Shown here piece by piece: positions 1 through 64,000 of a stretch of DNA of 64,000 nucleotides. The notes below the pieces were generated by a model. It saw only the letters and a program-made list of their open reading frames with translations, made no database searches and was not told where the DNA came from. The stretch comes from Kiritimatiellia bacterium (GTDB lineage: Bacteria > Verrucomicrobiota > Kiritimatiellia > RFP12 > UBA1067): contig JAFTCL010000048.1 in assembly GCA_017454745.1 (NCBI GenBank), positions 22,534 through 86,533 of the forward strand. The letters are read 5' to 3'. Numbering within the stretch: the stretch's first letter is position 1; each line of letters starts with the position of its first letter. A program made the translations under genes and the position numbers.

Positions 1-786
1 GGGGCATTGCTCGACCTCGACATACCGGAAAGGCATCACTACGCCGATTTCCGGCGGCATCCGGACCGCGGCCCCGGAGGTGTTGCGCTTGTCCGCCATC
101 AGCGGAACGCGGTAAATACCCTGGTCGGTCAGTGCGCCGCGGACTTTGGCGTAGCGGATGGTCAAACCGGGTTTGGTGTCCACGCTGTCCCCGATGGCCT
201 TCTCGCCAATATGCAGCACGTAGTCGCCGCCGCGCCGCATATCTCGGGGCGGGAGCAACTCCACCCAGCCGAAAGCCGCGCGACCGAAATCAACGAACAC
301 CCGCCCCGCCGCGTTGGTGACAATCCGCGCCGGCTCTACGTGGCGCTGGGCCAGCGGATAGCGCAACGGGGTGTCGTCGCCCAATTCCCCTGCGGTCTTA
401 AAGGCGTAATTCAGCGACCACGGGCCCTCTTTGCCCTTGCGGTCCCAAACCTTGACGCGCCAGCAGATCTGGCGGTCGCCCGGCAACGGACCGCCCGCGT
501 ACGGCACGAAGACCGAATTGGGGCTTTCCACCTTGCCGGAGTCCCACAGGTCGGGAGAATCGGTTTTAAACAGCGAAGTGTCGGTGGCCACCTGAATCCG
601 GTAGGCGGTCTGGCAGTCGCCGACGCGGCCGTTCTTGAAGCCCCAGGAAAATTCCGGGGTGCTGTCGGTTACCGCCACCAGTCCCGGTTTGGCCAGCAGT
701 TCGCACATCAGTTGGTCGGGCGTGAGCGCCTGCGCCGTCACGGCGCCAAAAACGCAAAGCGCGAATAATATTCTCCCGTTTTTCAT
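1..786 (-). CDS. Partial (C-terminus off the window) secreted glycoside hydrolase. The N-terminal region resembles the alpha-L-rhamnosidase (GH78) N-terminal domain.
   Basis: Translating the minus strand from the ATG at 786 gives MKNGRILFALCVFGAVTAQA, a signal peptide. It is followed by YRIQVATD...LWDSGKV...CWRVKVWDRKGKEGPWS, which matches the rhamnosidase N-terminal domain pattern. The reading frame stays open to the window edge. Confidence 0.45.
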   Translation of the reverse strand, partial: MKNGRILFALCVFGAVTAQALTPDQLMCELLAKPGLVAVTDSTPEFSWGFKNGRVGDCQTAYRIQVATDTSLFKTDSPDLWDSGKVESPNSVFVPYAGGPLPGDRQICWRVKVWDRKGKEGPWSLNYAFKTAGELGDDTPLRYPLAQRHVEPARIVTNAAGRVFVDFGRAAFGWVELLPPRDMRRGGDYVLHIGEKAIGDSVDTKPGLTIRYAKVRGALTDQGIYRVPLMADKRNTSGAAVRMPPEIGVVMPFRYVEVEQCP

Positions 787-800
787 TTTGACTCCTTGGT

Positions 801-2069
801 TTACTGGTGTTCGCAAATGTCCAAAAGTTTGGCGAGCGGTTCCCCGAGCCGGGTTTCCAGCCACGGCTTAACCTGCCAAAAATCCCTCAACTCAAGATAC
901 TCGCTTATCGCCGCGCCCAAACCCTTCTTTACGGTAGATTCAGCGCGGAGCAGAATGTTGCGGGCGGTGGCGTCGCGGGAAACGAATTCCATCACCTGTA
1001 CCCGGTACCCCATGATACGCAGCAGTTGGGCGCGGAAAGTGTCGGTGAGCAAATCCGCCAACCGTTCGCGCAGAATGCCGTGGCGCAGCACCCCCTGCAT
1101 TGGGCTCCCGGTTTTTATCGCGCGGTGCAGCTCGTGCTGGCAGCAGGGCACGCAAAGCAGATAATGGCTTTTCCACTCCACCGCGCGGGCGATCGCGGCG
1201 TCGGTCGCGGTGTCGCAGGCGTACAGGCTCACCACCAGATCCGGCTCGAACGGCAATTCGGCGGTGTCGATGTCGCCCTCGATGAACACCGCCCGCTCGC
1301 CGAGGTCCAGATCGGCGGCCATCCGGCGCGCGTCGCTGATGACATCGTGCCGGCGGTCGATTCCGCACACCCGCACCGTGAAATTGCGCACATCGGTCAA
1401 GTACATCAACGCCGCCAAAGTCAGGTACGCCCGGCCGCAGCCGCAGTCCACAATGTTAACCTCCGGCGGCGAGTCCGCCGTTTCGCCGGAATCGCCGTCG
1501 CGGCCGCGGCGGCGGGCGGCGCGCGTCACGGGGTCGTCCGGCAGCGTTTCGTCGATCACCCGCAGAAAAGCGTTGACCTGGTCGTACTTGCCGCGCATCG
1601 ACGCCTTGATCTTGCCGTCGGCATCGGATATCCCCAACACGCGCAGCAGCGTCGCGGAGTGGAAAGTGTTCAACGGGACGTTTTTGGTGCGGTCGTGCGC
1701 CGGGGTCTCGTCCAACTGCCGGGCCAGTTTCCCGCTGCGCGATTGCAATACCTTGCCTTTTTTGGTGACGCGCACGTGAAGGTCTCCGGAAGCGGTGATC
1801 AAGTGCAGTTCCCGCACCCCGTTTTGGGCGATCATCTCTTCCAGTCCGTTCTTGGCGGCGTCAAGGTCGAAGTTCTTGACCTTGGTGCGGCCTTCATCGA
1901 ACATTTCTCCCTGATACTTCATTTCGCCGCGGATCTCCACCGGGCGCAAACTCACCCGGAAAACCTCGCCGCCGCGCCGCACCACCTGGGTTATCCTCAT
2001 GAAACCCGGCTCGCCAAAAACCCGCCGCCGAATCTCGTCCGCCAATTCCACCGGAAGTTCCGCCTGCAT
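801..2069 (-). CDS. Class I SAM-dependent methyltransferase
   Basis: 422-aa ORF with the glycine-rich SAM-binding motif VDCGCGRAYLT. Its length and its non-overlapping arrangement with neighbours fit a real gene. Confidence 0.6.
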   Translation of the reverse strand: MQAELPVELADEIRRRVFGEPGFMRITQVVRRGGEVFRVSLRPVEIRGEMKYQGEMFDEGRTKVKNFDLDAAKNGLEEMIAQNGVRELHLITASGDLHVRVTKKGKVLQSRSGKLARQLDETPAHDRTKNVPLNTFHSATLLRVLGISDADGKIKASMRGKYDQVNAFLRVIDETLPDDPVTRAARRRGRDGDSGETADSPPEVNIVDCGCGRAYLTLAALMYLTDVRNFTVRVCGIDRRHDVISDARRMAADLDLGERAVFIEGDIDTAELPFEPDLVVSLYACDTATDAAIARAVEWKSHYLLCVPCCQHELHRAIKTGSPMQGVLRHGILRERLADLLTDTFRAQLLRIMGYRVQVMEFVSRDATARNILLRAESTVKKGLGAAISEYLELRDFWQVKPWLETRLGEPLAKLLDICEHQ

Positions 2070-2089
2070 AACGCTCTCCTAAATAATCC

Positions 2090-3259
2090 TTACATCTCCA
2101 AAGCGGCCCGCAACCGCCGCACCCCTTCCGCAACAAAACGCCGTGGACAGGCGATGTTGAACCGGATGAACGACGCGTAATGTCCGCCGAAAAACTTGCC
2201 GCCCGAAAAACAAACCCCCGCTTTGGCGAAGCGGTCCTCAAGCTCCGCCTCGGAAAAACCGTACGCCGCCAAGTCAATCCAGCACAGATATGTCGCCTCC
2301 AGCGGCGACATGACCGCCCGCGGCAACTGTTCCGCCAGCAACCGGGCCAACTCGTCGCGGTTGCCCTGCAAATACTCCAGCAAACCGTCCAGCCACGCAT
2401 CGCCGCAATTGTAAGCGGCGCGGGTGGCGACCAGCGCGAACAGGTTGCCGCAGCGGACTCCGGCGGCGTTGATCTCATCGCGAATCGCCGCCCGCAACTC
2501 CGGGTCGCGGCAGAAACATACCGCCTGATGAAGTCCGGCCAGATTGAAGGTTTTGCTGGCCGCGGCGAGCGACACCACCCGCGCTGAAGCCAGCGAAAGC
2601 ATGGGGTGGAATTCCGCGCCGTCGTAAACGAAATCGGCGTGAATCTCGTCGGAAATCAAGGTGGCGCCGTGCCGGGCGACGGTTTCGTAAAGGCGCGACA
2701 GCTCCTCCCGCGTCCAAAGTCGGCCCACCGGATTATGCGGGTTGCAGAGCATAACCGCCTTGGCACCGTCCGCCAGCGCCGCCTCGATCGCGGGATAATC
2801 CATCCGGTAGCGGCCGTCTTCCTGGCGAACCAGCGGGCAGTCGACGATCCTGCGCTTGGTGGCGGTCACCGATGACATGAACGGCCCGTAAACCGGAGTC
2901 ATCAAGACCACCCCGTCGCCCGGGGCGGTCGAAGCGCGGATCGCCACTTTAAGCCCGGTGATTACGCAAGGCAGCAGGGTGATTTCGTTTTGCGACAACT
3001 CCAGCCCGTGGCGGCGCCGCCAGAACCCGGAAACCGCCTCATAATCGTCCCGCCGCGGGTCGGTGTAGCCGTAGGTGGGGTGCGCGGCGCGAACCAGCAG
3101 CTCCCGCGTCACCTCCGGCGGCGACGGGAAATCCATGTCGGCCACCCAAAGCGGCAAAGTGTCGGGCCGAACCGCCGACTCGCGCATCGTGTCCCATTTC
3201 TCGCACCGGGTACCCACGCGGTTCAACCCCGCATCGAAGTATTCGTAATCGTAGCGCAT
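2090..3259 (-). CDS. PLP-dependent C-S lyase of the MalY/PatB family (aminotransferase class I/II fold; cystathionine beta-lyase-like)
   Basis: 389-aa protein with the MalY/PatB-like N-terminus (CEKWDTM, LPLWVADMDFP) and the PLP-lysine region SLAAASKTFNLAGL. Confidence 0.7.
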   Translation of the reverse strand: MRYDYEYFDAGLNRVGTRCEKWDTMRESAVRPDTLPLWVADMDFPSPPEVTRELLVRAAHPTYGYTDPRRDDYEAVSGFWRRRHGLELSQNEITLLPCVITGLKVAIRASTAPGDGVVLMTPVYGPFMSSVTATKRRIVDCPLVRQEDGRYRMDYPAIEAALADGAKAVMLCNPHNPVGRLWTREELSRLYETVARHGATLISDEIHADFVYDGAEFHPMLSLASARVVSLAAASKTFNLAGLHQAVCFCRDPELRAAIRDEINAAGVRCGNLFALVATRAAYNCGDAWLDGLLEYLQGNRDELARLLAEQLPRAVMSPLEATYLCWIDLAAYGFSEAELEDRFAKAGVCFSGGKFFGGHYASFIRFNIACPRRFVAEGVRRLRAALEM

Positions 3260-3371
3260 TGCTCAAACTCCAAAAACGGGTTGAATTATAATGTAAGCAA
3301 CGCGCCAAAGCAAACCCAAAGTGGCGATTCTTTTCTTCGCGGCAAAATCGGTTGATACGGGATGTAAAGCA

Positions 3372-3419
3372 AGGAGGACAGGGTGGGAGGTACGAGATAG
3401 GGAGGGACGCGCCCCGTCG
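3372..3419 (+). repeat. REP-like G-rich repeat GGACAGGGTGGGAG..AGATAGGGAGGGACGCGCCCCGTCGCGAC
   Basis: The same ~35-nt core recurs at 19141-19170. Its 3' part matches the RAYT-flanking arms GGGAGGGTCGCGCTCCGTCGCGAC at 5266 and 5858. Confidence 0.6.
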
Positions 3420-3572
3420 CGACTCCGGGTGGTCCGCCCGGTCCGGGACCTGTCCAGCGGTGACGGACGGAAACAAATCTCTTCCGCTTTTTCAAGGTCT
3501 GGGTCGGCGACGCCCCGATCCCGGCCGAGCCGAAAATGCCAGGTGAGTTTAGATCATGAGCGAAAGGCATAT

Positions 3573-3601
3573 TGACGTTGCAAGGAAAGTGTGGTACTAT
3601 A
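3573..3601 (+). promoter_or_regulatory. Putative sigma70 promoter: TTGACG, 17-nt spacer, TACTAT. It sits ~200 nt upstream of the FISUMP gene start.
   Basis: Near-consensus -35 and -10 hexamers at the optimal spacing. A long leader follows before the ATG at 3808. Confidence 0.4.
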
Positions 3602-3807
3602 TTGTTCAATGGATTGAGTAAATTTGCTCATTGCGATTGGCAAATGACGAATAGAGGAGTGATCCCAGATTCCTCACTTGGGGGTTTCACGCAAACCCTT
3701 GCCGCTCAGCGTCGCTGTGCCTCTGCGTGAGATAGAAATCCTTGTCTAGAAAGCGTAACCGAGGAATTAAGGTTAATGTCCGCAGAAAGACGACGGAAGG
3801 AGAAACC

Positions 3808-5151
3808 ATGAAAACACCAACGACAAAACGCATGCTCGCCGCAGTCGCGGCGGTAACCTGCATCGTAACAGCCGCCCGCGCCGGCAGCGTTCCGGACCAA
3901 TGCCTGGACGCCTGCACGGGCGGCGAGGGCGCCATCCACGTTCAGGGCTGGGCCTATGACCCCGACGCCTCGTCGCAGTCCATCAATGTCCACGTCTATT
4001 TCTATGCCGACTCGGGCTGCACGATCCAGTACGGGGACGTCCGCATACTCACGGCCAACGTGTCGAGGCCCGACGTGAACCAGGCGAAGGGAATCACGGG
4101 CGACCACGGCTTTGCCGCCGACATCCCCGTCTCCAACGCCGGAGACTACTGGGTCAAGCTCTTCGCCATCGACGCCACCGGCGACGGCAATCCGCAGATC
4201 GGCTAGACGAGAAGCGTGACCGTGACGGCGACCGGCTCGCCGTCCGGCGGCTCGTCGGCGGAATCCGGCTGCACCGTCAAGGTCACGAAGTTCCACCAGT
4301 CGTATCCCTACTCGGGCAGGGCGACGGTCGAATACATGGTCGGCGGGACGCTCCCCGCGAACGCCGTCGCGGAAATTATCCTCAATACCGACGACGCGAC
4401 CGCGACCTTCGTCCAGAGCAACGTCGTCGCGGGCGCGAATACGCACGTGATCGACTTCGCCTCGTCCTTCGGCGGCGCGATGCTGCTCACCAATGCCTCG
4501 TTTGTGGTGACGATCACTGGAGAACGGGCTCTCGGCGGCGTGCAACTTTGGGAGAACGGGCCCTACTGGGCGGAGTGCAACGTGGGTGCCACAAAGCCTG
4601 AAGAATACGGTTACTACTTCTGGTGGGGCGACACGGTGGGCTACAAGCGCGAGAACGACGCCTGGGTTGCAGCGGACGGCTCGACGTCCAGCTTCTCGTT
4701 CAACAGCGACAACACGCCCACCTACGGCAAGGACAACGCGACGCTTCTCTCGGAGGGCTGGATCGACTCGACGGGTAACCTCGTGGCGGCGCACGACGCG
4801 GCGACGGCGCACCTCGGCGCACCCTGGCGAATGCCGACGGACGCGGAGTTCTCCGCGCTCCTCGACAACTGCACCACCGAGTGGACGACGCGGAACGGCG
4901 TATCGGGGCAGCTCGTCACGGGCAAGGGCGCATACGCGGACAAGAGCATCTTCCTTCCTGCGGCCGGCTACGGCAACGACTCGCGCCTCTACGGCCTCGG
5001 CTCGTACGGCTTCTTCTGGTCCTCTACGCCGTATTCGGGCAATTCGAACTACGCGTGGAACCTCTACTTCCTTTCGGGCCACATCGACTGGAGCTACGGC
5101 AGCCGCTACGACGGGGTGTCCGTCCGGCCTGTGCGAGGATTTGCCCAATAG
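3808..5151 (+). pseudogene. Secreted FISUMP-domain (Fibrobacter succinogenes major paralogous domain) protein interrupted by an in-frame TAG at 4204-4206. This may be one gene carrying a nonsense codon or readthrough site, or two ORFs (3808-4206 and 4216-5151, the latter starting at GTG).
   Basis: The N-terminal part has a signal peptide (MKTPTTKRMLAAVAAVTCIVTAARA) and an RBS (GGAAGGAG). The C-terminal part (LWENGPYWAECNVGA...YGYYFWWGD...APWRMPTDAEF...YAWNLYF...GVSVRPV) is the FISUMP fold and lacks a signal peptide of its own. Both parts are in the same frame, separated only by TAG. Confidence 0.55.
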
Positions 5152-5199
5152 CGCGCGAATCTCGGGAACAACCTACGGAGAGCAAGAGAGGCGTTCATT

Positions 5200-5778
5200 A
5201 TGAACAACCGGAAACACGAAGGACATGCGGACGCGACGGAGCGCGTCCCACCCCGGGCGGATGTGGGAGGGTCGCGCTCCGTCGCGACCGCCACCACGCG
5301 CGTCCTGCCCGCACGCAAACACCCTTCGCGCAATTCAATCCTGACAACTTGCGACAACCGGGCTATCATTCTTTTCGTCACGGTGGTTACGTGCAATCGG
5401 CAGTGCGTGTTGGCCGATTGCAAGGTGCAATCGGTTATTCTGGACGTATGGAGAAGGACCAAGGGCTGGATCGTTGGGCGTTATGTGATCATGCCGGACC
5501 ATATCCACTTCTTCTGTGCGCCGACGTGCTATCCGCCGTCCGACTTCCATGCCTGGATGGCGTGCTGGAAACGCATGGTGTCGAACCGCTTTCCTTGCCG
5601 GCATTCGTTGCCGTTGTGGCAAAGGGATTGCTGGGATACGCAGTTGCGCCGCAGCGAGAGCTATGCCGACAAATGGGAGTATGTACGCAACAATCCCATA
5701 CGCAAGAGGTTGACAGAGGATGCGGATTCGTGGCCGTTTCAGGGAGAATTGAATGTTTTGCAGTGGCACGACAGATGA
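5200..5778 (+). mobile_element. REP-associated tyrosine transposase (RAYT), an IS200/IS605-family Y1 transposase. The true start is uncertain because the annotated N-terminus overlaps a REP hairpin.
   Basis: HuH motif VIMPDHIHFF, an N-terminal ILFVTVVTCNRQ (YFVT.CT.NR-like) block, and the catalytic-Tyr region SYADKWEYVRNNPIRKRL. Flanked by palindromic REP arms at 5226-5290 and 5797-5884. Confidence 0.75.
5226..5290. repeat. REP hairpin on the 5' side of the RAYT. Its two arms are GGACGCGACGGAGCGCGTCCC and GGGAGGGTCGCGCTCCGTCGCGACC.
   Basis: Imperfect inverted repeat read directly. The same arms recur on the 3' side. Confidence 0.7.
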
Positions 5779-5796
5779 TGTATGGGATGTGCGGAC

Positions 5797-5884
5797 GCGA
5801 CGGAGCGCGCGTTGGATGGGGGTGGACGCGACGGAGCGCGTCCCTCCCGAGACGTGTGTGGGAGGGTCGCGCTCCGTCGCGACC
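5797..5884. repeat. REP cluster on the 3' side of the RAYT: two GGACGCGACGGAGCGCG arms followed by one complementary arm, GGGAGGGTCGCGCTCCGTCGCGACC.
   Basis: Inverted and direct repeats matching the 5'-side element. This gives the REP-RAYT-REP arrangement of a REPtron. Confidence 0.7.
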
Positions 5885-5913
5885 TATGACAAATAGTAAA
5901 GGACATTAATGCG

Positions 5914-7053
5914 ATGAAGATGAACAATTTGATGAGTTGTAAATTGCTGGTGACGTTGTTGCTGCTGCTGGTGGGGCGAGCCGTTTCGGGCGCGCCGCTG
6001 GCGCGGCAGAGCGGCGCGGTGGGCGTCGTCACCTACGACCCGTCGGAAACGCAGACGACGCCGGTCCCGGTTCCGTATGCGTGGCTGGACGGCTATCCCG
6101 AACTGCTCGCGGGGCAGTCCGGCGACTACGAGGTCGCCGCCAACGCGACGGCGGCGAACGGGCGCAAGGTGTGGGCGTGCTATGTGGTGGGGCTGGATCC
6201 GTCCGATCCGCTTGACAACTTCCGCATCACGCGCTTCTGGATGGACGGCTACATGCCGATGTTCGTGGTGAGCCCCACGACGAACGGAAGCGGCCGTTCG
6301 ATCCTGCCCTACGTGAGGCCGCTCGGCAAGGCGGAACTGACGGGCGCGTGGCTGCACGTGCCCGACGGCGGCAGCCCCGCTTTCCGGTTCTTCGCGGCCG
6401 AGGTCGTGCCGCCGGGATGCGAATCCGCCGTTGACGACGGCGTCCAGCTCTGGGCGGACGGGCCCTACTGGGCGAAGTGCAACGTGGGCGCCGCGGCGCC
6501 AGAGGAATACGGCTGCTACTTCTGGTGGGGCGACACCGTGGGCTACAGGCGCGAGAACGGCGCCTGGGTCGCGGCGGACAGCTCGACGTCCGGTTTCCTG
6601 TTCAACAGCGACAACACACCCACCGACGGCAAGGACGACGCGGCGCTTCTGTCGGCTGGGTATATCGACGCGACCGGCAACCTCGTGGCGGCGTATGACG
6701 CGGCGACGGCGCACCTCGGCTCGCCGTGGCGCATGCCGACGGACGCGGAGCTTTCCGCGCTTATCAACAATTGCACAACCAAGTGGATCACCACCAATGG
6801 CGTGTCGGGGCGGCTTGTCACGGGCAAGGGCGCATACGCGGACAAAAGCATCTTCCTTCCCGCGACCGGCTACGGCGACGGTTCGTCCCTCCTCACCACC
6901 GTCAACGGCTGCTGGTCCTCCACGCCAGCCGGTTCGGACAGGGCGTGGCACCTCTTTTTATCTTCGGTCTCCATCGGTGCGTTCGGCTTCGGCCGGTCCG
7001 ACGGGAACCGTTACAAAGGGTTTCCCGTCCGTCCCGTCCGGGACGCCGACTAG
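5914..7053 (+). CDS. Secreted FISUMP-domain protein, a paralog of 3808-5151
   Basis: Signal peptide MKMNNLMSCKLLVTLLLLLVGRAVSGA. The C-terminal ~150 aa are ~85% identical at the nucleotide level to 4541-4985 (LWADGPYWAKCNVGA...YGCYFWWGD...SPWRMPTDAEL...GFPVRPV). Confidence 0.75.
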   Translation: MKMNNLMSCKLLVTLLLLLVGRAVSGAPLARQSGAVGVVTYDPSETQTTPVPVPYAWLDGYPELLAGQSGDYEVAANATAANGRKVWACYVVGLDPSDPLDNFRITRFWMDGYMPMFVVSPTTNGSGRSILPYVRPLGKAELTGAWLHVPDGGSPAFRFFAAEVVPPGCESAVDDGVQLWADGPYWAKCNVGAAAPEEYGCYFWWGDTVGYRRENGAWVAADSSTSGFLFNSDNTPTDGKDDAALLSAGYIDATGNLVAAYDAATAHLGSPWRMPTDAELSALINNCTTKWITTNGVSGRLVTGKGAYADKSIFLPATGYGDGSSLLTTVNGCWSSTPAGSDRAWHLFLSSVSIGAFGFGRSDGNRYKGFPVRPVRDAD

Positions 7054-7138
7054 CGCGCGAACCGCGCGGAATGCCCACGGCGAGGAACGATGAACGGGCT
7101 GATGAGTTGCTGATGGGGCGGCGGAGTCCGCAAATACC

Positions 7139-7184
7139 GCAACTGCCACAATGAAAACGCCACAACTGCCACAATGAAAACGCC
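7139..7184 (+). repeat. Tandem direct repeat, 2 x 23 nt (C[G/A]CAACTGCCACAATGAAAACGCC)
   Basis: Two adjacent, almost identical 23-mers in the 530-nt region upstream of fabH. Possibly an operator or regulator-binding site. Confidence 0.7.
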
Positions 7185-7586
7185 GCAAGTGACATAATGC
7201 TTGCAATGCCGATGGGGATATGCTATCATTTTTGCCATGAAACAGTAAGGAATCGGTCATCATGAAAAAAACAGCTTACACGATTATGGTTGCGGTTGCG
7301 ATGGCGGCGAGAAGCACCGCGAGCGCCGCAGTGTTTGTTTCGCGGAGATGACGTACAACCCCGACGGAACCATCCGGCAGCTGCTCTGGTGGGCCGACAT
7401 CCAATAGCGCGTCCTATACACGAGGTACCGCAATCATGCGGCCGGGCGGGTTCCCGCTGCCGGAATTTCACACCCGAAAAATTGATTGGGGAACCTCCAG
7501 TAATTTCGGTATTGAATTTTTGCCCCGGTTTTGATATGATATGGCTTTCTTTTGGGATAGGTGTGTTGATCGAACAGGGACACAGT

Positions 7587-8570
7587 ATGAGCGGACAGAA
7601 TCTTTCGGCAAAAATCGCCGGTACCGGGATGGCGGTGCCCGCGAAAGTTTGGGATAATTTTAAGTTGGCGACTTTGGTGGAAACCAGCGACGAGTGGATT
7701 ACCCAGCGAGTCGGCATCAAGGAACGCCGCATCGCCGAAGATAACGAGTACACCTCCGATTTTTCCACCAAGGCCGCGCTGCAGGCGCTGGAGCGGGCCA
7801 ACATGACCGCCGACCAGCTGGACCTCATTCTGGTGGCGACCTCCACCCCGGACATGATCTTGCCCAACACCGCCTGCCTCGTCCAGAAGAACATCGGCGC
7901 CGTCAACGCCGCCGCCCTGGACATCTGCAGCGCCTGCTCCGGATTCATTTACGGGTCGGCAATCGCCTGGGGAATGATAAAGTCCGGCATCATGAAGAAC
8001 ATCCTGTTGATCGGCGTCGAGCTGAACAGCCGCATCCTCAACTGGAAAGACCGCGGAACCTGCATCCTCTTCGGTGACGGCGCCGGTGCGGCGGTGTGGA
8101 CGGCCTGCGACGCCTCGGAGGGCGGAATGCTCGGCTTCGTGATGGGCGCGGACGGCAACTACGCCGACCTGCTGACGCTGCCGAACAGCGGTTGCCGGAA
8201 ATACCCGGAGTACGACGGCACCTACATCACCATGCACGGGAACGAGACCTTCAAACAGGCGGTGCGCACCATGAACGAATGCGCCCTCGAAGTGCTGGAG
8301 AAGGTCGGGCTGAAACCGGAAGACGTTGACCTGCTGATCCCGCACCAAGCGAACATCCGCATTATCGAGGCGGTCCAGAAACGGCTGAACCTGCCGCCGG
8401 AAAAAGTTTTCGTGAATATCCAGAAATACGGCAACACCACCGCCGGCACCATACCGATCGCGCTGCACGAGGCACTGGACCAGGGTCTCGTAAAGAAAGG
8501 CGACATCCTGCTGATGGATGCCTTCGGCGCCGGACTGACCTGGGGCGCGTTTGTGATGAAATGGGCATAA
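7587..8570 (+). CDS. fabH: 3-oxoacyl-[ACP] synthase III (FabH)
   Basis: Start MSGQNLSAKIAGTGMAVP. Carries the FabH signatures SDEWITQRVGIKERR, active-site Cys in ACSGF, HQANIRII and GNTTAGTIP. The ORF as tracked from 7290 has a spurious N-terminal extension. Confidence 0.85.
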   Translation: MSGQNLSAKIAGTGMAVPAKVWDNFKLATLVETSDEWITQRVGIKERRIAEDNEYTSDFSTKAALQALERANMTADQLDLILVATSTPDMILPNTACLVQKNIGAVNAAALDICSACSGFIYGSAIAWGMIKSGIMKNILLIGVELNSRILNWKDRGTCILFGDGAGAAVWTACDASEGGMLGFVMGADGNYADLLTLPNSGCRKYPEYDGTYITMHGNETFKQAVRTMNECALEVLEKVGLKPEDVDLLIPHQANIRIIEAVQKRLNLPPEKVFVNIQKYGNTTAGTIPIALHEALDQGLVKKGDILLMDAFGAGLTWGAFVMKWA

Positions 8571-8611
8571 CGGTTGCGGCGGTTCCGCAATCCGAATTGG
8601 GAGAAAATACC

Positions 8612-8830
8612 ATGGAAGAGAAAATTAAAGCCAAACTCGAAGAACTGCGCGGAATGCTCCAAGCCGACGGCGGCGATTTGGAACTGGTTTCCATCGAGGA
8701 CAAAGTGGTCACGCTCCAACTGCGCGGCGCCTGCGGCAACTGTCCCCACGCGACCATGACGCTGAAACAGGGCATCGAACGCATCCTCCGCGAAACGATC
8801 GACCCCGAAATCGTTGTTGAGCGCGCCTAA
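8612..8830 (+). CDS. NifU-like Fe-S cluster assembly domain protein (Nfu C-terminal domain type)
   Basis: Roughly 72 aa with the CxxC motif GACGNCPHATMTLK and the conserved LE.VRP.LQADGGD.ELV-type pattern. The start at MEEKIKAKL is preceded by an RBS (GGGAGAAAA). Confidence 0.65.
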   Translation: MEEKIKAKLEELRGMLQADGGDLELVSIEDKVVTLQLRGACGNCPHATMTLKQGIERILRETIDPEIVVERA

Positions 8831-8855
8831 TCGCGACACCTTTGGAGACCTGCGC

Positions 8856-10472
8856 ATGAAATTGCCGATTCTGCCGTTTCTGGTTTTTGCCGCCGGTATC
8901 GCGGCGGCGGCGCCGTCGTTTAAAGCAGAAAAACCCTATCCGGCGATAGGCCTGAAATTCAAGACCTTGAGCGGCGGCAATCCCGAACCGCTCAAACAGG
9001 CGCAAACGCACACTTACACCCGCACCGACAACCAAACCGGCGCCACCGACGAGCTGGAACTGTTCAGCGCCCGCGAACTGTGGTACGCCACGCAGCATCT
9101 CGGGCAGTGGCGCGACAAGGCGGGGAACCTGATGATTCTCGGGCGGGCCGACTACGCATTGCCAAAGGTACGCGTAACCGCCGGAACACACGTAAGCCGC
9201 GAAGATTTCGAACAGGCGGCGGCGGATAACAATCTGCGAATCGGACAAGTCGATATCACCGACAACCGGCTGCTTTCTTGGGTGGGGGATTTCGCCGACG
9301 CCAAACCCGGCGAACCGGAAAAGATCCGCTGTCCCTTCCGGATTCGCGATGCCGCATTCGTCCCCACCGACCATCCCCAGCAGGTTGCCTGCCTTTTCCG
9401 GATCAAATCGCAGCTTCCCGCCGCCGATGACTGGTATTGCCTGATTATCGAGATTGCCGACGGCACCCCGACCGCCAAGGTGCGCAAAGACATCGAAACC
9501 CAGTTCCTCGCCACCATCTCCGCCATTCCGCGCTCATCCACTACAACCCGCGCCGACAACAAGGAGCTGAAGACCTTTACTCCCGGAACGCGGACTCCGG
9601 AAAAGATCGCCGACCATCCCAGCCGCGACGCCGCTAAAAAAAGCATTGCCAACATGGCTGGCTGGTGGTACGCCGAAACCGCGGACTACATATTCCTCTC
9701 TGACGTTCGCAGTTCGCTCGGCAAAAATCTGGTTAAGACCTTCCAAACCATACTTCCCGACTACCGCAAGGCGCTCAAAAAGCTGGTACCCCCGTTTGTT
9801 GAGCAGACCGACGTGAACGTGGTGCGGATATTCGAGAACGAAGCCGACTACAAACGCCATGTCGGGCCTAAACACGAATTCAGCGACGGCATCTGGAATC
9901 CGGCGCTTCGCGAACTGGCAATCCTATCCTGCGGCAACAAAAAAGCCGAAGAGACCATGGACATCATGCGCCACGAAGGGTTCCACCAGTACCTCTTTTA
10001 CGCCGCCGATAAAATCATCGTCTCGACCTGGCTCAACGAGGGCTACGCCTGTTTCTGCGAAGGCGCGGTAATAAAGGGCGGACGGGTCTCGTTCCCGGAG
10101 ACCGGACGGGTTGACCAGCTGTTGCGCGAACTGCCCGCCGCCACCGCGTTGATCCCCAAACTGATAAAAACCAGCCACGAGGGTTTTTACGCCGGAAACG
10201 ACCAGCAGATCAGCTTGAAATACGCCACCGCGTGGGGAATTGTGTACTTTCTGTGCAAGGGGGTCCCCTCCAACCGCAAATACGAAGCATACGCCACGAT
10301 TTTGCCCGACTACTGGAAAACGCTAAAGGAAACCCGTGATTGCGAAAAGGCCAACGCGGCCGCGTTTGAGGGCGTGAGCATGGAGAAATTCCAAAAGGAT
10401 TTCTCCGAATTCTGGCAAAAAGGCCGCAACGCCGCCCGCAGGATCGACCCGCTGGCGGCGAACCCAAAATAA
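8856..10472 (+). CDS. Secreted putative zinc-metallopeptidase-like protein (HExxH motif; resembles DUF1570)
   Basis: Signal peptide MKLPILPFLVFAAGIAAAAP. HExxH appears as MRHEGFHQY, with NEGYACFCEG downstream. The RIFENEADY block is typical of DUF1570 proteins. Confidence 0.5.
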   Translation: MKLPILPFLVFAAGIAAAAPSFKAEKPYPAIGLKFKTLSGGNPEPLKQAQTHTYTRTDNQTGATDELELFSARELWYATQHLGQWRDKAGNLMILGRADYALPKVRVTAGTHVSREDFEQAAADNNLRIGQVDITDNRLLSWVGDFADAKPGEPEKIRCPFRIRDAAFVPTDHPQQVACLFRIKSQLPAADDWYCLIIEIADGTPTAKVRKDIETQFLATISAIPRSSTTTRADNKELKTFTPGTRTPEKIADHPSRDAAKKSIANMAGWWYAETADYIFLSDVRSSLGKNLVKTFQTILPDYRKALKKLVPPFVEQTDVNVVRIFENEADYKRHVGPKHEFSDGIWNPALRELAILSCGNKKAEETMDIMRHEGFHQYLFYAADKIIVSTWLNEGYACFCEGAVIKGGRVSFPETGRVDQLLRELPAATALIPKLIKTSHEGFYAGNDQQISLKYATAWGIVYFLCKGVPSNRKYEAYATILPDYWKTLKETRDCEKANAAAFEGVSMEKFQKDFSEFWQKGRNAARRIDPLAANPK

Positions 10473-10493
10473 ACCGTTCCCTAGGGAGGGAAT

Positions 10494-11645
10494 ATGAAAG
10501 AAATCTCCGCCGCGCCGGCAAAGCGGCAGATTGTCTGGCTGGACGCAGCCAGATTCTTGGCGATGTTGTTTGTGTGCGTGTCGCACGCCGGCGACACGTT
10601 TAACTGCAACCCGCCCGCCGGGGAAGAGGCGCTGTACAATTTCTGGGGGGCGATCTGGGGGTCGCTCTCCCGCTTTTGCGTGCCGGTGTTCGCCATGATC
10701 ACCGGGTATCTGCTGTTGCCGGTGCGGACCGGCCACGCCGAGTTTTACAAAAAACGCATCGGGCGGGTGTTGCCGCCGTTCCTTTTCTGGTCGGTCATCT
10801 ACTGCCTGCTGCCGGGGGTTATCGGACTGATCGGGGGCGACCTTAAGACCCTCAAAGTGCTCATCCCGTTCGCCGAAGAACAGCCGTTGACTTTCGCCGC
10901 CTGTCTGCCGAATATCGCCAAGATCCTGTTCAACTTCAACTGGATCACCACCCATATGTGGTACGTCTATATGCTGATCGGCCTCTATTTGATTCTGCCG
11001 GTGGTTTCCGCCTGGTATCATACCGCGTCGGAACGCGCCAAATGGGGGTTCGTCGGGCTGTGGGGAGTAACGCTCTTCATCCCCTACCTGCGCCACCTGC
11101 TCGGCGGGATGAACCTTTGGGGGGTGTGCGAATGGAACGACACCGGAATGTTCTACGGTTTCGCCGGTTTTACCGGCTACCTGCTGTTCGGTTCGCTGCT
11201 CGGACGCATGAAACCCTGGTCCTGGGGCAAGACCGCCGCCATCGCCGCGCCGCTTTTCATCGCCGGTTTTCTGACGGTGTTTTTCGGGTTCCGCCACTTC
11301 CAGCTCGCCAACCCCGAATACAACGCGGACTGGGAACTTTTCTGGTGGTACTGTTCGCCGCAGGTCGCGGCAATGTCCGCTGCCGTGTTCCTTTTCGCCA
11401 AGAAATTCGACCGCCTTCCACCCCGTTTGGCGGGATTTCTCGGGGAGGTCAACCGCTGCGGGTTTGGCGTGTACCTTTGCCACTACGCGCTAATCGGGCT
11501 TTGCAACCGGTTTTTGGTCCGGCCGCTGCGTCTGCCTGCGTGGCTGCAACTGCCGCTGATGGCCGCGCTGGCCTTTATCGCGGCGTTTTCCCTAATCCAT
11601 TTCGTCCGGCGCATACCAGGCGTCGGGCGTAAAATCACAGGCTGA
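10494..11645 (+). CDS. Membrane acyltransferase of family 3 (OafA/YrhL-like)
   Basis: N-terminus WLDAARFLAMLFVCVSHAGD and roughly 10 predicted transmembrane segments. This is the typical acyltransferase-3 architecture. Confidence 0.75.
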   Translation: MKEISAAPAKRQIVWLDAARFLAMLFVCVSHAGDTFNCNPPAGEEALYNFWGAIWGSLSRFCVPVFAMITGYLLLPVRTGHAEFYKKRIGRVLPPFLFWSVIYCLLPGVIGLIGGDLKTLKVLIPFAEEQPLTFAACLPNIAKILFNFNWITTHMWYVYMLIGLYLILPVVSAWYHTASERAKWGFVGLWGVTLFIPYLRHLLGGMNLWGVCEWNDTGMFYGFAGFTGYLLFGSLLGRMKPWSWGKTAAIAAPLFIAGFLTVFFGFRHFQLANPEYNADWELFWWYCSPQVAAMSAAVFLFAKKFDRLPPRLAGFLGEVNRCGFGVYLCHYALIGLCNRFLVRPLRLPAWLQLPLMAALAFIAAFSLIHFVRRIPGVGRKITG

Positions 11646-11654
11646 GGTACCGCA

Positions 11655-13988
11655 ATGTCCAACACCGCCTTCAACCGCGTTTTAATCCGAATCGCCGCGT
11701 TGGGTTTCGCCGCCGCCGCGTTGGCGGACCCGGAACCCGCCGCGCAGACATTCGGCCTTTCAGTAACCCCGTCCGGCTCTACCAACGCCGTCGCGCTGCC
11801 GTTCCAAATGCCGCTCGCCTTCCCCGGTGAAGCCAGCTGCACTCTGGCCGCGACCAACACCTCGTTTTGGCTGGACGCCGACTCGTTGCGGCTGGTTCTG
11901 GCGTGGCCGGAGGGTGCCCCGCGCTACTCCGGCGGGTTGGTGTGGCTAAAAGACCGCGACGACATCTGGCACCAGCAGGTTTTCGCAAAACATCTCTCCG
12001 CCGGCGCCACCAACGTCATCGAAATCCCATTCGGGGCAACGGCGGCGGGCTGGACCACGCCCGGCCATTCGCTGGCTTGGCACTACCGCGCCCGGCTGAA
12101 CCCGCAGTCGATTGGCTTCCGGGTATTCGCGGACAACACCTTCACCGGCCGTTGCGAAGTGGTGTCCGCGACCTTGACCGTCAAACCGCCGGCGGGGGTG
12201 CCGCAGATTATGCGCGTCAGAGCGCTGACCTCCGCACCGCGGGTTCTGGAGAAATTTGAACTGCGGTTTGACCTTCCGGACCGTTACGCCAACCCCTTCG
12301 ACCCCGAAACCATCGATGCCGGGGCAAAAATAATCACCCCGTCCGGCACCACCAACACCATCACCGCCTTCTACTATCAGCCTTACTACCGGCTGGAAGA
12401 CGAACTCGGCGAACCGGTCGAACCCGCCGGCCGACCGGAGTGGCGCATTCGCTACTGCCCGCGCGAGCCGGGAGAATACCGCGTGTCGCTCTTCGCCAAA
12501 GACCGCTGGGGCGAAGCGTCGGCGGAATCGGCCGCCACCTTCTCGGCCGCACCGGCGGGGACCGACCCGATGCGGTTTGTGCGGGTCTCGGCAAAAGACC
12601 GCCGGTTTTTCGAGTTCGACAACGGTGACCTTTACTACCCGATCGGCCACAACACTCGGTCCGCCAACGATGCCCGCATGAACGACAAATTCCCGTGGAT
12701 TTTCCGCAAGGAAGAGAGCACCGCAGTCTATCGCCGCTACTTCCAGCAAATGCAGGCGTCGGGCGAAAACTGGGCGGAGGTGTGGATGAGCGCGTGGTCG
12801 CTGGGTCTGGAATGGACAGAAGGCATTGGCGGCTACCACGGCGCAGGCGACTACCACTCCGGCAACGCCTGGGAGCTGGACCGGGTGCTGGAACTGGCCG
12901 AAAAACACCGCATCCACATCAACCTGGTGCTGAACTACCATGGGCGGATGAGCAGCTGGTGCGATCCGGAATGGCATCTCCACCCGTATAACAAGCGGAC
13001 TCCCGGCGGATGGCTGGAAATGCCGCTGCAATTCTTTGACGATCCCAAGGCCGTGGCGATGCAAAAGCGCTTTATCCGCTACACCCAGGCCCGTTGGGGA
13101 TGGTCTCCGGCCATCTTCGGCTACGAACTGTGCAGCGAGCTTAATCTGACCGGGCACGAATCGCACCACCGCACCAATTTCGACCCCCGCGTGGTTAACT
13201 GGTGCAAGGTGATGAGCGAATACTTTGAGGAGATCGACCCCTACCGGCACCTTGTATCGGCGCACGTCTCCAACGACTATAACTTCATCTGCCCGGAACA
13301 CGCCAAACTTCCGACGCTCGACTTCAACCCGCTCGACGCCTACCACCACACCCAGCCGGAACGCATCATCGCGCTGGCCGCCGAAACCGCCAACTTCGGT
13401 TTGCAGTTCGACAAGCCGATTCTGATCACCGAGTTTGGCGGCTCCCCGATGGCGGCGGGAAAGGAGCACTTGAAGATCGAGCTGCACGCCGCGCTTTGGA
13501 CCGGGGTGTGCGTACCGCTCGCCGGAACCCCGATGTTCTGGTGGTGGCGGGTGGTGGAGGAGAACAACCTTTACCCGTACTACGCCGCCGTCGCCAAATT
13601 CATGGAGGGGGAGGATCCCCGCGACCCAGCCGCGAAAATGGTCAGGCCCGCCATCGGCGCCGTGGAAGGGAAAACCGCCCCGCAGGCCGCCAACTACCTT
13701 TGCATCGGCACGGTGTCGCCGCGTTCCGCCCGCTGTTACGTCTATCCCAAATCCTTCCCGCGCCCGCCCGCAAAACCGATCGCCGCGGAATTCCTGACCG
13801 CCACCATCAAGGATTTGGAGCCGGGAACCTACCGGGCGGAGTTCTTCGACACCCGCACCGGGAAATCCATCGCCAAGCGCGATACCCGCGCGGAAAACGG
13901 AACGCTGGTGCTGTCGGTTCCCAAATTCAGCAATGACTGCGCCTTCAAATTGCACCAAGTCACCGCCATTGCCCCGAAAGCGAACTGA
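11655..13988 (+). CDS. Secreted putative glycoside hydrolase with a clan GH-A-like TIM barrel (DUF5060/DUF4038-like)
   Basis: Signal peptide. Candidate acid/base motif YELCSELN and nucleophile motif PILITEFGG. At 777 aa it carries extra N- and C-terminal beta-rich domains. Confidence 0.45.
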   Translation: MSNTAFNRVLIRIAALGFAAAALADPEPAAQTFGLSVTPSGSTNAVALPFQMPLAFPGEASCTLAATNTSFWLDADSLRLVLAWPEGAPRYSGGLVWLKDRDDIWHQQVFAKHLSAGATNVIEIPFGATAAGWTTPGHSLAWHYRARLNPQSIGFRVFADNTFTGRCEVVSATLTVKPPAGVPQIMRVRALTSAPRVLEKFELRFDLPDRYANPFDPETIDAGAKIITPSGTTNTITAFYYQPYYRLEDELGEPVEPAGRPEWRIRYCPREPGEYRVSLFAKDRWGEASAESAATFSAAPAGTDPMRFVRVSAKDRRFFEFDNGDLYYPIGHNTRSANDARMNDKFPWIFRKEESTAVYRRYFQQMQASGENWAEVWMSAWSLGLEWTEGIGGYHGAGDYHSGNAWELDRVLELAEKHRIHINLVLNYHGRMSSWCDPEWHLHPYNKRTPGGWLEMPLQFFDDPKAVAMQKRFIRYTQARWGWSPAIFGYELCSELNLTGHESHHRTNFDPRVVNWCKVMSEYFEEIDPYRHLVSAHVSNDYNFICPEHAKLPTLDFNPLDAYHHTQPERIIALAAETANFGLQFDKPILITEFGGSPMAAGKEHLKIELHAALWTGVCVPLAGTPMFWWWRVVEENNLYPYYAAVAKFMEGEDPRDPAAKMVRPAIGAVEGKTAPQAANYLCIGTVSPRSARCYVYPKSFPRPPAKPIAAEFLTATIKDLEPGTYRAEFFDTRTGKSIAKRDTRAENGTLVLSVPKFSNDCAFKLHQVTAIAPKAN

Positions 13989-13991
13989 ACC

Positions 13992-14966
13992 ATGTCCGCC
14001 CGCCCAACCACCTTCGTCGCTTTAGTGCTGCTGGCCGCCGGAGCGGTCGCGCAGTCGGTAGGCGGCATTGGGGGTATGAGCGTGTCCGACGACCGGGTCC
14101 GACGCCGCTCCGTGCCCGACCCGGTTGCCGCCAGCGGGGAACTGCGGATGCGGAGTCTGCAAATTACCGTATCGCCGCCGCAAATGTACCTCAACGTGGG
14201 CACCGACCGGCGGTTCGGCCCCTACGCGCTTTCGGACGGCACGGAGATCGGCGTCGCCCAGCCGCCGTACAAACTAACCGCCGTGCGGGACGGCAGTTTT
14301 TCCGTGCGGGGGCCGGATCAAACGGTTTACGGCCCGTTCAGCAGCGCCGACGGCACCGCGATAACGATCGGCCGCCAGAGCGCCGTTGTGCTGCGGCCGA
14401 CCGTCGACCTCGCGGTGCGGTTGGAATGGAACGGCATGAAACGGCAGAAACCGGTCATCGGCGTCGCCGTCGCCAACCAGCCGCTTTATCAGGCGCTTTA
14501 CGAACTTCGGGACCACTTCGCGACGGTGATAAACCGCGTAAATTACGAAACCGCCGACCGGGAGATACAAGGCGTGCCGCGCCGCATCCACTACCCCAAC
14601 GGACGCAGCAACGCCGGGAACGTCGTGTCGGTTTCCAAGCGCGACAAGGAAAACTCCGAATGGCAGGCCGAACGCAGTTGCGTCAACGCGGTGGAAAGGC
14701 TTTTTAACCAACGTTTCCATATCAAGTCCTACGCGTTAACCGACCGTTTCACCAGCCACTTCCGGATGCCGGCGGGACGGTATCTGCTTTGCGCCATGCA
14801 GCGTTACAGCGACCCAAGGCAATCATCCACCTTCGCCGGATCAAAAACCGCCATCTGGTGGACGGAATTCACTTTCGACGGACAAAGCGGACTAAGCCTG
14901 GAGTTGACGCCTGAAAACGCCGTCAGCTGGAGAGAAATTTTCCCGTTCCAAACAATCAGCGAATAA
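13992..14966 (+). CDS. Secreted hypothetical protein
   Basis: Signal peptide MSARPTTFVALVLLAAGAVAQS. 324 aa with no recognisable motifs. Lies directly downstream of 11655-13988 on the same strand. Confidence 0.5.
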   Translation: MSARPTTFVALVLLAAGAVAQSVGGIGGMSVSDDRVRRRSVPDPVAASGELRMRSLQITVSPPQMYLNVGTDRRFGPYALSDGTEIGVAQPPYKLTAVRDGSFSVRGPDQTVYGPFSSADGTAITIGRQSAVVLRPTVDLAVRLEWNGMKRQKPVIGVAVANQPLYQALYELRDHFATVINRVNYETADREIQGVPRRIHYPNGRSNAGNVVSVSKRDKENSEWQAERSCVNAVERLFNQRFHIKSYALTDRFTSHFRMPAGRYLLCAMQRYSDPRQSSTFAGSKTAIWWTEFTFDGQSGLSLELTPENAVSWREIFPFQTISE

Positions 14967-15169
14967 CCGCGCCCGGATTGACTATTGCCCCGGTTTTTGC
15001 TAAACTGTTTTTGATTTTCTTTGGCGGTGTATGCCCTTGAAAGAAAAGCGAGGACGGAATGACGGCGAGAGCAAGATATTTCGCATCAATTGCGGCGATG
15101 TAAAGGTGGCAAACGTGACCTTTGCGGGAGTCATTGTTTGTCGTTTCCATGCCTGAGGAAGGAGACTTT

Positions 15170-16285
15170 ATGAATGAGTTGAAGTATGTCGATCCCAAAG
15201 CCGATCTGACTTTCAAGAAGGTTTTTGGCGAACACCCGGACTTGATAACAAGTCTGTTGAATGCGTTGCTGCCCTTGCCGGAGGATGGCCGGATTGTCTC
15301 TATCGAATATCTTACCCCGGAGATTGTTCCCGATGATCCGCTTCACAAGGACAGCATTGTGGATGTCCGCTGCAAGGATCAGAAAGACCGCCAGTTCATT
15401 GTAGAAATGCAGATGATATGGTCTCCGGACTACAACCAGCGCGCTCTTTTCAACGCCGCAAAGGCGTACTCCCGCGAACTTCCGGCGGGCGGGGACTACT
15501 GCAACCTCAAAACAGTCTATTCGCTGAATCTTTTGAACGACAACCTTGATCTTGATGTTCCGCAGTGGTATCACCTTTATCGTCTGGAACACCACAAGGT
15601 CAAAGGCGAGACGATAGACGGAATCCAGCTTGTTTTCGTTGAACTCAAGAAGTTCGAGCCGCACACCTGGCCGGAGCGAAAGATGGCGGTGCTGTGGCTT
15701 CGTTTCCTTACGGAGATTGACGGCAACACGCGCAAGGCCCCGCCGGAACTGGAGGCGAATCCGGAAGTCAGGAAAGCCCTGGAAATGGTGGAGGTTGCCG
15801 CCCTCACCCCGGAAGAGCGGGCGAGGTACGACGGATTTCAGGACTGGCTCTGCCGCGAAACGCGGCGCGCCAACGCCGAGAAAAGACTAAAGGACGCCGA
15901 GAAAGATCTGGAAAGACTTCCCGAGCTTAAGGCGGAGCTTGACGCGGCAAAGTCCGAGCTTGACACGGCAAAGTCCGAGCTTGACACGGCAAAGTCCGAG
16001 CTTGACACGGCAAAGTCCGAACTTGACACGGCAAAGTCCGAGCTTGACACGGCGAAGTTCGAGCTTGACACGGCGAAGTTCGAGCTTGACACGGCAAAGT
16101 CCGAGCGCGACGCGGCAAAGTCCGAACTTGACGCGGCAAAGTCCGAGCGCGACGCGGCGGTAGAAAAGATGCGGCAAGACAAACTCCGGACCGCCCGGAA
16201 CCTAAAGGCCATGAATCTTGCCAACGAGCAAATCGCGGCGGCAACCGGTCTTACCGCCGCTGAAATCGACGCGCTCCAACCTTAA
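15170..16285 (+). CDS. Rpn-family recombination-promoting nuclease / putative transposase (PD-(D/E)XK; YhgA-like), with an internal heptad-repeat coiled-coil insertion
   Basis: Rpn-like N-terminus KYVDPKADLTFKKVFGEHPDLITSLLNALL. Rpn-type C-terminal tail LANEQIAAATGLTAAEIDALQP. Strong RBS (GAGGAAGGAGAC) before the ATG at 15170. Confidence 0.7.
   Translation: MNELKYVDPKADLTFKKVFGEHPDLITSLLNALLPLPEDGRIVSIEYLTPEIVPDDPLHKDSIVDVRCKDQKDRQFIVEMQMIWSPDYNQRALFNAAKAYSRELPAGGDYCNLKTVYSLNLLNDNLDLDVPQWYHLYRLEHHKVKGETIDGIQLVFVELKKFEPHTWPERKMAVLWLRFLTEIDGNTRKAPPELEANPEVRKALEMVEVAALTPEERARYDGFQDWLCRETRRANAEKRLKDAEKDLERLPELKAELDAAKSELDTAKSELDTAKSELDTAKSELDTAKSELDTAKFELDTAKFELDTAKSERDAAKSELDAAKSERDAAVEKMRQDKLRTARNLKAMNLANEQIAAATGLTAAEIDALQP
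15927..16166 (+). repeat. About 11 tandem copies of a 21-bp unit (GCAAAGTCCGAGCTTGACACG) encoding [SELDTAK]n inside the Rpn gene
   Basis: Near-perfect in-frame 21-bp tandem repeats. The last copies are degenerate (TTC/CGC variants). Confidence 0.9.
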
Positions 16286-16331
16286 TCCCCTTTCGCGGAT
16301 TTTATTGTTCCGGCCAGGATTAATGCCAGGA

Positions 16332-17669
16332 TCAGCCGTTCTCCTCAAGCTGCTCTGCGGGCGCCTTCCACATCATCAGCACCACCAGCCCTCCAGCTAT
16401 GGCCGCCGCGAGAATCGTGGCGTATGCGGCATCCCAGCCCCAGTTCTGCGCCATCCATCCAAATCCGATGCCGCTGATGATTGTGCTCAAGTAGCCGAGT
16501 ACCCCAAGGATGCCGCCTGCGGTAGCCGCTGCTCGCGGAGTGGCCTGCTGCGTTGACGATATCCCAAGCAACGCCTGCGGGCCGTACAGGAAAAAGCCGA
16601 TCATCGCGAACGGAACCAGTTTCGCCGCAAACGGCGCGGACACGGGCACAGCCCAGAACCCCGCGACCGATAGCGCAATGCCGAGGAAGCAGAACACGCA
16701 GGTACGGTGCGTGCGGCTGCCGAATATGTGATCGCTTGCCCAGCCCGCCGCGAGCATGCCCAGATTGCCGCCGACAATCTCAAACGTGAAACAAAGCGTC
16801 GTTGCCGCCGCGAGGGTCAGACCCTTCGACTCCATGAGCAGCGTCGGGCCCCAGTCGAGGGCGGCAAAGCGCACCGTGTTCACGAAGAAGTTGGAGATGG
16901 CAAGAATCCAGATGTACGGATTCCTCAGCACGTGGTCGCGCACAAACGCCTTGTGGGCCTCGCTCTCCTCCTTCGTCCTGACAACCGTCACCTTGCGTCC
17001 GGGAATAGGCGGCAACCCGACATCATCGGGCGAGTCCTTCATCGCGAAAAGCAGCCCCAACGAACCGGCCATCGCAATGCCGGCCGGCACGAGGAAACAT
17101 AGCCGCCAGGCGTTGAAGTGCGGGATGATCCACCATCCGAGGAGCGCGAACACGCCGCCCGCGCCGATTGAGTGCGAAAGATTCCAGATGGCCTGCTTCG
17201 TGGCGAGCTGGTTGGGCGGAAACCATAGCGGCAGCGTCTTCACGCACGGTCCCACGCCCATGCCCTGGAAATAGCTGTTTACGATGTAGAGGATGCCCAT
17301 CGTCCAGACGAGCGCCGACGCTGCGGAGACGCCCTTGGCAACCGCCGGCGCCGCGCCGCCCAGCGCGATGAAATCGCTCACGCCGAAAACGACGTTAACG
17401 ACGGAGCAGACGAAGAGGCCGAAGGACATCACCTTGCGCGCGCTGTTGCGGTCGGTGATGATGCCGTTCGTGAAGCGCGCCAGACCGTAGAGCATCCCGC
17501 CCGCCGTGAGGAACGCGCCAAGCTGCACCTTGCTGATGCCGATTCCGCCCAGAAGCGGCATCGCCAGCGAGAAGTTTTTGCGGATGATGTAGTAGAGGGC
17601 GTAACCGCCCATCGTCACCAGCAGCGTCTCCCACTGCCACCAGCCGAGCGATCTTTTAGTCTTAGCCAT
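16332..17669 (-). CDS. MFS transporter of the organophosphate:Pi antiporter family (GlpT/UhpT-like)
   Basis: 445 aa with 12 predicted transmembrane segments. N-terminal region (YYIIRKNFSLAMPLL...YGLARFTNGIITDR) matches the GlpT/UhpT family. Confidence 0.65.
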   Translation of the reverse strand: MAKTKRSLGWWQWETLLVTMGGYALYYIIRKNFSLAMPLLGGIGISKVQLGAFLTAGGMLYGLARFTNGIITDRNSARKVMSFGLFVCSVVNVVFGVSDFIALGGAAPAVAKGVSAASALVWTMGILYIVNSYFQGMGVGPCVKTLPLWFPPNQLATKQAIWNLSHSIGAGGVFALLGWWIIPHFNAWRLCFLVPAGIAMAGSLGLLFAMKDSPDDVGLPPIPGRKVTVVRTKEESEAHKAFVRDHVLRNPYIWILAISNFFVNTVRFAALDWGPTLLMESKGLTLAAATTLCFTFEIVGGNLGMLAAGWASDHIFGSRTHRTCVFCFLGIALSVAGFWAVPVSAPFAAKLVPFAMIGFFLYGPQALLGISSTQQATPRAAATAGGILGVLGYLSTIISGIGFGWMAQNWGWDAAYATILAAAIAGGLVVLMMWKAPAEQLEENG

Positions 17670-17681
17670 GTTTCCGGTTCC

Positions 17682-19034
17682 TTACTTCACTTCCCACACG
17701 CCGCCGGGGCCGAACAGGCGGTCGAGGAGTGCGGGCATGAGACCAAGGCGCTGCACCAAGTCCGCCCCGAAATACCTCGCGCGCATATAGGGAATACCGG
17801 CGTACGTCTCGCGGAAGCGCGCGCGGGAGACGCCGATCTCCTCCGGCTCCGCCGGCGCACCCACCTTGCGCAGATTCTCCTTAACTTCCGCGAAAGGCAT
17901 GAGCTGCGCGCGGATCTTCGCGGCGAGGTCGCCCCAGTTGTCGCGGATCGCCTTCAACTCCTTGCGGAGCGAGTCCTTGGACGGAAACTTCTTCGCGTAT
18001 TCGAGTTCCGCGCGCGTGACGTGCGCGGGACGGCCCGGAAAAACGGACGGGAAAGTTGCCTTCACGGCATCGAACGACGGCCACCACGCGGCGACCTTTT
18101 CCTCCACATCCATTTTCGAGAGGTCGTGCTCCAGTAGGAATTCGAGCGTGGCGGTGGAGACGAGAGTGCCGATGCCCACCTTGAAACCGTGCGACACGAA
18201 TCTACCGTTGAAGGAGAGGTCCTCCATGTCCCAATAGTGCGACACCTGATGCTCGGTGCCGCTCGCCGGGCGCGAGGAACCCATCGCCTGCATGGCAAAC
18301 GCGCTCATCACGAGGCCTTCGCAGAGTTTGCGCACTTCGCGCTCGTCTCCGGAAGCGCAGCCGGAGGGATTGGAGAGCGTGTCGCGCAGGGGATCTTGTA
18401 CGAGCCTCCACGCAAGGGGGTGTATGGCTTCGGCCCCGACGAGGTCGGCGATTATCCAGTCCGCCCCGGCGGGGATCTTCGCGATGAGGTCCGCGTATCC
18501 GCTCGCGGTCATCTCCTTCGGCGCGGCCGCCGCGACGGCGCTGTCCACGATGCAACCGAGCGGCGCCTTGCAGTCCATCGTCTGTTTCATGCCGTCTTTC
18601 GTAATGGCGGCGCCGTATGCGGTGTAGCCGTCCATCGAGGCGGCAGTGCCCACGACCATGTACCGAAGACCCAGTTCGCCGCAGGCGCGTTTGGTGAGAT
18701 CATTGATGACGCCGGAGCCGACGGCCACGGGAATCGCGCCGTCTGCGGCGGCTATAGCCCCGCGCACTTCCTCCACCTTCCCGTAGGTGGCGTGAAAGTC
18801 GGAACCGTCGGGGTTGATGACATACTCGGTCACCTCGCGTCCGGCCGCCTTCAGGATTTCGTTCACGCGGATTCCGGCCACAGCCCGCGTATTCGGGTCG
18901 TCTATCACGATAGCCTTGCCCGCCTCCGGGAACAGCTCGCCGAACATACGCGCGACGGCCTCGGTAGCCCCCGGACCGACCTCGCACGCCTTCGTATCGG
19001 TGGTCTTGGTCAACGCCTCTTCTATCATCGTCAT
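17682..19034 (-). CDS. Iron-containing alcohol dehydrogenase / dehydroquinate synthase-fold enzyme resembling sn-glycerol-1-phosphate dehydrogenase (AraM/EgsA family)
   Basis: Glycine-rich NAD-binding segment VAVGSGVINDLTK. G1PDH-like overall length and architecture. The ATG at 19034 has an AGAGGA RBS, whereas the track start at 19082 is a TTG. Confidence 0.5.
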   Translation of the reverse strand: MTMIEEALTKTTDTKACEVGPGATEAVARMFGELFPEAGKAIVIDDPNTRAVAGIRVNEILKAAGREVTEYVINPDGSDFHATYGKVEEVRGAIAAADGAIPVAVGSGVINDLTKRACGELGLRYMVVGTAASMDGYTAYGAAITKDGMKQTMDCKAPLGCIVDSAVAAAAPKEMTASGYADLIAKIPAGADWIIADLVGAEAIHPLAWRLVQDPLRDTLSNPSGCASGDEREVRKLCEGLVMSAFAMQAMGSSRPASGTEHQVSHYWDMEDLSFNGRFVSHGFKVGIGTLVSTATLEFLLEHDLSKMDVEEKVAAWWPSFDAVKATFPSVFPGRPAHVTRAELEYAKKFPSKDSLRKELKAIRDNWGDLAAKIRAQLMPFAEVKENLRKVGAPAEPEEIGVSRARFRETYAGIPYMRARYFGADLVQRLGLMPALLDRLFGPGGVWEVK

Positions 19035-19140
19035 TTTGCAGTCCTCTTGTGTTTGCCTAAAAATCTCCGAACTTGAAACCAATATATATTTTTAGCACAA
19101 CACGGCCGCTTGAGTCAACAATGACTTGCAAAACACGGCG

Positions 19141-19170
19141 GACAGGGTGGGAGATAGGGAGGGACGCCCC
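19141..19170 (+). repeat. Second copy of the REP-like G-rich repeat (GGACAGGGTGGGAGATAGGGAGGGACGCCC)
   Basis: Matches 3372-3416. Lies in an AT-rich leader upstream of the giant gene. Confidence 0.55.
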
Positions 19171-19296
19171 CACGCGAAAAATACGGGGCGAATCGGTTTC
19201 GGCTTGACGGGTAAGGCATACAAATGTTATCTTCATAATATTTTTCTTTTTTCTGTTGCACGTTAAGTTAACGATTGTCAGGAAAGGTTATTAATC

Positions 19297-22200
19297 ATGA
19301 TGAACGGTTTTTTGCGTTTTGTGCAAACGGGATGTCTAGTTTTCACATCTCTAATTCTCCTGATGGCGGACAACGCAAATGGGTTGACCGCCTACTCTTA
19401 TGTCCAGAAGGGGCTGGCCGCCTGTTGGGACGGTATCGACAACGCAGGGTCCGGGTCGCACGATTCTTCCGTCCGCACATGGAAAGATTTGACCGGAAAC
19501 GGCTACGACGGCATATTATCGGATATCGTTTCGTGGGAGGACAATTGCTGGTCCACCGCAGTGAGCGGCCGCCCCGTTAAGCTTCCGAATTCGTTCTCCT
19601 ATCTCACCGCCGCACGGACTTTCACCGTGGATTGCGCATTCAGCCCGTCCAGGGCCGAGAAGAGCGCTTCGGCTCGCGAAACGGTTTTCGGACAGTACGA
19701 CGGCAGCTACAACGGCACATTCAACATCGAACACAACCACAACAACCATCCCGCCGGATGCCTTCGTTTTTACATGAATAAAGGGCAGATCGACAAATAC
19801 AGCACGGGTGTGGTTCTGGCCAACCAGAACGCGACGGTCGCGCTGACGGTCACGCCGGCAAAGCAGGTTCTATACATCGACGGCGCGAGCGACACCGTCT
19901 CCACAACCAGTCTGTCCACATTGTACTCCAGCAAAGACACTTACATCGGTGGCGAAACGTCTCGAGAAAGCTTTGGGTTCCGGGGGCGCTACTACGGTTG
20001 CCGCTTCTACGACCGCGCGTTGACTGCGGAAGAGGTGGCGGTGAACCACGCCGTTGACGCCATCCGTTACTGGGGCGCCTCCCCAAACGATTTCACGCTC
20101 TCCGGCGGATACTGCTTTGACGCAGAAGGCGAGTTGCTGATCGACGTAACCGCCAATGTGACCGACGGAGGCGGCAAAGTCTGCGTCGGCACGGGTGGCG
20201 ACGCCTCCGATGCCATCTCCGCAACCATCAACCAGAACGGCACGGAATCCGTCACCTTCACGGCCGTGCCCGACGAGGGCTACGAATTCGCCACATGGGT
20301 GCTGGAGGACGGTGCGATGCTGGACGAAGGCAGCAGTCTCACCGACCCGACAATCAGCATATACGCAAAATGGCCGCTCGCCGTCACGGCGACGTTCCGC
20401 GAGAAAGGCAAGCTGACCGCCTACTCGTACGTGCAGAAGGGGCTGGTCGCCTGCTGGGACGGCATCGACAACGCAGGCACCGGCGAACATGACGAGGAAA
20501 CCCGCGTTTGGAAAGACCTGACCGGAAACGGCTATAACGGTACGCTCGGCAGCGACGTTACCTGGGCGGAGAATGGTTGGCAGAACGAAGCAAACGAAAA
20601 GCCCGTCTCGCTTGGCTACGGATTCTCCACCGTCACCGAACCGTGCAACTTTACAATCGATTTCACCGTCACGCCGTCACGCGCCCCCTGCCGCGAAATC
20701 TTTTTCGGCCAGTTCGGCTGGGACTACGGCTCAATCAACCTGGAACGGAAGGCAAACGGACGGCTGCGCTGCTATTACAACTATGATGAAGTCGATTTCG
20801 AAAGCACACAGGCGATTGCCGCCAACGAAACGGCGAGCTTCACCGTCACCACCACGCCCGGCAAACAGGCCGTGTGGAAGAACGGCGTGAAAGATGTAGA
20901 GCAGACCGACAAGGCGATCAGCGCCATGTCCGGCGGCAAGCCCACCTATATCGGCGCGGACGGGACAGGAAACAGCAACCGGAAGAGCTTCAACTTCCAC
21001 GGCACCTACCACGGCTGCCGCGTATATGACCGCGTACTGACCGACGCCGAAATCGCCGTAAACCACGCGGTCGACGCCATCCGCTACCGTGGGGCGTCCG
21101 CCGGCTCGTTCACACTCTCCGGCGGTTATTCCTTCAACAATTCGGGCAACTTGTTAATCGACCTGACCGCGACGGCCTCGGCCGGCGGCAAGGTCTGCTC
21201 CGGAACGGCGGACGTGGCGGCGGCTACCGCCGTCGCCACCATCAGCCAGGACGGAACCGTTTCCGCCGCCTTCACCGCCGTGCCGGACAATGGCTACGAA
21301 TTCGTAGCGTGGGACGTGGAAAATGGCGGCACGATCATCGGAGGTTCGACGTCCGACGCGACGATCAACATCTCCGCCCGGTGGCCGCTCGTTCTGACCG
21401 CAGTCTTTCGTCCGGCCCGAGCGGCATTCCCCGCGACAACGGTCGCAGACTACGTGAAAGACGGGCTGGTGATGTGGTTCGACGGCGTGGACAACGCGGG
21501 CGCAGGTCGGCACGACGGTGCGGCGGCGGCGTGGGCCGACCTCTCCGGCAACGGCAACGACGCCGTTGCGGTGGGGCCGGGCCTGGGATGGGCGGACAAC
21601 TCCTGCACCAACGCCATCGACGGCAAGCAGACGGGCGAAGCGGGCCTGTTCAGGCTGAACGGCGCCGTGGCGCCGGTTATCGCCAACCGGACCTTCACGC
21701 TGGAAATGGCCATTCGCCCCGGCTTCGTCAAAAACCGCAAAGTGCTCTTTGGCTCGTACGACGGCGCTAGCGGGTTCAACCTGGAAGAGAACGATTCGGG
21801 AATGTTCCGCGTCTTCTACAACAACACGCCGAACGTCGTGACCACCGTGCCGATGGTGAAGGACGAGGAAGCCGTATTCTCCGTTGTCAGCACGGCGGAC
21901 GGGGTTGCCGTCTATAAGAACGGCGTTCCGGTCTATCGCTACGAAGGGGCGATCGACGCCAAAGGCACGATTGCCGCGCTTGAAGATTCCGTCTATTATC
22001 TGGGCGGAGAGCGGCAGCGCGAAGGCTTCACGTACCGCGGCGCCATCTATTCTTTCCGGCTGTACAGCCGCGCCCTGACCTCGGCAGAGGTGTTGCGCAA
22101 CACGCGGCTCGACCAGCAGCGGCTTCTGGCGAATACGACGCTCTGGTCGGACGCGACGGGCGGATCGTGGATGGATAGCGCCTCATGGAGCGGAGGACTG

Positions 22201-24021
22201 CCCAACACGCTGGCACCGGCAATCGCCACGCTGGCCGGGGCGGACGTGCGGATGGGCTTGGCGCAGACGGCCCCGAACACCGCCAACGTCACGCTGGCCA
22301 ATCCGGACGGCACCTCCGTGCTGACGCTTGCAAGCGGCGCGACGCTTCCGGTGCCGGACAACTCCCTGGCCATCGGCGGCGGCGGCGAATTGCGCGTGGA
22401 AACGGGCGGCACACTCGCGCTGGACGTCACCGGTAACAACCCGACCCCGCGCCTGACCGTGGCAGACGGCGGCAAACTTACCGTTGACGGCGGCACCGTG
22501 AAGTTGACGAAATCTCCCGTCTCCATCAACGTTTTCGGCAGCGAAGGCCGTACCGGCACGCTGGAAATCGTTTCCGGTCGAATGGAAACCACAGTCAGCA
22601 ACACCGGACAGGACGGCGTGGCCGTGCTGAAGGGCGGACTCCTGCGAATGACCGGGGGAAATCTCACGCTTAACCGCACTGGGAGCTATAACAACGGCGG
22701 CAATCTTGTGGATGACGGCGGAGCGGTAGACCTTTCCGGAGACGCGGCTCTGATTGCGCACAAGACCGGAATCACCATCGGTTCCGGCACGTTCCGCATG
22801 GCCGATGCCTCCCACATCGACTTCCTTACGGACACGGGCAAGGATGACACTGTCTATAGAGTTCTATTGCAGCCGGGCGTTGGGCGGGAAACGGTCATGA
22901 CGGTCGACGATTCCGCAACGATCACCCCCGATCCGCTTTCCGGCCAGATGCAGTTCTTCGTCGGCTACCAGAACGCAGGATCGCGCACCATCCTGAACTG
23001 GAATTCGACCCAAACGCTGAAAGCTTTGCGTACGTTTGCCGTCGGTTTTGTCAAAGGATACGGCGAACTGAATATATCGCGGGGACAGATCATCGGCGGA
23101 TACAACGGATTCCGCGTCGCGCAGAACTACGCAAATCCGTCCGCCGACGCATGCGTTACGGGTGTGGTGAACGTAATCGGCGGCAGCGTGCGTAACATAG
23201 ACACCGAAAACGACTCCTCGACGTTCCAAGGGCTGATCATCGGTTCTGGCGGATGCGTAAAGATCGCCAACCCCGGCTATTTCTGGGGCACGCTGAACCT
23301 GTACGACGGCGGCGCGGTGACGAACTCCAGCGAATACTTCGGCATCGGCATCGGTTACGCGGAGGGCGTCCTGAACCAACACGGCGGCGAGGTAATCCAC
23401 AACAACAGCTCCAATAACGAATTCGTGATCGGGGCGTGGGGCGGCAAAGGCTCAATGGTCATGGATGGCGGCAGGGCGTGGTCGAAACGCGACGTCTATG
23501 TGGGCGGCGCCACAACCAACAACCTGTACTACAAGCGCTGGAAACTCTACACCCAATGCCCGGTGGACAACCACTGCGCCACCGGACTCCTGCGCGTGGC
23601 GGCGGGCAGATTCGACACGGCGGGCTCCATCTGGGTCAGCCAGGACGGACAGGGGACATTGGAAATCGGCCCCGCCGGACAGGTCTCCGCGAACAACGTC
23701 ATCCTGACCAACACGGTCGCGGAGCTGACCGGCACCGTTGACCTCGCCGCAAAACTCGCCTTCGTTCTGGACGAGGACGGCGCCGGGCTGCTTACCGTGA
23801 CCAACGCGCTGACCATCGGCCAGGGCGTGACCATGGAGGTGGATGCCACCGAAAGGAAAGGGCGGGGCGGAAACATCCCCCTCATCCGCTTTGGGGAGAG
23901 CGAGGGCGAGTTCAGCGCCATCACCGTCAAAGGCGGCGGCACGGTCAAAAAGTTGACCGTTGACGGGATGTCGGGTTACTGGTACCAATTCAGCCCCGGT
24001 ACCATCATCACCATCCTATAG
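19297..24021 (+). CDS. Giant secreted surface protein: three tandem LamG-like (concanavalin A-like, Laminin_G_3) modules, followed by a beta-helix / autotransporter-associated-like repeat region
   Basis: Signal-like N-terminus. The LamG signature DLTGNGYDG / DLTGNGYNG / DLSGNGNDA appears three times, each with a downstream RFYDRALTAEEVAVNHAVDAIRY-type block. The modules recur at DNA level with ~1026-bp periodicity (19381, 20407, 21433). The C-terminal third is rich in G/T/N beta-strand repeats. Confidence 0.7.
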   Translation: MMNGFLRFVQTGCLVFTSLILLMADNANGLTAYSYVQKGLAACWDGIDNAGSGSHDSSVRTWKDLTGNGYDGILSDIVSWEDNCWSTAVSGRPVKLPNSFSYLTAARTFTVDCAFSPSRAEKSASARETVFGQYDGSYNGTFNIEHNHNNHPAGCLRFYMNKGQIDKYSTGVVLANQNATVALTVTPAKQVLYIDGASDTVSTTSLSTLYSSKDTYIGGETSRESFGFRGRYYGCRFYDRALTAEEVAVNHAVDAIRYWGASPNDFTLSGGYCFDAEGELLIDVTANVTDGGGKVCVGTGGDASDAISATINQNGTESVTFTAVPDEGYEFATWVLEDGAMLDEGSSLTDPTISIYAKWPLAVTATFREKGKLTAYSYVQKGLVACWDGIDNAGTGEHDEETRVWKDLTGNGYNGTLGSDVTWAENGWQNEANEKPVSLGYGFSTVTEPCNFTIDFTVTPSRAPCREIFFGQFGWDYGSINLERKANGRLRCYYNYDEVDFESTQAIAANETASFTVTTTPGKQAVWKNGVKDVEQTDKAISAMSGGKPTYIGADGTGNSNRKSFNFHGTYHGCRVYDRVLTDAEIAVNHAVDAIRYRGASAGSFTLSGGYSFNNSGNLLIDLTATASAGGKVCSGTADVAAATAVATISQDGTVSAAFTAVPDNGYEFVAWDVENGGTIIGGSTSDATINISARWPLVLTAVFRPARAAFPATTVADYVKDGLVMWFDGVDNAGAGRHDGAAAAWADLSGNGNDAVAVGPGLGWADNSCTNAIDGKQTGEAGLFRLNGAVAPVIANRTFTLEMAIRPGFVKNRKVLFGSYDGASGFNLEENDSGMFRVFYNNTPNVVTTVPMVKDEEAVFSVVSTADGVAVYKNGVPVYRYEGAIDAKGTIAALEDSVYYLGGERQREGFTYRGAIYSFRLYSRALTSAEVLRNTRLDQQRLLANTTLWSDATGGSWMDSASWSGGLPNTLAPAIATLAGADVRMGLAQTAPNTANVTLANPDGTSVLTLASGATLPVPDNSLAIGGGGELRVETGGTLALDVTGNNPTPRLTVADGGKLTVDGGTVKLTKSPVSINVFGSEGRTGTLEIVSGRMETTVSNTGQDGVAVLKGGLLRMTGGNLTLNRTGSYNNGGNLVDDGGAVDLSGDAALIAHKTGITIGSGTFRMADASHIDFLTDTGKDDTVYRVLLQPGVGRETVMTVDDSATITPDPLSGQMQFFVGYQNAGSRTILNWNSTQTLKALRTFAVGFVKGYGELNISRGQIIGGYNGFRVAQNYANPSADACVTGVVNVIGGSVRNIDTENDSSTFQGLIIGSGGCVKIANPGYFWGTLNLYDGGAVTNSSEYFGIGIGYAEGVLNQHGGEVIHNNSSNNEFVIGAWGGKGSMVMDGGRAWSKRDVYVGGATTNNLYYKRWKLYTQCPVDNHCATGLLRVAAGRFDTAGSIWVSQDGQGTLEIGPAGQVSANNVILTNTVAELTGTVDLAAKLAFVLDEDGAGLLTVTNALTIGQGVTMEVDATERKGRGGNIPLIRFGESEGEFSAITVKGGGTVKKLTVDGMSGYWYQFSPGTIITIL

Positions 24022-24073
24022 CGACGGCTCGGCATACCGCTTCCGCCCGCAGTAAAAATGACTGTTTAGCGGT

Positions 24074-24102
24074 TTGACTTTTGTCCCTAAAAATGCTATA
24101 TT
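24074..24102 (+). promoter_or_regulatory. Putative sigma70 promoter: TTGACT, 17-nt spacer, TATATT
   Basis: Near-consensus hexamers ~75 nt upstream of the citrate synthase ATG. GGAGG RBS at 24166-24170. Confidence 0.5.
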
Positions 24103-24177
24103 ACCTTAATTCCATTCGTGGGGTTCAGACCTTATTTTTGCCGAGGCTGGATCCCGAATGGAGTTAGGAGGTTTCTA

Positions 24178-25554
24178 ATGTTGATGACGCAATCCGCGAG
24201 TCCGCAAATTGATGCGGAGTTGCTAAAAGGTTACGCGGATAAAATCCGGGTTACCGGCAAGATCGCCCCCGAACTCTACCAAAAGTACGATGTCCGGAGG
24301 GGGCTACGCAACCCGAACGGTTCTGGTGTGCTGGTCGGACTGACCAATATCGGTTCCGTCCACGGCTACGTGACATCCGAGAGCGAAAAGGTCTCGGTGC
24401 CGGGCCAGCTTTTCTACCGCGGCATCAACGTGGCGGATTTCGTTAAAGGCTTCCAGAGCGAACACCGGTTCGGCTTCGAAGAATGCGCGTACCTGCTGCT
24501 GATGGGCGAGTTGCCTAAGCGCGAGGAGCTGGTGGTGTGGAAATCCGAGCTGGGTGCGCTGCACCGGCTCCCGGACGGTTTCAAAGAGACCGCTATCATC
24601 CGTTCGCCGGGCGTGGACATCATGAACAGCATCGCCCGCGCGGTGTTGACGGCCTATATCTTCGACCCGGCGCCGGATCGGCTCGACCTGGAGACAACGC
24701 TGCGCCAGAGCATTGAGCTGATCGCGCAGTTCCCGACCATCGCCGCCTACGCCTATCAGGCCAAGGCACACTACCACCTGGGGCAGTCAATGGTCCTGCG
24801 CTATCCCGACCCGGAACTTTCCACCGCCGAGAATTTTTTGCGGCTGATCCGGGCCGACGGCTACTATTCCAGGTTCGAGGCGGAGGTGCTGGACCTGTGC
24901 CTGGTGCTCCACGCCGAACACGGCGGCGGCACCAACTCGACCTTCACCACCCACGTGATGTCGTCCGCGTTCACCGACACTTACGCCGCCATCGCGTCCG
25001 CCGTACTCTCGCTCAAAGGGCTGCGCCACGGCGGCGCCAACCTGCGGGTGATGAAACAGATGTCTGAGGCCAAGAAGAAGATCAAGCATTGGGACAACGA
25101 AAACGAGGTGGCGGACCATCTGTGGAACATTCTCAAGCGCGAGGCGGGCGACGGCACCGGGTTGATTTACGGTTTGGGCCACGCGGTTTACACCCTCTCC
25201 GATCCCCGTGCCGAGATGTTGCGCGACTGCGCCCGCGCGTTGGCCAAGTCAAAAGGCCGCGAGGAAGAGATGGGTCTGTACGAAACCGTCGAGCGGTTGG
25301 GCCCGGAAATCTTCAACCAGTTCCGGGGCGGCAAACACGACCTGTGCTGCAATGTCGATTTCTACTCCGGGTTTGTTTACGATATGCTGAACATCCCCAA
25401 CGACCTCTTCACCCCAATCTTCGCGGTGGCCCGTGTGGTGGGCTGGTGCGCCCACCGGTTGGAAGAGCTGATTAACGGCGGCCCTATCATCCGCCCCGCC
25501 TACAAGGCGTTGACCCAGCCCAGAAAGTATGTGCCGCAGGCCGAACGCGGTTAA
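24178..25554 (+). CDS. Citrate synthase
   Basis: Citrate synthase catalytic and oxaloacetate-binding regions LVLHAEHGGGTNSTF and GLGHAVY, plus LFYRGI, with a CoA-binding-like C-terminus. Starts at MLMTQSASP just after the RBS. Confidence 0.8.
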   Translation: MLMTQSASPQIDAELLKGYADKIRVTGKIAPELYQKYDVRRGLRNPNGSGVLVGLTNIGSVHGYVTSESEKVSVPGQLFYRGINVADFVKGFQSEHRFGFEECAYLLLMGELPKREELVVWKSELGALHRLPDGFKETAIIRSPGVDIMNSIARAVLTAYIFDPAPDRLDLETTLRQSIELIAQFPTIAAYAYQAKAHYHLGQSMVLRYPDPELSTAENFLRLIRADGYYSRFEAEVLDLCLVLHAEHGGGTNSTFTTHVMSSAFTDTYAAIASAVLSLKGLRHGGANLRVMKQMSEAKKKIKHWDNENEVADHLWNILKREAGDGTGLIYGLGHAVYTLSDPRAEMLRDCARALAKSKGREEEMGLYETVERLGPEIFNQFRGGKHDLCCNVDFYSGFVYDMLNIPNDLFTPIFAVARVVGWCAHRLEELINGGPIIRPAYKALTQPRKYVPQAERG

Positions 25555-25590
25555 TGAGTTTGGCATTTTTTACAAGAAAGGATCGCAACA

Positions 25591-26508
25591 ATGTTGGCAG
25601 AATTGATTAGTACGATGGCTCCGGAAGCGGCGGACACCGCCGCCAAAGTGGCGGAACAGACTACGGCGGCAGTCGAAAGCAATGTCGCGGAAACCAAGAC
25701 GATACTGGACACCGCCACGCAATGGCTGACCCAGAACGGGATGGCGTTCGCAATCAACGTCTTATGGGCGCTGATTATCCTGCTGGTCGGCTGGATTGTG
25801 ATCAAGGTGCTTTGCGCCACGTTGCGCAAAACTCTGGACAAAACCCCGAAAATCAACCCGCTGCTCAAGGAGTTCTTCATCAGCATCGCGAGAAAATCCT
25901 GCTGGGTGCTGCTGCTGATGCTGGCGCTGCGGAGGCTTGGAATCGACATCGCCCCGCTGATCGCCGGACTCGGCGTCACCGGATTCATTCTGGGTTTCGC
26001 GTTCCAGGAATCGTTGGGCAATCTAGCCTCGGGCGTGATGATCGCCATCAACCAGCCCTTCAACGTGGGGGACTACGTTAACATCGGCGGCAACGAAGGG
26101 TCGGTGCTGGAGCTTAACATGATGGCGGTGACCATCGCCACCGCAGACAACAAAAAGGTCGTGGTGCCGAACAAGGTTGCTTGGGGCGCCCCCATCACCA
26201 ACTTCGCCGCGCTCGGCACCCGCCGTGTCGAAGTGACCATCGGCATCGCCTACGGCGAAGACATCGGGAAAGCGCGCGAGGTGATTCTGTCCGCGGTCAA
26301 GGCCAACCCGCTGGTGCTGCAGGACCCCGCCCCGATTGCCGAAGTGGTGGCGTTCAAGGACAGCGCCGTGGTCTTCGCGGTGCGCCCGTGGTCGAAGTCG
26401 TCCGACTACTGGTCGGTGTATTTCCAGGTTGGCCAGCAGGTCAAAGAGGCACTGGACAAGGCCGGAATCAAGATCCCGCTGCCGCAGCTTGAAGTGCGCA
26501 ACGTTTAA
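25591..26508 (+). CDS. Small-conductance mechanosensitive channel (MscS family)
   Basis: Three transmembrane helices followed by the MscS beta-domain motifs GDYVNIGGNEGSVLELNMMAVTIATADNKKVVVPN. Confidence 0.8.
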   Translation: MLAELISTMAPEAADTAAKVAEQTTAAVESNVAETKTILDTATQWLTQNGMAFAINVLWALIILLVGWIVIKVLCATLRKTLDKTPKINPLLKEFFISIARKSCWVLLLMLALRRLGIDIAPLIAGLGVTGFILGFAFQESLGNLASGVMIAINQPFNVGDYVNIGGNEGSVLELNMMAVTIATADNKKVVVPNKVAWGAPITNFAALGTRRVEVTIGIAYGEDIGKAREVILSAVKANPLVLQDPAPIAEVVAFKDSAVVFAVRPWSKSSDYWSVYFQVGQQVKEALDKAGIKIPLPQLEVRNV

Positions 26509-26535
26509 CGGGCTTCCGCGTCGGCCCCGACCGGA

Positions 26536-27840
26536 TTGGAGAAAAGCATGAAAACCAGAGCAGAAGAGTTTCTTAAGCGGCACGGCCTGTCCGTTGACGG
26601 CATCGACCGCGAAGGCTTGCTGAAAAATTTCGCAGTGCAGATGGCCGACGGACTGGCGGGGCGGAAATCGTCGCTGATGATGATCCCGTCGTTTGTCTCG
26701 CCGGACAATCCGGTCAAGACCGGCACCCCGGTGGTGGTGCTGGACGCCGGCGGCACCAACCTGAGGGCCGCAGTGGTGCAAATCTCGGCGGAAGGCCGCC
26801 CGGAAATCGGCTCGTTCTTCAAGCGTCCGATGCCGGGATCGCAAGGTGCGTTGAGCGCCGACGCTTTTTACGACGCGTTCGCCGAGTTCCTGATGCCGGT
26901 GGTTGAGGCTTCCGACACCATCGGCTTCTGCTTCTCATACCCGGCGGAAATCACCCCGGACTGCGACGCCCGGTTGCTCCACTGGAGCAAGCAAATCGAG
27001 GTGCCGGCTGTAGTGGGCACGATGATCGGAGCGGGGCTGCTGGAACACCTGCGCAAGCGCGGTTACGAGCGGCGCACCGTGGTCCTCAACGATACCGTGG
27101 CCACGCTGCTGGCGGGCAAAAGCGCCGGCGTGGCGCGCGATTACTCCACCTATGTCGGCTTCATCCTCGGCACCGGCACCAACATCGCCTACACGGAGCG
27201 CAACGAGCGCATCACCAAGCGCAGCGACCTAAAGCCCGGCGGAACGATGGTAATCAACTGCGAGACCGGCGCGTTCAACGGCGCGGAACAATCCTTCTTC
27301 GACCGCCAGATGGACGCCGACACCAACGACTGCGGCCACTACACCTTTGAGAAGATGATTTCCGGCGCGTACCTCGGACGGATCGGCTTGACGGTACTCC
27401 GCCAGGCAGTCGCCGAGGGGTTCTTCTCCGAACCCGCCGCCGCCCTGATCAACAGTTGGCGTACGGTCTCCAACAAAGACCTCGACGATTTTTGCGGCGG
27501 CTCCCCAGCCGAGGACAACCCGTTCCTCGACCCGGCGTTCAACGAGCCGGACCAGGCGGCGGTGGTGGCGCTATGCACCCCGGTTTACCAGCGCGCCGCC
27601 GTGCTGGCGGCGGTCAACATCGCCGCCGCCGTGATCCAGACCGGCGAGGGACACAACCCCGCGCGCCCGGTTTGCGTAAACATCGACGGCTCCACCTACC
27701 ACCGCACCCGCACCGGGCAGTTCCGCAACCGGGTTCAGGAAGAGCTTGTGGACATGCTCGGTTCGCGCGGCATCGCGTACGAGCTGATTCGCGTTGACGA
27801 GTCGCCGGTAATCGGCGCGGCGGTGGCGGGTCTGATGTGA
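26536..27840 (+). CDS. Hexokinase (eukaryotic-type hexokinase family)
   Basis: Hexokinase signatures VVLDAGGTNLR (phosphate-1), GTGTNIAY and NCETGAFNG (sugar/adenosine). 434 aa. Confidence 0.7.
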   Translation: MEKSMKTRAEEFLKRHGLSVDGIDREGLLKNFAVQMADGLAGRKSSLMMIPSFVSPDNPVKTGTPVVVLDAGGTNLRAAVVQISAEGRPEIGSFFKRPMPGSQGALSADAFYDAFAEFLMPVVEASDTIGFCFSYPAEITPDCDARLLHWSKQIEVPAVVGTMIGAGLLEHLRKRGYERRTVVLNDTVATLLAGKSAGVARDYSTYVGFILGTGTNIAYTERNERITKRSDLKPGGTMVINCETGAFNGAEQSFFDRQMDADTNDCGHYTFEKMISGAYLGRIGLTVLRQAVAEGFFSEPAAALINSWRTVSNKDLDDFCGGSPAEDNPFLDPAFNEPDQAAVVALCTPVYQRAAVLAAVNIAAAVIQTGEGHNPARPVCVNIDGSTYHRTRTGQFRNRVQEELVDMLGSRGIAYELIRVDESPVIGAAVAGLM

Positions 27841-27887
27841 CATTACGGCGCCGGCCCGCCGGTCGGCGCCAAAAAGGATTTTAAGCA

Positions 27888-30506
27888 ATGAGCGACGAGA
27901 TTCAGGACCCAGGAGCGGTTGTGTTGGAGCAAGGTGTCGAGGACATCAACATCGAAAAGGAGATGAGTTCCTCGTACATCGATTATTCGATGAGCGTCAT
28001 CGTGGGCCGTGCACTGCCCGATGCCCGTGACGGGTTGAAGCCCGTACACCGCCGGGCGCTGTTCGCGATGAACGAGCTAAACAACGTTTCGACCCAGCCT
28101 CACAAAAAGTCGGCACGCGTGGTGGGCGAAGTTATCGGTAAATACCACCCGCACGGCGATGTCGCCGTTTACGAAACCATCGTCCGCCTGGCGCAGGATT
28201 TCTCGATGCGCTACAAACTGGTGGACGGGCACGGAAACTTTGGCTCTATCGACGGTGACAAACCAGCCGCCATGCGTTACACCGAAGTCCGCATGGACAA
28301 GCTCGGCGAAGAGATGCTGGTGGATCTCGAAAAAGACACGGTGGACATGACCCCCAACTACGACGGCTCCTGCCTGGAGCCGACCGTGTTGCCGTCGCGG
28401 CTGCCCAACCTGCTGTTAAACGGATCGATGGGCATCGCCGTCGGGATGGCGACCAACATACCCCCGCACAACCTCGGCGAGCTGGTGGACGGCATAACAC
28501 ACTACATCGACCATCCCGGCTGCACGATCGACGACCTTATGCAGTTCGTCAAAGGCCCGGACTTCCCGACTGGCGCGACCATCTGCGGAACCCGCCAGAT
28601 TGAGGCGATGTACAAACTGGGGCGCGGGCAGCTGGTGGTGCGCGGCAAGGCCGAGATTGTCGAGGACAACAAACGCCATTCGATCATCATCACCGAAATC
28701 CCATTTACCGTAAACAAGGCCGCGATGATCGAACGCATGGCCGATCTGGTGAACGAAAAGGTGATCGACGGCATCTCCGACATCCGCGACGAAAGTTCCA
28801 AGAAGGACGGTTTGCGCGTGGTGGTGGATCTCAAGCGCGGCGCGATCGGGGAAGTGGTGCTTAACAATCTGTACAAGCACACGCAGCTGCAAACCACCTT
28901 CGGGGCGATCATGCTGGCGCTGGATCAGGGCCGCCCGAAGATTATGAACCTTAAGGATCTCTTCCGCTGCTGGGTTGACCACCGCTTCGAGGTGCTGACC
29001 CGCCGCACCCAGTTCGAGCTGAAAAAGGCCGAGGCCCGCAAGCACATCGTCGAAGGTCTGCTCATAGCGTTGGATCACCTTGATGAGGTGGTTTCCATCA
29101 TCCGCAACTCCCCCAACCGCGACGAAGCCAAAGCCAGGCTGATCGAACGCTTCGGTTTCTCCGACCGTCAGGTCACCGCTATCCTCGAAATGCGGCTCTA
29201 CCAGTTGACCGGACTGGAGCGCGAAAAGGTCGAGGCCGAATTCAACGACCTGTGCGCCAAGATCGAATACTACAAGGGGCTGCTGGCCGACCCGGTCAAA
29301 ATCTACGGGCTGATCAAGGACGACCTTGCCGACCTCAGGGCCAAATACGTCGAAGGCAAGAAACTCTCAAACCGCAGGACGGAGATCGTACCGATGGAAG
29401 GCGAGGTCAACATCGAGGATCTCATCGCCGATGAGCCTTGCGTGATCACCCTGAGCCACCGCGGCTACATCAAGCGCGTCGCGCTCTCGGTCTATCGCGA
29501 ACAGCGTCGCGGCGGCCGCGGCATCACCGGCGCCGCCGTCAAAGAGGAAGATTTCATCACCACGGTGTTTGTGGCGGAAACCCACGACACGCTGCTGTTC
29601 TTCACCAACACCGGAAGGGTCTTCGCGGAACGCGCCTTCGAGATTCCGGAGGCCCCGCGCACCTCCTTCGGCAAACCGATCATCAACCTCATCCAGTTCC
29701 AAGAAGGCGAGAGCGTCGCCGCGCTGCTGCCGATCCGCGCCTTCTCCCCGGACGTGGACGTGTTCTTCGCCACCGAGCAGGGCACGGTCAAGAAAACCGC
29801 GCTGTCCGACTATCGCAACATCAACCGTAACGGCATCCGGGCCCTGAACATCGACGAGGGCGACCGGCTGGTACAGGTGTTGCTCACCCATTCCGGCGAT
29901 GACGTGCTACTGATCACCGCCAACGGGCGGGGCATGCGCTTCTGTGAAGACCAGGTACGCCGTATGGGCCGTACCGCGACCGGCGTACGGGGCATCCGCC
30001 TTCAGGACGGCGATATCGTGCGCGGTTTCGCTGTGGTTGAGAAGGGCGCGACCTTCCTGATCGCCACCGAAAACGGTTTTGGAAAGCGCTCCGAATTTTG
30101 CGACTTCACCCCGCACCACCGCGGCGGTCAGGGGATGATCGCCATCAAGGACGAATCCGGCCGCAACGGGAAGGTGGTTGCCGCCTTCGCCGTACACAAC
30201 GGCCAGTCGATGGTCTCCATCGCCTCCAACGGCATGATGGTGCGTTCGCCGGTGGCGGACATCCGCGTTTGCGGACGTTCCGCGCAGGGCGTGCGTCTGG
30301 TGCGGCTGTCCGATGGTGCCAAGCTAGTCTCCGTGAGTATAGCAGATGCCGAAGAAGTGCCGGAAAACCCGCTGAACGGCGTTGCTCCGACCGACGAACC
30401 GGTGGCCTCAGAAACCACCGCAGACGCCGAAACCCCAAACAGCGGCGACAATACCCCCGAACCGGACGCGTCGCCGGAAGGGGCAAACGGCGGGTCAGAC
30501 GAATAA
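27888..30506 (+). CDS. gyrA: DNA gyrase subunit A
   Basis: N-terminus [27 protein letters not shown] with active-site Tyr region, the YHPHGD motif, and a GyrA C-terminal beta-pinwheel with an acidic tail. Confidence 0.9.
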
Positions 30507-30590
30507 AGTGACTCCGGTTGACCGTCGGGCGGTTCCCGGCCCGGCGGCTGGCGGATACCGTAATCCCGGCCCAAATGAAAGGAACCACTT

Positions 30591-31976
30591 ATGGGCACCT
30601 TTTTGTTTCTGATTATGTACCTTGTTCTAATGGGTCTGGTGGTGCTGGTTCCGCATTCGTTACGCCGCTTCCACGTGCCGTCGGTGGTGGCGATCATGCT
30701 CACCGGCATCGTCATTGGCCCGAACGCCCTGGACTTGCTCGGGCACCTAGCCAAATGGATGAACGGCGCGTACTCCGCCGAACAGCTGCGGACCGTGATT
30801 GAGGCTTTCGGGCTGCTGGGGCTGGTGTTCCTTATGGCACTGGCCGGCATGGAGGTTGACCTCCGGCTCCTGACGGTGGAAAAAAAGGCGGTAACGCTGC
30901 TGAGCATCTTGACCTTTGCGTTGCCCGCTGCCGCCGGTTACGGGGTTTACCACCTCTTCCGGCCTGAAGACGAAATCGGGAAATGGGTTTACGCCTCGCT
31001 GTTCGCCTCGCACTCGGTCGGCATCGTCTTTCCGGTTATCCGGGAACTCGGCGTTTCCCGAACCCGTTTCGGAGTTTCGATTCTCGGTTCCACCGTGGTC
31101 ACCGACGTCTTAAGCTTGATTCTGCTCGCCGTCACTATCCAGTACAAGCGGATGCAAACCCATGCCGGGCCAATGACCTCATTCTCGCTGTTCGACCGCA
31201 TCGACGCATCATCGCTCGGCAACTGGTTCGGAGTGGTGTTTGTCGGCGTGGTAATCATTTACATGCTACTCTGCATCTGGCTGCTGCCGATCGTTTGGAA
31301 ACGGGTGCTTACCGCCTTCAACGCCAAAGACGACATACACGTGACCTACTTCCTCTTCGCCGTATTGATCGTGGTCGCGGTGGGCGAGTTTCTGGGCGTG
31401 AACCTGATCGTGGGCGCGTTCATCGCCGGTCTGGCCGTGATCCGGTCCGAAGGGTTCGAACACCTCGGGCGCCATCTGCACCGCAAGCTGGAAGGCGTGG
31501 GTTTCGGGCTGATGATTCCGTTCCTGTTTCTGATGATCGGCATGGACAGCCAGCCCAAAGTGCTGGTCGAAAACTCCGGCAACCTGGCCATCGCGCTGAT
31601 GACCGTGGTCGGGCTGGTCGCCAGCAAGGTCTTCTCCGGCTGGCTCGCGATGCGGTTGTCGGGCTTCTCCAACCTCAAGGGCATCTGCGCCGGACTGATG
31701 ACCGTGCCGCAGCTTTCCGCCACCCTGGCGGCCGCCGCCGTGGCGTTGGAACTGCAGATGCTCGACACCAGCTTCTTCAACGCCATCGTGGTGCTCTCGA
31801 TGGCCACCACCATTCCGGTTCCGACCCTGGTACGCTACATCATCTACAAGTTCAACGTCAAGTTTGACGACGCCTTCCAGCCGCTGCCCGGCACCAGCGG
31901 GTTCACCCCGGCCATCCCGCTGGACGACAACATCAACCGGTCCCAGCTGCTCCAGCAAGACCCACGGAGACGATAA
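30591..31976 (+). CDS. Cation:proton antiporter (CPA family Na+/H+ or K+/H+ exchanger)
   Basis: 461 aa with ~12 predicted transmembrane segments. N-terminal region (GIVIGPNALDLLGH...) is typical of Na_H_Exchanger proteins. Confidence 0.7.
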   Translation: MGTFLFLIMYLVLMGLVVLVPHSLRRFHVPSVVAIMLTGIVIGPNALDLLGHLAKWMNGAYSAEQLRTVIEAFGLLGLVFLMALAGMEVDLRLLTVEKKAVTLLSILTFALPAAAGYGVYHLFRPEDEIGKWVYASLFASHSVGIVFPVIRELGVSRTRFGVSILGSTVVTDVLSLILLAVTIQYKRMQTHAGPMTSFSLFDRIDASSLGNWFGVVFVGVVIIYMLLCIWLLPIVWKRVLTAFNAKDDIHVTYFLFAVLIVVAVGEFLGVNLIVGAFIAGLAVIRSEGFEHLGRHLHRKLEGVGFGLMIPFLFLMIGMDSQPKVLVENSGNLAIALMTVVGLVASKVFSGWLAMRLSGFSNLKGICAGLMTVPQLSATLAAAAVALELQMLDTSFFNAIVVLSMATTIPVPTLVRYIIYKFNVKFDDAFQPLPGTSGFTPAIPLDDNINRSQLLQQDPRRR

Positions 31977-33416
31977 ATGCGCAATTTTTCCATTTCCCTG
32001 TTGCTAATAATGGCACTAACCTCAGCCGCCGCGCCGCAGGCAGGCGCGGATAACGCCGCAGCCAACTCCAAAATGATGGTCGAACGGTTCATCAACACCC
32101 GCAGCGCGGGCAGCGCGGAAGACTTTGCCGCCGCCGCTAAATTGGTGCGGGCGCGGGCCGACGAGGGACAGCCCTTTTTCCGTTTTTTGCTCGCCCTCTA
32201 TTCCGGGCAGGACAAGCTCTGCGAATTGCCGGACGACAAACGGGAAGCCTATCTGGAGCAGGGCCGGCCTTGGGTGCGCGAACAGGCGAAATCGGGTAAC
32301 GCGCTGGCGCAGTATCTGATTGCGTTGGACGCGCTATTAAACCGCGAGGCTCTTGACGAGGCGCTGGATATGCTGGAGAGGGCGGCGGAGCAGGACCAGC
32401 CGCTGGCGATGAACACTTTGGGCATGATGTATTTCAACGGCAGCGGAGTGCGTCGCGACCCCGCCAAGGCGGCCGGTTATTTCCGCCGCAGCGCCGCGTC
32501 CGGCGACATGATCGCGGAATACAATCTGGCCGGGCTGTACCATCAGGGCATCGGGGTGCCGAAAGACCAGGAAATGGCGTTGGTGCTATACCGCCGCGCC
32601 GCCGGTCAGGGACATTCCAACGCCATGAACAACCTTGGGTGGGTTTTGCAGCACGGCGAGCATCCCGATCCCGCCAAAGCGCTGGAGTGGTACCGCAAAT
32701 CGGCCGAAGCGGGCAACAGGGACGGCCAGTACAATCTAGCCTACTCGCTGATGCACGGGATCGGATGTGCGCGCAATCCCGCCGAAGCCGCGCCCTGGCT
32801 GAAAAAATCCGCCGATCAGGGGCAGCTGGAAGCCCAAACCATGCTTGGCACTTTGTACCGCGACGGCGAGGGCGTAGCCAAAGATCCCGCGAAAGCGTTC
32901 GCGCTGTTTTCCGGCGCGGCGGAACGGGGTCACGCCGGCGCCAGGTACCAGCTGGGGCAATGCTACGAATTCGGGACCGGCACCGCGACCAATATGGTCA
33001 AGGCGATCGAAAGTTACCGGCAGGCGGTTGCCGCCGAAAACCCCGACGCCCAACACGCCCTGGGATTGTGCCACTACCGCGGCAAAGGGGTGGAAAAGGA
33101 TTACTCCAAAGCGTTTGAACTGTTCAGCCAAGCCGCCAAAAACAATTTCCCGCCGGCGCAGGACAGCCTCGGAATGCTCTATGTGCGCGGCGAAGGCTGC
33201 AGCCGTGACTACGCCAAGGCGGCCGAACTCTTCACCACGGCATGGGAAAGGGCGCACCTGCCCGATGCCGCCTACAATCTGGCCATGCTTCATGAATTCG
33301 GACAAGGCGTAAAACAAAGCCACACCAAAGCGGTGAACTATTGCCGCGAAGCCGCCAACCGCGGCCATATCGCCGCGACCGAATGGCTAATCGCCAACGG
33401 TTACACCCCCCGTTGA
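31977..33416 (+). CDS. Secreted Sel1-repeat (TPR-like) protein
   Basis: Signal peptide. Roughly 10 Sel1-like repeats (A.YNLG.MY..G.GV..D...A..WY.KAA). Confidence 0.75.
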   Translation: MRNFSISLLLIMALTSAAAPQAGADNAAANSKMMVERFINTRSAGSAEDFAAAAKLVRARADEGQPFFRFLLALYSGQDKLCELPDDKREAYLEQGRPWVREQAKSGNALAQYLIALDALLNREALDEALDMLERAAEQDQPLAMNTLGMMYFNGSGVRRDPAKAAGYFRRSAASGDMIAEYNLAGLYHQGIGVPKDQEMALVLYRRAAGQGHSNAMNNLGWVLQHGEHPDPAKALEWYRKSAEAGNRDGQYNLAYSLMHGIGCARNPAEAAPWLKKSADQGQLEAQTMLGTLYRDGEGVAKDPAKAFALFSGAAERGHAGARYQLGQCYEFGTGTATNMVKAIESYRQAVAAENPDAQHALGLCHYRGKGVEKDYSKAFELFSQAAKNNFPPAQDSLGMLYVRGEGCSRDYAKAAELFTTAWERAHLPDAAYNLAMLHEFGQGVKQSHTKAVNYCREAANRGHIAATEWLIANGYTPR

Positions 33417-33440
33417 GAACAAAACGCTTCTTTGTTTCTG

Positions 33441-33704
33441 TCAATACAAAAAGCCAAACAGCCAGAAAGGTATTTTGTTGCCTACGCCAGTCTCGATACC
33501 ATCGGCCGCGATGAAACTTTCAGGGATATTCTTGATCTGAGAAAACCCCTTGCCAGCTCCTCCGACTTCAATAATATAGCGTCCGTCCACTTTGAAATCG
33601 CCTTGCGCCGGATACAAAACTTCATGACCGGCAGAACGAAGCTGATTCAAAACAAAGGTCTCACGTAAGCATCCGGTATCTAAATCTCTGACCATCGCAT
33701 GCAT
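33441..33704 (-). pseudogene. Remnant: the C-terminal fragment of an AAA-ATPase with a DUF4143 domain
   Basis: The 87-aa ORF ...RETFVLNQLRSAGHEVLY....DFKVDGRYIIEVGGAGKGF...IPFWLF matches the DUF4143 C-terminus (E.FV.N.L...G...YY.....EVDF....IEVK). It lies in an AT-rich ~300-bp patch, with no N-terminal ATPase portion. Confidence 0.5.
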
Positions 33705-33726
33705 AAGGTTAACAATCAGTGGCGGT

Positions 33727-36700
33727 TTAGTTTGCCGTTTGGCCGCTTCTCACCATAACAGGGCCGATAAGCCCGGAGGGCAGTAGCGCGTCTTCTTTGG
33801 ACCAGTGTTTCCACGTGGTGAAGGTGTGACGCCCGGTTGGGGATTTCTTGCCCTGTTTCACCCATTCGGGGATTTCTTTAACCCCGTACTCTTTTACGCC
33901 CTTGCGCGGTACGCCCTGCCACACGCAGTCTTCCTTGTATAGCCGGTCGTCGCCGATCAGGCGGTTCGCCCAAAGGTTCGTAACCCTGATTTCAAGGTCG
34001 ATGGCGTCCTTGCCCTTAACGGCGTCGGTGATGTCAAGGCGGAAGGGCGGTTTCCACAGTACCGGGAACTTGTTGCCGTTTACCGTGACCTCCGCGAAGT
34101 TCTTGACAACGCCGAGATCAAGCATCACGCGGTCGCCGGACCCGATAAGCGAGCGCAAGGCGTCGCCTTCGATGCGTTTCGCGTAGGTGGCGGTTCCTGA
34201 GAAATAGCATATCCCGGGATCGGAATGCTCGTCCCACGGGATGAGCGAATCAAAGGTGGTTTTTCCCGGAGCTTCCCATCCCGCCGGGAAGGATACCTGC
34301 CAAGGACCGGGAACGACCAGCGCCGCCGCGGGTTGCGCGGAGAGTTTGCTGCTCGTTCCGTTGCTGTCCGTAAGTGTCGCCGTGAGCGGCTGCCAGGCGA
34401 CAATCTTTCCGTCGCGCCATTCCCAGCTCGGCGGCGGTTGCGGGGTTTCCCTGTTGTCGGGAAGTTTGAACCAACCGTGTTCGTTGAAGGTCGATGTTGT
34501 CTCGAATCCGTCGTACACGTAGGTCACGCGCAGCTGCTTGACCGTCTTGAAGAGCGGGTCGCGCCCGGCCAGACTGTTCTCCGCCTGCACCGCGATTTTG
34601 CCGTTTTTCACGGCGGCGGCGATTTTAGCGGTCACGTCGAAAACCGTCGGTTCGGCGGGGGGATTCCAGTCGGGGTCGATTATGCCGTACCACGCGCTTT
34701 GGAGTTTCGCGCCTTCCGGCAGCTTGTAGGACTTGCCCTCTTTGACGATATCGCGCGTAGCGCGGCCGTTCAAGGTGTATCGCACTTCTAGCGCTTTCAC
34801 CTTTTGGGAGGCGGGATCTTCGCCCATTACGGAGTTTTTCACTTCGACCGTCACGCCGGGCTTGATACGCCCGGAAACTTCGATGCATTCCGGACGGATG
34901 CCGTTAAACACGCCGTATTCCGCCTTCTTGATGGTAAGGGTGTGGGGTTTTTCTGGGAGCGCGGGATCGTGGCGCGCGTTCACCTTGGCGTCAACGGTAA
35001 CGAAGTGGTTGCCTGCCGCCGGGCGGCGGAACACCACGAACGAGGATCCGCTCACCGGATAGTCCAGCTTTACAATCGTGCGTCCTTTTTCTTCGCGCCA
35101 GACGTTGGCTGCGGCGATTTTGCCTGTTTCCGCGTCCCATATTTCCGGGGTGCGGCCGGTCTGGCGGAAGGAGGCCTCGAAGGTCGCGTTGGTGGCGTTG
35201 TCGAGCGCGACGAAATACCAGTCCGTACCATCCGCCTGCCGGTGGATCCAGGATGCCGTGGGCTCGCCGGTCGTGAAGTCGGGGGCCACTCCCAGTTTAA
35301 CGAGCGCATCGCCGGCGTTGCTTTCGATGACGCCCTTTGCCCATACTTTGGCGACGAGCGCCTTCATGTTGGTGTCCGACTGCGGCCAGCCGCGCAATCC
35401 GGGCGCGCGCGACGGACGCGACACGCTGCTAACCTTTGCGCCGGCATCGAGCAGTTCGCCGACCTTCCTGACGCATGCCTCGCTCATAGTGTCGGTTTTC
35501 GGGAGAACCAGCAATGCGTACGAAACGCCGCCCGGCGCCACCACGCGCCCGTTCTTTACGGTAAGCGCCATTAGCACCTTGGTGGCGCAGTAGTCGTAGT
35601 CGTAGCCGGCGGGGAGTTTTGTGTCAGTGCCGCCCAGCGGGACGGCTTCGCCGCACCAGAACAGGACATCCGCCGCGAAGGTGCCTTCCTGAAGCATCCA
35701 TTGGCAGCGCGTCTGGTAGCGGAACCAGTCGTTGGCGTATTTCCACCACGTTTGGGTGCGGTCGAGGTGCATTCCCCAGCGGCCCATCGTCATGCCGGGC
35801 AGGTACTTGTCGCCCGGCCAGGGCTGGTGCGTGAAGCGGTGGTAGATGATGCGGTTGATGCCGGCGGCGAACACCTTGTCGCCTTGGCTTTTGATCGTGT
35901 ACGGGGTGGTGCGCCAGCGTCCGCCGATCACCGGGTTGGCGGTGAAGGATTCGGTGGCGGCGTAGCGGCGGCCCCACACGTGCGCGATAGTGGCGGCGAG
36001 CCGCGAGTTGCCGATACCGGCCACGCCATGCTCTCCGCGCTCGGCGGCCGACCAAAACTCGGCCATGGGGATGTCGATGTCCTGACCGTACTGGAGGTTG
36101 TCCGCCGTACAGTTTCCGTACGGCTCGATGGAGCAGAGCAGACCGTGGCGGTGGCAAAGTTCCGTGAGCCGTCCGGCGTAGTTCTCCGCAAAGAGGTCGG
36201 CCACGACGCGGCGGAAATCTTCAAGGAAACGTTCGGTCTCTTCGACGCTGCCGACGATCCGCCCGGCAAACACCGGGAGATAACGGACGATGGAGTATCC
36301 CATGCGCTTCTCGAAGGTCTTGTCGAAGTTCTGGGTCCAGTTTTGGGTGTTGACCTCGTAGCTGTCCACCAGAATGTTGTTGAAGCCGGTCTCGCCGATT
36401 TTCCCCGGTTCGATGCCAAGGGTGTTGCAAAGCCTGGTGACATATTGGTCGAAGTGGTAATCCATCGCCTCGGCGGAGAGTTTGTCCACCTCAAGTCCGC
36501 GCCCCTTCTCCGACGCGGGGTGGTTGCAACGCCCGTTGCAGATGTAACCGATGCGCAATATCGTCCATTCGCCGACGGGGACGTCCCATTCGAGCGATCC
36601 GTCCGCTTTCATCCGCGCCGTCAGCTCCACCACGGAATCCTTTGCCACGACCGTTCCGGCAGCGGCGGGTTTTGTGTCGCGGTTCACCTTGCCGCGCTCG

Positions 36701-37299
36701 GCGAAGGTCTTTTCCGCGAGATTGCTGAGCGTGGCCCCGGGTTTAGGCGTGGGGTAGGCGAGCACCGCGATATCTTCGTAGAAGCCGTTGTCTTTTGCGG
36801 TGCGCGGCAGGATGCCGGAAAAACGGGTTGGCCCTTTGGCGGCGGTCTCGGTGAACACGACACGTTTCATGCCGTTCTTCGGCGGGTTCCACGGGCCGCC
36901 GGATGAGGACCACCCGGAGCAGTTGGGAATGCAGATTTCAAGGCCGAGCCTTTTAGCCTCGGAATGGGCGTGACGGAACATGTCGAACCATTCGGGCGAG
37001 TTGAATTTGAGCGGCCCGGGCGGGATGGCGCATCCGGCGTCAAACATTTGAACTCCGCCGATCCCGGCTTTGGCGAGCGCCTCGAAGTCGCAGGTGATGC
37101 CTTCCTTCGTTACGTTGCCGTTCATCATGTGGTACCAAGTGTGCGGCTTGGCGGAGTCTGGCGGAGCCTTGAATCCCTCCTCCAGCGTCAACGCGAAAAG
37201 CGGCAATGCCGCTACACAGGCAACGGCGCCGAGAACTGCTATTCTAACTTCTTTAGTCATAAGGCTGACCTTTCTTTTGGTTTTCGCCGATTCCGGCAT
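33727..37299 (-). CDS. Large secreted glycoside hydrolase, GH106-like (alpha-L-rhamnosidase family), with a GH2-type sugar-binding-like C-terminal domain
   Basis: Signal peptide. The N-terminal HTWYHMMNGNVTKEGITCDFEALAKAGIGGVQMFDAG block is GH106-like. C-terminus FAEVTVNGNKFPVLWKPPFRLDITD...LEIRVTNLWANRLIGD. The start may be the ATG at 37260 (MTKEV) instead. Confidence 0.45.
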   Translation of the reverse strand: MPESAKTKRKVSLMTKEVRIAVLGAVACVAALPLFALTLEEGFKAPPDSAKPHTWYHMMNGNVTKEGITCDFEALAKAGIGGVQMFDAGCAIPPGPLKFNSPEWFDMFRHAHSEAKRLGLEICIPNCSGWSSSGGPWNPPKNGMKRVVFTETAAKGPTRFSGILPRTAKDNGFYEDIAVLAYPTPKPGATLSNLAEKTFAERGKVNRDTKPAAAGTVVAKDSVVELTARMKADGSLEWDVPVGEWTILRIGYICNGRCNHPASEKGRGLEVDKLSAEAMDYHFDQYVTRLCNTLGIEPGKIGETGFNNILVDSYEVNTQNWTQNFDKTFEKRMGYSIVRYLPVFAGRIVGSVEETERFLEDFRRVVADLFAENYAGRLTELCHRHGLLCSIEPYGNCTADNLQYGQDIDIPMAEFWSAAERGEHGVAGIGNSRLAATIAHVWGRRYAATESFTANPVIGGRWRTTPYTIKSQGDKVFAAGINRIIYHRFTHQPWPGDKYLPGMTMGRWGMHLDRTQTWWKYANDWFRYQTRCQWMLQEGTFAADVLFWCGEAVPLGGTDTKLPAGYDYDYCATKVLMALTVKNGRVVAPGGVSYALLVLPKTDTMSEACVRKVGELLDAGAKVSSVSRPSRAPGLRGWPQSDTNMKALVAKVWAKGVIESNAGDALVKLGVAPDFTTGEPTASWIHRQADGTDWYFVALDNATNATFEASFRQTGRTPEIWDAETGKIAAANVWREEKGRTIVKLDYPVSGSSFVVFRRPAAGNHFVTVDAKVNARHDPALPEKPHTLTIKKAEYGVFNGIRPECIEVSGRIKPGVTVEVKNSVMGEDPASQKVKALEVRYTLNGRATRDIVKEGKSYKLPEGAKLQSAWYGIIDPDWNPPAEPTVFDVTAKIAAAVKNGKIAVQAENSLAGRDPLFKTVKQLRVTYVYDGFETTSTFNEHGWFKLPDNRETPQPPPSWEWRDGKIVAWQPLTATLTDSNGTSSKLSAQPAAALVVPGPWQVSFPAGWEAPGKTTFDSLIPWDEHSDPGICYFSGTATYAKRIEGDALRSLIGSGDRVMLDLGVVKNFAEVTVNGNKFPVLWKPPFRLDITDAVKGKDAIDLEIRVTNLWANRLIGDDRLYKEDCVWQGVPRKGVKEYGVKEIPEWVKQGKKSPTGRHTFTTWKHWSKEDALLPSGLIGPVMVRSGQTAN

Positions 37300-37419
37300 T
37301 CACAGACAAAAAATCCATCCCCCCGAAACACCACAATGATACCAAAACGCCTTGAGTTGCGCAAGGGGTTTTGGTATCATGACGGGGTTTTTAATGGTTT
37401 CTGGGGAGGTCGCGTTGCG

Positions 37420-38583
37420 ATGACGGAGTGGATGCTGATGGCCGCGTTTGCGCTGGCGGCGTTTTTTTCGGGGCGGGATGCCGAATCGCGGATGATTTGT
37501 TTTGTCGCTTGCACCACCGTGGTCGCGGGCCGTGCCGCCACCGTCGGCGGACGCGTGATCGTGGGCCACAACGAGGATGACAACGGCTGCCCGGATGTGC
37601 GCCACGGCTACGTGCCGCCGCGCTCATTCGCGCCCGGCGCGGCGATGCCGGCCGAGGCCGGCCATGCGTCCGTTCCGCAGGTGGAGCGCACCCTCGGCTT
37701 CTACTGGAGCGAATTCAAATACGTGACAAAGGGCGGGTCTTCGTTCTGCGACTCCTTTGTAAACGAAAAAGGGGTGCTGGTGTGTTCGAACAGCGCGCGG
37801 ACGGAAAACGCGTGTGACCCCGACGGGCTGGTGGACGGAGGGATAGGCTACAATCTGCGCCGGGCGGTTGCGGAGCGCGCCGTCAGCGCCAGAAACGCCG
37901 TGGAGGTATTAACCGGGCTAGTTTCCCATTGGGGGTATGCCTCGCCGGGGCGACTCTACACGGTGACCGATTCGCGGGAAGCTTGGATTGTGCAGGTGGT
38001 TTTTGGCCGCCGAAGCTGGGTGGCGAGACGGGTTCCGGATGATGAGGTGGCGCTGCTGCCGAACTGTTACACCGTGCGCAGGCTGGAGTCGGGCGATGTG
38101 TTTCCGCCTGAACTTGAGGGGCGGGGTACCGACTTTGATTTCGCCAGGACTTTTCAGAGGGAGTCGAAATGGAAAGCGCCGGTTAACCAAGGCCGTTGGC
38201 GCAATCTGGTACGGATATTCGCCGGCGTGGAGTGGCCGGACGATGATTACCCATTTAGCGTGAAGCCCAGGAATAAGGTGGACGAGGCGTTGGTGCGCAA
38301 GGCACTGGGCACGCACTTTGAAGGCACGGAGGATGAAGTACCGGTGGGGGAAGACGGCACGCGCCACGGAGAATCCCGTTTTGCTCCGGTGTGCCGCCGG
38401 ACCACAGCGGAATCAGCCGTTTACATCTTTGGGGAGAAACCTTGCGATTTGCGCGTGGCGCGTTGCAAAGGGCCGCCGTGCCTCGGACGGTACGAGACGG
38501 TATTCCCGCTGGCAAACCCGACGGTTGACCCTACAGTAGTGGAGCGTCTTGAACGTCATCATCTTCCCGACATATCGGGATGA
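37420..38583 (+). CDS. Peptidase C69-family dipeptidase (Ntn hydrolase with Cys nucleophile)
   Basis: Signal-like N-terminus, then ACTTVVAGRAATVGGRVIVGHNEDDNG, which is the C69 N-terminal nucleophile region. RBS GGGGAGG before the ATG at 37420. The tracked ORF from 36964 is over-extended. Confidence 0.6.
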   Translation: MTEWMLMAAFALAAFFSGRDAESRMICFVACTTVVAGRAATVGGRVIVGHNEDDNGCPDVRHGYVPPRSFAPGAAMPAEAGHASVPQVERTLGFYWSEFKYVTKGGSSFCDSFVNEKGVLVCSNSARTENACDPDGLVDGGIGYNLRRAVAERAVSARNAVEVLTGLVSHWGYASPGRLYTVTDSREAWIVQVVFGRRSWVARRVPDDEVALLPNCYTVRRLESGDVFPPELEGRGTDFDFARTFQRESKWKAPVNQGRWRNLVRIFAGVEWPDDDYPFSVKPRNKVDEALVRKALGTHFEGTEDEVPVGEDGTRHGESRFAPVCRRTTAESAVYIFGEKPCDLRVARCKGPPCLGRYETVFPLANPTVDPTVVERLERHHLPDISG

Positions 38584-38601
38584 TTCGGCGTTCTGCCGCC
38601 G

Positions 38602-39534
38602 TCACGTTCTTTTAGGAGCTTGCGCCACCCGGCGCAGTTTGGCTATGCCGGTGGCGAGCATTTCGTCAACCGGAAGCTTCCAGTATTCCGGGTTGAACAG
38701 TTCCAGCGAGAGCCAAGGGTAAACCGCGTTGGTTCGGAAGTGGCCAAAAATCTTCGCCATCGGGGCGATGCCGTCCCCCGGCCACACCCGGTCGCTGTCC
38801 TGGGCTTTTCCTCGCGGCGGATCCGCGGGGTAGTCGTTCATGTGGAACACTTGCGACATGGAAGAGGTGAGTGCCCGCAGATTGTCAAACCCGCTGTTCC
38901 CCATGTACATGTGGAAAACATCGGCCAAAACGCAGGCTTTGGGATGCGAGGCGGCAATTGCCACGTACAGGGCTTGCGCGAGGGTGCTGATATTGGCGGA
39001 CTTCCCCCAGAACTCGACCTGCGGTATTACCCCGGTTTTGTCTCCCAGTTCCAACACCAGGCGGTAACGTTCGGCGGCGGCGTCCAGCTCCAGTTTCACC
39101 TCTTTGTTGTAAACGCCGGCCGGCGGAGCGGCGATTCTCTGTCCGCCGATCTTGGCGACCAACTCCATGTCGCGTTTCATCTGCTCCAAACCCTTGGCGC
39201 GTTCCGCCGGATCGTTTACCGCCCATTGGGCGAATCCGATGGCGCTAACCACCTGCAAACCAGAGTCCGAGCACATCTTTCGCGCGTCTTCCAGCGCACC
39301 GGGGGTTTTTTCTGCAGCGGCAAGGTCGGACACCCACGGCTCAATTCCCTCAAACCCCGCCCGAACCGCGGCGGAAATCTGCTCTTTGAGCGGCAAACGG
39401 TAGCCACGGATGGTGGCGGTGTTGAGCGCGAAGGCAAAAGCCCGGCTGCCGTCGCGTCCGGAGGCTGCCGCGGCAACCGCCGGCATCGCCGCCGATGCGG
39501 CGGCGAGCTTGACAAATGAACGTCGGGAGATCAT
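38602..39534 (-). CDS. Tat-secreted sugar-phosphate isomerase/epimerase (xylose isomerase-like TIM barrel)
   Basis: Tat motif MISRRSFVKLAAASAA. The AP-endonuclease-2 / xylose-isomerase-like barrel pattern is present (GFEGIEPW...). Confidence 0.55.
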   Translation of the reverse strand: MISRRSFVKLAAASAAMPAVAAAASGRDGSRAFAFALNTATIRGYRLPLKEQISAAVRAGFEGIEPWVSDLAAAEKTPGALEDARKMCSDSGLQVVSAIGFAQWAVNDPAERAKGLEQMKRDMELVAKIGGQRIAAPPAGVYNKEVKLELDAAAERYRLVLELGDKTGVIPQVEFWGKSANISTLAQALYVAIAASHPKACVLADVFHMYMGNSGFDNLRALTSSMSQVFHMNDYPADPPRGKAQDSDRVWPGDGIAPMAKIFGHFRTNAVYPWLSLELFNPEYWKLPVDEMLATGIAKLRRVAQAPKRT

Positions 39535-39543
39535 GGCCGTTTT

Positions 39544-40770
39544 TTAAAGCGTTACTTTGGCGGCGTCGGCCCATGGAACCTGCGCCGCACCGGGGCCGTA
39601 GGCGATACAGAGCGCAGCGGTCGCGTCGGCGCGAATGTCGGCGAGCAGGTCTTGCTTAAACTGGCCGTTTTCGCATGCGGCGGCGACGTCAAACCATACC
39701 ACCCGTTTGCCTTGGGCGCGGAACGCCGAGTCCAGCGCCATGCGCCATTCGCGCCACGGGAATGTCTCGGGGCCGTCGCAAAGCGCGGTGGCGGCGTCGC
39801 CGATGGCGATCATCGCTTCGGTGGCTTTGGCGATGGTGGCATTGTCAGCGGTGCCGGGGATGATTTCGGCCGGATTAACCAGCGTTTGGGATAGCGCTGC
39901 GCCGCAAACCGACGCCTGTTCGCCCATTTCGCACTTTTTAATCGCGATGGTGCGGGTTACGCGCTTGGCGAGTTCGACCTCGAAGGTTGGGATGAAAAGA
40001 TCCCAACCCATCGCCAGATTGCCGCCGATCACAAATGCTTCGGTCTGGAACAGCTCCAGCCACGGGGCTACGCACTCGGCCAGGTTGGCGCCGTAACGGC
40101 GATAAATCTCCAGCGCCGCCGGGTTGCCCGCATCAGCGGCGTTCGCCACCTCTTTGCCGCCCGGCACGTCCTCGCCGGTGGCGAGTTTCCACTCTTTGAC
40201 CAGCCAGCGGGTTGAAAAGTAATCGTCGGCAATCCCGTCCTGATAGGGGATATGCCACAGTTCGCCGTCTTTGGGCACATCGTCGCCGGTGGTTTGGGGG
40301 CGGCCGTCACGGATGAAGGACGCGCCGAAACCGGTTCCGAGCGTCACCACCACGGCCCGTTTGTACCCCTTCGCCCCGCCGTTGAAATACTCGCCCAGCG
40401 CGAAACAGGCGGCGTCGTTGTTAAACACCACCGGCTTGTCGGCTCCGAGGGCATGGCAGAGGTACTGGCGGAAATTCACGCCGAAGAGCTGTTCGTACTT
40501 GTTCTGCTGCGGGGTGATTCGGCAGATGCCTTCGGGGTAGTTGAACGGTCCGGGGAAGGCCAGCCCAACCCCGAGGATATTGTCACGGCCCACGGTGTCG
40601 GCGATTTCGCGGATAGCCTGGTCGAACACCTCAAGCACTTTGGTCGGCTCGACATGGGTGTTGAGCGGTTTGCGCAGCGACATTCCTTCGAGGATTGCGA
40701 AAGTTTCCGAATCCACCAGGTTTAGCGTGATGTGGGAACCACCGACATCCACTCCAAGATAATAAGCCAT
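39544..40770 (-). CDS. ROK-family sugar kinase or regulator with a ~100-aa C-terminal extension
   Basis: MAYYLGVDVGGSHITLNLV ATP-binding N-terminus; ROK-like core. A start further upstream at 40995 is possible but less likely. Confidence 0.55.
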   Translation of the reverse strand: MAYYLGVDVGGSHITLNLVDSETFAILEGMSLRKPLNTHVEPTKVLEVFDQAIREIADTVGRDNILGVGLAFPGPFNYPEGICRITPQQNKYEQLFGVNFRQYLCHALGADKPVVFNNDAACFALGEYFNGGAKGYKRAVVVTLGTGFGASFIRDGRPQTTGDDVPKDGELWHIPYQDGIADDYFSTRWLVKEWKLATGEDVPGGKEVANAADAGNPAALEIYRRYGANLAECVAPWLELFQTEAFVIGGNLAMGWDLFIPTFEVELAKRVTRTIAIKKCEMGEQASVCGAALSQTLVNPAEIIPGTADNATIAKATEAMIAIGDAATALCDGPETFPWREWRMALDSAFRAQGKRVVWFDVAAACENGQFKQDLLADIRADATAALCIAYGPGAAQVPWADAAKVTL

Positions 40771-40862
40771 CCTAACTCTCCTTATTGTAGTTTTGCGCGT
40801 TGCGCCGGATCGTGTCCTAAACAAAAAAGGGGTCCCGCCGTTATTGGCGAGACCCTTCAAAC

Positions 40863-41042
40863 TCAATCGAACCGATTCAGATAACCGCTCGGAAGCGGCA
40901 TGGTTCCCTCCCATGCTGACGGGGCGGACCACGGCATATCCGTTTCCGCCGGGCGGCTGGCCATGCAACCTGCCGCCGCCAGCAACGCTGTACATGACAG
41001 CGCGGCGAGGGCGCGGGCGACGGTCTTAGAAGAAGACCACAT
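40863..41042 (-). CDS. Possible small lipoprotein (~59 aa)
   Basis: MWSSSKTVARALAALSCTALLAAAGC: a signal peptide plus a lipobox-like LAAAGC. Overlaps the 3' end of the neighbouring gene by ~17 nt. Weak evidence. Confidence 0.25.
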   Translation of the reverse strand: MWSSSKTVARALAALSCTALLAAAGCMASRPAETDMPWSAPSAWEGTMPLPSGYLNRFD

Positions 41043-42162
41043 CACCCTTCTCCACAGCGGTCTGCTGCCAATCATTCAAGATGTCCGCCACCACGATATT
41101 CTTGCCGCGAACCGCCTGGCGCAGTTTAATGCGGGTAACGAACTCGCCGGAAGCGCTCTGGCGGCCCGCACGGCGGATACTCATTTCCAGCTGCGGCAGC
41201 GGATTCTCGCGCTCCGGACCCATCATTTCGGCGATGGCGGCCGGGGAGAACTCGATGATGCAGAACTTCATCTCGTCGTTGGCGGAGATGATCTTGCCCT
41301 TGTCGCCGGCCGTCATCTGCGCGGCGGCAACCGCGCCGTCTACATACTGACCGGGACGGTCGTTGGTGCCGTTCAGGCGCTTTTTCATCTCCTCAATCGT
41401 CTTCTGGGCGTTTGCCAAGTCGTCGGTGAGGGTCAGCTTATCCTCATTCAGCTTCTCGACTTCGTTCTTGGTCTCCGCCAGCTCGGCGGTCAGCTCTTTC
41501 TTCTCGTTGTTCAGCTTGGCGATACGGCCTTCGAGGACTTCCTTTTCGTCGTTCAAACGGACAATGTCAGCTTTGCGCTCGGTCAAGTCCTTCTTGACCA
41601 GACGGCCGTCAATCTTCAGCTTGTTGATTTCTTCAACCGCGGTGGTGAAGCGGTCGCGCATCTTGTGAAGTTCGCCGCGGGTTTTGTTCAGGTTAGCCTG
41701 CTGAGCCTTCGCCCGGTCAAACACCTTGTCCAGCAGCTCGGCCATCGTGCCCTCGCCGGTCGTGGACGGCTTCTGGGTGAGCGAATCCAGCACGTACTTG
41801 CCATCGGTGCCGACCTTATAGAAGGTACGGAGCTGGCTGCGGGAGTCGTTGTCGCCGATTTCGAACGTGGGCTGATTCTCCGATTCCAGCTGAAGCGCGT
41901 AACCCTCCAGCGGGGAATCGGTTTCCGGGTTGTCCAGTACCCGGTCTTCCACCGCTGAGACGTCCTGTTTCAGCTCCGGAGCGGTCTGCTCCTCCGCGTT
42001 CTTCATCTCAATCGTCTTGGCCAGCTTTACGATGCTCTCTTCCAACGCATAGTTGCGCTGCATCAACAGCTCACGCTTGCCGAACAGCAAGTTCGCAAAA
42101 ACCAAAGCGGCAATACTCAGTGCCAAAATTACAAAAACCAAACCACGTAGTGCATTACCCAT
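41026..42162 (-). CDS. Membrane-anchored coiled-coil protein (hypothetical)
   Basis: N-terminal transmembrane helix LRGLVFVILALSIAALVFANLLF, followed by ~250 aa of K/E-rich heptad coiled coil. Confidence 0.5.
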   Translation of the reverse strand: MGNALRGLVFVILALSIAALVFANLLFGKRELLMQRNYALEESIVKLAKTIEMKNAEEQTAPELKQDVSAVEDRVLDNPETDSPLEGYALQLESENQPTFEIGDNDSRSQLRTFYKVGTDGKYVLDSLTQKPSTTGEGTMAELLDKVFDRAKAQQANLNKTRGELHKMRDRFTTAVEEINKLKIDGRLVKKDLTERKADIVRLNDEKEVLEGRIAKLNNEKKELTAELAETKNEVEKLNEDKLTLTDDLANAQKTIEEMKKRLNGTNDRPGQYVDGAVAAAQMTAGDKGKIISANDEMKFCIIEFSPAAIAEMMGPERENPLPQLEMSIRRAGRQSASGEFVTRIKLRQAVRGKNIVVADILNDWQQTAVEKGDVVFF

Positions 42163-42398
42163 CGCAATAACCTCAAATGCTGTTATTCAACACTCCTAGC
42201 TACACTCATGTGTACGGGAATAATTTACCCCATTAGCGGTGCAAACTGCAACCTTAAAATGATAAAAATGTGAAAAAAAATGTTCGATGAGTCTAAATTG
42301 CCATTTTTTACCCCAAATCGGTGAAATCGGGCGTGACTTTTGGGCGCAAATCTCACATAATATAAGAGTTCTTTCAGTTTATTAGGAGAAGTGTCCGA

Positions 42399-44258
42399 AT
42401 GAAACAGACGAAAACTTCCGGAACCGCTGCCGGGAAAACGCGGATCCGAATCACCGACACCACTTTGCGCGACGCGCACCAGTCGCTTTGGGCGACCCGG
42501 TTGCGCACAGACGATATCCTTGCCATTGCCGAGGCGGTTGACCGGGCCGGCTATTATTCGCTGGAGTGCTGGGGCGGGGCGACTTTCGACGTTTGCATGC
42601 GTTTCCTGCGCGAGAATCCTTGGGAGCGGCTCCGCCAAATCAAGGCCGTGTGCAAAAACACGCCGTTGCAAATGCTGCTACGCGGCCAGAACCTGCTGGG
42701 GTACAAGCACTATCCCGATGATGTGGTGGAGCGCTTCGTCGCTTTGGCCTGCGAAAACGGCATGGACATCTTCCGGGTCTTTGACGCGCTGAACGACCCA
42801 CGCAATCTGGAAAAGGCGATTTCGTCGGTCAAGAAATACGGCGGGCACGCCCAGGGCACCATCAGCTACACCACCAGCCCGGTCCATACCGTTGAGAGTT
42901 TTGTCCAGTTGGCGAAGCAGATGGAGTCGATGGGCATCGACTCGCTGTGCATCAAGGATATGGCGGGTATCATGACTCCCGCCGAGGCGTCCACGCTGGT
43001 CGGGGCGCTGGTCAAGTCGATCAAGGTCCCGGTTCAGGTTCATTCCCACATGACCAGCGGTATGGCGGCGGCGATGTATCTCTCGGCGGTCAAGGCCGGC
43101 GCCGGCGCGGTTGACACCGCGATTTCCACCATGTCCAGCTTTTCCTCCCAGCCGCCCACCGAGACTATGGCGGCGATTTTCGAGGCCGAAGGATACGACA
43201 CCAACCTTGACCACGCCAAGCTGGCGGAAATCAACGCCTATTTTAGAGGGCTTAAGAAGGACCGCGCTCCTCGCACCACTGCCACCGAGCCGGTTGACGC
43301 CGGGGTGCTGGAACACAAGATTCCCGGCGGCATGATTTCCAACCTCCGTTCCCAGCTTGACCAGCAGGGGGCGCTGGATCGGTTGCAAGAGGTGATGGAC
43401 GAGCTTCCCAAGACCCGCGCCGACATGGGATATCCGCCGTTGGTGACCCCCACCAGCCAGATTGTAGGCATCCAGTCGGTGCTGAATGTGCTGCAGGGCC
43501 GTTACAAGATGGTTACCCAGGAGACCAAGAATTACGTCAAGGGCCTCTACGGCCGCGCACCGGCTCCGATCAACCCCAAAGTGGCAAAGAAGATCCTTGG
43601 CGGCGAGAAGCCGATTACCTGCCGCCCGGCGGATCTGCTGAAACCGGGTTTGGCCGAGGCCGCAAACCAATTGGAACCCAAGCTGGTTCAAAAGGAAGAG
43701 GATATCCTTTCTTATTGCCTCTTCCCGGAGGTGGCTCTCGGCTACTTCAAGTGGCGCGCCCAGCCCGAAGGCCAGCGCGACCCGATCCCCGCCGATTTGG
43801 AGCGCCAGTCCGCTCCGGCGGCGGCCCCGGCTCCCGCGTCGGCTCCGGCGGCTGACGAGTCAACCGAGCGATTCGCCGAGATCGGCCAGTTGGTGGCGGA
43901 ATTGGCGAACCGCCTTGGCATGACCGCCGGATCCGTTCCCGCCGCGCCGTTGCCCAAGAAGTCGGCTCCGGCCCCCGAGGCGGTGCCCGCTCCGGCGGCA
44001 GAGAAGCCGGACGAAGTTTCCGGTCCGACCGTCAATGCCCCGTTCAACGGCACTTTCTTCCGTTCCGACGGCCCCGGCAAGCCGGAGTTGGCCCAAGAGG
44101 GCGGCGCGGTTAAGGCCGGCGATTCGGTATGCGTGATCGAGGCGATGAAGATGTTCAACCCGATTAAGGCTGACAAGCCGCTGACCGTGGTCAAATTCCT
44201 GGTCAAGCACGGCGACAACGTCGCCAAAGGCCAGCCTTTGGCGGTGGTTAAGTATTAA
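42399..44258 (+). CDS. Biotin-dependent carboxyltransferase: oxaloacetate decarboxylase alpha subunit or pyruvate carboxylase subunit B-like (5S carboxyltransferase + biotinyl domain)
   Basis: Pyruvate carboxyltransferase TIM-barrel N-terminus (RITDTTLRDAHQS, VHSHMTSGMA), an Ala/Pro-rich linker, and a C-terminal biotin attachment motif EAMKM. Confidence 0.75.
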   Translation: MKQTKTSGTAAGKTRIRITDTTLRDAHQSLWATRLRTDDILAIAEAVDRAGYYSLECWGGATFDVCMRFLRENPWERLRQIKAVCKNTPLQMLLRGQNLLGYKHYPDDVVERFVALACENGMDIFRVFDALNDPRNLEKAISSVKKYGGHAQGTISYTTSPVHTVESFVQLAKQMESMGIDSLCIKDMAGIMTPAEASTLVGALVKSIKVPVQVHSHMTSGMAAAMYLSAVKAGAGAVDTAISTMSSFSSQPPTETMAAIFEAEGYDTNLDHAKLAEINAYFRGLKKDRAPRTTATEPVDAGVLEHKIPGGMISNLRSQLDQQGALDRLQEVMDELPKTRADMGYPPLVTPTSQIVGIQSVLNVLQGRYKMVTQETKNYVKGLYGRAPAPINPKVAKKILGGEKPITCRPADLLKPGLAEAANQLEPKLVQKEEDILSYCLFPEVALGYFKWRAQPEGQRDPIPADLERQSAPAAAPAPASAPAADESTERFAEIGQLVAELANRLGMTAGSVPAAPLPKKSAPAPEAVPAPAAEKPDEVSGPTVNAPFNGTFFRSDGPGKPELAQEGGAVKAGDSVCVIEAMKMFNPIKADKPLTVVKFLVKHGDNVAKGQPLAVVKY

Positions 44259-46043
44259 TTGGGCTTCGGGGTTGAAGGAGGTGCGTTTTTGGCTCCGAGG
44301 TCTTGGATAACCCCGGATTTTGACATAGCCGCCGCAGACCGGCTGGCGGCGGAGCTTGATTTGCCGAAGCCGCTGGCCGGAATATTGGTTAAACGGGAAA
44401 TATCCGACCCGGCGGCTGCCAGAAAATTCCTTAACCCCAATTTTCGCGATCTGGTGCCGCCGGACGCCTTGCCCGGTGTCAGCGATGCCGTCCGGTTGAT
44501 TTGGAACGGTATCCGTTCCAACGCACATTTCGTGGTGTTCGGCGATTTTGACACCGACGGGGTCTGTTCCACCGCCATTATGGTGCGGATTTTGCGGCTG
44601 CTCGGGGCCCGGGCGGACCATTTCCTGCCACAGCGCCAGACCGAAGGGTATGGTCTCACCCCGGCGGCGATCGGCCGTTGCCGTGCCGAATGCGGCGATC
44701 CCGATTTTTGGATTACCGTCGATTGCGGCATCACCGCCGTGGACGAGGTCGCGGCGTTGAAGAAACTCGGTTGCCGCGTGGTGTTGACCGACCACCACCA
44801 ACGTATCGAGCGGTTGCCGGAGCCGGACGCGCTGATCGACCCGACGTTGCCCGGAACCCCGGAGCCGTTGCGATATCTTTGCGGGGCGGGGGTGGCGTTC
44901 AAACTGGCGCAAGCCTTGGTTGAATATGGCCGCACCAATGGTTGGTATTCTGACAACAGAAGTATCGCCAAACGGATAATAGCCGAAGTGGCGGTAGCCA
45001 CCGTGGCGGACATCGTTCCGCTGGTGGGGGAAAACCGCATTATCGTCTCCAATGTCACCAATCGCTGGGGTTCCTTCCATACCAACGGGCTGGACCGGCT
45101 GCTTGCCCACCGGAACAAGGGTGGCGACCCCGATACCGAGACCTTCGGGTTTTTCGTCGGCCCGATGATTAACGCCGCCGGACGGATGGAGTCGGCGGAG
45201 ATTGCCTATCAACTGCTTTCCACCGACAATCCCGACCTTGCCCAACAGTTGGCGAGGAAGATGGCGGAGCTTAACCGCTGTCGCAAAGAGACCGAGGGCG
45301 AGATTTTTGACGCCGCCATGTGCGGTTGCGGTTTGGACGGTTACACGGAATCCCCGTCGGCCGCCGTGGTTGTCGCCCGGCACGGCTGGCACAAGGGCGT
45401 GATCGGGATTGTGGCGGCGCGGTTGTGCGAAAAATTCTGCCGCCCCGCCGCGGTGGCGGTGTTTGATACGCCTGATGAATCTAACGCGGTCGCTCGCGGT
45501 TCGGTCCGGGCGGGGGCAGGGTATAACGTGGTGGCGGCGCTGTCAGAAACCGCCGACCTGTTGAGCATGTTCGGTGGCCACGAAAGGGCGGGCGGTTTTA
45601 CGGTAAAACCCGGAAAATTCCCCGAATTCCGCCAGCGTTTTGAGGCCGTTTGCCGGGCGCAGCGCGCCGTTGCCAAGGTGGAGACCGAGTCATTGGTCGT
45701 GGACGGTATCCTAGCGCCAGACCGCTTGACGCTGGAATTTTACCGCGAACAACAGCGGCTCGCGCCGTTCGGTTTCGGCAACCCCAAACCGTGCTGGGCG
45801 GTCGCAAACGCGAGAATCGACCGGATCAACAAAATCGGTGCAGACGAAAAACACCTTTCGCTCACGGTTGCCGCCGGCAAACATAAGTTTCGCGCCGTCT
45901 GGTTCAACCGCGGCGAAGATGCGGATAAGTATCGCTGCGGCGATTTGGCGGATATCGCGTTTGAACTCGCGATAGACGATTACATGGGTGACCAGTCAAT
46001 CGAACTGCTGGTAAAAGACATCATTAGCCATACCGACAAATAG
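44259..46043 (+). CDS. recJ: Single-stranded-DNA-specific exonuclease RecJ
   Basis: DHH motifs (FGDFDTDGVCS, LTDHH) and DHHA1 (GGHERAGGF). The true start may be the TTG at ~44289 after a GGAGG RBS. Confidence 0.8.
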   Translation: MGFGVEGGAFLAPRSWITPDFDIAAADRLAAELDLPKPLAGILVKREISDPAAARKFLNPNFRDLVPPDALPGVSDAVRLIWNGIRSNAHFVVFGDFDTDGVCSTAIMVRILRLLGARADHFLPQRQTEGYGLTPAAIGRCRAECGDPDFWITVDCGITAVDEVAALKKLGCRVVLTDHHQRIERLPEPDALIDPTLPGTPEPLRYLCGAGVAFKLAQALVEYGRTNGWYSDNRSIAKRIIAEVAVATVADIVPLVGENRIIVSNVTNRWGSFHTNGLDRLLAHRNKGGDPDTETFGFFVGPMINAAGRMESAEIAYQLLSTDNPDLAQQLARKMAELNRCRKETEGEIFDAAMCGCGLDGYTESPSAAVVVARHGWHKGVIGIVAARLCEKFCRPAAVAVFDTPDESNAVARGSVRAGAGYNVVAALSETADLLSMFGGHERAGGFTVKPGKFPEFRQRFEAVCRAQRAVAKVETESLVVDGILAPDRLTLEFYREQQRLAPFGFGNPKPCWAVANARIDRINKIGADEKHLSLTVAAGKHKFRAVWFNRGEDADKYRCGDLADIAFELAIDDYMGDQSIELLVKDIISHTDK

Positions 46044-46051
46044 AGACGACC

Positions 46052-47356
46052 CTATCCGCGGGTTACCTGACTAATCACCGACTCCACGGTCATCGATTCG
46101 TCCGCCGCCCGCACAAAGCTGAACTTGAACGCCTCACCGCCCGGCGGCACGTCCAGCACCACGTGTTTCGGCTCGTACAGCGTTTCCGGGATATCTTTGA
46201 TCCAAGCTTTCCCGGCGTCTTCCTTCCGGCGTTCCTTGGTGAACACGCCCGGACATAGCAAACGCGGCTCCGGGTAAAGGTTGCGGTCCGCTAACCGCTC
46301 CATCGTGTCGGCGGTCATGTGCAGCTGATCCCACATGCAGGCGACGTAAACCTGTCCTTTTAGCGCTTTTACCAGTCCGGGGAACATCGAGTGGTGGCCG
46401 TGGTGATTGACCTTGACCACATTCGCCGTGCCGCAGGCTTCGGCCATCAGGTCCTCAATCTGCACCGCCGTCCCGTCCGCCTTTTTAATGCGGTCGGAAA
46501 AGTCCCCGGCGGTGTAGAAACGGAATTTTCCGTAGTTGAAGACCATCCCCAGCGACATTCCGTTTTCATTAAGTGCTTTCGGGTGGTTGCGCTCGATCAG
46601 GTCTTTGTACAAGTCTTTTATCGTGCCGTCCGGCAGCATGATTCTGCCATTGGCGCAAAGCGGACGGATACTGAACCCGTCGGTTTTTTCATGCAGCGGA
46701 TTCAGCTGGGCGGAACCTTTCTCCAACCGGAATTTTTCGACCTTTGATCCGCGCCGGATCATCTCTTGGTAAACTTCCTTGAGGTTGGCGCACATGTGGC
46801 TGTCGTCATTGTCCAGCTTGACGATCGGGTCGTCGTAGGTCGGGTACGCGCGGTCTATCGCCTTGCCGATATCCAGAAAGTCGATTGCCTGCCCCAACCC
46901 GGATTTGTAATATTTCCCGTTTTCCGACAGTCCCGCATGGTAGGAACGCGACCCTCCGTGGTCGGAGTGGTAGTGCGAGAGCATGAAGTAATCGACCTTG
47001 CGCCCGTTGGGGTTTACCCGGGTTACGTACCGGGAAATCCATTCGCCCGCGTGGCGCGACATATCCGGCAGGATCGGTATTTGCTTTTCCCCGCGCATGT
47101 GCGCCGGATGGTCCCCGACATCCAGCAGCAGCGTGGTGCCGTCGGGATAGATCATAAACATCGATTCCGCCACCCCGGTGTAAATGAAATGCACTTGGAA
47201 GTGGCCTTTTTCCCATCGTCCCAGCGGTTTGCCGACGGCGGGATCCGCCTCGCCCTCGGCGAATGCCTTCATGAAATCCGCCAATACTGCGGTTACTGTC
47301 GCTGCTACCGAATGTTTGACAAAAGCCCTGCGCCGCATAAATGCCTCCCTTTTCAT
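46052..47356 (-). CDS. Tat-secreted MBL-fold metallo-hydrolase
   Basis: Tat-like MRRRAFVKHSVAATV and the HxHxDH motif LSHYHSDHGG. Overlaps the upstream cdd by 4 nt, suggesting an operon. Confidence 0.6.
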   Translation of the reverse strand: MKREAFMRRRAFVKHSVAATVTAVLADFMKAFAEGEADPAVGKPLGRWEKGHFQVHFIYTGVAESMFMIYPDGTTLLLDVGDHPAHMRGEKQIPILPDMSRHAGEWISRYVTRVNPNGRKVDYFMLSHYHSDHGGSRSYHAGLSENGKYYKSGLGQAIDFLDIGKAIDRAYPTYDDPIVKLDNDDSHMCANLKEVYQEMIRRGSKVEKFRLEKGSAQLNPLHEKTDGFSIRPLCANGRIMLPDGTIKDLYKDLIERNHPKALNENGMSLGMVFNYGKFRFYTAGDFSDRIKKADGTAVQIEDLMAEACGTANVVKVNHHGHHSMFPGLVKALKGQVYVACMWDQLHMTADTMERLADRNLYPEPRLLCPGVFTKERRKEDAGKAWIKDIPETLYEPKHVVLDVPPGGEAFKFSFVRAADESMTVESVISQVTRG

Positions 47357-47787
47357 TTGTTTTTCTTGCTGTCCAAGCGAAAAGCCTTTGGCAGCAATTC
47401 ACCCAACGTGACTGCCGTCACTCGTCGTCCGGTCAGTCCCGCCACAAAAATTTGCAGTCCGTCTCTCACGAATTCCGCCATCACCTGCCGGCACGCGCCG
47501 CAGGGCATCGCTGGATCGCGCGAGGTTCCTCCGGTCACCGCGATCGCCGCCAGTTCGCGGCAGCCGGAGCTGACGGCCTTAAACATTGCGGTGCGTTCGG
47601 CGCACACCGTGAGTCCTGATGACGCGTTTTCCACGTTGCAGCCGGTGAAGATCTGTCCGTCGGATGTAAGCGCCGCCGCCCCCACGGGATACCCGGAGTA
47701 TGGACAGTAAGCTTGTCCCGCCGCTTCGCGGGCGGCTTTTATCAGCAAATCAACCACCTGTTTAGGGATAACCGGTTCTTGTCGCAT
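47353..47787 (-). CDS. cdd: Cytidine deaminase
   Basis: Zinc-binding motifs CAERTA and PCGACRQ. 144 aa. Confidence 0.8.
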   Translation of the reverse strand: MRQEPVIPKQVVDLLIKAAREAAGQAYCPYSGYPVGAAALTSDGQIFTGCNVENASSGLTVCAERTAMFKAVSSGCRELAAIAVTGGTSRDPAMPCGACRQVMAEFVRDGLQIFVAGLTGRRVTAVTLGELLPKAFRLDSKKNK

Positions 47788-47800
47788 CGCATTCCCTTTC

Positions 47801-50038
47801 TTAATTGTCCGTTTCCGTGAACTTCAGTTCCACAGCAACCGTCCGTGTTTCCGGCGTTTCCACTGTCACCGCATAAATCTCGCCGTACGATTCCGGTTTT
47901 CCCCGCAGAACTGCGCCCGGCACCTGTGTCACTCCCGCGCATGAAAATCCTTTTGGCACCGCGAACCGCAGGGCCAGCGGGAAACCGCCTACCGCCTCTA
48001 CCTCTGTTGTGAGCTTCCCGTTATCCCAACGGCTGTCTTTCAATTCCACCGCGCCTTGGGTGAGGTGGCGGTCGCTGGTGAGAAACTGCGGCCGCCCGGC
48101 ATCCGGTTGCAACGCCACCAGCCGCACTGAACGCGGCGGCACTTCCAGCTCCAGCCGCGACTGAAGACGTCCCAGCCATTTGCCTTCCCAAAACTCCCAG
48201 CCCAAAAAGTTCTTTTCCGGATCCTCTCCGATTTCGCCCCAGTCCACGCCTATCCGCTGTGGATGGTCACTCCAATTGAACAGTGCCGTCACGTGCCACG
48301 AGCCGAATTTGCGCCGCACCGCCAAATCCCATACCGGCAAATGTCCGAACCTTGGGCACAGCGCAACCGGGTGGATGTCGCAGACCGGCAGCGACTGTTG
48401 CAGCAGCCGGATGCGGTCGGGCGCGAGTTCGCCCAGCTTGTCGCCGGCGAACATCTGTTGGCCTGGCAGTGCCACGATTGTGGTTTCGACCCGCGCTTGT
48501 TCGATATCCAGCGCTTGCTGGCTGATCATCATACAGTCGGGATCGGACCAGAAGACCACGTTGTGGGCGAAGATCTGGTTGATGGTGCATCGCGCTTGCA
48601 GCAGAATGTTCGCCCATTTCACCGGCTGGTTGGGGTGGACGATATCCGCGCCGGTGCGGGAAGCGTCGGCGTATGCCGCTTCCGCCCCGGTGAAATGCCC
48701 CTGGCACGCCAGCAGGATCCGATCGGTGCCGATACCGTCGCGGAAGGCTTTAACGCACAGCTCAAAGGGGTTTGGGCATGACGGGTCGCTGAAACATTTG
48801 CGGATTTCCGGGCGTTCGTACAGGTGGGCGCAGTAACCCGGCCCGCGACCGCTCATGCCGTCGATTTTAAAGAACTCGTATCCCCAGTCGTGCGATGCCT
48901 TGTCGAAGATGCCCCGCAGATGTTCGCGCGCCGCCTTGACCGTCGGGTCGAGCGTGTATTTGCCGTTCCAGCAACCAACCGGGGAACCGTCGCCCCGGTG
49001 CAGGAACCAATCCCGGTGCGCCCGGTAAAACTCTTCGTTGCCGGTACCGAACGGCGCCACCCAAAGACCGGGGCGAAATCCGAGTTTCCTGATTTCGCCC
49101 GCCAGCCATTTCATGCCCTCTGGGAACTGTTCCGGATGGTGTTCGAGATTCATGTTGTGGAACTTCGAGACCGGCAATTCGCTGGAATTGGCCTGCCAGG
49201 ACTCGATTGACCAGATTTCCAGCCCGAACGGTTTTAGGAACTTCGCGCCCAACCGCGCCTCGGCAAGGTTTTCCTTTGAGCCAGCTTTGTCGAAGTAGGT
49301 GTTCCAGCTCATCCAGCCGGTTGGCGGGCGCGGGGCGCGGGAACGGTCGATCGGCCTGTAGTACGGTACCCAGCGGTTTTTGTAGTAATCCCGTTCCAGC
49401 GCGATGGTAAACTCCGCCTTCGCCGCGTCGTCAATACGCCCCTCGAATCCGAAGTCCCAGCCGCCGCCGGGATGTGCGGACAACGTTAGCTTTGCGGCAT
49501 CCAACCGCAACGCGCAGTCGTTTTCCGGGGAAAACAGCGTGTCGTTCAACAGCGAGTCGGCATCGCCCGCCGCCAATTGCAACACCCGTCCGCCCGGCGA
49601 TCTGGTGCGGGCGGCAAAGGCGTCTGGGAAAAATTTCGCCGTTCCTTGAAACGACAGCGTTCCGGGGTAGGCAAGCGCGGTACGGTGATATACTAACAGC
49701 CGGAGCCGCCCGCCGTCGGGTTGAAATGTCACGTACCCCTGTGCGTCGCCGTTGGGGTCGATTAACGCCAGCCGTTGCCTCGCTCCGTCGCGTGGATCTT
49801 CAATCCGCCATTTGCGGTCGGCCGGAACCTCGTGCCCAATGGTTTCGGAAGCGTTGGCCTTGGCCGGGCCTAAAAACGACAGCGTCCCGGAAAGTTCGGT
49901 TCCGGTGGCGGGGTGGGAGAGTTTGAGGGATTCGGACGATGGCGAAAAATCCACCCGCCATTCGCCGGCGTCAAAAACGGTGTCACCGTTGACGGTCGCA
50001 GCGATCATCAATAGCGTAAAAAAAAACGTTCCGCGCAT
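47801..50038 (-). CDS. Secreted alpha-galactosidase-like glycoside hydrolase (clan GH-D; GH36-like)
   Basis: Signal peptide. Candidate nucleophile region GYEFFKIDG (KxD) and GFRPGLWVAPFGT, equivalent to GLW.EPE in GH36. Confidence 0.5.
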   Translation of the reverse strand: MRGTFFFTLLMIAATVNGDTVFDAGEWRVDFSPSSESLKLSHPATGTELSGTLSFLGPAKANASETIGHEVPADRKWRIEDPRDGARQRLALIDPNGDAQGYVTFQPDGGRLRLLVYHRTALAYPGTLSFQGTAKFFPDAFAARTRSPGGRVLQLAAGDADSLLNDTLFSPENDCALRLDAAKLTLSAHPGGGWDFGFEGRIDDAAKAEFTIALERDYYKNRWVPYYRPIDRSRAPRPPTGWMSWNTYFDKAGSKENLAEARLGAKFLKPFGLEIWSIESWQANSSELPVSKFHNMNLEHHPEQFPEGMKWLAGEIRKLGFRPGLWVAPFGTGNEEFYRAHRDWFLHRGDGSPVGCWNGKYTLDPTVKAAREHLRGIFDKASHDWGYEFFKIDGMSGRGPGYCAHLYERPEIRKCFSDPSCPNPFELCVKAFRDGIGTDRILLACQGHFTGAEAAYADASRTGADIVHPNQPVKWANILLQARCTINQIFAHNVVFWSDPDCMMISQQALDIEQARVETTIVALPGQQMFAGDKLGELAPDRIRLLQQSLPVCDIHPVALCPRFGHLPVWDLAVRRKFGSWHVTALFNWSDHPQRIGVDWGEIGEDPEKNFLGWEFWEGKWLGRLQSRLELEVPPRSVRLVALQPDAGRPQFLTSDRHLTQGAVELKDSRWDNGKLTTEVEAVGGFPLALRFAVPKGFSCAGVTQVPGAVLRGKPESYGEIYAVTVETPETRTVAVELKFTETDN

Positions 50039-50061
50039 TTCTGCCTCTCCATTATTATAGG

Positions 50062-50451
50062 TTAATCCATCGCGCCCGCCTTAGGATCGGGGCCGAAACG
50101 GTTAGCTCCGAGAGTGCCTTCGCGGATCAGTAGGAGGAGGCATAGCCAGATTGGTCCGATAATCGGAATCAGGAAAATAAAAAACCACCAACCACTTTTG
50201 TCGCAGTCATGCAACCGGCGTACTGTCACCGCGAGTCTAGGCAAAAGCACCGCCAACGAGTAGAATGTGGACAAAGATCCGATAGCGGTAGGAAGAATAG
50301 ATCCCCGCAAGCGGTGGGACACAAAACCGATAGCCACAATGATAATAAAATCAAACAGTGTGAAACCCCAATATTCTTTGCGGCGGGCCCGGCCGCTGAA
50401 ATCCAAATACTTTGTCGTGACTGCTTGTACAAAAAAATCAAACAGATTCAT
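50062..50451 (-). CDS. DUF805-family inner-membrane protein
   Basis: GRARRKEYWGFTLF...RRLHDCDKSGWW...G.NRFGPDP matches the DUF805 pattern. Confidence 0.6.
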   Translation of the reverse strand: MNLFDFFVQAVTTKYLDFSGRARRKEYWGFTLFDFIIIVAIGFVSHRLRGSILPTAIGSLSTFYSLAVLLPRLAVTVRRLHDCDKSGWWFFIFLIPIIGPIWLCLLLLIREGTLGANRFGPDPKAGAMD

Positions 50452-50597
50452 TTACGACCTCCTGGTTTCCCCCGTCATATCCCGGCGCGCCAAGCGCCAC
50501 AACCATCAAAACTGCGAATATGGTACAATTTACCGCGAAAACAAGCAAGGCGAAATTTTGAACAACGAATAAGGTCGAAATCGCCCCGAAGGCGGGG

Positions 50598-50626
50598 TTG
50601 ACAACATGTTACTCCTTTGCTAAAAT
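50598..50626 (+). promoter_or_regulatory. Putative sigma70 promoter: TTGACA, 17-nt spacer, TAAAAT
   Basis: Consensus -35 at the optimal spacing to a good -10. Lies in an AT-rich region ~120 nt upstream of the giant gene ATG. Confidence 0.5.
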
Positions 50627-50744
50627 TTTAACAGTTTTTTGTTAAGTGGTTTTGTGTCTTTTTGTGTTTATTCGTCGCAAATGAGAGTGCGCTGACGGTT
50701 AAACGATAAATGACAAAAAACATGGGAAGGGAAAAAGATGGGAG

Positions 50745-53700
50745 TTGTCTATGACTGACTTGAAATGTTTGAGCGGCGCGGTGGCGCTTTTCGCGCTTAC
50801 GCTTGGCGCGGTGGAACTTGAGACCGCCGGTGAGCTGCTGGTGGATCTCGACGCATCGACGCTGTCGGGATATTCGGAAGGTGACGGTGTTAGGGTGTGG
50901 CCCAATGCGGGCAGTCAGGCCGACTTCGTCTATGTTGACACCCACAGCAAGAATACTCCCCCGACCTACCGCCTCCGCAACGGTGCGCCGGCTCTGCGCT
51001 TCCTCGGCTCCGCATCGGGCAGCATGACGAACAACGTGCCCATGCCCGATTCGCTCACGGGCAACAGCGCCTGGACGGTTGAAGGATGGATCGCGCCCAC
51101 GCAAGAGAGAACGGATTTCCGCTACTTCCTGAGCATGCCGTATTATAAGGAAGGCACTTCCTCCACGCCCGAAGCCTACAAGCGCTGGGCGTTCCGCATG
51201 GACATGAAGACCGACCTCTATGCCGTGGAGCACAACTCATATCAGCTCTACTGGGGCCGTCGCAGTCCGGAGAATGCGATTTACCGCCCCGAGGTCGGGA
51301 AGTGGCACCACATCTGCGTTGTGCACGAGGCATCGGGCTACGAGCGCGTCTATGTGAACGGCCGTGTCGCCTCGGTGGGAAACACCGCGCTCAACCTCTC
51401 AAACGCGGATCCGAGCTTTTTCATCATCTCCGGCATCTACCGCCAGTCGACCGGCGCATGGGAGCGCCAGAACTATGCCGACTACGGACGCATCCGCATC
51501 CAGACCGGGGCGCTCATGACCGCGCAGGTGATCAGCAACTACAATGCCGAGAAGGAGCATTACGGCGTGACCGACGTGCCGGACACGCTCTGGACCGACG
51601 GCGCCACCTGGTACAACGGCAAGGCGCTCGCGCTTGACGACAATCTCATCATCGAGGGAGACCAGCCGCTTGTGATCGACAACGGCGCGAGCAACGCCGT
51701 GCACTTCATCACGGTGAACGCGGCGAAGAACACGGGGCTCACGATCGACAACGGCAGCATGCTCACGGTCGCCTACGGCAACGACCTTGTCCAGCTCGGC
51801 AACGTCGCCGGCGGCACGTTCTCGCTTCTGGTTCCGAACGGAACATTCGCCACCCCGAACAATTCGATCACGCTCGGCCTCTACAACAGCGGCGTGGGCG
51901 TGATTGGCGGCCGCGAGGACGCCTTGGGCATCGTCAACTGCGGCAGCTCCCTGCGCGTGGGGCACTATCCCGGCGGTTCGGGCGAATTCACCATCAAGAC
52001 GAACGGCATCGTGAACATTGCAAGCACCATCCGCATTGCCGACGGCAATGATGCCGAGGGTCATATAACGGTGGAGGAGGGCGGCGAGCTCACGGTTCTG
52101 GGCGACACGTACATCTGCTCCGGCACCGGGACGGGCGTTCTCGACGTGTACGGCACGTTCACCCACGGCACGGCCGACACCACGCCGACCTGCTACATTG
52201 CGGGCAGTGCGACCGGCGTCGGCACGCTTAACTTCCATCCCGGCTCCGTCGCCAACATCCAGATCTTCCGCAGCACCTCCGGCTCCACCACGAGCACGGT
52301 CAACATCGACGGCGCGACCTTGCGCACAATGCGCGGGCGCACATCGATCGTCGAGCCGCCCGTCATATTCAACATCAAGAACACGGTGACGTTCGACATC
52401 CCCGCGGGCATGAACGGCACGATCCGCACCACGGTCAACGACCTGACGGAGAACGGCGCGGCCACCATTGTCAAGACTGGCGGCGGCATTTTGTTCCTTA
52501 CGCCAAACGACGGTCAGACGCCAAGCGACATCTCCTCGACGTTCATCGTAAGGGAGGGCCAAGTCACGATCGGCAACGCAAACGCGCTCGCCGCCAGCTC
52601 CACGGCCACCTTCAAGCTCGAGGGCGGCACGGTGAGCGCCGACTACGTAGGCGGCGCGGCGGCGCTTCTCGCGCGCATCGACAAGTCGTCCGTGGGCAAC
52701 TTCATGCTCCACGGCAACAACGTGGCGGAGAATCTCGACTTCTCCGAGTATCCCGGTCTCACCATCATCCCCAATGGTACCTTCACGTACACGGGAACGA
52801 TAACGCCTTACCAGAACAAGTACATCTTCCGCCCCACTAATGGTCTCATGGTCTATGCCGGCAACATCTCCGACAAGGACGGGTTCCCCGCGTCAGTCGA
52901 AATCTACGGCGCGACAGATACGGACGGCGTGACGCTTTCCGGCCTTAACGACGGCATGAGCGGCAACATCAGCGTGTACAAGGGCATCCTCGGCATCTCC
53001 GGCTCGTCGTATGCGGCGGGTAACCCAGACTTGACGAAACTCTATTTCGCGGAAGGCACCTCCTTCAAGCTTGACGCGCTTGTGGGCTCGACCTTCTTCA
53101 CTTCGCGGATTGCCGAAGGCTCTAAGCCGGCGGCGATTCTGCTCACCGACAACTCCGCGAACTGCAGCGTCGATCTTTCCCGTTTCCCCGGCTGTCGCCT
53201 GGGTACCGACAAGACCGGTTCGGTCATGATTCAGACGGGCTCGATTTTCCCGAACGCCGACAATGTCTTCCTGCTTGGTGGCGGTGCCGTGCCGTATTAC
53301 CAGACGAGCCATCCGGGCTTCCAGCCCTCAGTTATGTCGGACAACTCCGCCGGCGCGGCTCGCGTTGAGGTGGGGACGGTCGGTATCGTCAACCTTTCGA
53401 ATGCGGCAAACACCTATTCCGGCGGCACGTCGATTCTCGACGGCGGCACCGTCTTCGTGACGGCGGACGGATTCGGCGCCATCCCGGCGGAATTCGATGA
53501 GGACAACATCTACATCAACGGCGGTATCCTCCGCAACGGCAACACCGTTTTCTCCCTTGCCCCGACGCGCGGCGTTAAAATCGGTCCGGACGGCGCGATA
53601 CTCCATCCTTGGGGTACCTACTCAATTGAAATCCCCGGCGGCTTGACCGGCGCCGGACCGGTCCAGATCACCGACGGCGGCTTTATCATTCTGTCGGGCG

Positions 53701-56000
53701 CCAACAACACCTTCCAGGGTCCGGTGACGGTAACCCAGGCCAATCAGGTGTTGACGATCGGCGGCGACGAGAACTTCTCGTGGGCTTCGACGGACGGCAT
53801 CTCCACTCCCGGCAAGGTGGTCCTCAAGAACTCGGATGACGATACGTTCAACGATGTCGTTTCCGGAACTGGCAGCCTAGAGAAGCAGGGTGAAGGGCGT
53901 ATGACGCTCACTAAATCCCAGTCCTATTCGGGCGCGACCTCCGTCGAAGCCGGAACGCTCGTTTTCGCTGACGGTGTTAATCTGGCTAATACTTCAACCT
54001 TCCGCAACAACGGGGAGGTCTTCCTCGATTCGTTCGACATACTGGGTACCGGAGCTATTTCCGGTTCCGGGCGTTTCGTTGTCTCCGGCACGACCGATCT
54101 CGACGCGGCCCGCCTTGTCGGAAATCCGGACTTTGAGATCTTGGACGGTGCCTCGCTGGGCATTGATATGCCGGCCTTCAGCGAGAAGACTGAAGTGCGT
54201 CTCGATGACGGATCGAGCGTGACGCTCGGTAGCGGCATTGTAAACCAGGTAAACGGATTCGACCAGTTCTTGTTCAACGGCAGCGCGGTGCTTTCCGAAG
54301 GCAATCTGAAGCTGACACCGTATGCGACAGCCAATGTTGGCTCGGCGTTCTATTCCCGGCGCGTGCGCGTGACAGATCCTTGGGAGGCGACCTTCTCCTA
54401 TCAGGCGGGAGAACATGACGCTTGGACGACGGATCTGCTCGGCGCCGCGCTCGTCCTACAGAACGAAGTGGCGGGACCAAACGCGATTGGCAACGCATCG
54501 TCGGGTTCGACTTTGGGGTGCGCCTTTACCAAGTCCATCGGTATCATCATGCGTGTCGGCGTCGAATCCGATACCCGTGACCGTTACGGCTTCAGCAATG
54601 CCGGCACGATCTCGGACACCACCTCTTCGCGCTCCAACGCTATCGCGGCCGATGGCGGCAACGTGATCAAGATTACCGTGAGCTATGACGGCGCGGTCCT
54701 TAGTGCGTCGTGGGATTGCAACGGTACCGTTCGCCCGACAAGTGGCCCGATGACATGGACGGTTGACCTAAAGTCGATTCTCGGCAGCGAATACGCGTGG
54801 ATCGGCTTCACGGGTACCACGGGCGCTTCGACCGGATGCGAGCAGACGATCAGCGGCTTCTCGTTCCGCAGCATCTCGGATGGCGCAAGCATTCCCGGCA
54901 TCGGCGAAACGGGCTGGACGCATACGAAATACGCGCCGACCTACACGACGGTCGACGACAAGCCGGCGTTCCAGTTAACGCCGTATGCGGAATCCACCCG
55001 GAGTGCGACTTGGAACTCGACGCGCGTATATGTGAACCGTCCTTTCCGTGCGACATTCAAGTATCGCGTGACCCAGCACACTGCCTCCCCGGCGGACGGC
55101 ATGGCGATTGTTCTCCAGAACTTCTCGTCCAACGCTGCGGACTGCTACGGTCAGACGGGTGGAAAACTCGGCATCGTCTATAACGATGGTTCCGATCGCA
55201 CGAAGACGGCGGGCTGGGGTATCAACCTCTACCCGAGCCAAAACGACCAGTGCTTCAAGTATGTGTTGGACGGCCTCTTCTCCGGCGATACCGTTCCCCT
55301 TACGGCATGGGATCTCGCTGACGGCGAAGATACCGAATTCACGCTGTCGTATGATTTGCGCGAGCTGACGCTGACGGCGACCCGTGGCAATTCCTACGTT
55401 TCCGCTTCGCGCGAAGTCAATTTGGCGTCGGTAATGGGTGACAACACGGCGTGGATCGGCTTCACGGGTGCTACGGGCGGATCGTATGCCTGCCAGATTG
55501 TGTACGATTTCTCGTTCGCCTACGAGGAGATGGATATCTCGCGTTATGCCAACCCGTTCGTGGTTGATGGTGCGGTACAGATGAATCTCGGCATGGGCAC
55601 GGTAGGTTTCTCCGATTTGATCCTGCAAGATGGCGCAAATCTCTCAATCGGTTCGGCGTCCGCCCCGGCGGTTGAACTGGCCGGTACGACGCTTTCGGGC
55701 GGAGCGACGGTCTCGTCGGTCGCCGCTGTGCCGATCATTCTCGGGGACACGATTTCGTTCGATTCTTCCACCGGCGTTCTCAAGCTGGTGGGCGATGTGC
55801 GCGCGAACGGCAAGGTGAAACTGGAACTCTCGTCCTTCAATGGTACGCGCAACCTCATCGATCTTACTGAGGCGACAACGTCGCTTACGGCAGACGATTT
55901 TGAGGTGACGGGTGAGGTTCCCCCGCTGTTGCATCTCGACATCAAGGACGGAATGGTCCGCATCTGGCGCGATGTTTCGACGATTATGATTCTCCGCTAA
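50745..56000 (+). CDS. Giant secreted lectin-like surface protein: N-terminal LamG-like domain, a long autotransporter-associated beta-strand (PATR) repeat region, and two L-type (legume-like) lectin domains
   Basis: Signal-like N-terminus. PATR units such as GTGSLEKQGEGRMTLTKSQSYSGATSVEAGTLVF. Two lectin domains marked by AWIGFTGTTG / AWIGFTGATG and ATFSYQ / ATFKYR. 1751 aa. Confidence 0.7.
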   Translation: MSMTDLKCLSGAVALFALTLGAVELETAGELLVDLDASTLSGYSEGDGVRVWPNAGSQADFVYVDTHSKNTPPTYRLRNGAPALRFLGSASGSMTNNVPMPDSLTGNSAWTVEGWIAPTQERTDFRYFLSMPYYKEGTSSTPEAYKRWAFRMDMKTDLYAVEHNSYQLYWGRRSPENAIYRPEVGKWHHICVVHEASGYERVYVNGRVASVGNTALNLSNADPSFFIISGIYRQSTGAWERQNYADYGRIRIQTGALMTAQVISNYNAEKEHYGVTDVPDTLWTDGATWYNGKALALDDNLIIEGDQPLVIDNGASNAVHFITVNAAKNTGLTIDNGSMLTVAYGNDLVQLGNVAGGTFSLLVPNGTFATPNNSITLGLYNSGVGVIGGREDALGIVNCGSSLRVGHYPGGSGEFTIKTNGIVNIASTIRIADGNDAEGHITVEEGGELTVLGDTYICSGTGTGVLDVYGTFTHGTADTTPTCYIAGSATGVGTLNFHPGSVANIQIFRSTSGSTTSTVNIDGATLRTMRGRTSIVEPPVIFNIKNTVTFDIPAGMNGTIRTTVNDLTENGAATIVKTGGGILFLTPNDGQTPSDISSTFIVREGQVTIGNANALAASSTATFKLEGGTVSADYVGGAAALLARIDKSSVGNFMLHGNNVAENLDFSEYPGLTIIPNGTFTYTGTITPYQNKYIFRPTNGLMVYAGNISDKDGFPASVEIYGATDTDGVTLSGLNDGMSGNISVYKGILGISGSSYAAGNPDLTKLYFAEGTSFKLDALVGSTFFTSRIAEGSKPAAILLTDNSANCSVDLSRFPGCRLGTDKTGSVMIQTGSIFPNADNVFLLGGGAVPYYQTSHPGFQPSVMSDNSAGAARVEVGTVGIVNLSNAANTYSGGTSILDGGTVFVTADGFGAIPAEFDEDNIYINGGILRNGNTVFSLAPTRGVKIGPDGAILHPWGTYSIEIPGGLTGAGPVQITDGGFIILSGANNTFQGPVTVTQANQVLTIGGDENFSWASTDGISTPGKVVLKNSDDDTFNDVVSGTGSLEKQGEGRMTLTKSQSYSGATSVEAGTLVFADGVNLANTSTFRNNGEVFLDSFDILGTGAISGSGRFVVSGTTDLDAARLVGNPDFEILDGASLGIDMPAFSEKTEVRLDDGSSVTLGSGIVNQVNGFDQFLFNGSAVLSEGNLKLTPYATANVGSAFYSRRVRVTDPWEATFSYQAGEHDAWTTDLLGAALVLQNEVAGPNAIGNASSGSTLGCAFTKSIGIIMRVGVESDTRDRYGFSNAGTISDTTSSRSNAIAADGGNVIKITVSYDGAVLSASWDCNGTVRPTSGPMTWTVDLKSILGSEYAWIGFTGTTGASTGCEQTISGFSFRSISDGASIPGIGETGWTHTKYAPTYTTVDDKPAFQLTPYAESTRSATWNSTRVYVNRPFRATFKYRVTQHTASPADGMAIVLQNFSSNAADCYGQTGGKLGIVYNDGSDRTKTAGWGINLYPSQNDQCFKYVLDGLFSGDTVPLTAWDLADGEDTEFTLSYDLRELTLTATRGNSYVSASREVNLASVMGDNTAWIGFTGATGGSYACQIVYDFSFAYEEMDISRYANPFVVDGAVQMNLGMGTVGFSDLILQDGANLSIGSASAPAVELAGTTLSGGATVSSVAAVPIILGDTISFDSSTGVLKLVGDVRANGKVKLELSSFNGTRNLIDLTEATTSLTADDFEVTGEVPPLLHLDIKDGMVRIWRDVSTIMILR

Positions 56001-56020
56001 AGAGTGGACGGCTTGCAAGT

Positions 56021-56047
56021 CGGGCGGGGCTTTTTTGGCCCCGCCCG
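56021..56047. terminator. Rho-independent terminator-like hairpin, GGGCGGGGC-TTTTTT-GGCCCCGCCC, just downstream of the giant gene
   Basis: Perfect 9-bp GC stem with a T-rich loop/tail, 21 nt after the stop codon. Confidence 0.55.
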
Positions 56048-56279
56048 TTTGTCTTAAGGATAACACTGACGCCGCGATCAGCATTTGTGATGGTACTGGA
56101 CCAGATGGAAAGTAGATACAATGGCGGAGATACATACGGCCGGCTTCGGCGATGTTTTGCTTCGCCCGCGCCTCCTATTATCGGGATTGGTGGGCTGTTG
56201 CCATTATCTGATCTGCTGGAACCGGTTTCCGTAGCAACCCGCCCCGTAAGGATTAAGCGTGGGAATGGGATCGCATAGG

Positions 56280-58715
56280 ATGAACAACGTTTATCTGGCC
56301 ATCTTGTTTTCAACCGTTGCGACGCTCCGGGTTACGTCGGCGGTGATGGTTGACGTATGGGGCGCCGAGGACGGGCTCCCCCATAACACGATCACCTGTC
56401 TGAAACAAACCCAAGACGGGTATCTATGGATCGGAACCAACCACGGCGCCGCCCGTTTTGACGGCATCCGCTTCACCCTCTTCGGCGCGCAGAACACGCC
56501 CGAATTGAGAAGCAACCGGATTGTCGCCTTTGAGGAGCTGGTTCAAGGCGGCAAGTCGGAGCTTTGGTTGGGTACGGACGGCGGCGGCGTCATGCGGCTC
56601 ATGGGCGGGCCGCACATGTCGATCACCAGTTGGGAGGGCCTTCCTGACGATACGATCGAATCGTTGGGGACGGACACCCAAGGACATCTGCTGATTGTCA
56701 CGGCAAAGGGATCCGTCATCTTGGATAACGGTCGGATCAGGCCCGTCACGGTGCCCCTCGGTCCGACAGACGCACAGACGGGAGACATCCCCCATGTGAC
56801 CGATCACCGGATACTCTGCACGCTGAAGGACACGGACGGGGTTTTATGGGTCGGGACCGAAGGCGGGGGATTGCTTCGGATTCGGCCTCGCCTGCTGGAT
56901 CCCGATTCCCGGCCGGACACAAAGGCGCTTCCGTCCTTTGATTTTCCCTCCGGTTTCCCTGAAAAGAGTGAAGTGACCGCATTCTGCCGCGATGCGGAAA
57001 ATAGGCTCTGGATCGGGACGCGCAACCGGGGCGTTTTCCTCCAAGAAGGGGGAACCATTCAAAACTTCGGGCCAAACGAGGGTTTCCCCGCGCGGATGGT
57101 TTCCGCGATCGTCCAGGATCGGGATGGCGATATTTGGGTAGGCTCCGACGGCATGGGACTCTATCAATTCGCGAACGGGCGGGTCTCCTATTATTGCCGC
57201 CGCGAGGGCTGGGGCAGCGAATGGATTCGTTCGCTCTTCATCGATTCCGACGGTGCGCTCTGGATCGGGAGCGGCGGGAATGGCCTGACGCGGATGCGGG
57301 ACGGCTGGTTCCACACCATCACCAAGCGGGAAGGGTTGAATGACGATATCGTCTCACAGATCCTGGAGGATGATTTCGGCAACATCTGGATCGGGACCAA
57401 TTCGGGATTGGCGGCCTTTTCGAAGCGGGATTTTGACCTGTTCGCGCAAGGAATGAAAAAGACGGTTCCGATAACCACGTATGGCCGCTGCGACGGCATG
57501 CCCGCCCTTGAATGCTGCGAAGACATAAAGATGCCGGCGGTCAAAGATCAAAACGGGCGGCTCTTCTTTGCGACCATTGCGGGGTATGTCTGTGTGGATC
57601 CCCATCAGCTGCGCGGGGCGATCAACAAAACCGCCTCGTTCAACACGATGATCGAAGAGGTCGAACTGGACGGGAAACGGATCCCCTCCCCGATTCGGGA
57701 CGTGGTCCTTGTGCCACCCGAAACGGGAGCGGTCTCCTTCCGATGGACGGGTTGCAATCCGGGGTATGCCGACAAGGTCCGTTTCCGGTACCGGCTGAAC
57801 GGATATGACCGCGAATGGATTGAGCAGAACACGCTGCGCTCCATACGGTATGTCAACCTCCCTCCCGGAAAATACACATTTGAAGTGGCGGCCTGTAATC
57901 CTGCGGGCATCTGGTGTCCGCGTCCCGCCATGATTCACCTGACGGTCAAGCCGCATCTTTGGCAGACGTTGGGATTCCGCATTGTTTTCCTCCTGTCGCT
58001 CGTTTCCGGCGGCGCGGCGTTGGCCTGGTGGTTTGTGCGGCGGCGGACGAAGGCCAAGATCGAACTCTTCAAACACCGCCATCTTCTGCTCGCCGAACGG
58101 GCCAGAATCGCCAGCGACATCCACGATGATATCGGGGCGCGTCTGACCCGGATCGCGCTTTTGGGTTCCCTTGCGGAGCGGGAACTGCCCGCCACCATTC
58201 CCGCTTCAACCAAGAATCGGCTCGCCGAGATGACCGTGGCCGTGCGGGAAGTGACCAACGCACTTGAAGAGGTGGTTTGGGCCGTTGAGCCGCGCAATGA
58301 CACCCTCGACAAGCTCGCGACCTATCTTTGCAGTTACTCGGAGCGTTTTTTAGAAGGAACCCACGTTCGTCTGCGGCTGCGGATCCCGACGCTCTTGCCC
58401 GCAGTCACGCTCTCCAGCTCATTGCGCCATGATGTGGTCCTGTCGGTCAATGAGGCGTTGAATAATGTGGTGCGGCACGCCAACGCCTCAACGATCATCC
58501 TCTATCTCACATGCGACGATCTCTTCTGCACCATCAAGGTGGAGGATGACGGATGCGGCATCACCGCAGTCCGTGAACATGGAAACGGGTTAAAGAACAT
58601 GGCTGAGAGGATGAGCCGGCAACATGGCTCAATTCGGTGTTCACAGCGGGAGGGACACGGTACCGTGATCGAGCTTTGTTTCCCCATCAAGCCGGGAGAT
58701 GGCAATGACAGATGA
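56280..58715 (+). CDS. Sensor histidine kinase with a periplasmic two-component-regulator beta-propeller, a Y_Y_Y domain, one transmembrane helix, and cytoplasmic HisKA_3 + HATPase_c domains
   Basis: Reg_prop repeats (DGYLWIGTNHG, GVLWVGTEGGGL, RLWIGTRNRGV, DIWVGSDGMGL, ALWIGSGGNGL, NIWIGTNSGL). Transmembrane segment IVFLLSLVSGGAALAWWFV. HisKA_3 box ERARIASDIHDDIGARLTRI. ATPase G-boxes. Confidence 0.8.
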   Translation: MNNVYLAILFSTVATLRVTSAVMVDVWGAEDGLPHNTITCLKQTQDGYLWIGTNHGAARFDGIRFTLFGAQNTPELRSNRIVAFEELVQGGKSELWLGTDGGGVMRLMGGPHMSITSWEGLPDDTIESLGTDTQGHLLIVTAKGSVILDNGRIRPVTVPLGPTDAQTGDIPHVTDHRILCTLKDTDGVLWVGTEGGGLLRIRPRLLDPDSRPDTKALPSFDFPSGFPEKSEVTAFCRDAENRLWIGTRNRGVFLQEGGTIQNFGPNEGFPARMVSAIVQDRDGDIWVGSDGMGLYQFANGRVSYYCRREGWGSEWIRSLFIDSDGALWIGSGGNGLTRMRDGWFHTITKREGLNDDIVSQILEDDFGNIWIGTNSGLAAFSKRDFDLFAQGMKKTVPITTYGRCDGMPALECCEDIKMPAVKDQNGRLFFATIAGYVCVDPHQLRGAINKTASFNTMIEEVELDGKRIPSPIRDVVLVPPETGAVSFRWTGCNPGYADKVRFRYRLNGYDREWIEQNTLRSIRYVNLPPGKYTFEVAACNPAGIWCPRPAMIHLTVKPHLWQTLGFRIVFLLSLVSGGAALAWWFVRRRTKAKIELFKHRHLLLAERARIASDIHDDIGARLTRIALLGSLAERELPATIPASTKNRLAEMTVAVREVTNALEEVVWAVEPRNDTLDKLATYLCSYSERFLEGTHVRLRLRIPTLLPAVTLSSSLRHDVVLSVNEALNNVVRHANASTIILYLTCDDLFCTIKVEDDGCGITAVREHGNGLKNMAERMSRQHGSIRCSQREGHGTVIELCFPIKPGDGNDR

Positions 58716-59349
58716 GGTGATTAAAGTCGCTTTGGTCGAGGACGATCTGGGTATCCGCGAGACCCTTGCGGAGCTGCTTGAGGTTTCGGAGGGATTTTCC
58801 TTTTGCGGTTCCTTCGCGGACGGCGAATCCGCTTTGGAGCAGATACCGAAACTGAACGCGGACATCGTGCTGGTGGATATCAACCTGCCGGGCATATCCG
58901 GCATCGATGTCATCATGACGCTTCATGCGGAGTGCCCGGGTCTCCAGTTCCTTGTCCTGACGGTCTATGAGGATAGCGACCGGATTTTCCGCGCCCTCGC
59001 CGCCGGGGCCGGCGGATACCTGCTCAAGCGCGAGGCGCCCAGTAAGTTGCTGGAATCGATCACGGACATCAAGCACGGCGGTGCGCCCATGTCGGCGTCG
59101 ATCGCGCGCCAGGTTGTCCAGTCGTTCCACAAGATGGGAACGGTCAAGGAGCCGTCGGAGAACCTCTCGTCGCGGGAAGAGGAGATTTTGAAGATGCTGG
59201 TGGAGGGGGACCTCTATAAGGAAATCGCGGACAAACTCGGCATCCATCTGGAAACGGTTAAAACGTACATCAAGCGGATCTATGCGAAACTGCATGTCCG
59301 TTCGCGGACCGAGGCGGTCGTGAAACGGTTGCGGCGGGAAAACGATTGA
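58699..59349 (+). CDS. Response regulator of the NarL/FixJ family (REC + LuxR-type HTH)
   Basis: Receiver residues VEDD and VLVDINLPG. C-terminal HTH: LSSREEEILKMLVEGDLYKEIADKLGIHLETVKTYIKRIY. Overlaps the kinase gene by ~17 nt. Confidence 0.8.
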   Translation: MAMTDEVIKVALVEDDLGIRETLAELLEVSEGFSFCGSFADGESALEQIPKLNADIVLVDINLPGISGIDVIMTLHAECPGLQFLVLTVYEDSDRIFRALAAGAGGYLLKREAPSKLLESITDIKHGGAPMSASIARQVVQSFHKMGTVKEPSENLSSREEEILKMLVEGDLYKEIADKLGIHLETVKTYIKRIYAKLHVRSRTEAVVKRLRREND

Positions 59350-59371
59350 TGGCGGAAAGGATTCTCAAAAG

Positions 59372-60322
59372 GTGAAGGCTGTTGTTTACGGATGTCTGAC
59401 GGTGCTCGCGATTCTCCTTTCGGGTTGTCGGGAGAACACGCCGGTCGAGCCGGTTAACGGGATTGTGGCGGTTTCGCTGGTGACGGACACGAATCCCCAT
59501 TTTTTGAAGATCGCCGAGGCGATCGAGCGCGATGCGCGGCGATACGGTTACCAGGTCGAAGTCGATTCCTGCGAGTTTAATGTGGACCGGCAGATCGAGC
59601 AAGTGAGACGGTTCATCACCTTGGGCGTGAAGGCGATGGTCCTGACGCCCTGCGACGCCAAGAAGATCGCGCCCGCCGTCCGGGCGGCCAATGAGGCGGG
59701 GATACCTGTCTTCACGGCCGACACGGCCTGTTCCGCGGAGGGTGTGCATATTACCGCGCATGTCGCGACGGACAATCGCGGCGGCGGGACACAGATCGCC
59801 CACGCGACGATCGAGACGTTGGGGGAGAAAGGCGGAACGGTCGGCTTGATCAACCATTCCCCGCTTGAGGCGTGCGAGCAACGGGTCAAGAGTTTCCTCG
59901 AAGTGCTGGCGCGCCACAACGAGTCCCACACCAACGCGCAGATCAAGGTGCTCTTCTGCGAACCCTGTGGCGCGAACCGGAAAGGGGGCGCGGCGGCCGC
60001 CGAAAAGATCATCCGAAAGCCCGTCCTTCCCGACGTCATCTTCGCCGTCAACGATCCCTCCGCCGCAGGGGCGTACTCGGTCCTGAAGAAACTCCCCCAA
60101 GAGAAGTGCCCCAAGATCATCGCCTTTGACGGTTCCAAAGAGGGTTGCCGGGCCGTGGACGAGGGCCATTTCCTGGCGACGGCCATCCAGTATCCGGAAC
60201 GCATCGGCGCTGAGGTCATGCGGGCGATCGTGATGAATGCCCGCAATGACCCGATTCCCGCCGAAATCCTCATTCCGACCTCGCTCTACCAGCCCTCCCG
60301 GAAGCGGATCGGCGAACCGTAA
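59372..60322 (+). CDS. Lipoprotein sugar-binding protein of the periplasmic-binding-protein (LacI/RbsB-like) fold. It has no adjacent ABC permease or ATPase genes.
   Basis: Lipobox LAILLSGC. PBP type-I pattern (VDSCEFNVDRQIEQVRRFITLGVKAMVL, IIAFDGSKEG). Confidence 0.65.
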   Translation: MKAVVYGCLTVLAILLSGCRENTPVEPVNGIVAVSLVTDTNPHFLKIAEAIERDARRYGYQVEVDSCEFNVDRQIEQVRRFITLGVKAMVLTPCDAKKIAPAVRAANEAGIPVFTADTACSAEGVHITAHVATDNRGGGTQIAHATIETLGEKGGTVGLINHSPLEACEQRVKSFLEVLARHNESHTNAQIKVLFCEPCGANRKGGAAAAEKIIRKPVLPDVIFAVNDPSAAGAYSVLKKLPQEKCPKIIAFDGSKEGCRAVDEGHFLATAIQYPERIGAEVMRAIVMNARNDPIPAEILIPTSLYQPSRKRIGEP

Positions 60323-60333
60323 CGCCCGGACGG

Positions 60334-62712
60334 CTAGAACGGATTGGTCGGGGCGATCTCCCACATGTCGAGCCGCGCGCAGACGGCGGACTCGCCCTTC
60401 GCCCCCAAGCGGATGTTCCGACCCTCTTTCCGCGGGTAACTGCGGCGGCAGATCGCCTGCCGGTCATTGGCGAACACCTCAATAACACTACGGTCCACAT
60501 AGACGCGCAGGGTCAGGGTCTCGCCCGGCCGCAGCCGGAACGGCGCCCGCTCGACAAGGGCGTGGGGCGTGATCATCCCGGATGACGCGGTCCCGCCCTG
60601 GCTTCCATCCAGAACAAGATGCCCCGTCTCCGCGTCGTAATGGATGACCGTCTTTTCGCTGCCGTCATCCGAGGCCAGAACCGACAGGACGAAACGGGGG
60701 GCGTTCTCCGGATCGAACGTCAGCTGGATCTCGCAATCATCCCCGGGAAGACCGGCAAACGGCTGACCCGTCTCTTCCGCAAGCCGGAGGCTCTCCACGG
60801 CCTTGTGGTTCCGGCGCAACCGTTTCAACTCCTCGACGGGGGCGATGCCGAGCGTCCCGTCATCCGCCAGCCAAAGCGATCGCGGCAGGCCGTAGACACC
60901 CGACCACCCGTATGTGATGTGGTCATTCTCAAGATTGTCGATCAGCCAGGCCCAAATGATCTGGCGGCCCTGTCCGTCCATCAGGCACTCCGGCGCGAAG
61001 TAGGTGTTGTCCTCCCACGTCATTCTGCCGTGACTTTCGGGATAGAAGCGGTCATCCGCATACCGCCCGATATAGTATTGGCAGCCCCGGTTGTGGCTGA
61101 TGCTGACCAGCAGGTGTTTGTCGCTTAAGGCGCCGCCGTCGGCACTGCGCGGCAACGGCAGGAAACTCGGACACATGTTGTCCTCATCGGGATCGGTCCA
61201 GCCGGACGCGCGCGTCTCATCGGTTCTGCGCTGGTAGAAGGGATGCTTGTAAACCCAGCTCTTCAGGTCCGCCGACTCGAAGAGGTAGACGCAGTCGCCC
61301 TTCATCGCCTCGGGCGAATCCGCCGCCCGTCCGTTGTCATTCAGCAAGGGTAGGTTTCCGGCGACCATGTAATACTTGCCGTTCTTTTTCCAGATGTTCG
61401 ACGGGTCCGCGCTGGCGTACTTCACCTCGTTCCCATCCGCGTCCTTCGCCAGGGTCCATCCCCACCGTGTGCTTTTGATGACGGGGTTTTCCGCGAATTT
61501 CTCCCAGCGGTCAAAGCGGGAATCAAGACTCTTGGCGATGCCGAGCCCCTTCGCGCCCCAGAGCATCCAGTAGGTGAGATAGGCGGTGCCGTCATCATCA
61601 ACAAAACCGCCGCCGCTGAAGACCCCGCTGTCATTCGGCCCGACACGAAGCGCGTCGGGATGGTGCCGCCAATGGAGCAGGTCCGCGCTGGAGACATGTC
61701 CCCAGCAGAAGCCGGAATGGGCGCGCGCGTAAAGATACATCAGATGATACCGCCCGTTGTGCCAGAAGCAGCCGTTGGGGTCACCCGGCTTCCCGTTCCC
61801 CTCTGGAACGCAGAAGTGGTAGAGCGGCCGGTAGGGATCCGCCAACAGCTTTTCACGCAGCCGGCGGGTGGTCGCCAGCACGGTATCGGGCACATCCCCC
61901 CGTCCGTTCCACGGTGACGCCGGAACCGTCGTCGCCCCGCCCTCTTCCTCGATGGACAGCGTCGAATCGGCAAGGGAGACCAGAAAGGTGTCGCCCTCGT
62001 CCATCAGGGTCAAAGCGCCGTCGGCCACCTTGGCGTTGCCGATCAGACGGCTCGCGCGGAAACGGCCCATCCGCTCAAATGTGCCCGTCGTACAGAACGG
62101 CCACCAGGCCCAAAGCGGCAACTCCCCCGCGACACCGGGCTTGAGTTTGCGCAGGGCGGCGCCGTCGAGCGCCGAGTCGTAAATCCGCGCGTCGCTAATC
62201 CGCCCTTTAAAGCTGACGCCGTCTTTCGCCCCGCGATGCCGTTTACCGAAGAGCACAAGGGTCTCGTTTCCGAAACGGACGGGATCAACCGTTGCGGTGT
62301 ACCGAGTCAGCTGTTCGCCATTGCGGTAGATGGTAATCTCACGGCCTTTATAACTGATCGCTAATTGGATGAACCGGTCAGCGGCGACGCTCTCTTCTGG
62401 GGCCCCATCCTGTTCGCGGCGGGTCCGTTTGTAATAATCGCTTCCCGCCATCCAAACCTTTTCTTTGAGTTCGCCCAAAACGATCGCGTCAAAGACCCCC
62501 TTGGCCGATTCCATGGTCAGGCAGGAGCCGCCCTGTTGCGTCAAATCCGCGGGGGAGACCCACGCCACAAGCGTCTTATCCACGATACTCTCGTTTTCGC
62601 TTGGAATCGGCTTTTGCCCGCCGTTTAACGTCACCGTGGTTTGGGCGACCGCTTGTCCCGCGCAACAGGCGCACCCGATAAGAACCATGTATCCCGCTCG
62701 AAACGTCATCAT
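60334..62712 (-). CDS. Secreted GH32 beta-fructofuranosidase / levanase-like hydrolase with an N-terminal LamG-like domain
   Basis: Signal peptide. A LamG-like ~200-aa N-terminal domain. The GH32 motifs are GDPNGCFWHNGRYHLMYLY (the NDPNG equivalent), WGHVSSADLLHW, FSGG, and YFAPEC (the EC catalytic motif). Confidence 0.75.
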   Translation of the reverse strand: MMTFRAGYMVLIGCACCAGQAVAQTTVTLNGGQKPIPSENESIVDKTLVAWVSPADLTQQGGSCLTMESAKGVFDAIVLGELKEKVWMAGSDYYKRTRREQDGAPEESVAADRFIQLAISYKGREITIYRNGEQLTRYTATVDPVRFGNETLVLFGKRHRGAKDGVSFKGRISDARIYDSALDGAALRKLKPGVAGELPLWAWWPFCTTGTFERMGRFRASRLIGNAKVADGALTLMDEGDTFLVSLADSTLSIEEEGGATTVPASPWNGRGDVPDTVLATTRRLREKLLADPYRPLYHFCVPEGNGKPGDPNGCFWHNGRYHLMYLYARAHSGFCWGHVSSADLLHWRHHPDALRVGPNDSGVFSGGGFVDDDGTAYLTYWMLWGAKGLGIAKSLDSRFDRWEKFAENPVIKSTRWGWTLAKDADGNEVKYASADPSNIWKKNGKYYMVAGNLPLLNDNGRAADSPEAMKGDCVYLFESADLKSWVYKHPFYQRRTDETRASGWTDPDEDNMCPSFLPLPRSADGGALSDKHLLVSISHNRGCQYYIGRYADDRFYPESHGRMTWEDNTYFAPECLMDGQGRQIIWAWLIDNLENDHITYGWSGVYGLPRSLWLADDGTLGIAPVEELKRLRRNHKAVESLRLAEETGQPFAGLPGDDCEIQLTFDPENAPRFVLSVLASDDGSEKTVIHYDAETGHLVLDGSQGGTASSGMITPHALVERAPFRLRPGETLTLRVYVDRSVIEVFANDRQAICRRSYPRKEGRNIRLGAKGESAVCARLDMWEIAPTNPF

Positions 62713-62725
62713 CTTTCCCCCACGA

Positions 62726-64000
62726 TCAGAATTTGATATCCTCCAGCACCTTCCCCTTTGTTTCGGGAACCAGCGTGAGGATCCAGACGAGATGGATCAC
62801 CATCATCACCAGAAAGAACGCGAAAATGGCACTCTGCGAAAAACTTTCCGCCAGTTTCGGGAAGGTGAACGCGATCAGCGCGGCGAAGATCCAGTGGGTG
62901 GAACTGCCGAGCGATTGGCCCGCCCCCCGGAAACGGTTGGGAAAGATCTCGGAGATCAGGACCCAGATGACCGTTCCCTGCCCCAGTCCGTGCGCCGCGA
63001 CGAACGCGAAGAGGAACCAGGGGATCAGGCTGCCGTGGCCCGTCGAGAAGCCCCACACGCAGAGGGCGAGCGAGACCACATAGCCGATCCCGCCGATCAG
63101 CAGCAGGGTTTTCCGTCCCAGCACGTCGATCAGCGCCACGCCGATCCACGTCCCGATGAACATCACGATGCCGATGCCGGCGGATTGGAAGAGCGCGTCA
63201 TGCGTGGCGAATCCCGCCTCCCCGAAGATTCGGGGGGCGAAGTAAAGGACCGCGTTGATCCCCGACATCTGGTTAAAGAACGCGACAAAGAACGCCAGAA
63301 GGATCGGTTTGACGAGCGCCTTGGAGAAGAACCGCTCGCGCTGACCGGCGGAAGCCGTCTCCTTTGCCGCGCACTCGGCGCGCACGCCATCCACCATCGC
63401 GTCAATATCCCGGGCGTCGAGCGCGGGATTGATCTCGGCAAAGACCTTGCGGCCCCCTTCGCTGTCCCTGCGCTTGACGATCAGCCAGCGGGGGCTTTCG
63501 ACCAGGAAGGGACAGAGTACGGTAAAGAGAAACGCCGGAATCGCCTCGCTGCCCAGCATGAAGCGCCAGGAGTTGTCGCCGATACGCGCCATGAAGTAGT
63601 TCGAAATGTAGGCTACGCACATACCGAAGATGACATTGAACTGGAAAAGTCCCGTCAGGGTTCCCCGGTATTTCGGAGGCGCGATCTCCGAGTTGTACAG
63701 CGGGACCACCACGGACGAGATGCCCACCCCGAATCCGCCGATCAGCCGGGCGACGGTCATAGTGTACGGTCCGGCCGGAAAGGCGGACCAAACTGCGGAG
63801 ACGAAAAACATCACCCCTGACCAGAAGAGGATTTTACGTCTGCCGAAAAAGTCGCTCAACCATCCTCCGATCAACGCGCCGATGACCGTCCCCCAAAGCG
63901 CGGAACTCATCACCAGCCCGTGCGTCCAACTGTCGGTTTGCCAAAGCGCCTGCATGGGCTTGTCCGCCCCGCTGATGACTGCCGTGTCATACCCGAAAAG
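62726..64000 (-). CDS. MFS sugar porter (sugar:H+ symporter), N-terminus beyond the window
   Basis: The ORF stays open upstream of the M at 63955 (LFGYDTAVISGADKP...). Sugar-porter motifs PESPRW and GRRKILFWSG are present. Confidence 0.75.
   Translation of the reverse strand, partial: LFGYDTAVISGADKPMQALWQTDSWTHGLVMSSALWGTVIGALIGGWLSDFFGRRKILFWSGVMFFVSAVWSAFPAGPYTMTVARLIGGFGVGISSVVVPLYNSEIAPPKYRGTLTGLFQFNVIFGMCVAYISNYFMARIGDNSWRFMLGSEAIPAFLFTVLCPFLVESPRWLIVKRRDSEGGRKVFAEINPALDARDIDAMVDGVRAECAAKETASAGQRERFFSKALVKPILLAFFVAFFNQMSGINAVLYFAPRIFGEAGFATHDALFQSAGIGIVMFIGTWIGVALIDVLGRKTLLLIGGIGYVVSLALCVWGFSTGHGSLIPWFLFAFVAAHGLGQGTVIWVLISEIFPNRFRGAGQSLGSSTHWIFAALIAFTFPKLAESFSQSAIFAFFLVMMVIHLVWILTLVPETKGKVLEDIKF

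Follow-up and report, generated by a model that had tools for sequence, protein, structure and literature searches.

Targets carrying DUF1566 or Fib_succ_major domains form an established class of targets of diversity-generating retroelements (DGRs); their variable region (VR) is C-terminal and is accompanied by an IMH and a GC inverted repeat, and targets remote from their DGR have also been documented (PMC5758913). Known as 'CLec2', this DUF1566/DUF823/Fib_succ_major class corresponds to category d in Wu et al. 2018, with LdtA of Legionella pneumophila as an example (PMC5758913). The two genes studied here, named A and B, lie in a 64-kb stretch of DNA (the window) from a Kiritimatiellae MAG. 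They resemble the CLec2/LdtA class in having a C-terminal VR in a C-type-lectin-fold domain, weak and mixed DUF1566/FISUMP scores, secreted or surface products, an AAY-to-NNY pattern, an IMH-like end and, past the VR, an inverted repeat rich in GC. They differ from it in their host, in the lack of an avd-TR-RT (Avd gene, template repeat, reverse transcriptase) beside the targets in the window and in that the two targets stand in tandem, have N-terminal modules unrelated to each other and include one gene with a nonsense codon. The DGR of Treponema denticola (TvpA) serves multiple remote target genes; TvpA is of the FGE-sulfatase-type class, unlike A and B, for which a trans-acting DGR is only a putative element. 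In comparison with the Mtd/DGR system of Bordetella phage BPP-1, A and B are chromosomal and non-phage, belong to a different domain family and have no local cassette. Legionella Lcl has, to our knowledge, not been reported as a DGR target. In comparison with its C-terminal domain (PDB 8q4e; Pfam PF07603), A and B are without a collagen-like region. Between the two genes lies an element which is similar to REPIN/RAYT systems, with a putative RAYT (REP-associated tyrosine transposase) bearing HUH and Y motifs between two REP hairpins, and with a relative in which this site has a hairpin alone, but its REPs are few and at one locus in 64 kb instead of dispersed, the left hairpin is within the RAYT ORF and the score is under the NCBIfam cut-off. 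A literature search returned no paper with both 'diversity-generating retroelement' and 'Kiritimatiellae'. The DGR is a known system and nothing at the locus lies beyond known biology. The features of the locus are as follows.

3400..3423, + strand: solo REP half-site ahead of gene A, differing from the REP 24-mer at 2 positions
3808..4206, + strand: 5' part of gene A, coding for the signal peptide and N-terminal domain up to an in-frame TAG (4204-4206), in the same frame as 4216-5151
4216..5151, + strand: 3' part of gene A (NCBI IJU44_09045), middle domain and Lcl_C/DUF1566 lectin-fold domain
4533..4992, + strand: direct repeat copy 1, lectin-fold scaffold including the type-1 loop, 84.1% to copy 2, ungapped
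4956..5144, + strand: VR of gene A, homologous to DGR template repeats (TRs), A-to-N differences at 4969-5117, IMH-like conserved end at 5118-5144
5152..5166, + strand: degenerate remnant of a GC-rich inverted repeat after the gene A stop, -2.2 kcal/mol, shuffles equally good
5167..5185, + strand: rest of the ancestral A-to-B spacer (..ACGGAGAGCAA), matching the REP-free spacers of contigs L002 and L004
5200..5778, + strand: putative RAYT ORF, HUH (DHIHFF) and Y (EYVRNNP) motifs in the translation
5229..5289, no strand assigned: left REP hairpin, a REPIN-like doublet inside codons 1-30 of the RAYT ORF, inverted repeat, 89% complementary
5824..5884, no strand assigned: right REP hairpin, inverted repeat, 92% complementary
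5914..7053, + strand: gene B (NCBI IJU44_09055), signal peptide, B-type N-terminal module and Lcl_C lectin-fold domain
6435..6894, + strand: direct repeat copy 2, from local alignment with copy 1, 84.9% to the domain of gene A in contig L001
6858..7042, + strand: VR of gene B, more diverged and with indels, A-to-N differences at 6871-7000
7054..7068, + strand: GC-rich hairpin immediately past the gene B stop (CGCGCGAACCGCGCG), 6-bp stem, -10.2 kcal/mol
7069..7115, + strand: second A-to-B spacer copy, followed by what is left of a B-type gene start (ATG 7089; ATGAACGGGCTGATGAGTTGCTGA), 74% to the segment from A stop to B start of L002

Genes A and B, paralogs arranged in tandem, encode secreted proteins in which different N-terminal modules are placed on one C-type-lectin-fold domain. 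The N-terminal halves had been called unrelated in the initial annotation, in agreement with BLASTP (E 0.28 and 12), while the FISUMP label given there to both genes did not hold, as gene A scored under the curated cut-offs of both models (TIGR02145, 29.3 vs 41.65; PF09603, Fib_succ_major, 20.8 vs 33.9) and gene B matched neither. With Lcl_C/DUF1566 (Pfam PF07603), gene A obtained 40.6 bits for a gathering threshold of 34.9 and gene B 26.3, under the threshold; the precomputed annotation places PF07603 on both P0001, which is 100% identical to gene B, and P0086. The variable residues are displayed on a C-type lectin fold, as is the case in DGR targets, and both genes fall in the CLec2 class. 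In the intact 442-aa ortholog of gene A in L001 (assembly GCA_002309765.1), a Ser is found where gene A has its TAG, a codon which is also present in the strain contig L030. Gene A, with this nonsense codon and a broken hairpin, is decaying. Both genes are annotated at NCBI as 'hypothetical protein' (GenBank proteins of the MAG, MBQ9431682/84).

Local alignment gave one ungapped direct-repeat block (4533-4992 vs 6435-6894) with 387 identical positions over 460 bp, so that the repeats announced at about 450 bp and 85% identity were recovered at 84.1% and did not drop to the level of about 60% which had been set as speaking against them. The seed returned by a repeat search (4533-4832/6435-6734) has 85% identity and a spacing of 1902, a gapped alignment extends the homology to 5086/6976 (80.5% across 554 bp), and homology returns at the 3' ends of both genes (5143-5185 vs 7045-7087, 72%), reaching about 40 nt beyond the stop codons. 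Only these two copies are present in the window. They are read in the same frame, with 121 of 153 amino acids identical, and their differences are distributed 22/15/36 over codon positions 1/2/3, corresponding to a dS of 0.42, a dN of 0.12 and a dN/dS of 0.28; the longest exact runs between them are 21, 24 and 29 bp. When copies from different genomes are compared, they are 80-87% alike, and the window pair stands at 84%. The gene A copy is 87% identical to that of the L002 gene B, and the gene B copy is 84.9-86% identical to that of the L001 gene A, about as it is to copy 1 of the window. At the protein level the gene B domain is 77-80% identical to the A-type domains of many genomes, all equally distant, and a 37-aa scaffold segment is identical across 14 proteins in which all types are represented. 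The 460-bp repeat is the scaffold-coding part of the lectin-fold domain and not a fresh duplication, and the scaffold is held at about 80-87% DNA identity clade-wide by purifying selection. Intragenomic gene conversion holding A and B alike was rejected because the window copies are not more alike than copies from different genomes, there being no surplus similarity inside the genome. The repeat itself was also tried as a TR/VR pair and rejected, its 73 mismatches being without adenine bias (23 A, 20 G, 18 C, 12 T).

The repeat stops where the hypervariable tail of each gene starts, and it is these DGR-type VRs, passed over in the initial annotation, that hold the chief diversifying feature of the locus. 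In a codon alignment of ten tails, many codons have 3-4 bases at positions 1-2 and a constant third base, and dN exceeds dS in many pairs, for instance between gene A and its L001 ortholog (dS 0.15, dN 0.42). A metagenome scan using the predicted AAC-rich TR motif of the tail gave 18 loci, mostly AAC-rich copies of the tail, nine of which continue into DGR-type reverse transcriptase (RT) ORFs with GLPIGNLxSQLFSN...YVDD. The TRs tested against the tails of A and B are heterologous, coming from related metagenomic contigs of other organisms. Gene A differs from the L021 TR at 27 of 52 TR adenines and 12 of 137 other sites (p 6.6e-10), and from the L035 TR at 27 of 52 adenines and 9 of 137 others (p 2.7e-11). 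For gene B the corresponding values are 32/44 vs 18/106 with L021 (p 1e-10) and 33/49 vs 27/127 with L035 (p 3e-8). Mismatches at non-A sites amount to 7-9% for gene A and 17-21% for gene B, compared with 3% in a cognate pair, and are raised because the TRs come from other organisms; the gene B VR also carries indels relative to every TR found. When eight VRs were taken together, 49 of 50 TR-A sites and 57 of 129 non-A sites were variable (p 6e-13), and gene A and its L001 ortholog differ from each other at 30/50 and 14/129 of these sites respectively (p 6e-11). Both VRs finish 5-30 nt ahead of the stop codon. This adenine bias against the TRs in both tails therefore identifies genes A and B as DGR-type targets, in the class with a C-type-lectin, DUF1566/Lcl_C domain, and they have themselves probably been diversified by such a DGR. 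The TR would be copied into the VR via an error-prone reverse transcriptase randomising adenines, with AAY codons of the TR becoming NNY in the VR.

A DGR target is marked by an IMH and an inverted repeat, and the conserved 3' end (..SVRPVR), stop codon and GC hairpin are their counterparts here. In position and sequence type, the hairpin past the gene B stop matches the one after the VR of the canonical L035 DGR target, and in orthologs of gene A the post-stop inverted repeat folds at -9.5 to -10.4 kcal/mol. With such short, GC-rich sequences, the z-scores of the hairpins are weak (-1.4 to -2.2). Hairpin and spacer, both non-coding, are conserved along with the tail. The 3' flank of gene B consists of a copy of the A-to-B spacer and, after it, ~27 nt from the start of a B-type gene, a trace left by an unequal exchange that took place between the repeats long ago.

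A canonical cassette was found in L035-L037, where an Lcl_C target is followed by the hairpin CGCGCGAATTGCGCGCG, Avd, TR and RT, and where TR and VR differ at 29 of 53 A sites vs 4 of 138 non-A sites. An avd-TR-RT is also present in L016, and avd remnants lie downstream of the gene B orthologs in L002 and L004. No TR-like copy was detected in the 64-kb window (blastn; nhmmer --max with the tail profile) or in the syntenic L001 locus, where the candidate TR at 6203-6397 was discarded as a truncated VR copy that is not AAC-rich. Likewise, an RT motif scan that detects the RTs of the nine TR-bearing loci found no DGR RT in the window or in L001-L010; the Kiritimatiellae RT MBR1921566 comes from another assembly. 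As no DGR element is present in the window, the element serving A and B is presumed to be either remote or lost. No VR heterogeneity was seen among close strains, P0241-P0245 (four protein variants) and contigs L029-L031 (99.7-99.96% identical) having the same VRs; samples with this strain are ERZ27256819, ERZ28019071 and ERZ28653721. Identical tails in near-identical strains thus give no sign of current diversification, and the locus looks static at present.

No fewer than three further contigs of Kiritimatiellae (L001, L002 and L004) carry the A-B tandem without a RAYT. Within the family, two N-terminal types and three loop types occur in all six combinations. Gene B has an N-terminus 82% identical to that of the L001 gene B together with an A-type loop, and with its A-type 3' flank it is a hybrid. 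The union of a B-type N-terminus with a type-1 loop is old because P0004, P0007 and P0008 have it too. An exact-match look-up of the A and B proteins had no hit, so that relatives were collected by homolog search, and a scan of genome contigs with gene B returned distant relatives only (≤57% identity) and no strains.

Taking these observations into account, it is very probable that A and B are tandem DGR-type targets whose repeat is an old conserved lectin scaffold, at a locus reshaped by paralog recombination. Separately from DGR mutagenesis, recombination between paralogous domains has remodelled the locus, and a REP-RAYT-REP unit entered the A-B spacer later. In the initial annotation, on the other hand, the layout was taken to suggest recent duplication or gene conversion, with the repeats offering RecA a substrate for deletion or for cassette-like domain shuffling. 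The repeat is indeed real and direct, its homology reaches non-coding DNA past both stop codons, and the A-type loop and 3' flank of gene B with its B-start remnant imply that an exchange between the repeats took place at some time. However, the dS, which had been proposed as a check, argues at 0.42 against a recent origin, as do copies from other genomes that are as close as the window pair or closer, the equidistance of the gene B protein from many A-type domains, the A-B tandems of the relatives and the presence of the gene B combination in other proteins. A divergence of about 16% strongly suppresses RecA recombination, and the copies share no identical run above 29 bp. Neither deletion nor A/B chimera was found in the three near-identical strain contigs (L029, L030, L031) or in the 96%-identical relative L001; L030 does show an alternative junction. 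The 'recent' part of the duplication reading is therefore largely refuted and that explanation as a whole is improbable; of the suggested domain shuffling of surface proteins, the general idea stands with the six N-terminal/loop combinations, while the present repeats are not supported as a good RecA substrate.

It is also quite improbable that A and B are ordinary paralogs shaped, with no retroelement, by purifying and diversifying protein selection and GC-biased codon usage. The scaffold conserved across the family, a high-GC genome favouring NNC codons, a window without RT or TR and VRs unchanged among strains would all agree with such an origin, but it does not account for an independently found TR predicting which nucleotides vary, for the same tail type in textbook target-avd-TR-RT cassettes, for non-coding hairpin and spacer conserved with the tail or for avd remnants adjoining gene B orthologs. 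The REPs and the putative RAYT, reported between the repeat copies and found there, could in turn have made or maintained the repeat, by REP-mediated duplication or mobilisation of a domain cassette for example. The REP 24-mer has five matches in the window (0.01 expected), and all REP sites of the window and L001 are at the A-B locus, where every one of them follows the 3' end of an Lcl_C gene; the same REP family is found inside the DGR cassette of L012. The RAYT ORF (NCBIfam REP_Tyr_transpos NF047646, 72.8 bits vs a cut-off of 80; Pfam Y1_Tnp, 17.4 vs 23) is bracketed by two 61-nt REP hairpins that are 90% identical, and L001 has one REP hairpin with the same flanks and site but without RAYT. 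Against this possibility, the A-B tandems of L002 and L004 have 37-40-bp spacers free of REP, and the duplication is therefore older than the REP; spacer-REP blocks of L001 with a shared junction suggest co-duplication with the gene ends and not a driving of duplication. The RAYT was accordingly rejected as maker of the repeat, and a causal role of RAYT/REP is very improbable.

Read as tandem DGR-type targets, what appeared to be a deletion-prone duplication becomes a pair of unannotated hypermutation targets. DUF1566-type DGR targets and their cassettes occur widely among the Kiritimatiellae of gut and rumen, in which lectin-like binders that are secreted likely matter for attachment to glycans or other cells. 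The A/B locus would be a concrete case of DGR targets without a local cassette, rebuilt by recombination and invaded by REP/RAYT, useful for following how DGR target families arise, become orphaned and decay. A rather improbable extension is that the Lcl_C genes of gut and rumen Kiritimatiellae are diversified twice over, by a trans-acting DGR cassette mutating the tails of many dispersed paralogs and by recombination in which paralogs exchange N-terminal modules, loops and tails, and that REP/RAYT may specifically exploit or mobilise the ends of DGR targets (hairpin, IMH).

As a separate observation, in about 85 kb of the window/L001 species pair, REP/RAYT elements occur at Lcl_C 3' ends only.

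Genes A and B, which lie in tandem and encode secreted proteins with an Lcl_C/DUF1566 lectin-fold domain, were compared by local alignment, which gave a single ungapped block of 460 bp with 387 identities (84.1%); a repeat search seeded the same pair at 85% identity (1902-bp spacing). The direct repeat reported in the initial annotation is real and had been described accurately, as had the unrelated N-terminal parts of both genes and the REP-associated tyrosine transposase (RAYT) with its REP hairpins between the copies.

Features of the A-B locus (window positions)
3808..4206 and 4216..5151, + strand: gene A, divided by an in-frame TAG (4204-4206)
4533-4992: repeat copy 1, in gene A
5200-5778: RAYT ORF, flanked by two 61-nt REP hairpins
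5914..7053, + strand: gene B
6435-6894: repeat copy 2, in gene B

The FISUMP label, on the other hand, did not hold, FISUMP models being below threshold for gene A and absent for gene B; the domain scores as Lcl_C/DUF1566, the Pfam match being above the gathering score for gene A and below it for gene B. Gene A is a 100% match to MBQ9431682 (IJU44_09045) and gene B to MBQ9431684 (IJU44_09055), both annotated 'hypothetical protein' in a Kiritimatiellae MAG, and the family comprises 1385 proteins at E <= 1e-5 among 8000 candidates scored. Taken as a whole, the locus would be best described as a pair of putative targets, present or former, of a diversity-generating retroelement (DGR), and it also bears traces of old recombination between paralogs and of a later REP/RAYT insertion.

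The two repeat copies, the only ones in the 64-kb window, share codon register, with 121/153 identical residues, 22/15/36 differences at codon positions 1/2/3, dS 0.42, dN 0.12 and dN/dS 0.28. Gapped alignment extends the match to 5086/6976 (80.5% over 554 bp), and similarity resumes at the gene 3' ends, about 40 nt past both stop codons (5143-5185 versus 7045-7087). The recent duplication or gene conversion initially proposed is not supported by this dS, nor by comparison of the scaffold part of the domain among the window and related contigs L001, L002 and L003, where all pairs are 80-87% identical with dS 0.3-0.7 and the window pair is unremarkable (84%, dS 0.47). The gene A scaffold is nearer to the B-type gene of L002 (87%) and that of gene B to the A-type gene of L001 (86%). 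At the protein level, the repeat region of gene B shares 77-80% identity with the A-type domains of many genomes, gene A being no nearer than others, and a 37-residue segment is unchanged across 14 proteins that cover all the types of the family. Since the cross-genome copies are equally alike, the 84% identity reflects conservation across the family and not fresh duplication or ongoing conversion. Furthermore, L001 (GCA_002309765.1), syntenic with the window, keeps the A-then-B order, and in L002 and L004, whose genomic contexts are different, an A-type gene precedes a B-type gene at a distance of 37-40 bp, indicating that the pair is old and conserved.

Homologous recombination has identity requirements, and with 16% divergence and longest exact runs of 21, 24 and 29 bp the repeat is a poor RecA substrate, contrary to what had been suggested. 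Consistently, the proposed search across strains for deletion of the A-B interval or A/B chimeras found none in the near-identical strain contigs L029 (99.96%), L030 (99.9%) and L031 (99.7%), and likewise none in L001.

Past 4992/6894, genes A and B and all their relatives turn hypervariable. When ten tails are aligned by codon, numerous codons have three or four bases at positions 1 and 2 with a constant third base (AAC/GAC/CAC/AGC/CTC/TAC etc.) and are interspersed with fully invariant codons, and dN exceeds dS (0.42 versus 0.15 for gene A and its L001 counterpart). This pattern is that expected from adenine randomisation of AAY codons in a DGR template repeat (TR). A TR motif, GCRTGGAAYCTSAAYTTYAAYTCS, was predicted from the invariant tail positions and used to scan the metagenome collection, giving 18 loci, most of them AAC-rich versions of the tail (peptide ..GNGNDSNLNNPGSNGNYWSSTPNSDNSNNAWNLNFNSSNFNRNNNNRYNGQSVRPVR), of which 9 continue directly into ORFs with the DGR-type reverse transcriptase (RT) motifs GLPIGNLxSQLFSNIYL...YGRYVDD.

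Differences of the window tails from heterologous TRs of related contigs (not cognate to genes A and B)
Gene A (4956-5144), L021 TR: 27/52 adenines (changed to T, G or C), 12/137 other positions, p 6.6e-10
Gene A, L035 TR: 27/52 adenines, 9/137 other positions, p 2.7e-11
Gene B (6858-7042), L021 TR: 32/44 adenines, 18/106 other positions, p 1e-10, alignment with four gaps

Among the eight variable regions (VRs) alignable without gaps, 49/50 TR-adenine columns vary versus 57/129 others (p 6e-13), with at least three different bases in 31/50 and 12/129 respectively, and for the syntenic A genes of the window and L001 the differences fall on 30/50 adenine and 14/129 non-adenine sites (p 6e-11). 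Based on these codon and adenine patterns, genes A and B are best described as a tandem pair of paralogs and putative DGR targets, present or former. The DGR would be of the already known DUF1566 lectin-fold class, which the literature describes precisely: DUF1566/DUF823/Fib_succ_major targets, exemplified by Legionella LdtA, form one group, with a C-terminal VR, a conserved VR end (IMH) and a GC inverted repeat on which efficient homing depends (PMC5758913). The window lacks the DGR cassette, and neither TR nor RT was found in the 64 kb or in L001; targets lying over 100 kb away from the RT have been documented (PMC5758913). VRs are identical among protein variants P0241-P0245 and among strain contigs, so that no current diversification is seen.

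A complete cassette is present in L035-L037, one chromosomal locus in three samples, in the order: Lcl_C target (328 aa, VR 9033-9223), its stop codon followed directly by CGCGCGAATTGCGCGCG, Avd-like gene (163 aa), TR (10090-10280) and RT. Between this TR and its VR, 29/53 adenines are changed and 4/138 other sites, those four all at the IMH end. L012 has target-avd-TR-RT and L016 avd-TR-RT. The GC hairpin of L035 also lies 3' of the stop codons of both L001 genes, the L002 B-type gene, the L004 A-type gene and gene B of the window, at -9.5 to -10.4 kcal/mol, and is degenerate after window gene A (-2.2 kcal/mol). Moreover, 3' of the gene B orthologs of L004 and L002, the spacer matches that leading into avd in L035 (82% and 74% identity) and is followed by the first 10 and 3 avd codons respectively, then by unrelated sequence. 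These remnants indicate that a DGR cassette formerly adjoined the gene B orthologs and has since been lost.

The TAG of gene A separates a 132-aa signal-peptide ORF from a 309/311-aa ORF, and the intact L001 ortholog (442 aa) has Ser at this position. As the same TAG is found in L030, it is a real nonsense mutation; together with the broken hairpin, it makes gene A look like a decaying, presumptive DGR target.

In place of avd between target and TR-RT, L027 (260-730) has short AAAAGTTGAAAGGTTG-type repeats together with a RAYT-like N-terminal fragment, the avd-region ORF being reduced to its last ~20 codons. In P0121-P0240, gene prediction runs on from the TR into the RT, which accounts for the many database DGR RT proteins with N-terminal 'Lcl_C' and 'DUF8237' (PF26707) matches; PF26707 seems to model the VR/TR-encoded tail.

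Exchange within the family is visible in the mosaic structure of the domain. The loop 3' of the FWWGDTVGY motif is of at least three length/sequence types, and all six combinations with the two N-terminal modules occur among 120 homologs (An/L1 20, An/L2 1, An/L3 4, Bn/L1 4, Bn/L2 12, Bn/L3 20). The N-terminus of window gene B shares 82% identity with that of its syntenic L001 counterpart, but the gene carries an A-type loop where the counterpart has the long type-3 loop, and its tail is nearest yet other proteins. The gene B stop codon is followed by 60 nt that reproduce the A-to-B spacer and then a B-type gene start (ATGAACGGGCTGATGAGTT..), this flank being 74% identical to the L002 segment from A stop to B start. 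Unequal exchange between the A and B domain repeats would have given A, a hybrid B and a second B, subsequent loss of the second B leaving the present layout. Such an event would be old, as P0004, P0007 and P0008 have the same combination. Between the window and L001, the A-B locus (3774-7053) is 84-86% identical (dS 0.29-0.50, dN 0.14-0.22) versus 95.5-96.1% for flanking genes (dS 0.06-0.19, dN ~0.01), that is, 2-3x the flank dS and 12-20x the flank dN for the A/B genes. This excess divergence points to allele replacement or recombination in addition to VR changes.

The A-B locus is an insertion and rearrangement hot spot. L001, a 96%-identical relative, holds extra content there (5559-8475 and 11344-14147): an AT-rich block, four REP hairpins, genes for an ATPase_2 and an AAA_14/DUF4143 protein, and a truncated third copy of the VR (6203-6397) accompanied by a spacer and REP of its own. 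Of a GH43 gene that is intact in L001 (13273-14147), just the initial ~50 nt remain in the window, at 7260-7310; with ~824 bp missing, this glycoside hydrolase was deleted in the window lineage. A 23-nt unit present three times in tandem (AAATACCGCAACTGCCACAATGA plus two variants) occupies 7132-7200, after the remnant that follows gene B and before the adjacent gene.

The RAYT ORF scored 72.8 bits against the REP-associated tyrosine transposase model (cut-off 80), and its two hairpins share 90% identity. For the REP 24-mer the window has five occurrences, all at the A-B locus, versus 0.01 expected. REP sites are at 3400, 5230-5288 and 5825-5883 in the window, 6477-13250 in L001, and 363-423 and 1476 in L012. 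L001 has a single hairpin without RAYT at the same spacer position with the same left and right flanks, and the L002 and L004 A-B spacers have no REP at all, so that the REP-RAYT-REP unit came later into the spacer. Either the unit shrank to a solo hairpin in L001, or it was expanded in the lineage of the window. REP-RAYT-REP was also considered as the cause of the repeat and rejected, A-B pairs existing without REP in L002 and L004.

In a curious association with the presumed DGR targets, all REP sites of the window and L001 are confined to the A-B locus, each 3' of an Lcl_C end, the remaining ~60 kb of the window holding none of this family. The RAYT ORF as drawn begins upstream of the left hairpin, which would be codons 10-30; its ATGAACAACCGGAAAC leader also precedes the solo hairpins of L001, and no ATG/GTG/TTG lies just downstream of the left hairpin, the next being GTG at 5383. 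L030 (3893-4005, window 5260 onward) departs from the window sequence inside the left hairpin and runs on into another gene whose leader is B-like (..LARQCGAVGVVTYD, with unrelated sequence after it); the REP here marks either an alternative junction or a mis-assembly. The same REP family also occurs inside the DGR cassette of L012.

Follow-up and report, generated by a model that had tools for sequence, protein, structure and literature searches.

To our knowledge, work on REP/RAYT systems has been confined almost entirely to Enterobacteria and Pseudomonas. In E. coli, the RAYT protein TnpAREP (YafM, structure 4ER8), a member of TnpAY1 subclass 2.2, is encoded in a REPtron, an arrangement in which inverted pairs of two REP subtypes, Y and Z2, with a tetranucleotide foot, stand on both sides of the gene. 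In Pseudomonas fluorescens, two inverted REPs separated by a short spacer constitute a REPIN, which forms a long hairpin and flanks a single-copy RAYT gene (Bertels and Rainey 2011). At the protein level, the tyrosine motif Y...NP is the signature of class 2, the corresponding motif of IS200 being Y...Q (PMC6006769), and Quentin et al. (2018) have already described REPs lying in frame within the gene in subclasses 2.4 and 2.8 of TnpAREP. Class 2 TnpAREP genes have been catalogued in Cyanobacteria, Bacteroidetes and other phyla (PMC6006769, PMC5581495), so that a preliminary description of the locus presented here, in which these systems were called poorly characterised outside Proteobacteria, overstated the case. 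For Kiritimatiellota, the phylum of this locus, a literature search returned no paper that deals with RAYT or REP. The stretch analysed is 64 kb long and is referred to as the window. The locus within it is very probably a REPtron, composed of a single, intact and vertically inherited class 2 HUH/Y1 gene and of clusters of the REPs that its enzyme would recognise.

The RAYT gene and its REP hairpins

The open reading frame at the locus (Table 1) encodes a protein with the HuH motif VIMPDHIHFF, including H101 and H103, and the tyrosine motif YVRNNPIRKRL, including Y161, the latter being of the Y...NP form and thus of the class 2 type. A protein with 100% identity, MBQ9431683.1, is annotated as a hypothetical protein in a Kiritimatiellae MAG. 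The identification as a RAYT, first made from the HuH and Tyr motifs, is upheld by a match to the NCBIfam model REP_Tyr_transpos (NF047646) over residues 57-180 (E 2.5e-20), which at 72.8 bits is significant but below the curated equivalog cutoff of 80 bits, while the match to Pfam Y1_Tnp (PF01797) is likewise significant and sub-threshold (17.4 bits, with a 23-bit cutoff). The top sequence match in the PDB is E. coli TnpAREP (4ER8, E 1.1e-5), and the same structure comes first in a Foldseek search of the PDB with the AlphaFold model (E 6.9e-6, rmsd of 2.6 Å over 132 columns, TM 0.56/0.64), the TnpA structures of IS200, IS608 and ISDra2 ranking after it with E values of at least 1.5e-3. Both the HuH motif and the Y...NP tyrosine helix are invariant in 28 relatives and align to 4ER8. 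Protein conservation begins at RKHPSRNS; in the AlphaFold model pLDDT is 50 or higher from about residue 52, and residues 1-51 are mostly below 50. The RAYT gene is intact and under purifying selection. The suggestion that it might be a decaying copy is contradicted by a dN/dS of 0.10-0.14 at a dS of 0.7-1.0 in comparisons with five relatives (loci L119 and L124-L127), and by the presence of every residue that is invariant in the family (all 40 invariant columns of alignment A1).

The catalytic core is flanked by two 61-nt inverted doublets (5229-5289 and 5824-5884) in a REPtron arrangement, as anticipated when the transposase was first said to be bracketed by REP hairpins. The 20-mer GGACGCGACGGAGCGCGTCC is found at 5229-5248 and 5824-5843, and its inverted partner GGTCGCGCTCCGTCGCGACC at 5270-5289 and 5865-5884; six matches to the REP arm are obtained at up to three mismatches, compared with 0.01 expected from shuffles. 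In these REPs, a GGAG foot precedes a G+C-rich stem of 7 bp, which is closed by a pyrimidine-rich loop of 6 nt, CTCCGT in the window. The stem subtypes are opposed, GGTCGCG running along the gene direction and GGACGCG against it, and each small hairpin compensates internally for the A/T difference that separates the arm types. Three of the four REPs carry the GGAG foot, whereas the REP at 5229-5252 has GGTG at that position and a GTGG shifted by one base away from the stem. With GGAG as their foot, the window REPs do not conform to the canonical GT[AG]G. The 5' doublet, in which the feet point inward as in a REPIN, folds as single-stranded DNA at -33 kcal/mol (z -5.5 relative to shuffled sequence), and the 3' doublet at -39 kcal/mol (z -6.4 to -8.9), so that both flanks fold far below shuffled sequence. 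The hairpins of the 3' REP that had been placed at 5797-5884 are present, but the interval itself is better divided into a truncated REP (5793-5812) and the 3' doublet. No terminator-like site or T-tract follows the doublets, and Rfam and tRNA scans of the window gave no matches.

Scans of the 64-kb window for intact hairpins returned REPs at the RAYT locus only, four with a loop-based search and three with a GGAGG-foot search, the latter finding one fewer because the fourth REP has a GGTG foot. Outside the REPtron, the window contains just two REP copies, both degenerate and both with the 5' extension GGACAGGGTGGGAG. In the first, the REP part (3401-3424) combines arms of mixed type with one stem mismatch, and its CCCCGT loop is the loop type of the REPtrons of three relatives (L124, L126 and L127). 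These two copies had been listed as related REPs at 3372-3419 and 19141-19170; the first can be retained as a degenerate REP and the second is reduced to a foot and a broken half-stem, neither of them folding better than shuffled sequence.

Table 1. Coordinates of the RAYT gene and REP elements in the window
Feature	Position	Strand	Description	Context or source
RAYT/TnpAREP-like gene	5200..5778	+	192 aa including N-terminal extension; stop TGA 5776-5778	ORF list
Conserved catalytic core R39-R192	5314..5775	+	HuH motif PDHIH 5494-5508; Tyr motif YVRNNPIRKRL 5680-5712	
5' REP, A-type	5229..5252	-	GGTG foot, GGACGCG stem, CTCCGT loop, CGCGTCC stem	inside ORF, translated DATERVPP
5' REP, T-type	5266..5289	+	GGAG foot, GGTCGCG stem, CTCCGT loop, CGCGACC stem	inside ORF, translated GGSRSVAT
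Truncated/degenerate A-type REP arm	5793..5812	+	3 mismatches	15 nt past stop codon
3' REP, A-type	5824..5847	-	GGAG foot on - strand	
3' REP, T-type	5861..5884	+	pairs with 5824-5847 to form the 3' doublet	
Dispersed degenerate REP element	3376..3424	+	GGACAGGGTGGGAG extension, then GGAG-GGACGCG-CCCCGT-CGCGACT	intergenic
Second copy of GGACAGGGTGGGAG-REP element	19140..19176	+	REP half eroded: foot and broken half-stem only	intergenic

Regarding the genomic setting, the genes on either side of the RAYT gene are indeed paralogous, as initially proposed (55% identity, E 2e-95). Four relatives (L119, L124, L126 and L127) have, directly 5' of the RAYT gene, a homologue of the FISUMP/Lcl_C-type gene that lies upstream in the window, and the downstream paralogue is specific to the window genome. 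Since the RAYT gene follows the same upstream gene in these four relatives, it is a long-term resident of the site, and its portrayal as inserted between two paralogues is unsupported if a recent insertion was meant. The window holds one RAYT copy in its 64 kb, no tnpB adjoins it, and the GC content of the RAYT core is 54.5%, that of the neighbours being 65-67%.

REP-RAYT association and stem covariation in other genomes

The association between REPs and RAYT genes is borne out by metagenome loci that encode relatives of the window protein. Of 80 such loci, 52 have GGAGG-headed perfect hairpins no more than 400 nt from the RAYT gene, and hairpin density across the 80 loci reaches 2.27 per kb near the gene versus 0.10 per kb elsewhere, a 22-fold enrichment. 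A REPtron arrangement like that of the window is found in L119, L120 and L123. Stems differ between lineages and match within a locus; copies with the locus's own stem are also located kilobases away from the RAYT gene in L134, L147, L163 and L173, and in L119 three intact and a fourth, imperfect sister REPs lie 2-4 kb upstream of it. When the CTCCGT loop was searched for in the distant relatives L120, L121 and L123, no match was obtained because the loops there are different (TCCT, CTTGT), and a foot-based scan recovers their REPs. The arm is not unique to the locus either: apart from the hairpins of relatives, other genomes contain the exact 20-mer, in at least 118 stretches, among them several contigs of each of two rumen Kiritimatiellae MAGs. 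No relative of the RAYT protein is encoded in the 118 listed stretches by tblastn, which leaves the REP-RAYT link in these genomes an indirect one. These listed stretches contain 295 REP-like hairpins, about half of them paired and mostly inverted, and CTCC follows nearly every 20-mer copy listed. The recurrence of identical stems across unrelated genomes is to be expected because foot, loop and GG/CC are fixed and only five stem pairs are free to vary.

Covariation of the stem was analysed in 41 hairpin candidates picked by foot and loop only (alignment A2), a set of REPs with perfect stems having been dropped because the test would have been circular. Paired stem cells amount to 91.3% as against 67.2% in shuffles, a value that none of 500 shuffles reaches, and cells changed on both sides number 63 where 16.3 are expected. 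The covariation score is 0.585, compared with 0.035-0.213 when the partners are slid, and again no shuffle out of 500 attains it. The 7-bp stem is thus that of a stem-loop backed by compensatory change. It is important to remark that the invariant foot columns of A2 do not count as independent evidence of conservation, because the hairpins had been searched for with a pattern that included GGAGG. Maintenance of the foot while the stem covaries among the loci of relatives is nevertheless supported, the independent support coming from the 22-fold hairpin enrichment and from the CTCC that follows the 20-mer. The string 'GGAG' is absent from PMC6006769 and PMC3733652, and the GGAG foot is a variant on the canonical GT[AG]G in an otherwise known kind of system.

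The in-frame 5' doublet and alternative readings

The preliminary description located the 5' REP inside the N-terminus of the transposase ORF, and the 5' doublet does lie in frame there, within an N-terminal extension that AlphaFold predicts to be disordered. Most likely, the doublet is translated as a disordered N-terminal tail from the ATG at 5200, which has a GAGAGG motif 8 nt 5' of it, and a non-ATG start, judged from the sequence, appears unlikely. N-terminal tails containing REPs are the rule among relatives, including copies under clear constraint. An upstream start and a leader in frame with the core are found in all six close relatives, at start-to-core distances of 114, 135, 162, 180, 252 and 429 nt, and near-identical relative proteins differ by whole 30-nt REP units in the N-terminal array. 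In some relatives, in-frame REP arrays are also located between the HuH and Tyr motifs, and each of the 13 loci having such an insert keeps the frame without a stop codon, indicating that REP sequence is tolerated as protein among RAYT relatives. The window copy has the N-terminal in-frame doublet only and carries no HuH-Tyr insert.

It could be argued that a functional gene is translated from a non-canonical codon downstream of the 5' doublet, such as CTG 5305, in which case the doublet would be a 5' leader or regulatory hairpin. Conservation of the protein only from R39, the predicted disorder of residues 1-51, a GTG directly at the core boundary in five relatives, and a leader RNA whose folding energy is -68 kcal/mol and whose long stem would be expected to hinder ribosomes all speak for such a late start. 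It is unlikely, however, given that six of six close relatives keep one reading frame from the upstream start through the leader peptide into the core in spite of varying distances, that the N-terminal array changes in copy number by whole units, that the unquestionably internal arrays are in frame in 13 of 13 cases, and that the CTCCC preceding the GTG of relatives does not resemble a Shine-Dalgarno sequence. The lack of an ATG, GTG or TTG in the part of the window gene that leads from the 5' doublet to the first beta-strand, together with a GCA at the place where those five relatives have GTG and the scarcity of REPs in the surrounding 64 kb, could also be taken to mean that insertion of the 5' REP destroyed the start codon and left the frame as an inactive remnant. 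Such decay is very improbable in view of the low dN/dS, the 40 of 40 invariant positions kept, a frame that is open from an ATG with its upstream GAGAGG, and the frequency of REP-containing tails in constrained relatives.

Two further readings concern the hairpins rather than the start codon. An autonomous insertion sequence of the IS200/IS605 type, recently landed between the paralogues and with the hairpin clusters as its left and right subterminal ends, would share the fold and HuH/Tyr chemistry of the IS200, IS608 and ISDra2 TnpA proteins, would have hairpins on both sides of its gene, and might account for a core of lower GC content than its neighbours. The class 2 form of the Y-motif and the closer structural similarity to TnpAREP than to any IS transposase make this highly improbable, as do the occurrence of the same doublet on both flanks without distinct left and right ends, the same upstream gene before the RAYT gene in four relatives at a dS of 0.7-1.0, the single copy in the window, and the many contigs where hairpins stand alone, with no relative of the RAYT protein encoded in the listed stretches. 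Another proposal is that the hairpins are no longer mobilised and act as mRNA stabilisers, terminators or protein-binding sites, the RAYT being kept for some other task on single-stranded DNA. The low REP number in the window, the housekeeping-like behaviour of the RAYT gene (a fixed place after the upstream gene and purifying selection) and the modest flanking 16-mer counts reported for some RAYT groups (Bertels et al. 2017) would suit this proposal. We consider it unlikely, because no terminator-like T-tracts follow the doublets, near-identical genes carry different numbers of REP units, a sign of recent change, and stems match within a locus and differ between lineages, as expected if they were renewed with the enzyme.

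A model for the REPtron and its place among known systems

Onto the features observed for the REPtron (sequence, motifs, fold, hairpins, covariation, RAYT-REP association, selection and upstream gene order), a mechanism covering binding, cleavage, REP mobilisation and regulation can be modelled. If it behaves like E. coli TnpAREP and IS608 TnpA, the RAYT protein would bind the folded REP hairpin on single-stranded DNA, for instance on the lagging-strand template. The foot would be read through the conserved segment [WF]QRDCWD.QLR, aligned to W94, Q95, E100, H101 and R104 of TnpAREP; a metal ion would be held by His101 and His103, and the strand would be cut and rejoined by Tyr161 through a 5'-phosphotyrosine link. 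REPs and doublets might thereby be copied or moved to other sites of the genome over time. The 5' doublet should also form a strong stem in the mRNA, which may hold down expression.

Although the locus leaves the current picture of REP/RAYT systems unchanged, it displays the same REP/RAYT architecture in a rumen-type Kiritimatiellae genome, in a gene annotated merely as a hypothetical protein. In-frame hairpins with a GGAG foot explain many odd low-complexity tails and inserts (e.g. DATERVPP, GGSRSVAT) in predicted proteins of PVC and related MAGs, and the combination of a GGAG foot that recurs in the sampled relatives, a covarying stem and the replacements E100 to D and H101 to T, at two residues with which E. 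coli TnpAREP reads the foot, could show how RAYTs read their guide tetranucleotide. It is conceivable, though doubtful, that these genes form a distinct, unclassified TnpAREP clade in Kiritimatiellota, other PVC bacteria and probably Acidobacteriota and Desulfobacterota, characterised by the GGAG foot and by REPs that are routinely in frame in the gene of their enzyme, N-terminally as well as between the HuH and Tyr motifs. Were this true, recognition sites would be written into the enzyme's own coding sequence and mRNA, which could provide a built-in feedback on expression or gene integrity.

Compared with the TnpA proteins of IS200/IS605 elements (IS608, ISDra2), the window protein has the same HUH/Y1 fold and presumably the same single-stranded DNA hairpin chemistry, but it differs in the class of its Y-motif, and the locus differs in its lack of distinct left and right ends and of tnpB, its single copy in 64 kb and its conserved upstream gene. 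The doublets resemble the REPINs of P. fluorescens in the inverted orientation of two REPs, the short spacer, the long hairpin and the single-copy RAYT that they flank; unlike in those REPINs, the arms differ at a compensated stem position, so that the small hairpins are perfect and the long hairpin has two mismatches. E. coli TnpAREP is the best match in both sequence and fold, at an identity of about 20%, with a similar HuH motif, WQ motif and Y...NP tyrosine helix. In the guide-recognition segment, W94, Q95 and R104 correspond to W140, Q141 and R150 of the window protein, and E100 and H101 are replaced by D146 and T147. The E. coli REPtron is similar in the inverted pairs of two REP subtypes around the gene and in the tetranucleotide foot, which is GTAG in E. 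coli and GGAG in the window, whereas the window differs in its short, perfect 7-bp stems without a bulge, in having one REP doublet inside the ORF, and in its phylum, Kiritimatiellota. Finally, TnpAY1 subclasses 2.4 (Bertels group 4) and 2.8 (Quentin et al. 2018) share with the window protein the WQ motif and a YIxNNP-like Y-motif, YVRNNP in the window, as well as small numbers of REP copies and a scattered occurrence in many phyla; compared by described motifs, WQ and YVRNNP fit subclasses 2.4 and 2.7. The window protein departs from subclasses 2.4 and 2.8 in having DHIH instead of NH[IFV]H or NHYH and a GGAG instead of a GT[AG]G foot, and it agrees with them in the in-frame REPs within the gene, a trait common to many of its relatives and seen here both in the N-terminal doublet of the window copy and in the 13 of 13 inserts of its relatives.

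A resident REP-associated transposase

The window contains a single copy of a gene for a REP-associated tyrosine transposase (RAYT, TnpAREP). Its product is 100% identical to MBQ9431683.1, a "hypothetical protein" on a 93-kb contig of a Kiritimatiellae metagenome-assembled genome. The NCBIfam profile REP_Tyr_transpos matches residues 57-180 (E 2.5e-20), and the annotation as hypothetical is due to a score of 72.8 bits, just below the 80-bit cutoff; the match to Pfam Y1_Tnp is only weak. The top PDB sequence match is E. coli TnpAREP (4ER8, E 1.1e-5), followed by a Sulfolobus IS200 transposase. In agreement with this, an AlphaFold model built on an alignment with 28 relatives (pTM 0.67; pLDDT >80 over most of the core) retrieved 4ER8 first in a Foldseek search of the PDB (E 6.9e-6, rmsd 2.6 A), the IS200, IS608 and ISDra2 TnpA structures coming next; disorder is predicted for residues 1-51. 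It has been reported that Y...NP is the signature of class 2 TnpAREP and Y...Q that of IS200 (PMC6006769), and the Tyr motif found here is of the Y...NP type. The protein is a RAYT, and the preliminary description of such an enzyme, with HuH and Tyr motifs and bracketed by REP hairpins, holds both as an observation and in its main interpretation.

Two other parts of that description did not survive. A decaying copy is contradicted by a dN/dS of 0.10-0.14, obtained at dS 0.7-1.0 in comparisons with five relatives (core amino-acid identity 82-86%), and by the family alignment, whose 40 invariant positions are all present here. The flanking genes are indeed paralogues (55% identity); the C-terminal domains of their products are Lcl_C and FISUMP-like, and the downstream protein has a signal-peptide-like N-terminus. 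A recent insertion between them is contradicted by four metagenome contigs (L119, L124, L126 and L127) in which a homologue of the upstream paralogue, 46-61% identical, directly precedes the RAYT gene; the downstream paralogue is absent from these four loci. The G+C content of the core is 54.5%, compared with 65-67% in the neighbours (4216-5151 and 5914-7053) and 60.3% in the whole window. The RAYT is also better conserved than its neighbor, like described RAYTs, for which housekeeping-like behavior has been reported (PMC5581495). It is therefore a resident gene and not a recent insertion.

Features of the RAYT locus and REP hairpins of related loci
Feature	Position in window	Strand	Details
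RAYT ORF	5200-5778	+	192 aa; VIMPDHIHFF and YVRNNPIRKRL motifs
Conserved RAYT core	5314-5775		R39-R192
Three consecutive genes around RAYT	3742-7053	+	154-aa ORF without Pfam match, then two paralogues
20-mer GGACGCGACGGAGCGCGTCC	5229-5248; 5824-5843		sequence match
Inverted partner GGTCGCGCTCCGTCGCGACC	5270-5289; 5865-5884		sequence match
Truncated REP copy	5793-5812		sequence match
Degenerate REP copies	3376-3424; 19140-19176		intergenic
L120 REP			GGGAGG GTCGCGC tcct GCGCGAC (foot, stem, loop, stem)
L123 REP			GGGAGG GTCGCG cttgt CGCGAC; partner stem GCCGCG
L128 REPs			stems GCCGGG and GCCGAC
REPs of soil metagenome loci			stems GACGTGC and GCACTG

The in-frame doublet and the start codon

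Conserved RAYT sequence starts at R39 (RKHPSRNS), and no ATG, GTG or TTG is found from the 5' doublet to the first beta-strand. A GAGAGG motif stands 8 nt 5' of ATG 5200, and all six close relatives retain an upstream start whose short leader peptide shares the reading frame of the core, at distances of 114, 135, 162, 180, 252 and 429 nt from the core. Some doubt comes from five relatives with a GTG directly ahead of the core, a place at which the window has GCA; we consider a downstream or non-canonical start unlikely. We favor the upstream start, with the doublet read in frame. Three members of a 90%-identity cluster (P0092, P0127 and P0128; 97-99% identical) carry 1, 3 or 4 copies of the 10-aa (30-nt) REP unit GGSRSCATEG in their N-terminal array, which points to a recent in-frame change in copy number or to assembly variation. 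In many more distant relatives, REP arrays are located between the HuH and Tyr motifs, in frame and stop-free in 13 of 13 loci. In-frame REPs are not new for a RAYT gene, since insertions of this type inside tnpAREP were already described for subclasses 2.4 and 2.8 (Quentin et al. 2018).

The relative in L119 (10001-10430; core 82% identical) has about 270 nt of extra in-frame, non-REP-like sequence in its N-terminal leader, which follows the conserved MASIENSLKYE start and precedes the REP doublet. In the window, a sigma-70-like site (5341-5369; CTGACA, 17 nt, TATCAT; 10/12 matches) lies in the RAYT ORF 3' of the 5' doublet; as chance alone would give about 0.3 sites of this kind in the region, it is probably spurious.

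Structure and dispersal of the REP family

With up to 3 mismatches allowed, a search of the window for the REP arm returned 6 matches, where 0.01 would be expected. On the foot-first strand, each REP consists of a foot, a 7-bp stem, the loop CTCCGT and the other stem half. By itself, each arm forms a hairpin of 7 bp that closes a 6-nt loop. Three REPs have a GGAG foot and the remaining one GGTG, and the feet point inward in both doublets. At stem positions 3 and 18, one arm type has A/T and the other T/A, a swap that is therefore compensatory within each small hairpin and leaves the long hairpin of the doublet with two mismatches. Folded as single-stranded DNA, the doublets reach -33 to -39 kcal/mol (z-scores -5.5 to -8.9).

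The REPtron hairpins of relatives keep this layout with different stems and loops, and stem type tracks orientation, one type running always with the gene and another always against it. GGAGG-headed perfect hairpins occur within 400 nt of the gene in 52 of 80 metagenome loci encoding relatives, at a density of 2.27 per kb near the RAYT gene versus 0.10 per kb elsewhere, and far-off copies often have the stem of their own locus. Covariation was assessed in 41 distinct candidates selected by foot and loop only. Paired stem cells amounted to 91.3%, compared with 67.2% in shuffles (0 of 500 reached 91.3%), 63 cells had changed on both sides against 16.3 expected, and the covariation score was 0.585, compared with at most 0.213 when partners were slid. 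As the foot belonged to the pattern that gathered these candidates, its conservation rests on the RAYT-adjacent enrichment and on the CTCC found after nearly all copies of the 20-mer in other genomes. A five-REP cluster at L120 12339-12574, and also at L121 8172-8407, falls within the reading frame of the gene 3' of the RAYT (FAD_oxidored family, 1170 aa in L120); the REP family is therefore found within other coding sequences as well.

Exact copies of the 20-mer are present in no fewer than 118 stretches from species-representative genomes, almost always directly followed by CTCC. The matches listed include two rumen Kiritimatiellae metagenome-assembled genomes, each with several contigs, and other carriers belong to Lentisphaerae, Verrucomicrobiota, Planctomycetota, Terriglobia, Smithellaceae and further groups. 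None of the 118 listed stretches encodes a RAYT relative; they contain 295 REP-like hairpins, 141 single, 121 in inverted pairs and 33 in direct pairs. Among the same genome loci (L001-L118), an identical 24-mer, GGACGCGACGGAGCGCGTCCCTCC, is shared by genomes of many phyla (PVC, Terriglobia, Smithellaceae, Fermentibacteria, Eisenbacteria). Its horizontal transfer across phyla is possible; the 24-mer adjoins sister hairpins that share its foot and loop and have other stems, and limited stem space probably explains the identity. Outside the REPtron, the only two REP copies of the window are degenerate and belong to an element of about 45 nt, GGACAGGGTGGGAG..ATAGGGAGGGACGC, with a 5' extension in common. 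The REP at the end of this element is degenerate and has a CCCCGT loop, as in the REPtrons of L124, L126 and L127 and unlike that of the window. Given just these two degenerate copies, REP activity in this genome is rated as no more than plausible; low REP copy numbers have been reported for Bertels group 4.

Proposed mechanism and relation to known systems

By homology, the enzyme would bind a REP folded in single-stranded DNA and read its foot, Tyr161 would cut and rejoin the strand while the HuH histidines hold the metal ion, and the outcome would be the spread of REPs and doublets. The GTAG-reading segment of TnpAREP aligns to W140, Q141, D146, T147 and R150, almost invariant in the RAYT family, and from this alignment the segment is expected to read the GGAG foot. 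In the mRNA leader, the 5' doublet would also form a strong stem (-68 kcal/mol over 151 nt, z -3.5) that may limit RAYT expression.

The earlier statement that these systems are hardly known outside Proteobacteria needs correction. The orientation-bound pairing of two stems resembles the Y and Z2 REP pairs of E. coli. In canonical REPs GTAG abuts the stem, whereas here the foot occupies the identical position but reads GGAG, a string absent from PMC6006769 and PMC3733652. The system is of a known kind; its foot is a variant, and one of its REP doublets lies in frame in the gene.

Follow-up and report, generated by a model that had tools for sequence, protein, structure and literature searches.

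Why should a bacterial nuclease gene carry a run of in-frame 21-bp repeats beyond its catalytic core, and what becomes of the protein when their number changes? The question is raised by an rpn gene of a rumen Kiritimatiellae bacterium. Rpn proteins make up a widespread toxin-nuclease/defence family that has been understood only recently: they are toxins blocked by an antitoxin that is made within the same gene, and which partners pair depends on how many 4-aa repeats a dimerising helix contains; one added repeat abolishes RpnS-RpnL neutralisation, and equal repeat numbers restore it (Zhong et al. 2023, PMC10400941). The comparison throughout is with the E. coli proteins RpnA-E and RpnP2 and the intragenic RpnS (Zhong et al. 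2023, PMC10400941; Kingston et al. 2017, PMC5350276). The answers bear on what drives the hypervariability of Rpn repeats and on how repeat number sets pairing.

The rpn gene and its nuclease core

The gene, as an ORF read from the sequence, occupies 15170..16285 on the + strand of the window (the whole 64-kb stretch of DNA that was analysed), and specifies 371 aa plus stop from an ATG start; MBQ9431691.1 (NCBI) is the same protein with its start called at the TTG at 15179. A Shine-Dalgarno sequence, AGGAG (15160..15164, +), can be read directly 5 nt 5' of the ATG, and a candidate sigma-70-like promoter, TTGACT-17-TAAACT with TG (14978..15006, +), lies in the AT-rich region upstream. (The promoter comes from a consensus scan that yielded 2 sites where shuffled sequence would give 0.6, and both sites are candidates.)

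Assignment to the Rpn family, as originally predicted, is borne out by profile searches. The PD-(D/E)XK nuclease core, aa 9-221 (15194..15832, +), matches PF12784 at 1.6e-43, and the protein scores 95.5 bits with the NCBIfam family TIGR01784 (COG5464; cutoff 52.1), a model that also takes in E. coli RpnA at 160.9 bits. (PF12784 had been referred to as PDDEXK_7; its current Pfam name is PDDEXK_2.) The Pfam matches separate the two proteins: the window protein matches PF12784 only, and not PF04754 (the YhgA-like Transposase_31), while RpnA matches PF04754 only. What the two cores have in common is the D...D...ExQ...R signature. D12 (codon 15203-15205), D65 (15362-15364), E79 (15404-15406), Q81 (15410-15412) and R91 (15440-15442; all +) occupy the positions of RpnA D11, D63, E82, Q84 and R94, with RpnA-like spacing; across 84 homologs D12, D65 and Q81 never vary, and conservation of E79 and R91 is at least 90%. 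RpnA mutants in D63, Q84, E82 and R94 lose or alter activity in vivo (PMC5350276). The catalytic residues, named beforehand as a point to check, are accordingly in place.

The cores of the window protein and RpnA are otherwise pairwise unalignable: global alignment of the two does no better than shuffles (z about 0), and hhalign/hmmsearch comparison of the homolog profile with RpnA aligns the tail only, leaving the core unaligned. A phmmer search of PDB sequences returns only weak coiled-coil matches, plus an SSB hit (E 5.9e-4) that is probably due to chance. Foldseek found nothing in the PDB at E <= 0.001 for the full-length AF2 model, and the comparison was set aside: confidence in the modelled core is low (pLDDT 50-70), which makes full-length matches meaningless. 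On its profile matches and signature residues the window gene is an Rpn-family PD-(D/E)XK endonuclease of the PF12784 branch, endonuclease activity being ascribed to it from homology; by homology, too, its product would be toxic and would cut DNA with low specificity, like the nucleases that have been shown to take part in defence against phages.

The heptad array, the long helix and the tail

The repeats extend in frame over 15926..16156 (+), between the core (the Pfam match ends at aa 221) and a conserved tail, which is where they had been placed. In the frame of the ORF they comprise one degenerate unit, LKAELDA (15926-15946, +), followed by 10 full units (15947-16156, +): AKSELDT five times, AKFELDT twice, and then AKSERDA, AKSELDA and AKSERDA. 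The original prediction was of eleven perfect 21-bp units. The period and the frame stand and the count is fair, but the perfection does not survive: Tandem Repeats Finder delimits a 21-bp array at 15935-16148 with 10.2 copies, a score of 351 and 92% matches, and the longest perfectly 21-periodic run covers 76 bp (15945-16020). Four of the 10 full units are identical as DNA, and three of these, all AKSELDT, are consecutive (15947..16009, +). Each heptad has Ala at position 0 and Leu at position 4, with K and E alongside; this 3-4 spacing of Leu and Ala is maintained in every unit but two, in which Arg substitutes for Leu.

A role for the 21-bp repeats at the level of DNA, as iterons or binding sites, is rejected because the array is read in frame as part of a conserved ORF and because the period persists in homologs whose DNA sequence has changed.

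AF2 (model mdf844e35705c) predicts a long α-helix, aa 214-347 (15809..16210, +), that is kinked at P251; aa 250-347 are predicted as one unbroken helix, and pLDDT exceeds 90 across the repeats. The heptad pattern would suit dimerisation of this repeat helix as a coiled coil. The conserved tail, aa 330-371 (16157..16282, +), consists of the last part of the long helix (VEKMRQDKLRTARNLKAM) and two short helices, which together are predicted to form an HTH-like three-helix module; T, G and L of its motif, ATGLTAAEI, are at least 90% conserved among homologs. Modelled separately, the tail again gives three helices (pLDDT 85.5). HTH domains such as DeoR, TrpR-like, TetR and NarL are the nearest structural neighbours of this model and its top Foldseek hits in the PDB, but none of the hits is significant (best E = 0.79), and the RpnS structure 7TH0 is not among the top 50. 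At the level of sequence, profile searches align the tail weakly with RpnA 237-289, the RpnA-S region (E about 7e-4; hhalign probability 26%).

Heptads and tetrads among the homologs

Is the array a peculiarity of this gene? It had been presented as an insertion into this one protein, and that view has to be abandoned. Heptad arrays, with differing unit sequences, are present in 39 of 124 close homologs; among 83 genes from named genomes, 13 have heptad arrays, 37 have tetrad arrays, and 33 have a weak array or none. Arrays are, then, found in homologs as well, and their length is not invariant. Tetrad and heptad arrays terminate at a common anchor, (L)RQxxARNLK.

Many Bacteroidales homologs have the Gly-containing 4-aa repeats that have already been published. 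These tetrad PF12784 proteins of gut Bacteroidales (for example P0098 and L073, with EGRA x 11 in the latter) belong to the same clade as the window protein and share its tail and anchor, with cores that are 45-60% identical; they differ in that their units contain Gly and have a period of 4 or 8, in place of the Ala/Leu heptad. We found no published description of a heptad form of Rpn (supplementary Fig. S6 of Zhong et al. lay outside the search). A parallel in form is provided by Segatella copri Rpn (units ATSSQLE and EAEEQRK; L011 in NZ_CP146523.1, and L015), which has heptads at the position of the window array, is likewise 371 aa long in strain G8, and varies in copy number between strains in 7-aa steps. 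It differs in having two adjacent arrays whose unit sequences are unrelated to those of the window, the second of them highly charged (E, R, K rich) where the window unit is built on Leu/Ala; its core is about 59% identical, and it comes from another phylum and a lower-GC genome.

The window gene looks like a heptad version of the hypervariable 4-aa type already published for E. coli; the original prediction did not draw on that framework of Rpn toxin, intragenic RpnS antitoxin and variable tetrads. In both, the variable C-terminal region combines a long helix with a small helical module, HTH-like by prediction in the window protein, and in-frame helix repeats vary in number between near-identical strains. 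The units themselves are distinct: 7 aa (21 bp), Gly-free and heptad-phased in the window; 4 aa (12 bp), one hydrophobic with three charged or Gly residues, in E. coli. The window protein has a helix of about 100 residues in 371 aa; E. coli Rpn proteins are about 290-300 aa long.

Copy-number variation

Four other assemblies of the window locus, with 0-1 mismatches over 7-13 kb, have exactly one or two units fewer. Alignment with two of them (L001 and L002) opens a 21-bp gap, corresponding to a 364-aa allele, and alignment with the other two (L003 and L004) a 42-bp gap, corresponding to a 357-aa allele. Array gaps aside, L001 and L003 have zero mismatches over 13,116 bp, L004 has 1 mismatch over 6.9 kb, and L002 has one extra gap. 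Alleles of 371, 364 and 357 aa, the ORF intact in all, are thus found at an otherwise identical locus; one of the three consecutive DNA-identical units is absent from the 364-aa allele, and two are absent from the 357-aa allele. Variation of the same kind is seen further afield. In 23 of 28 heptad-class pairs with cores at least 97% identical, the tails differ in length, and the difference is a multiple of 7 aa in 23/23. A pair of Segatella copri isolates, one with its genome complete, has 6+6 and 3+4 units between flanks that are 98.6-98.7% identical, and five tail lengths are seen in the lineage.

Repeat number does vary between strains, as anticipated, and in 21-bp steps between otherwise identical loci; to call the variation contingency-like is only loosely apt. 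Classical contingency loci also have a slippage-prone intragenic tandem repeat that mutates at a rate above that of point substitutions, but they are switched on and off by frameshift. Because 21 bp is a multiple of three, gain or loss of a unit always leaves the frame as it was: the protein is resized instead of being switched. There is no sign of phase-variable switching: all observed alleles keep the ORF.

What might the repeat helix do?

The reading that we favor, and hold to be moderately probable, is that of an Rpn nuclease whose repeat helix, resized by slippage, is the probable pairing interface and a source of diversifying alleles. A scheme along these lines would run as follows. A single, very long α-helix, encoded in part by the 21-bp tandem array, would connect the nuclease core with the small three-helix, HTH-like module at the C-terminus. 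Whole units would be gained and lost, slippage during replication or unequal recombination between the DNA-identical units being the most likely cause, and each unit would add or remove two helix turns (about 1 nm) while keeping the reading frame and the heptad phase. If the 4-aa repeats of E. coli Rpn are a guide, the repeat helix would probably serve as an oligomerisation interface, its length deciding which chains come together, whether two full-length toxins or a toxin and a C-terminal antitoxin fragment. If length determines pairing, then changing the copy number would, under phage selection, make Rpn alleles and paralogs more diverse or insulate them from one another. Toxicity of the window gene product, a role in defence and selection on length are presumed here from what is established for relatives. 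The analogy itself calls for one reservation: a heptad preserves helical phase, so the finding for tetrads, that one additional repeat breaks pairing, may not transfer.

One can instead think of the array as a neutral, low-complexity spacer, prone to slippage, that only tethers the HTH-like tail to the core; its length would be without functional effect and its variation would reflect mutation rate. This is unlikely, though to be taken seriously. Among the homologs with weak arrays or none (the 33/83 noted above), some have only 280-300 aa, which means that the fold can do without a long array, and unit sequences vary widely among lineages. Conversely, arrays recur across lineages, always in helix-compatible form (the Leu/Ala 3-4 spacing being shown for the window array) and always ending at the common anchor, and the number of tetrads has a functional effect in E. 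coli (PMC10400941).

Another objection is directed at the variation itself: the 371-, 364- and 357-aa forms might be artefacts of short-read assembly and not alleles at all. Allele does track assembly set (371 aa in the NCBI MAG, 364 in "XIEF21-1...scaffold" sequences, 357 in "k141" contigs), so assembler behaviour could contribute to the three forms; the near-identity of everything else, save for the single L004 mismatch and the additional L002 gap, implies that a single sample, or closely related ones, may lie behind the assemblies; and the absent units fall within the DNA-identical block. We nevertheless consider this explanation decidedly unlikely. The perfectly periodic 76 bp are shorter than typical 150-nt reads and than the k-mer size that the contig names suggest (k=141), so an assembler need not have collapsed them; each shorter allele comes from two separate samples or analyses; and comparable variation exists in cultured bacteria, the two S. 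copri isolates with their one complete genome, and in the five tail lengths of that lineage.

A more specific conjecture, to which we give only a slender chance, is that heptads are a second solution to Rpn hypervariability: a phase-preserving coiled-coil stalk with specificity arising from its length or from a ruler-like distance to the HTH. If that is true, stalk length encodes toxin-toxin, toxin-antitoxin or paralog specificity, unlike the rotational offset that a 4-aa insertion produces.

The helix might also act outright as a molecular ruler, from the HTH-like module to the active site or between the two nuclease heads of a dimer, with copy number shifting the place of cutting in the DNA or the site spacing at which it happens. 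There is a precedent, cited by Zhong et al. (PMC10400941), in the TAEL repeats of EcoR124I and EcoR124II HsdS: whether the 4-aa unit is present in 2 or in 3 copies has a demonstrated effect on recognition-site spacing, an instance of in-frame helical repeat number altering spacing in a nuclease system, although HsdS, a Type I restriction specificity subunit, is an unrelated protein. The predicted helix, rigid over about 100 residues and longer by about 1 nm per unit without change of phase, would lend itself to such a use, as would a tail module whose nearest structural neighbours are HTH DNA-binding domains. We think the proposal improbable all the same: those neighbours fall short of significance, RpnA shows little if any preference for sequence in vitro (PMC5350276), and no Rpn tail is known to bind DNA. 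A ruler would be compatible with the pairing model.

An internal antitoxin?

The pairing scheme that we favor includes a C-terminal antitoxin fragment, and by homology the window gene might generate an RpnS. E. coli Rpn has its RpnS; no corresponding internal start or promoter is identified in the window gene. In-frame starts 3' of the core are confined to M206, V207, M334 and M348, with no start codon in aa 208-333. M206 has an SD-like AGGAAA ahead of it in the window allele only and is Ile in more distant homologs; at the codon equivalent to M334, just 5 of 10 genes have ATG or TTG. For none of these starts do the homologs show a conserved start codon preceded by an SD motif, no internal promoter-like site was found in rpn by consensus scan, and no stand-alone RpnS-like tail gene was found in 80 loci or in the window. 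Since no conserved start was found upstream of the array, there is also a slender chance that, in the window clade, the array belongs to the full-length toxin alone and is not shared with an antitoxin. The regulatory logic would then be unlike that of E. coli RpnL/RpnS.

Genomic context

Horizontal acquisition had been proposed on the strength of an AT-rich 5' part of the gene. The dip is confirmed (GC 0.47-0.53 over 14750-15800, about 0.62 in the flanks), and rpn has the lowest GC of the 36 window genes (0.552 vs 0.609 +/- 0.024), with a GC3 of 0.675 vs 0.771 +/- 0.049. Its GC2 of 0.356 lies near the lower end of the window range (0.34-0.54), so that the low GC is in part a matter of amino-acid composition; regression of gene GC on host GC over 81 loci gives a slope of 0.52. 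The gene is located at a synteny breakpoint, in the company of DUF5060-like, hypothetical protein, MFS_1, Fe-ADH_2 and Laminin_G_3 genes. A search for an empty site, with the adjacent MFS gene as query, turned up no clean one: relatives with a 90-93% identical MFS gene are without rpn and also without the upstream genes, which marks a breakpoint and not a clean insertion site. No tRNA, integrase or terminal repeat was found near rpn, and plasmid and phage collections contain only relatives of <60% identity. The proposal is therefore left with the compositional outlier and the breakpoint on one side and, on the other, the missing empty site, tRNA, integrase and terminal repeat: low GC plausibly fits horizontal acquisition without proving it.

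That rpn is an IS-like transposase and its low-GC island a mobile element is very improbable indeed: older names imply a transposase (PF12784 as "nuclease family transposase", phrog_3300 as "transposase", and "putative transposase") and the gene is a compositional outlier at a breakpoint, but it lacks flanking terminal inverted or direct repeats, has no second copy in the 64-kb window, and belongs to a family for which Zhong et al. report no sign of autonomous transposition, no autonomous PD-(D/E)XK-fold transposase being known (PMC10400941).

PADLOC registers no hits in the four flanking genes and yields only coiled-coil noise, so that there is no evident defence island. Clustering with defence genes is a statistical tendency of the Rpn family and not a requirement.

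Length and phase

A gut/rumen clade (Kiritimatiellae, Lentisphaerae, Prevotella/Segatella) has 7-residue units in place of 4-residue units on a common helix anchor. This sets up a natural comparison: insertion of a tetrad alters both the length and the phase of a helix, insertion of a heptad its length only, and swapping or resizing repeats could therefore separate the one effect from the other. Heptad rpn genes can also serve as fast-evolving strain markers in gut metagenomes, at sites where short-read assemblies may disagree.

The gene and its repeat array

The rpn gene of the window (15170-16285, + strand) encodes 371 aa from an ATG preceded, 5 nt upstream, by AGGAG; its exact product is NCBI MBQ9431691.1 (from a Kiritimatiellae MAG), where it is called from a TTG three codons downstream. 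Tandem Repeats Finder reports one array only (15935-16148; period 21, 10.2 copies, 92% matches, 0 indels, score 351). In the frame of the ORF its units occupy 15926-16156 (+): a degenerate LKAELDA, five AKSELDT, two AKFELDT, AKSERDA, AKSELDA and AKSERDA. The 11 in-frame 21-bp repeats of the original prediction are a fair count of these ten full units and a degenerate one; calling the array "perfect" was wrong, since, at that level of matching, four of the ten full units are identical as DNA (three of them consecutive) and the longest stretch of perfect 21-bp periodicity is 76 bp. The outcome is similarly divided overall: the observation is confirmed in part and the interpretation placed on it is partly supported.

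ORFs of 74-128 aa in other frames and on the other strand cover the array (within 15838-16244; e.g., 15939-16163, +, and 15838-16224, -): the repeat contains no stop codons, and these ORFs are its shadows. An 86-aa minus-strand ORF (14956-15216) that overlaps the AT-rich region upstream of rpn and the first rpn codons is probably a spurious call; ENA annotates it as a 64-aa gene in four other assemblies of the locus (L001-L004), and it has no Pfam match.

Membership of the Rpn family

Zhong et al. (2023, PMC10400941) describe rpn genes (COG5464) as horizontally mobile yet, in the absence of terminal repeats and target-site duplications, not transposases. A small protein, RpnS, is made from an internal start in each of the five E. 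coli genes and in one gene of C. difficile; RpnS blocks the toxic full-length nuclease; the dimerisation interface is a long helix common to both; one extra repeat in only one partner abolishes neutralisation; and one plasmid-borne Rpn protects against T-even phages (PMC10400941). Heptads, seven-residue repeats and coiled coils go unmentioned both in the main text of that paper and in its commentary, and full-text literature searches found no other paper linking Rpn with heptad repeats. The window gene looks like a heptad-repeat version of this published hypervariable module.

Assignment to the family stands: the protein matches Pfam PF12784 (1.6e-43 over residues 9-221) and exceeds the curated cutoff of NCBIfam TIGR01784 (95.5 against 52.1 bits); only the name PDDEXK_7 falls, PF12784 now being called PDDEXK_2. 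The E. coli toxin RpnA likewise matches TIGR01784, but its Pfam family is PF04754, not PF12784. The catalytic residues, whose conservation had been singled out for checking, are kept: across 84 aligned homologs D12, D65 and Q81 never change, and conservation of E79 and R91 is at least 90%. These five correspond to RpnA D11, D63, Q84, E82 and R94, mutation of which abolishes or changes activity in vivo (PMC5350276). Pairwise alignment of the cores of the window protein and RpnA scores no better than shuffles, so that the correspondence depends on both proteins matching one HMM and on motif spacing. The gene adds a member to the Rpn family, and its heptad array is a new form of a known hypervariable repeat module.

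The second half of the core (aa 101-239), searched with phmmer against PDB sequences, bears a weak similarity to Thermus/Deinococcus single-stranded DNA-binding proteins (2cwa; E 5.9e-4, 22 bits) that is probably due to chance. Precomputed Pfam matches place PF27070.1 on some close homologs (proteins P0012, P0013, P0015, P0019 and others) and PF24161.2 on proteins of the ATSSQLE type; PF27070 may stand for a curated domain of the Rpn C-terminus.

Copy-number variation

The same syntenic locus (DUF5060-like gene, 324-aa ORF, rpn, MFS transporter, Fe-ADH gene) is found in four other assemblies, and copy number does differ between these otherwise near-identical loci, in line with the suggestion that it may vary between strains. 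Alignments of the window over 13,116 bases show one 21-bp gap against L001 and one 42-bp gap against L003, with 0 mismatches in either case; L002 has the L001 allele with one extra gap, and L004 the L003 allele with one mismatch. The gaps delete one or two of three identical AKSELDT units, which shortens the protein to 364 or 357 aa, respectively. The three alleles stem from assembly sets with different names, and an assembler artefact accordingly remains in contention at this locus; against it, the 76-bp perfect run is shorter than typical reads and than the k=141 implied by contig names, and both shorter alleles were recovered twice.

Copy-number variation as a phenomenon is independent of the window locus. 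Among 28 pairs of heptad-class genes with cores at least 97% identical, tail length differs in 23, in each case by a whole number of 7-residue steps. In Segatella copri, two cultured isolates, one of them with a complete genome, have ATSSQLE x6 + EAEEQRK x6 and x3 + x4, respectively, with flanks 98.6-98.7% identical and the last unit of each array a variant.

Arrays across the family

The array is not a peculiarity of the window gene: 39 of 124 retrieved homologs have a clear tandem array in the linker, of period 7 in every case, with differing units (AERDAAN, ARADAAN, AKKSELD, ETKLNAT, ATSSQLE, EAEEQRK and others). A scan with one genome per species gave 80 loci, from gut and rumen Kiritimatiellae, Lentisphaerae and Verrucomicrobia and many Bacteroidales. 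Their 83 genes comprise 13 with heptads, 37 with Gly-containing arrays of period 4, 8 or 12 (EGRA, EKGM, GLEQ and similar) and 33 with weak or no arrays. Alignment of the tails from their C-termini brings heptad and tetrad arrays to a shared end point, the conserved anchor (L)RQxxARNLK...TGL...EI..L. In a neighbour-joining tree built from the cores, genes with heptads group together yet fall in several clades (24 Fitch changes, against 48 with shuffled labels), the line between heptad and low-copy linkers being threshold-dependent.

In some genomes rpn paralogs lie in tandem or within ~10 kb: three copies, two identical in length, at L048 (2786-6027), two with different tetrad units at L042 (4001-6043), and different heptad-type linkers at L008 and L043, both on contig CADCCQ010000038.1. 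These fit the tandem duplications reported by Zhong et al. (PMC10400941). Contigs labelled Escherichia coli or Lachnospiraceae 'cleanbin' isolates (L033, L026, L046) also carry rpn, ~55% identical to the window core, like the Bacteroidales copies; mis-binning, contamination or transfer across phyla could account for them.

Predicted structure and internal starts

AlphaFold2 (84 sequences) predicts an alpha/beta core with modest confidence, a helix at residues 214-347 kinked at P251, and two short helices; residues 250-347 form a single continuous helix, with pLDDT >90 through the repeats. Ala at position 0 and Leu at position 4 of the unit, flanked by K and E, have the 3-4 spacing of coiled-coil core positions; two units replace Leu with Arg. 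Modelled alone, the tail (aa 318-371) forms three helices (pLDDT 85.5). The PDB structures closest to it are without exception small HTH DNA-binding domains, none significant, and the RpnA-S crystal structure 7TH0 is not among the top 50 matches. A profile of the homolog alignment matches RpnA solely at 237-289 (E ~7e-4, low probability), the region of RpnA-S, which starts at M244.

Downstream of the core, in-frame starts are limited to M206, V207, M334 and M348. An SD-like AGGAAA precedes M206; close homologs have CGC AAG or CGC AAA there, and further out M206 becomes Ile. At the position of M334, just 5 of 10 genes have ATG or TTG. No internal promoter-like site was found within rpn, and no stand-alone tail gene in the 80 loci and the window.

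What might the array do?

We lean, with some reserve, toward a joint explanation: rpn would encode an Rpn toxin nuclease whose oligomerisation helix gains or loses 7 residues at a time as identical 21-bp units slip; if the tetrad Rpn proteins are a guide, helix length may set which chains pair, and phage pressure may diversify it. Adding a heptad leaves helical phase intact, whereas a tetrad shifts it, and specificity may therefore have another structural basis here. With no PADLOC hits in its four flanking genes, the rpn neighbourhood does not have the character of a defence island. Two other readings of the long helix remain in play: that the array is a neutral spacer, or that the helix works as a molecular ruler, setting how far the HTH-like module lies from the active site.

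Composition and possible horizontal transfer

The low-GC island around rpn is real: GC is 0.47-0.53 across 14750-15800 and ~0.62 on either side, and rpn has the lowest GC of 36 genes delimited in the window (0.552 versus 0.609 +/- 0.024; GC3 0.675 versus 0.771 +/- 0.049). Amino-acid composition explains part of this deficit: the gene's GC2 (0.356) is near the bottom of the window range (0.34-0.54). Regression of core GC on flank GC over 81 loci has a slope of 0.52 (r = 0.74), rpn being ~5 points under high-GC hosts and ~4 points over low-GC hosts, a pattern compatible with either transfer between hosts or a constraint on composition.

Relatives with 90-93% identical MFS (L086, L097, L098, L105) have no rpn beside it; synteny stops exactly at the MFS 3' end (window 16286-16331). 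They also lack the 324-aa ORF and the DUF5060-like gene upstream, so rpn sits at a synteny breakpoint rather than a clean insertion site. Horizontal acquisition, as originally proposed, is plausible: the gene is a GC outlier and lies at a breakpoint. No terminal repeats flank rpn, and the window has no rpn paralogs. TIGR01784 is titled 'Rpn family recombination-promoting nuclease/putative transposase'; an IS-like transposase is effectively excluded. Plasmid and phage collections hold distant relatives only. The whole 64 kb (1-64000) has no tRNA genes or Rfam families at gathering threshold. A second GC dip (0.46-0.50; 18950-19550), between the Fe-ADH gene (-) and a 1574-aa Laminin_G_3 gene (+), is intergenic and probably a divergent promoter region.
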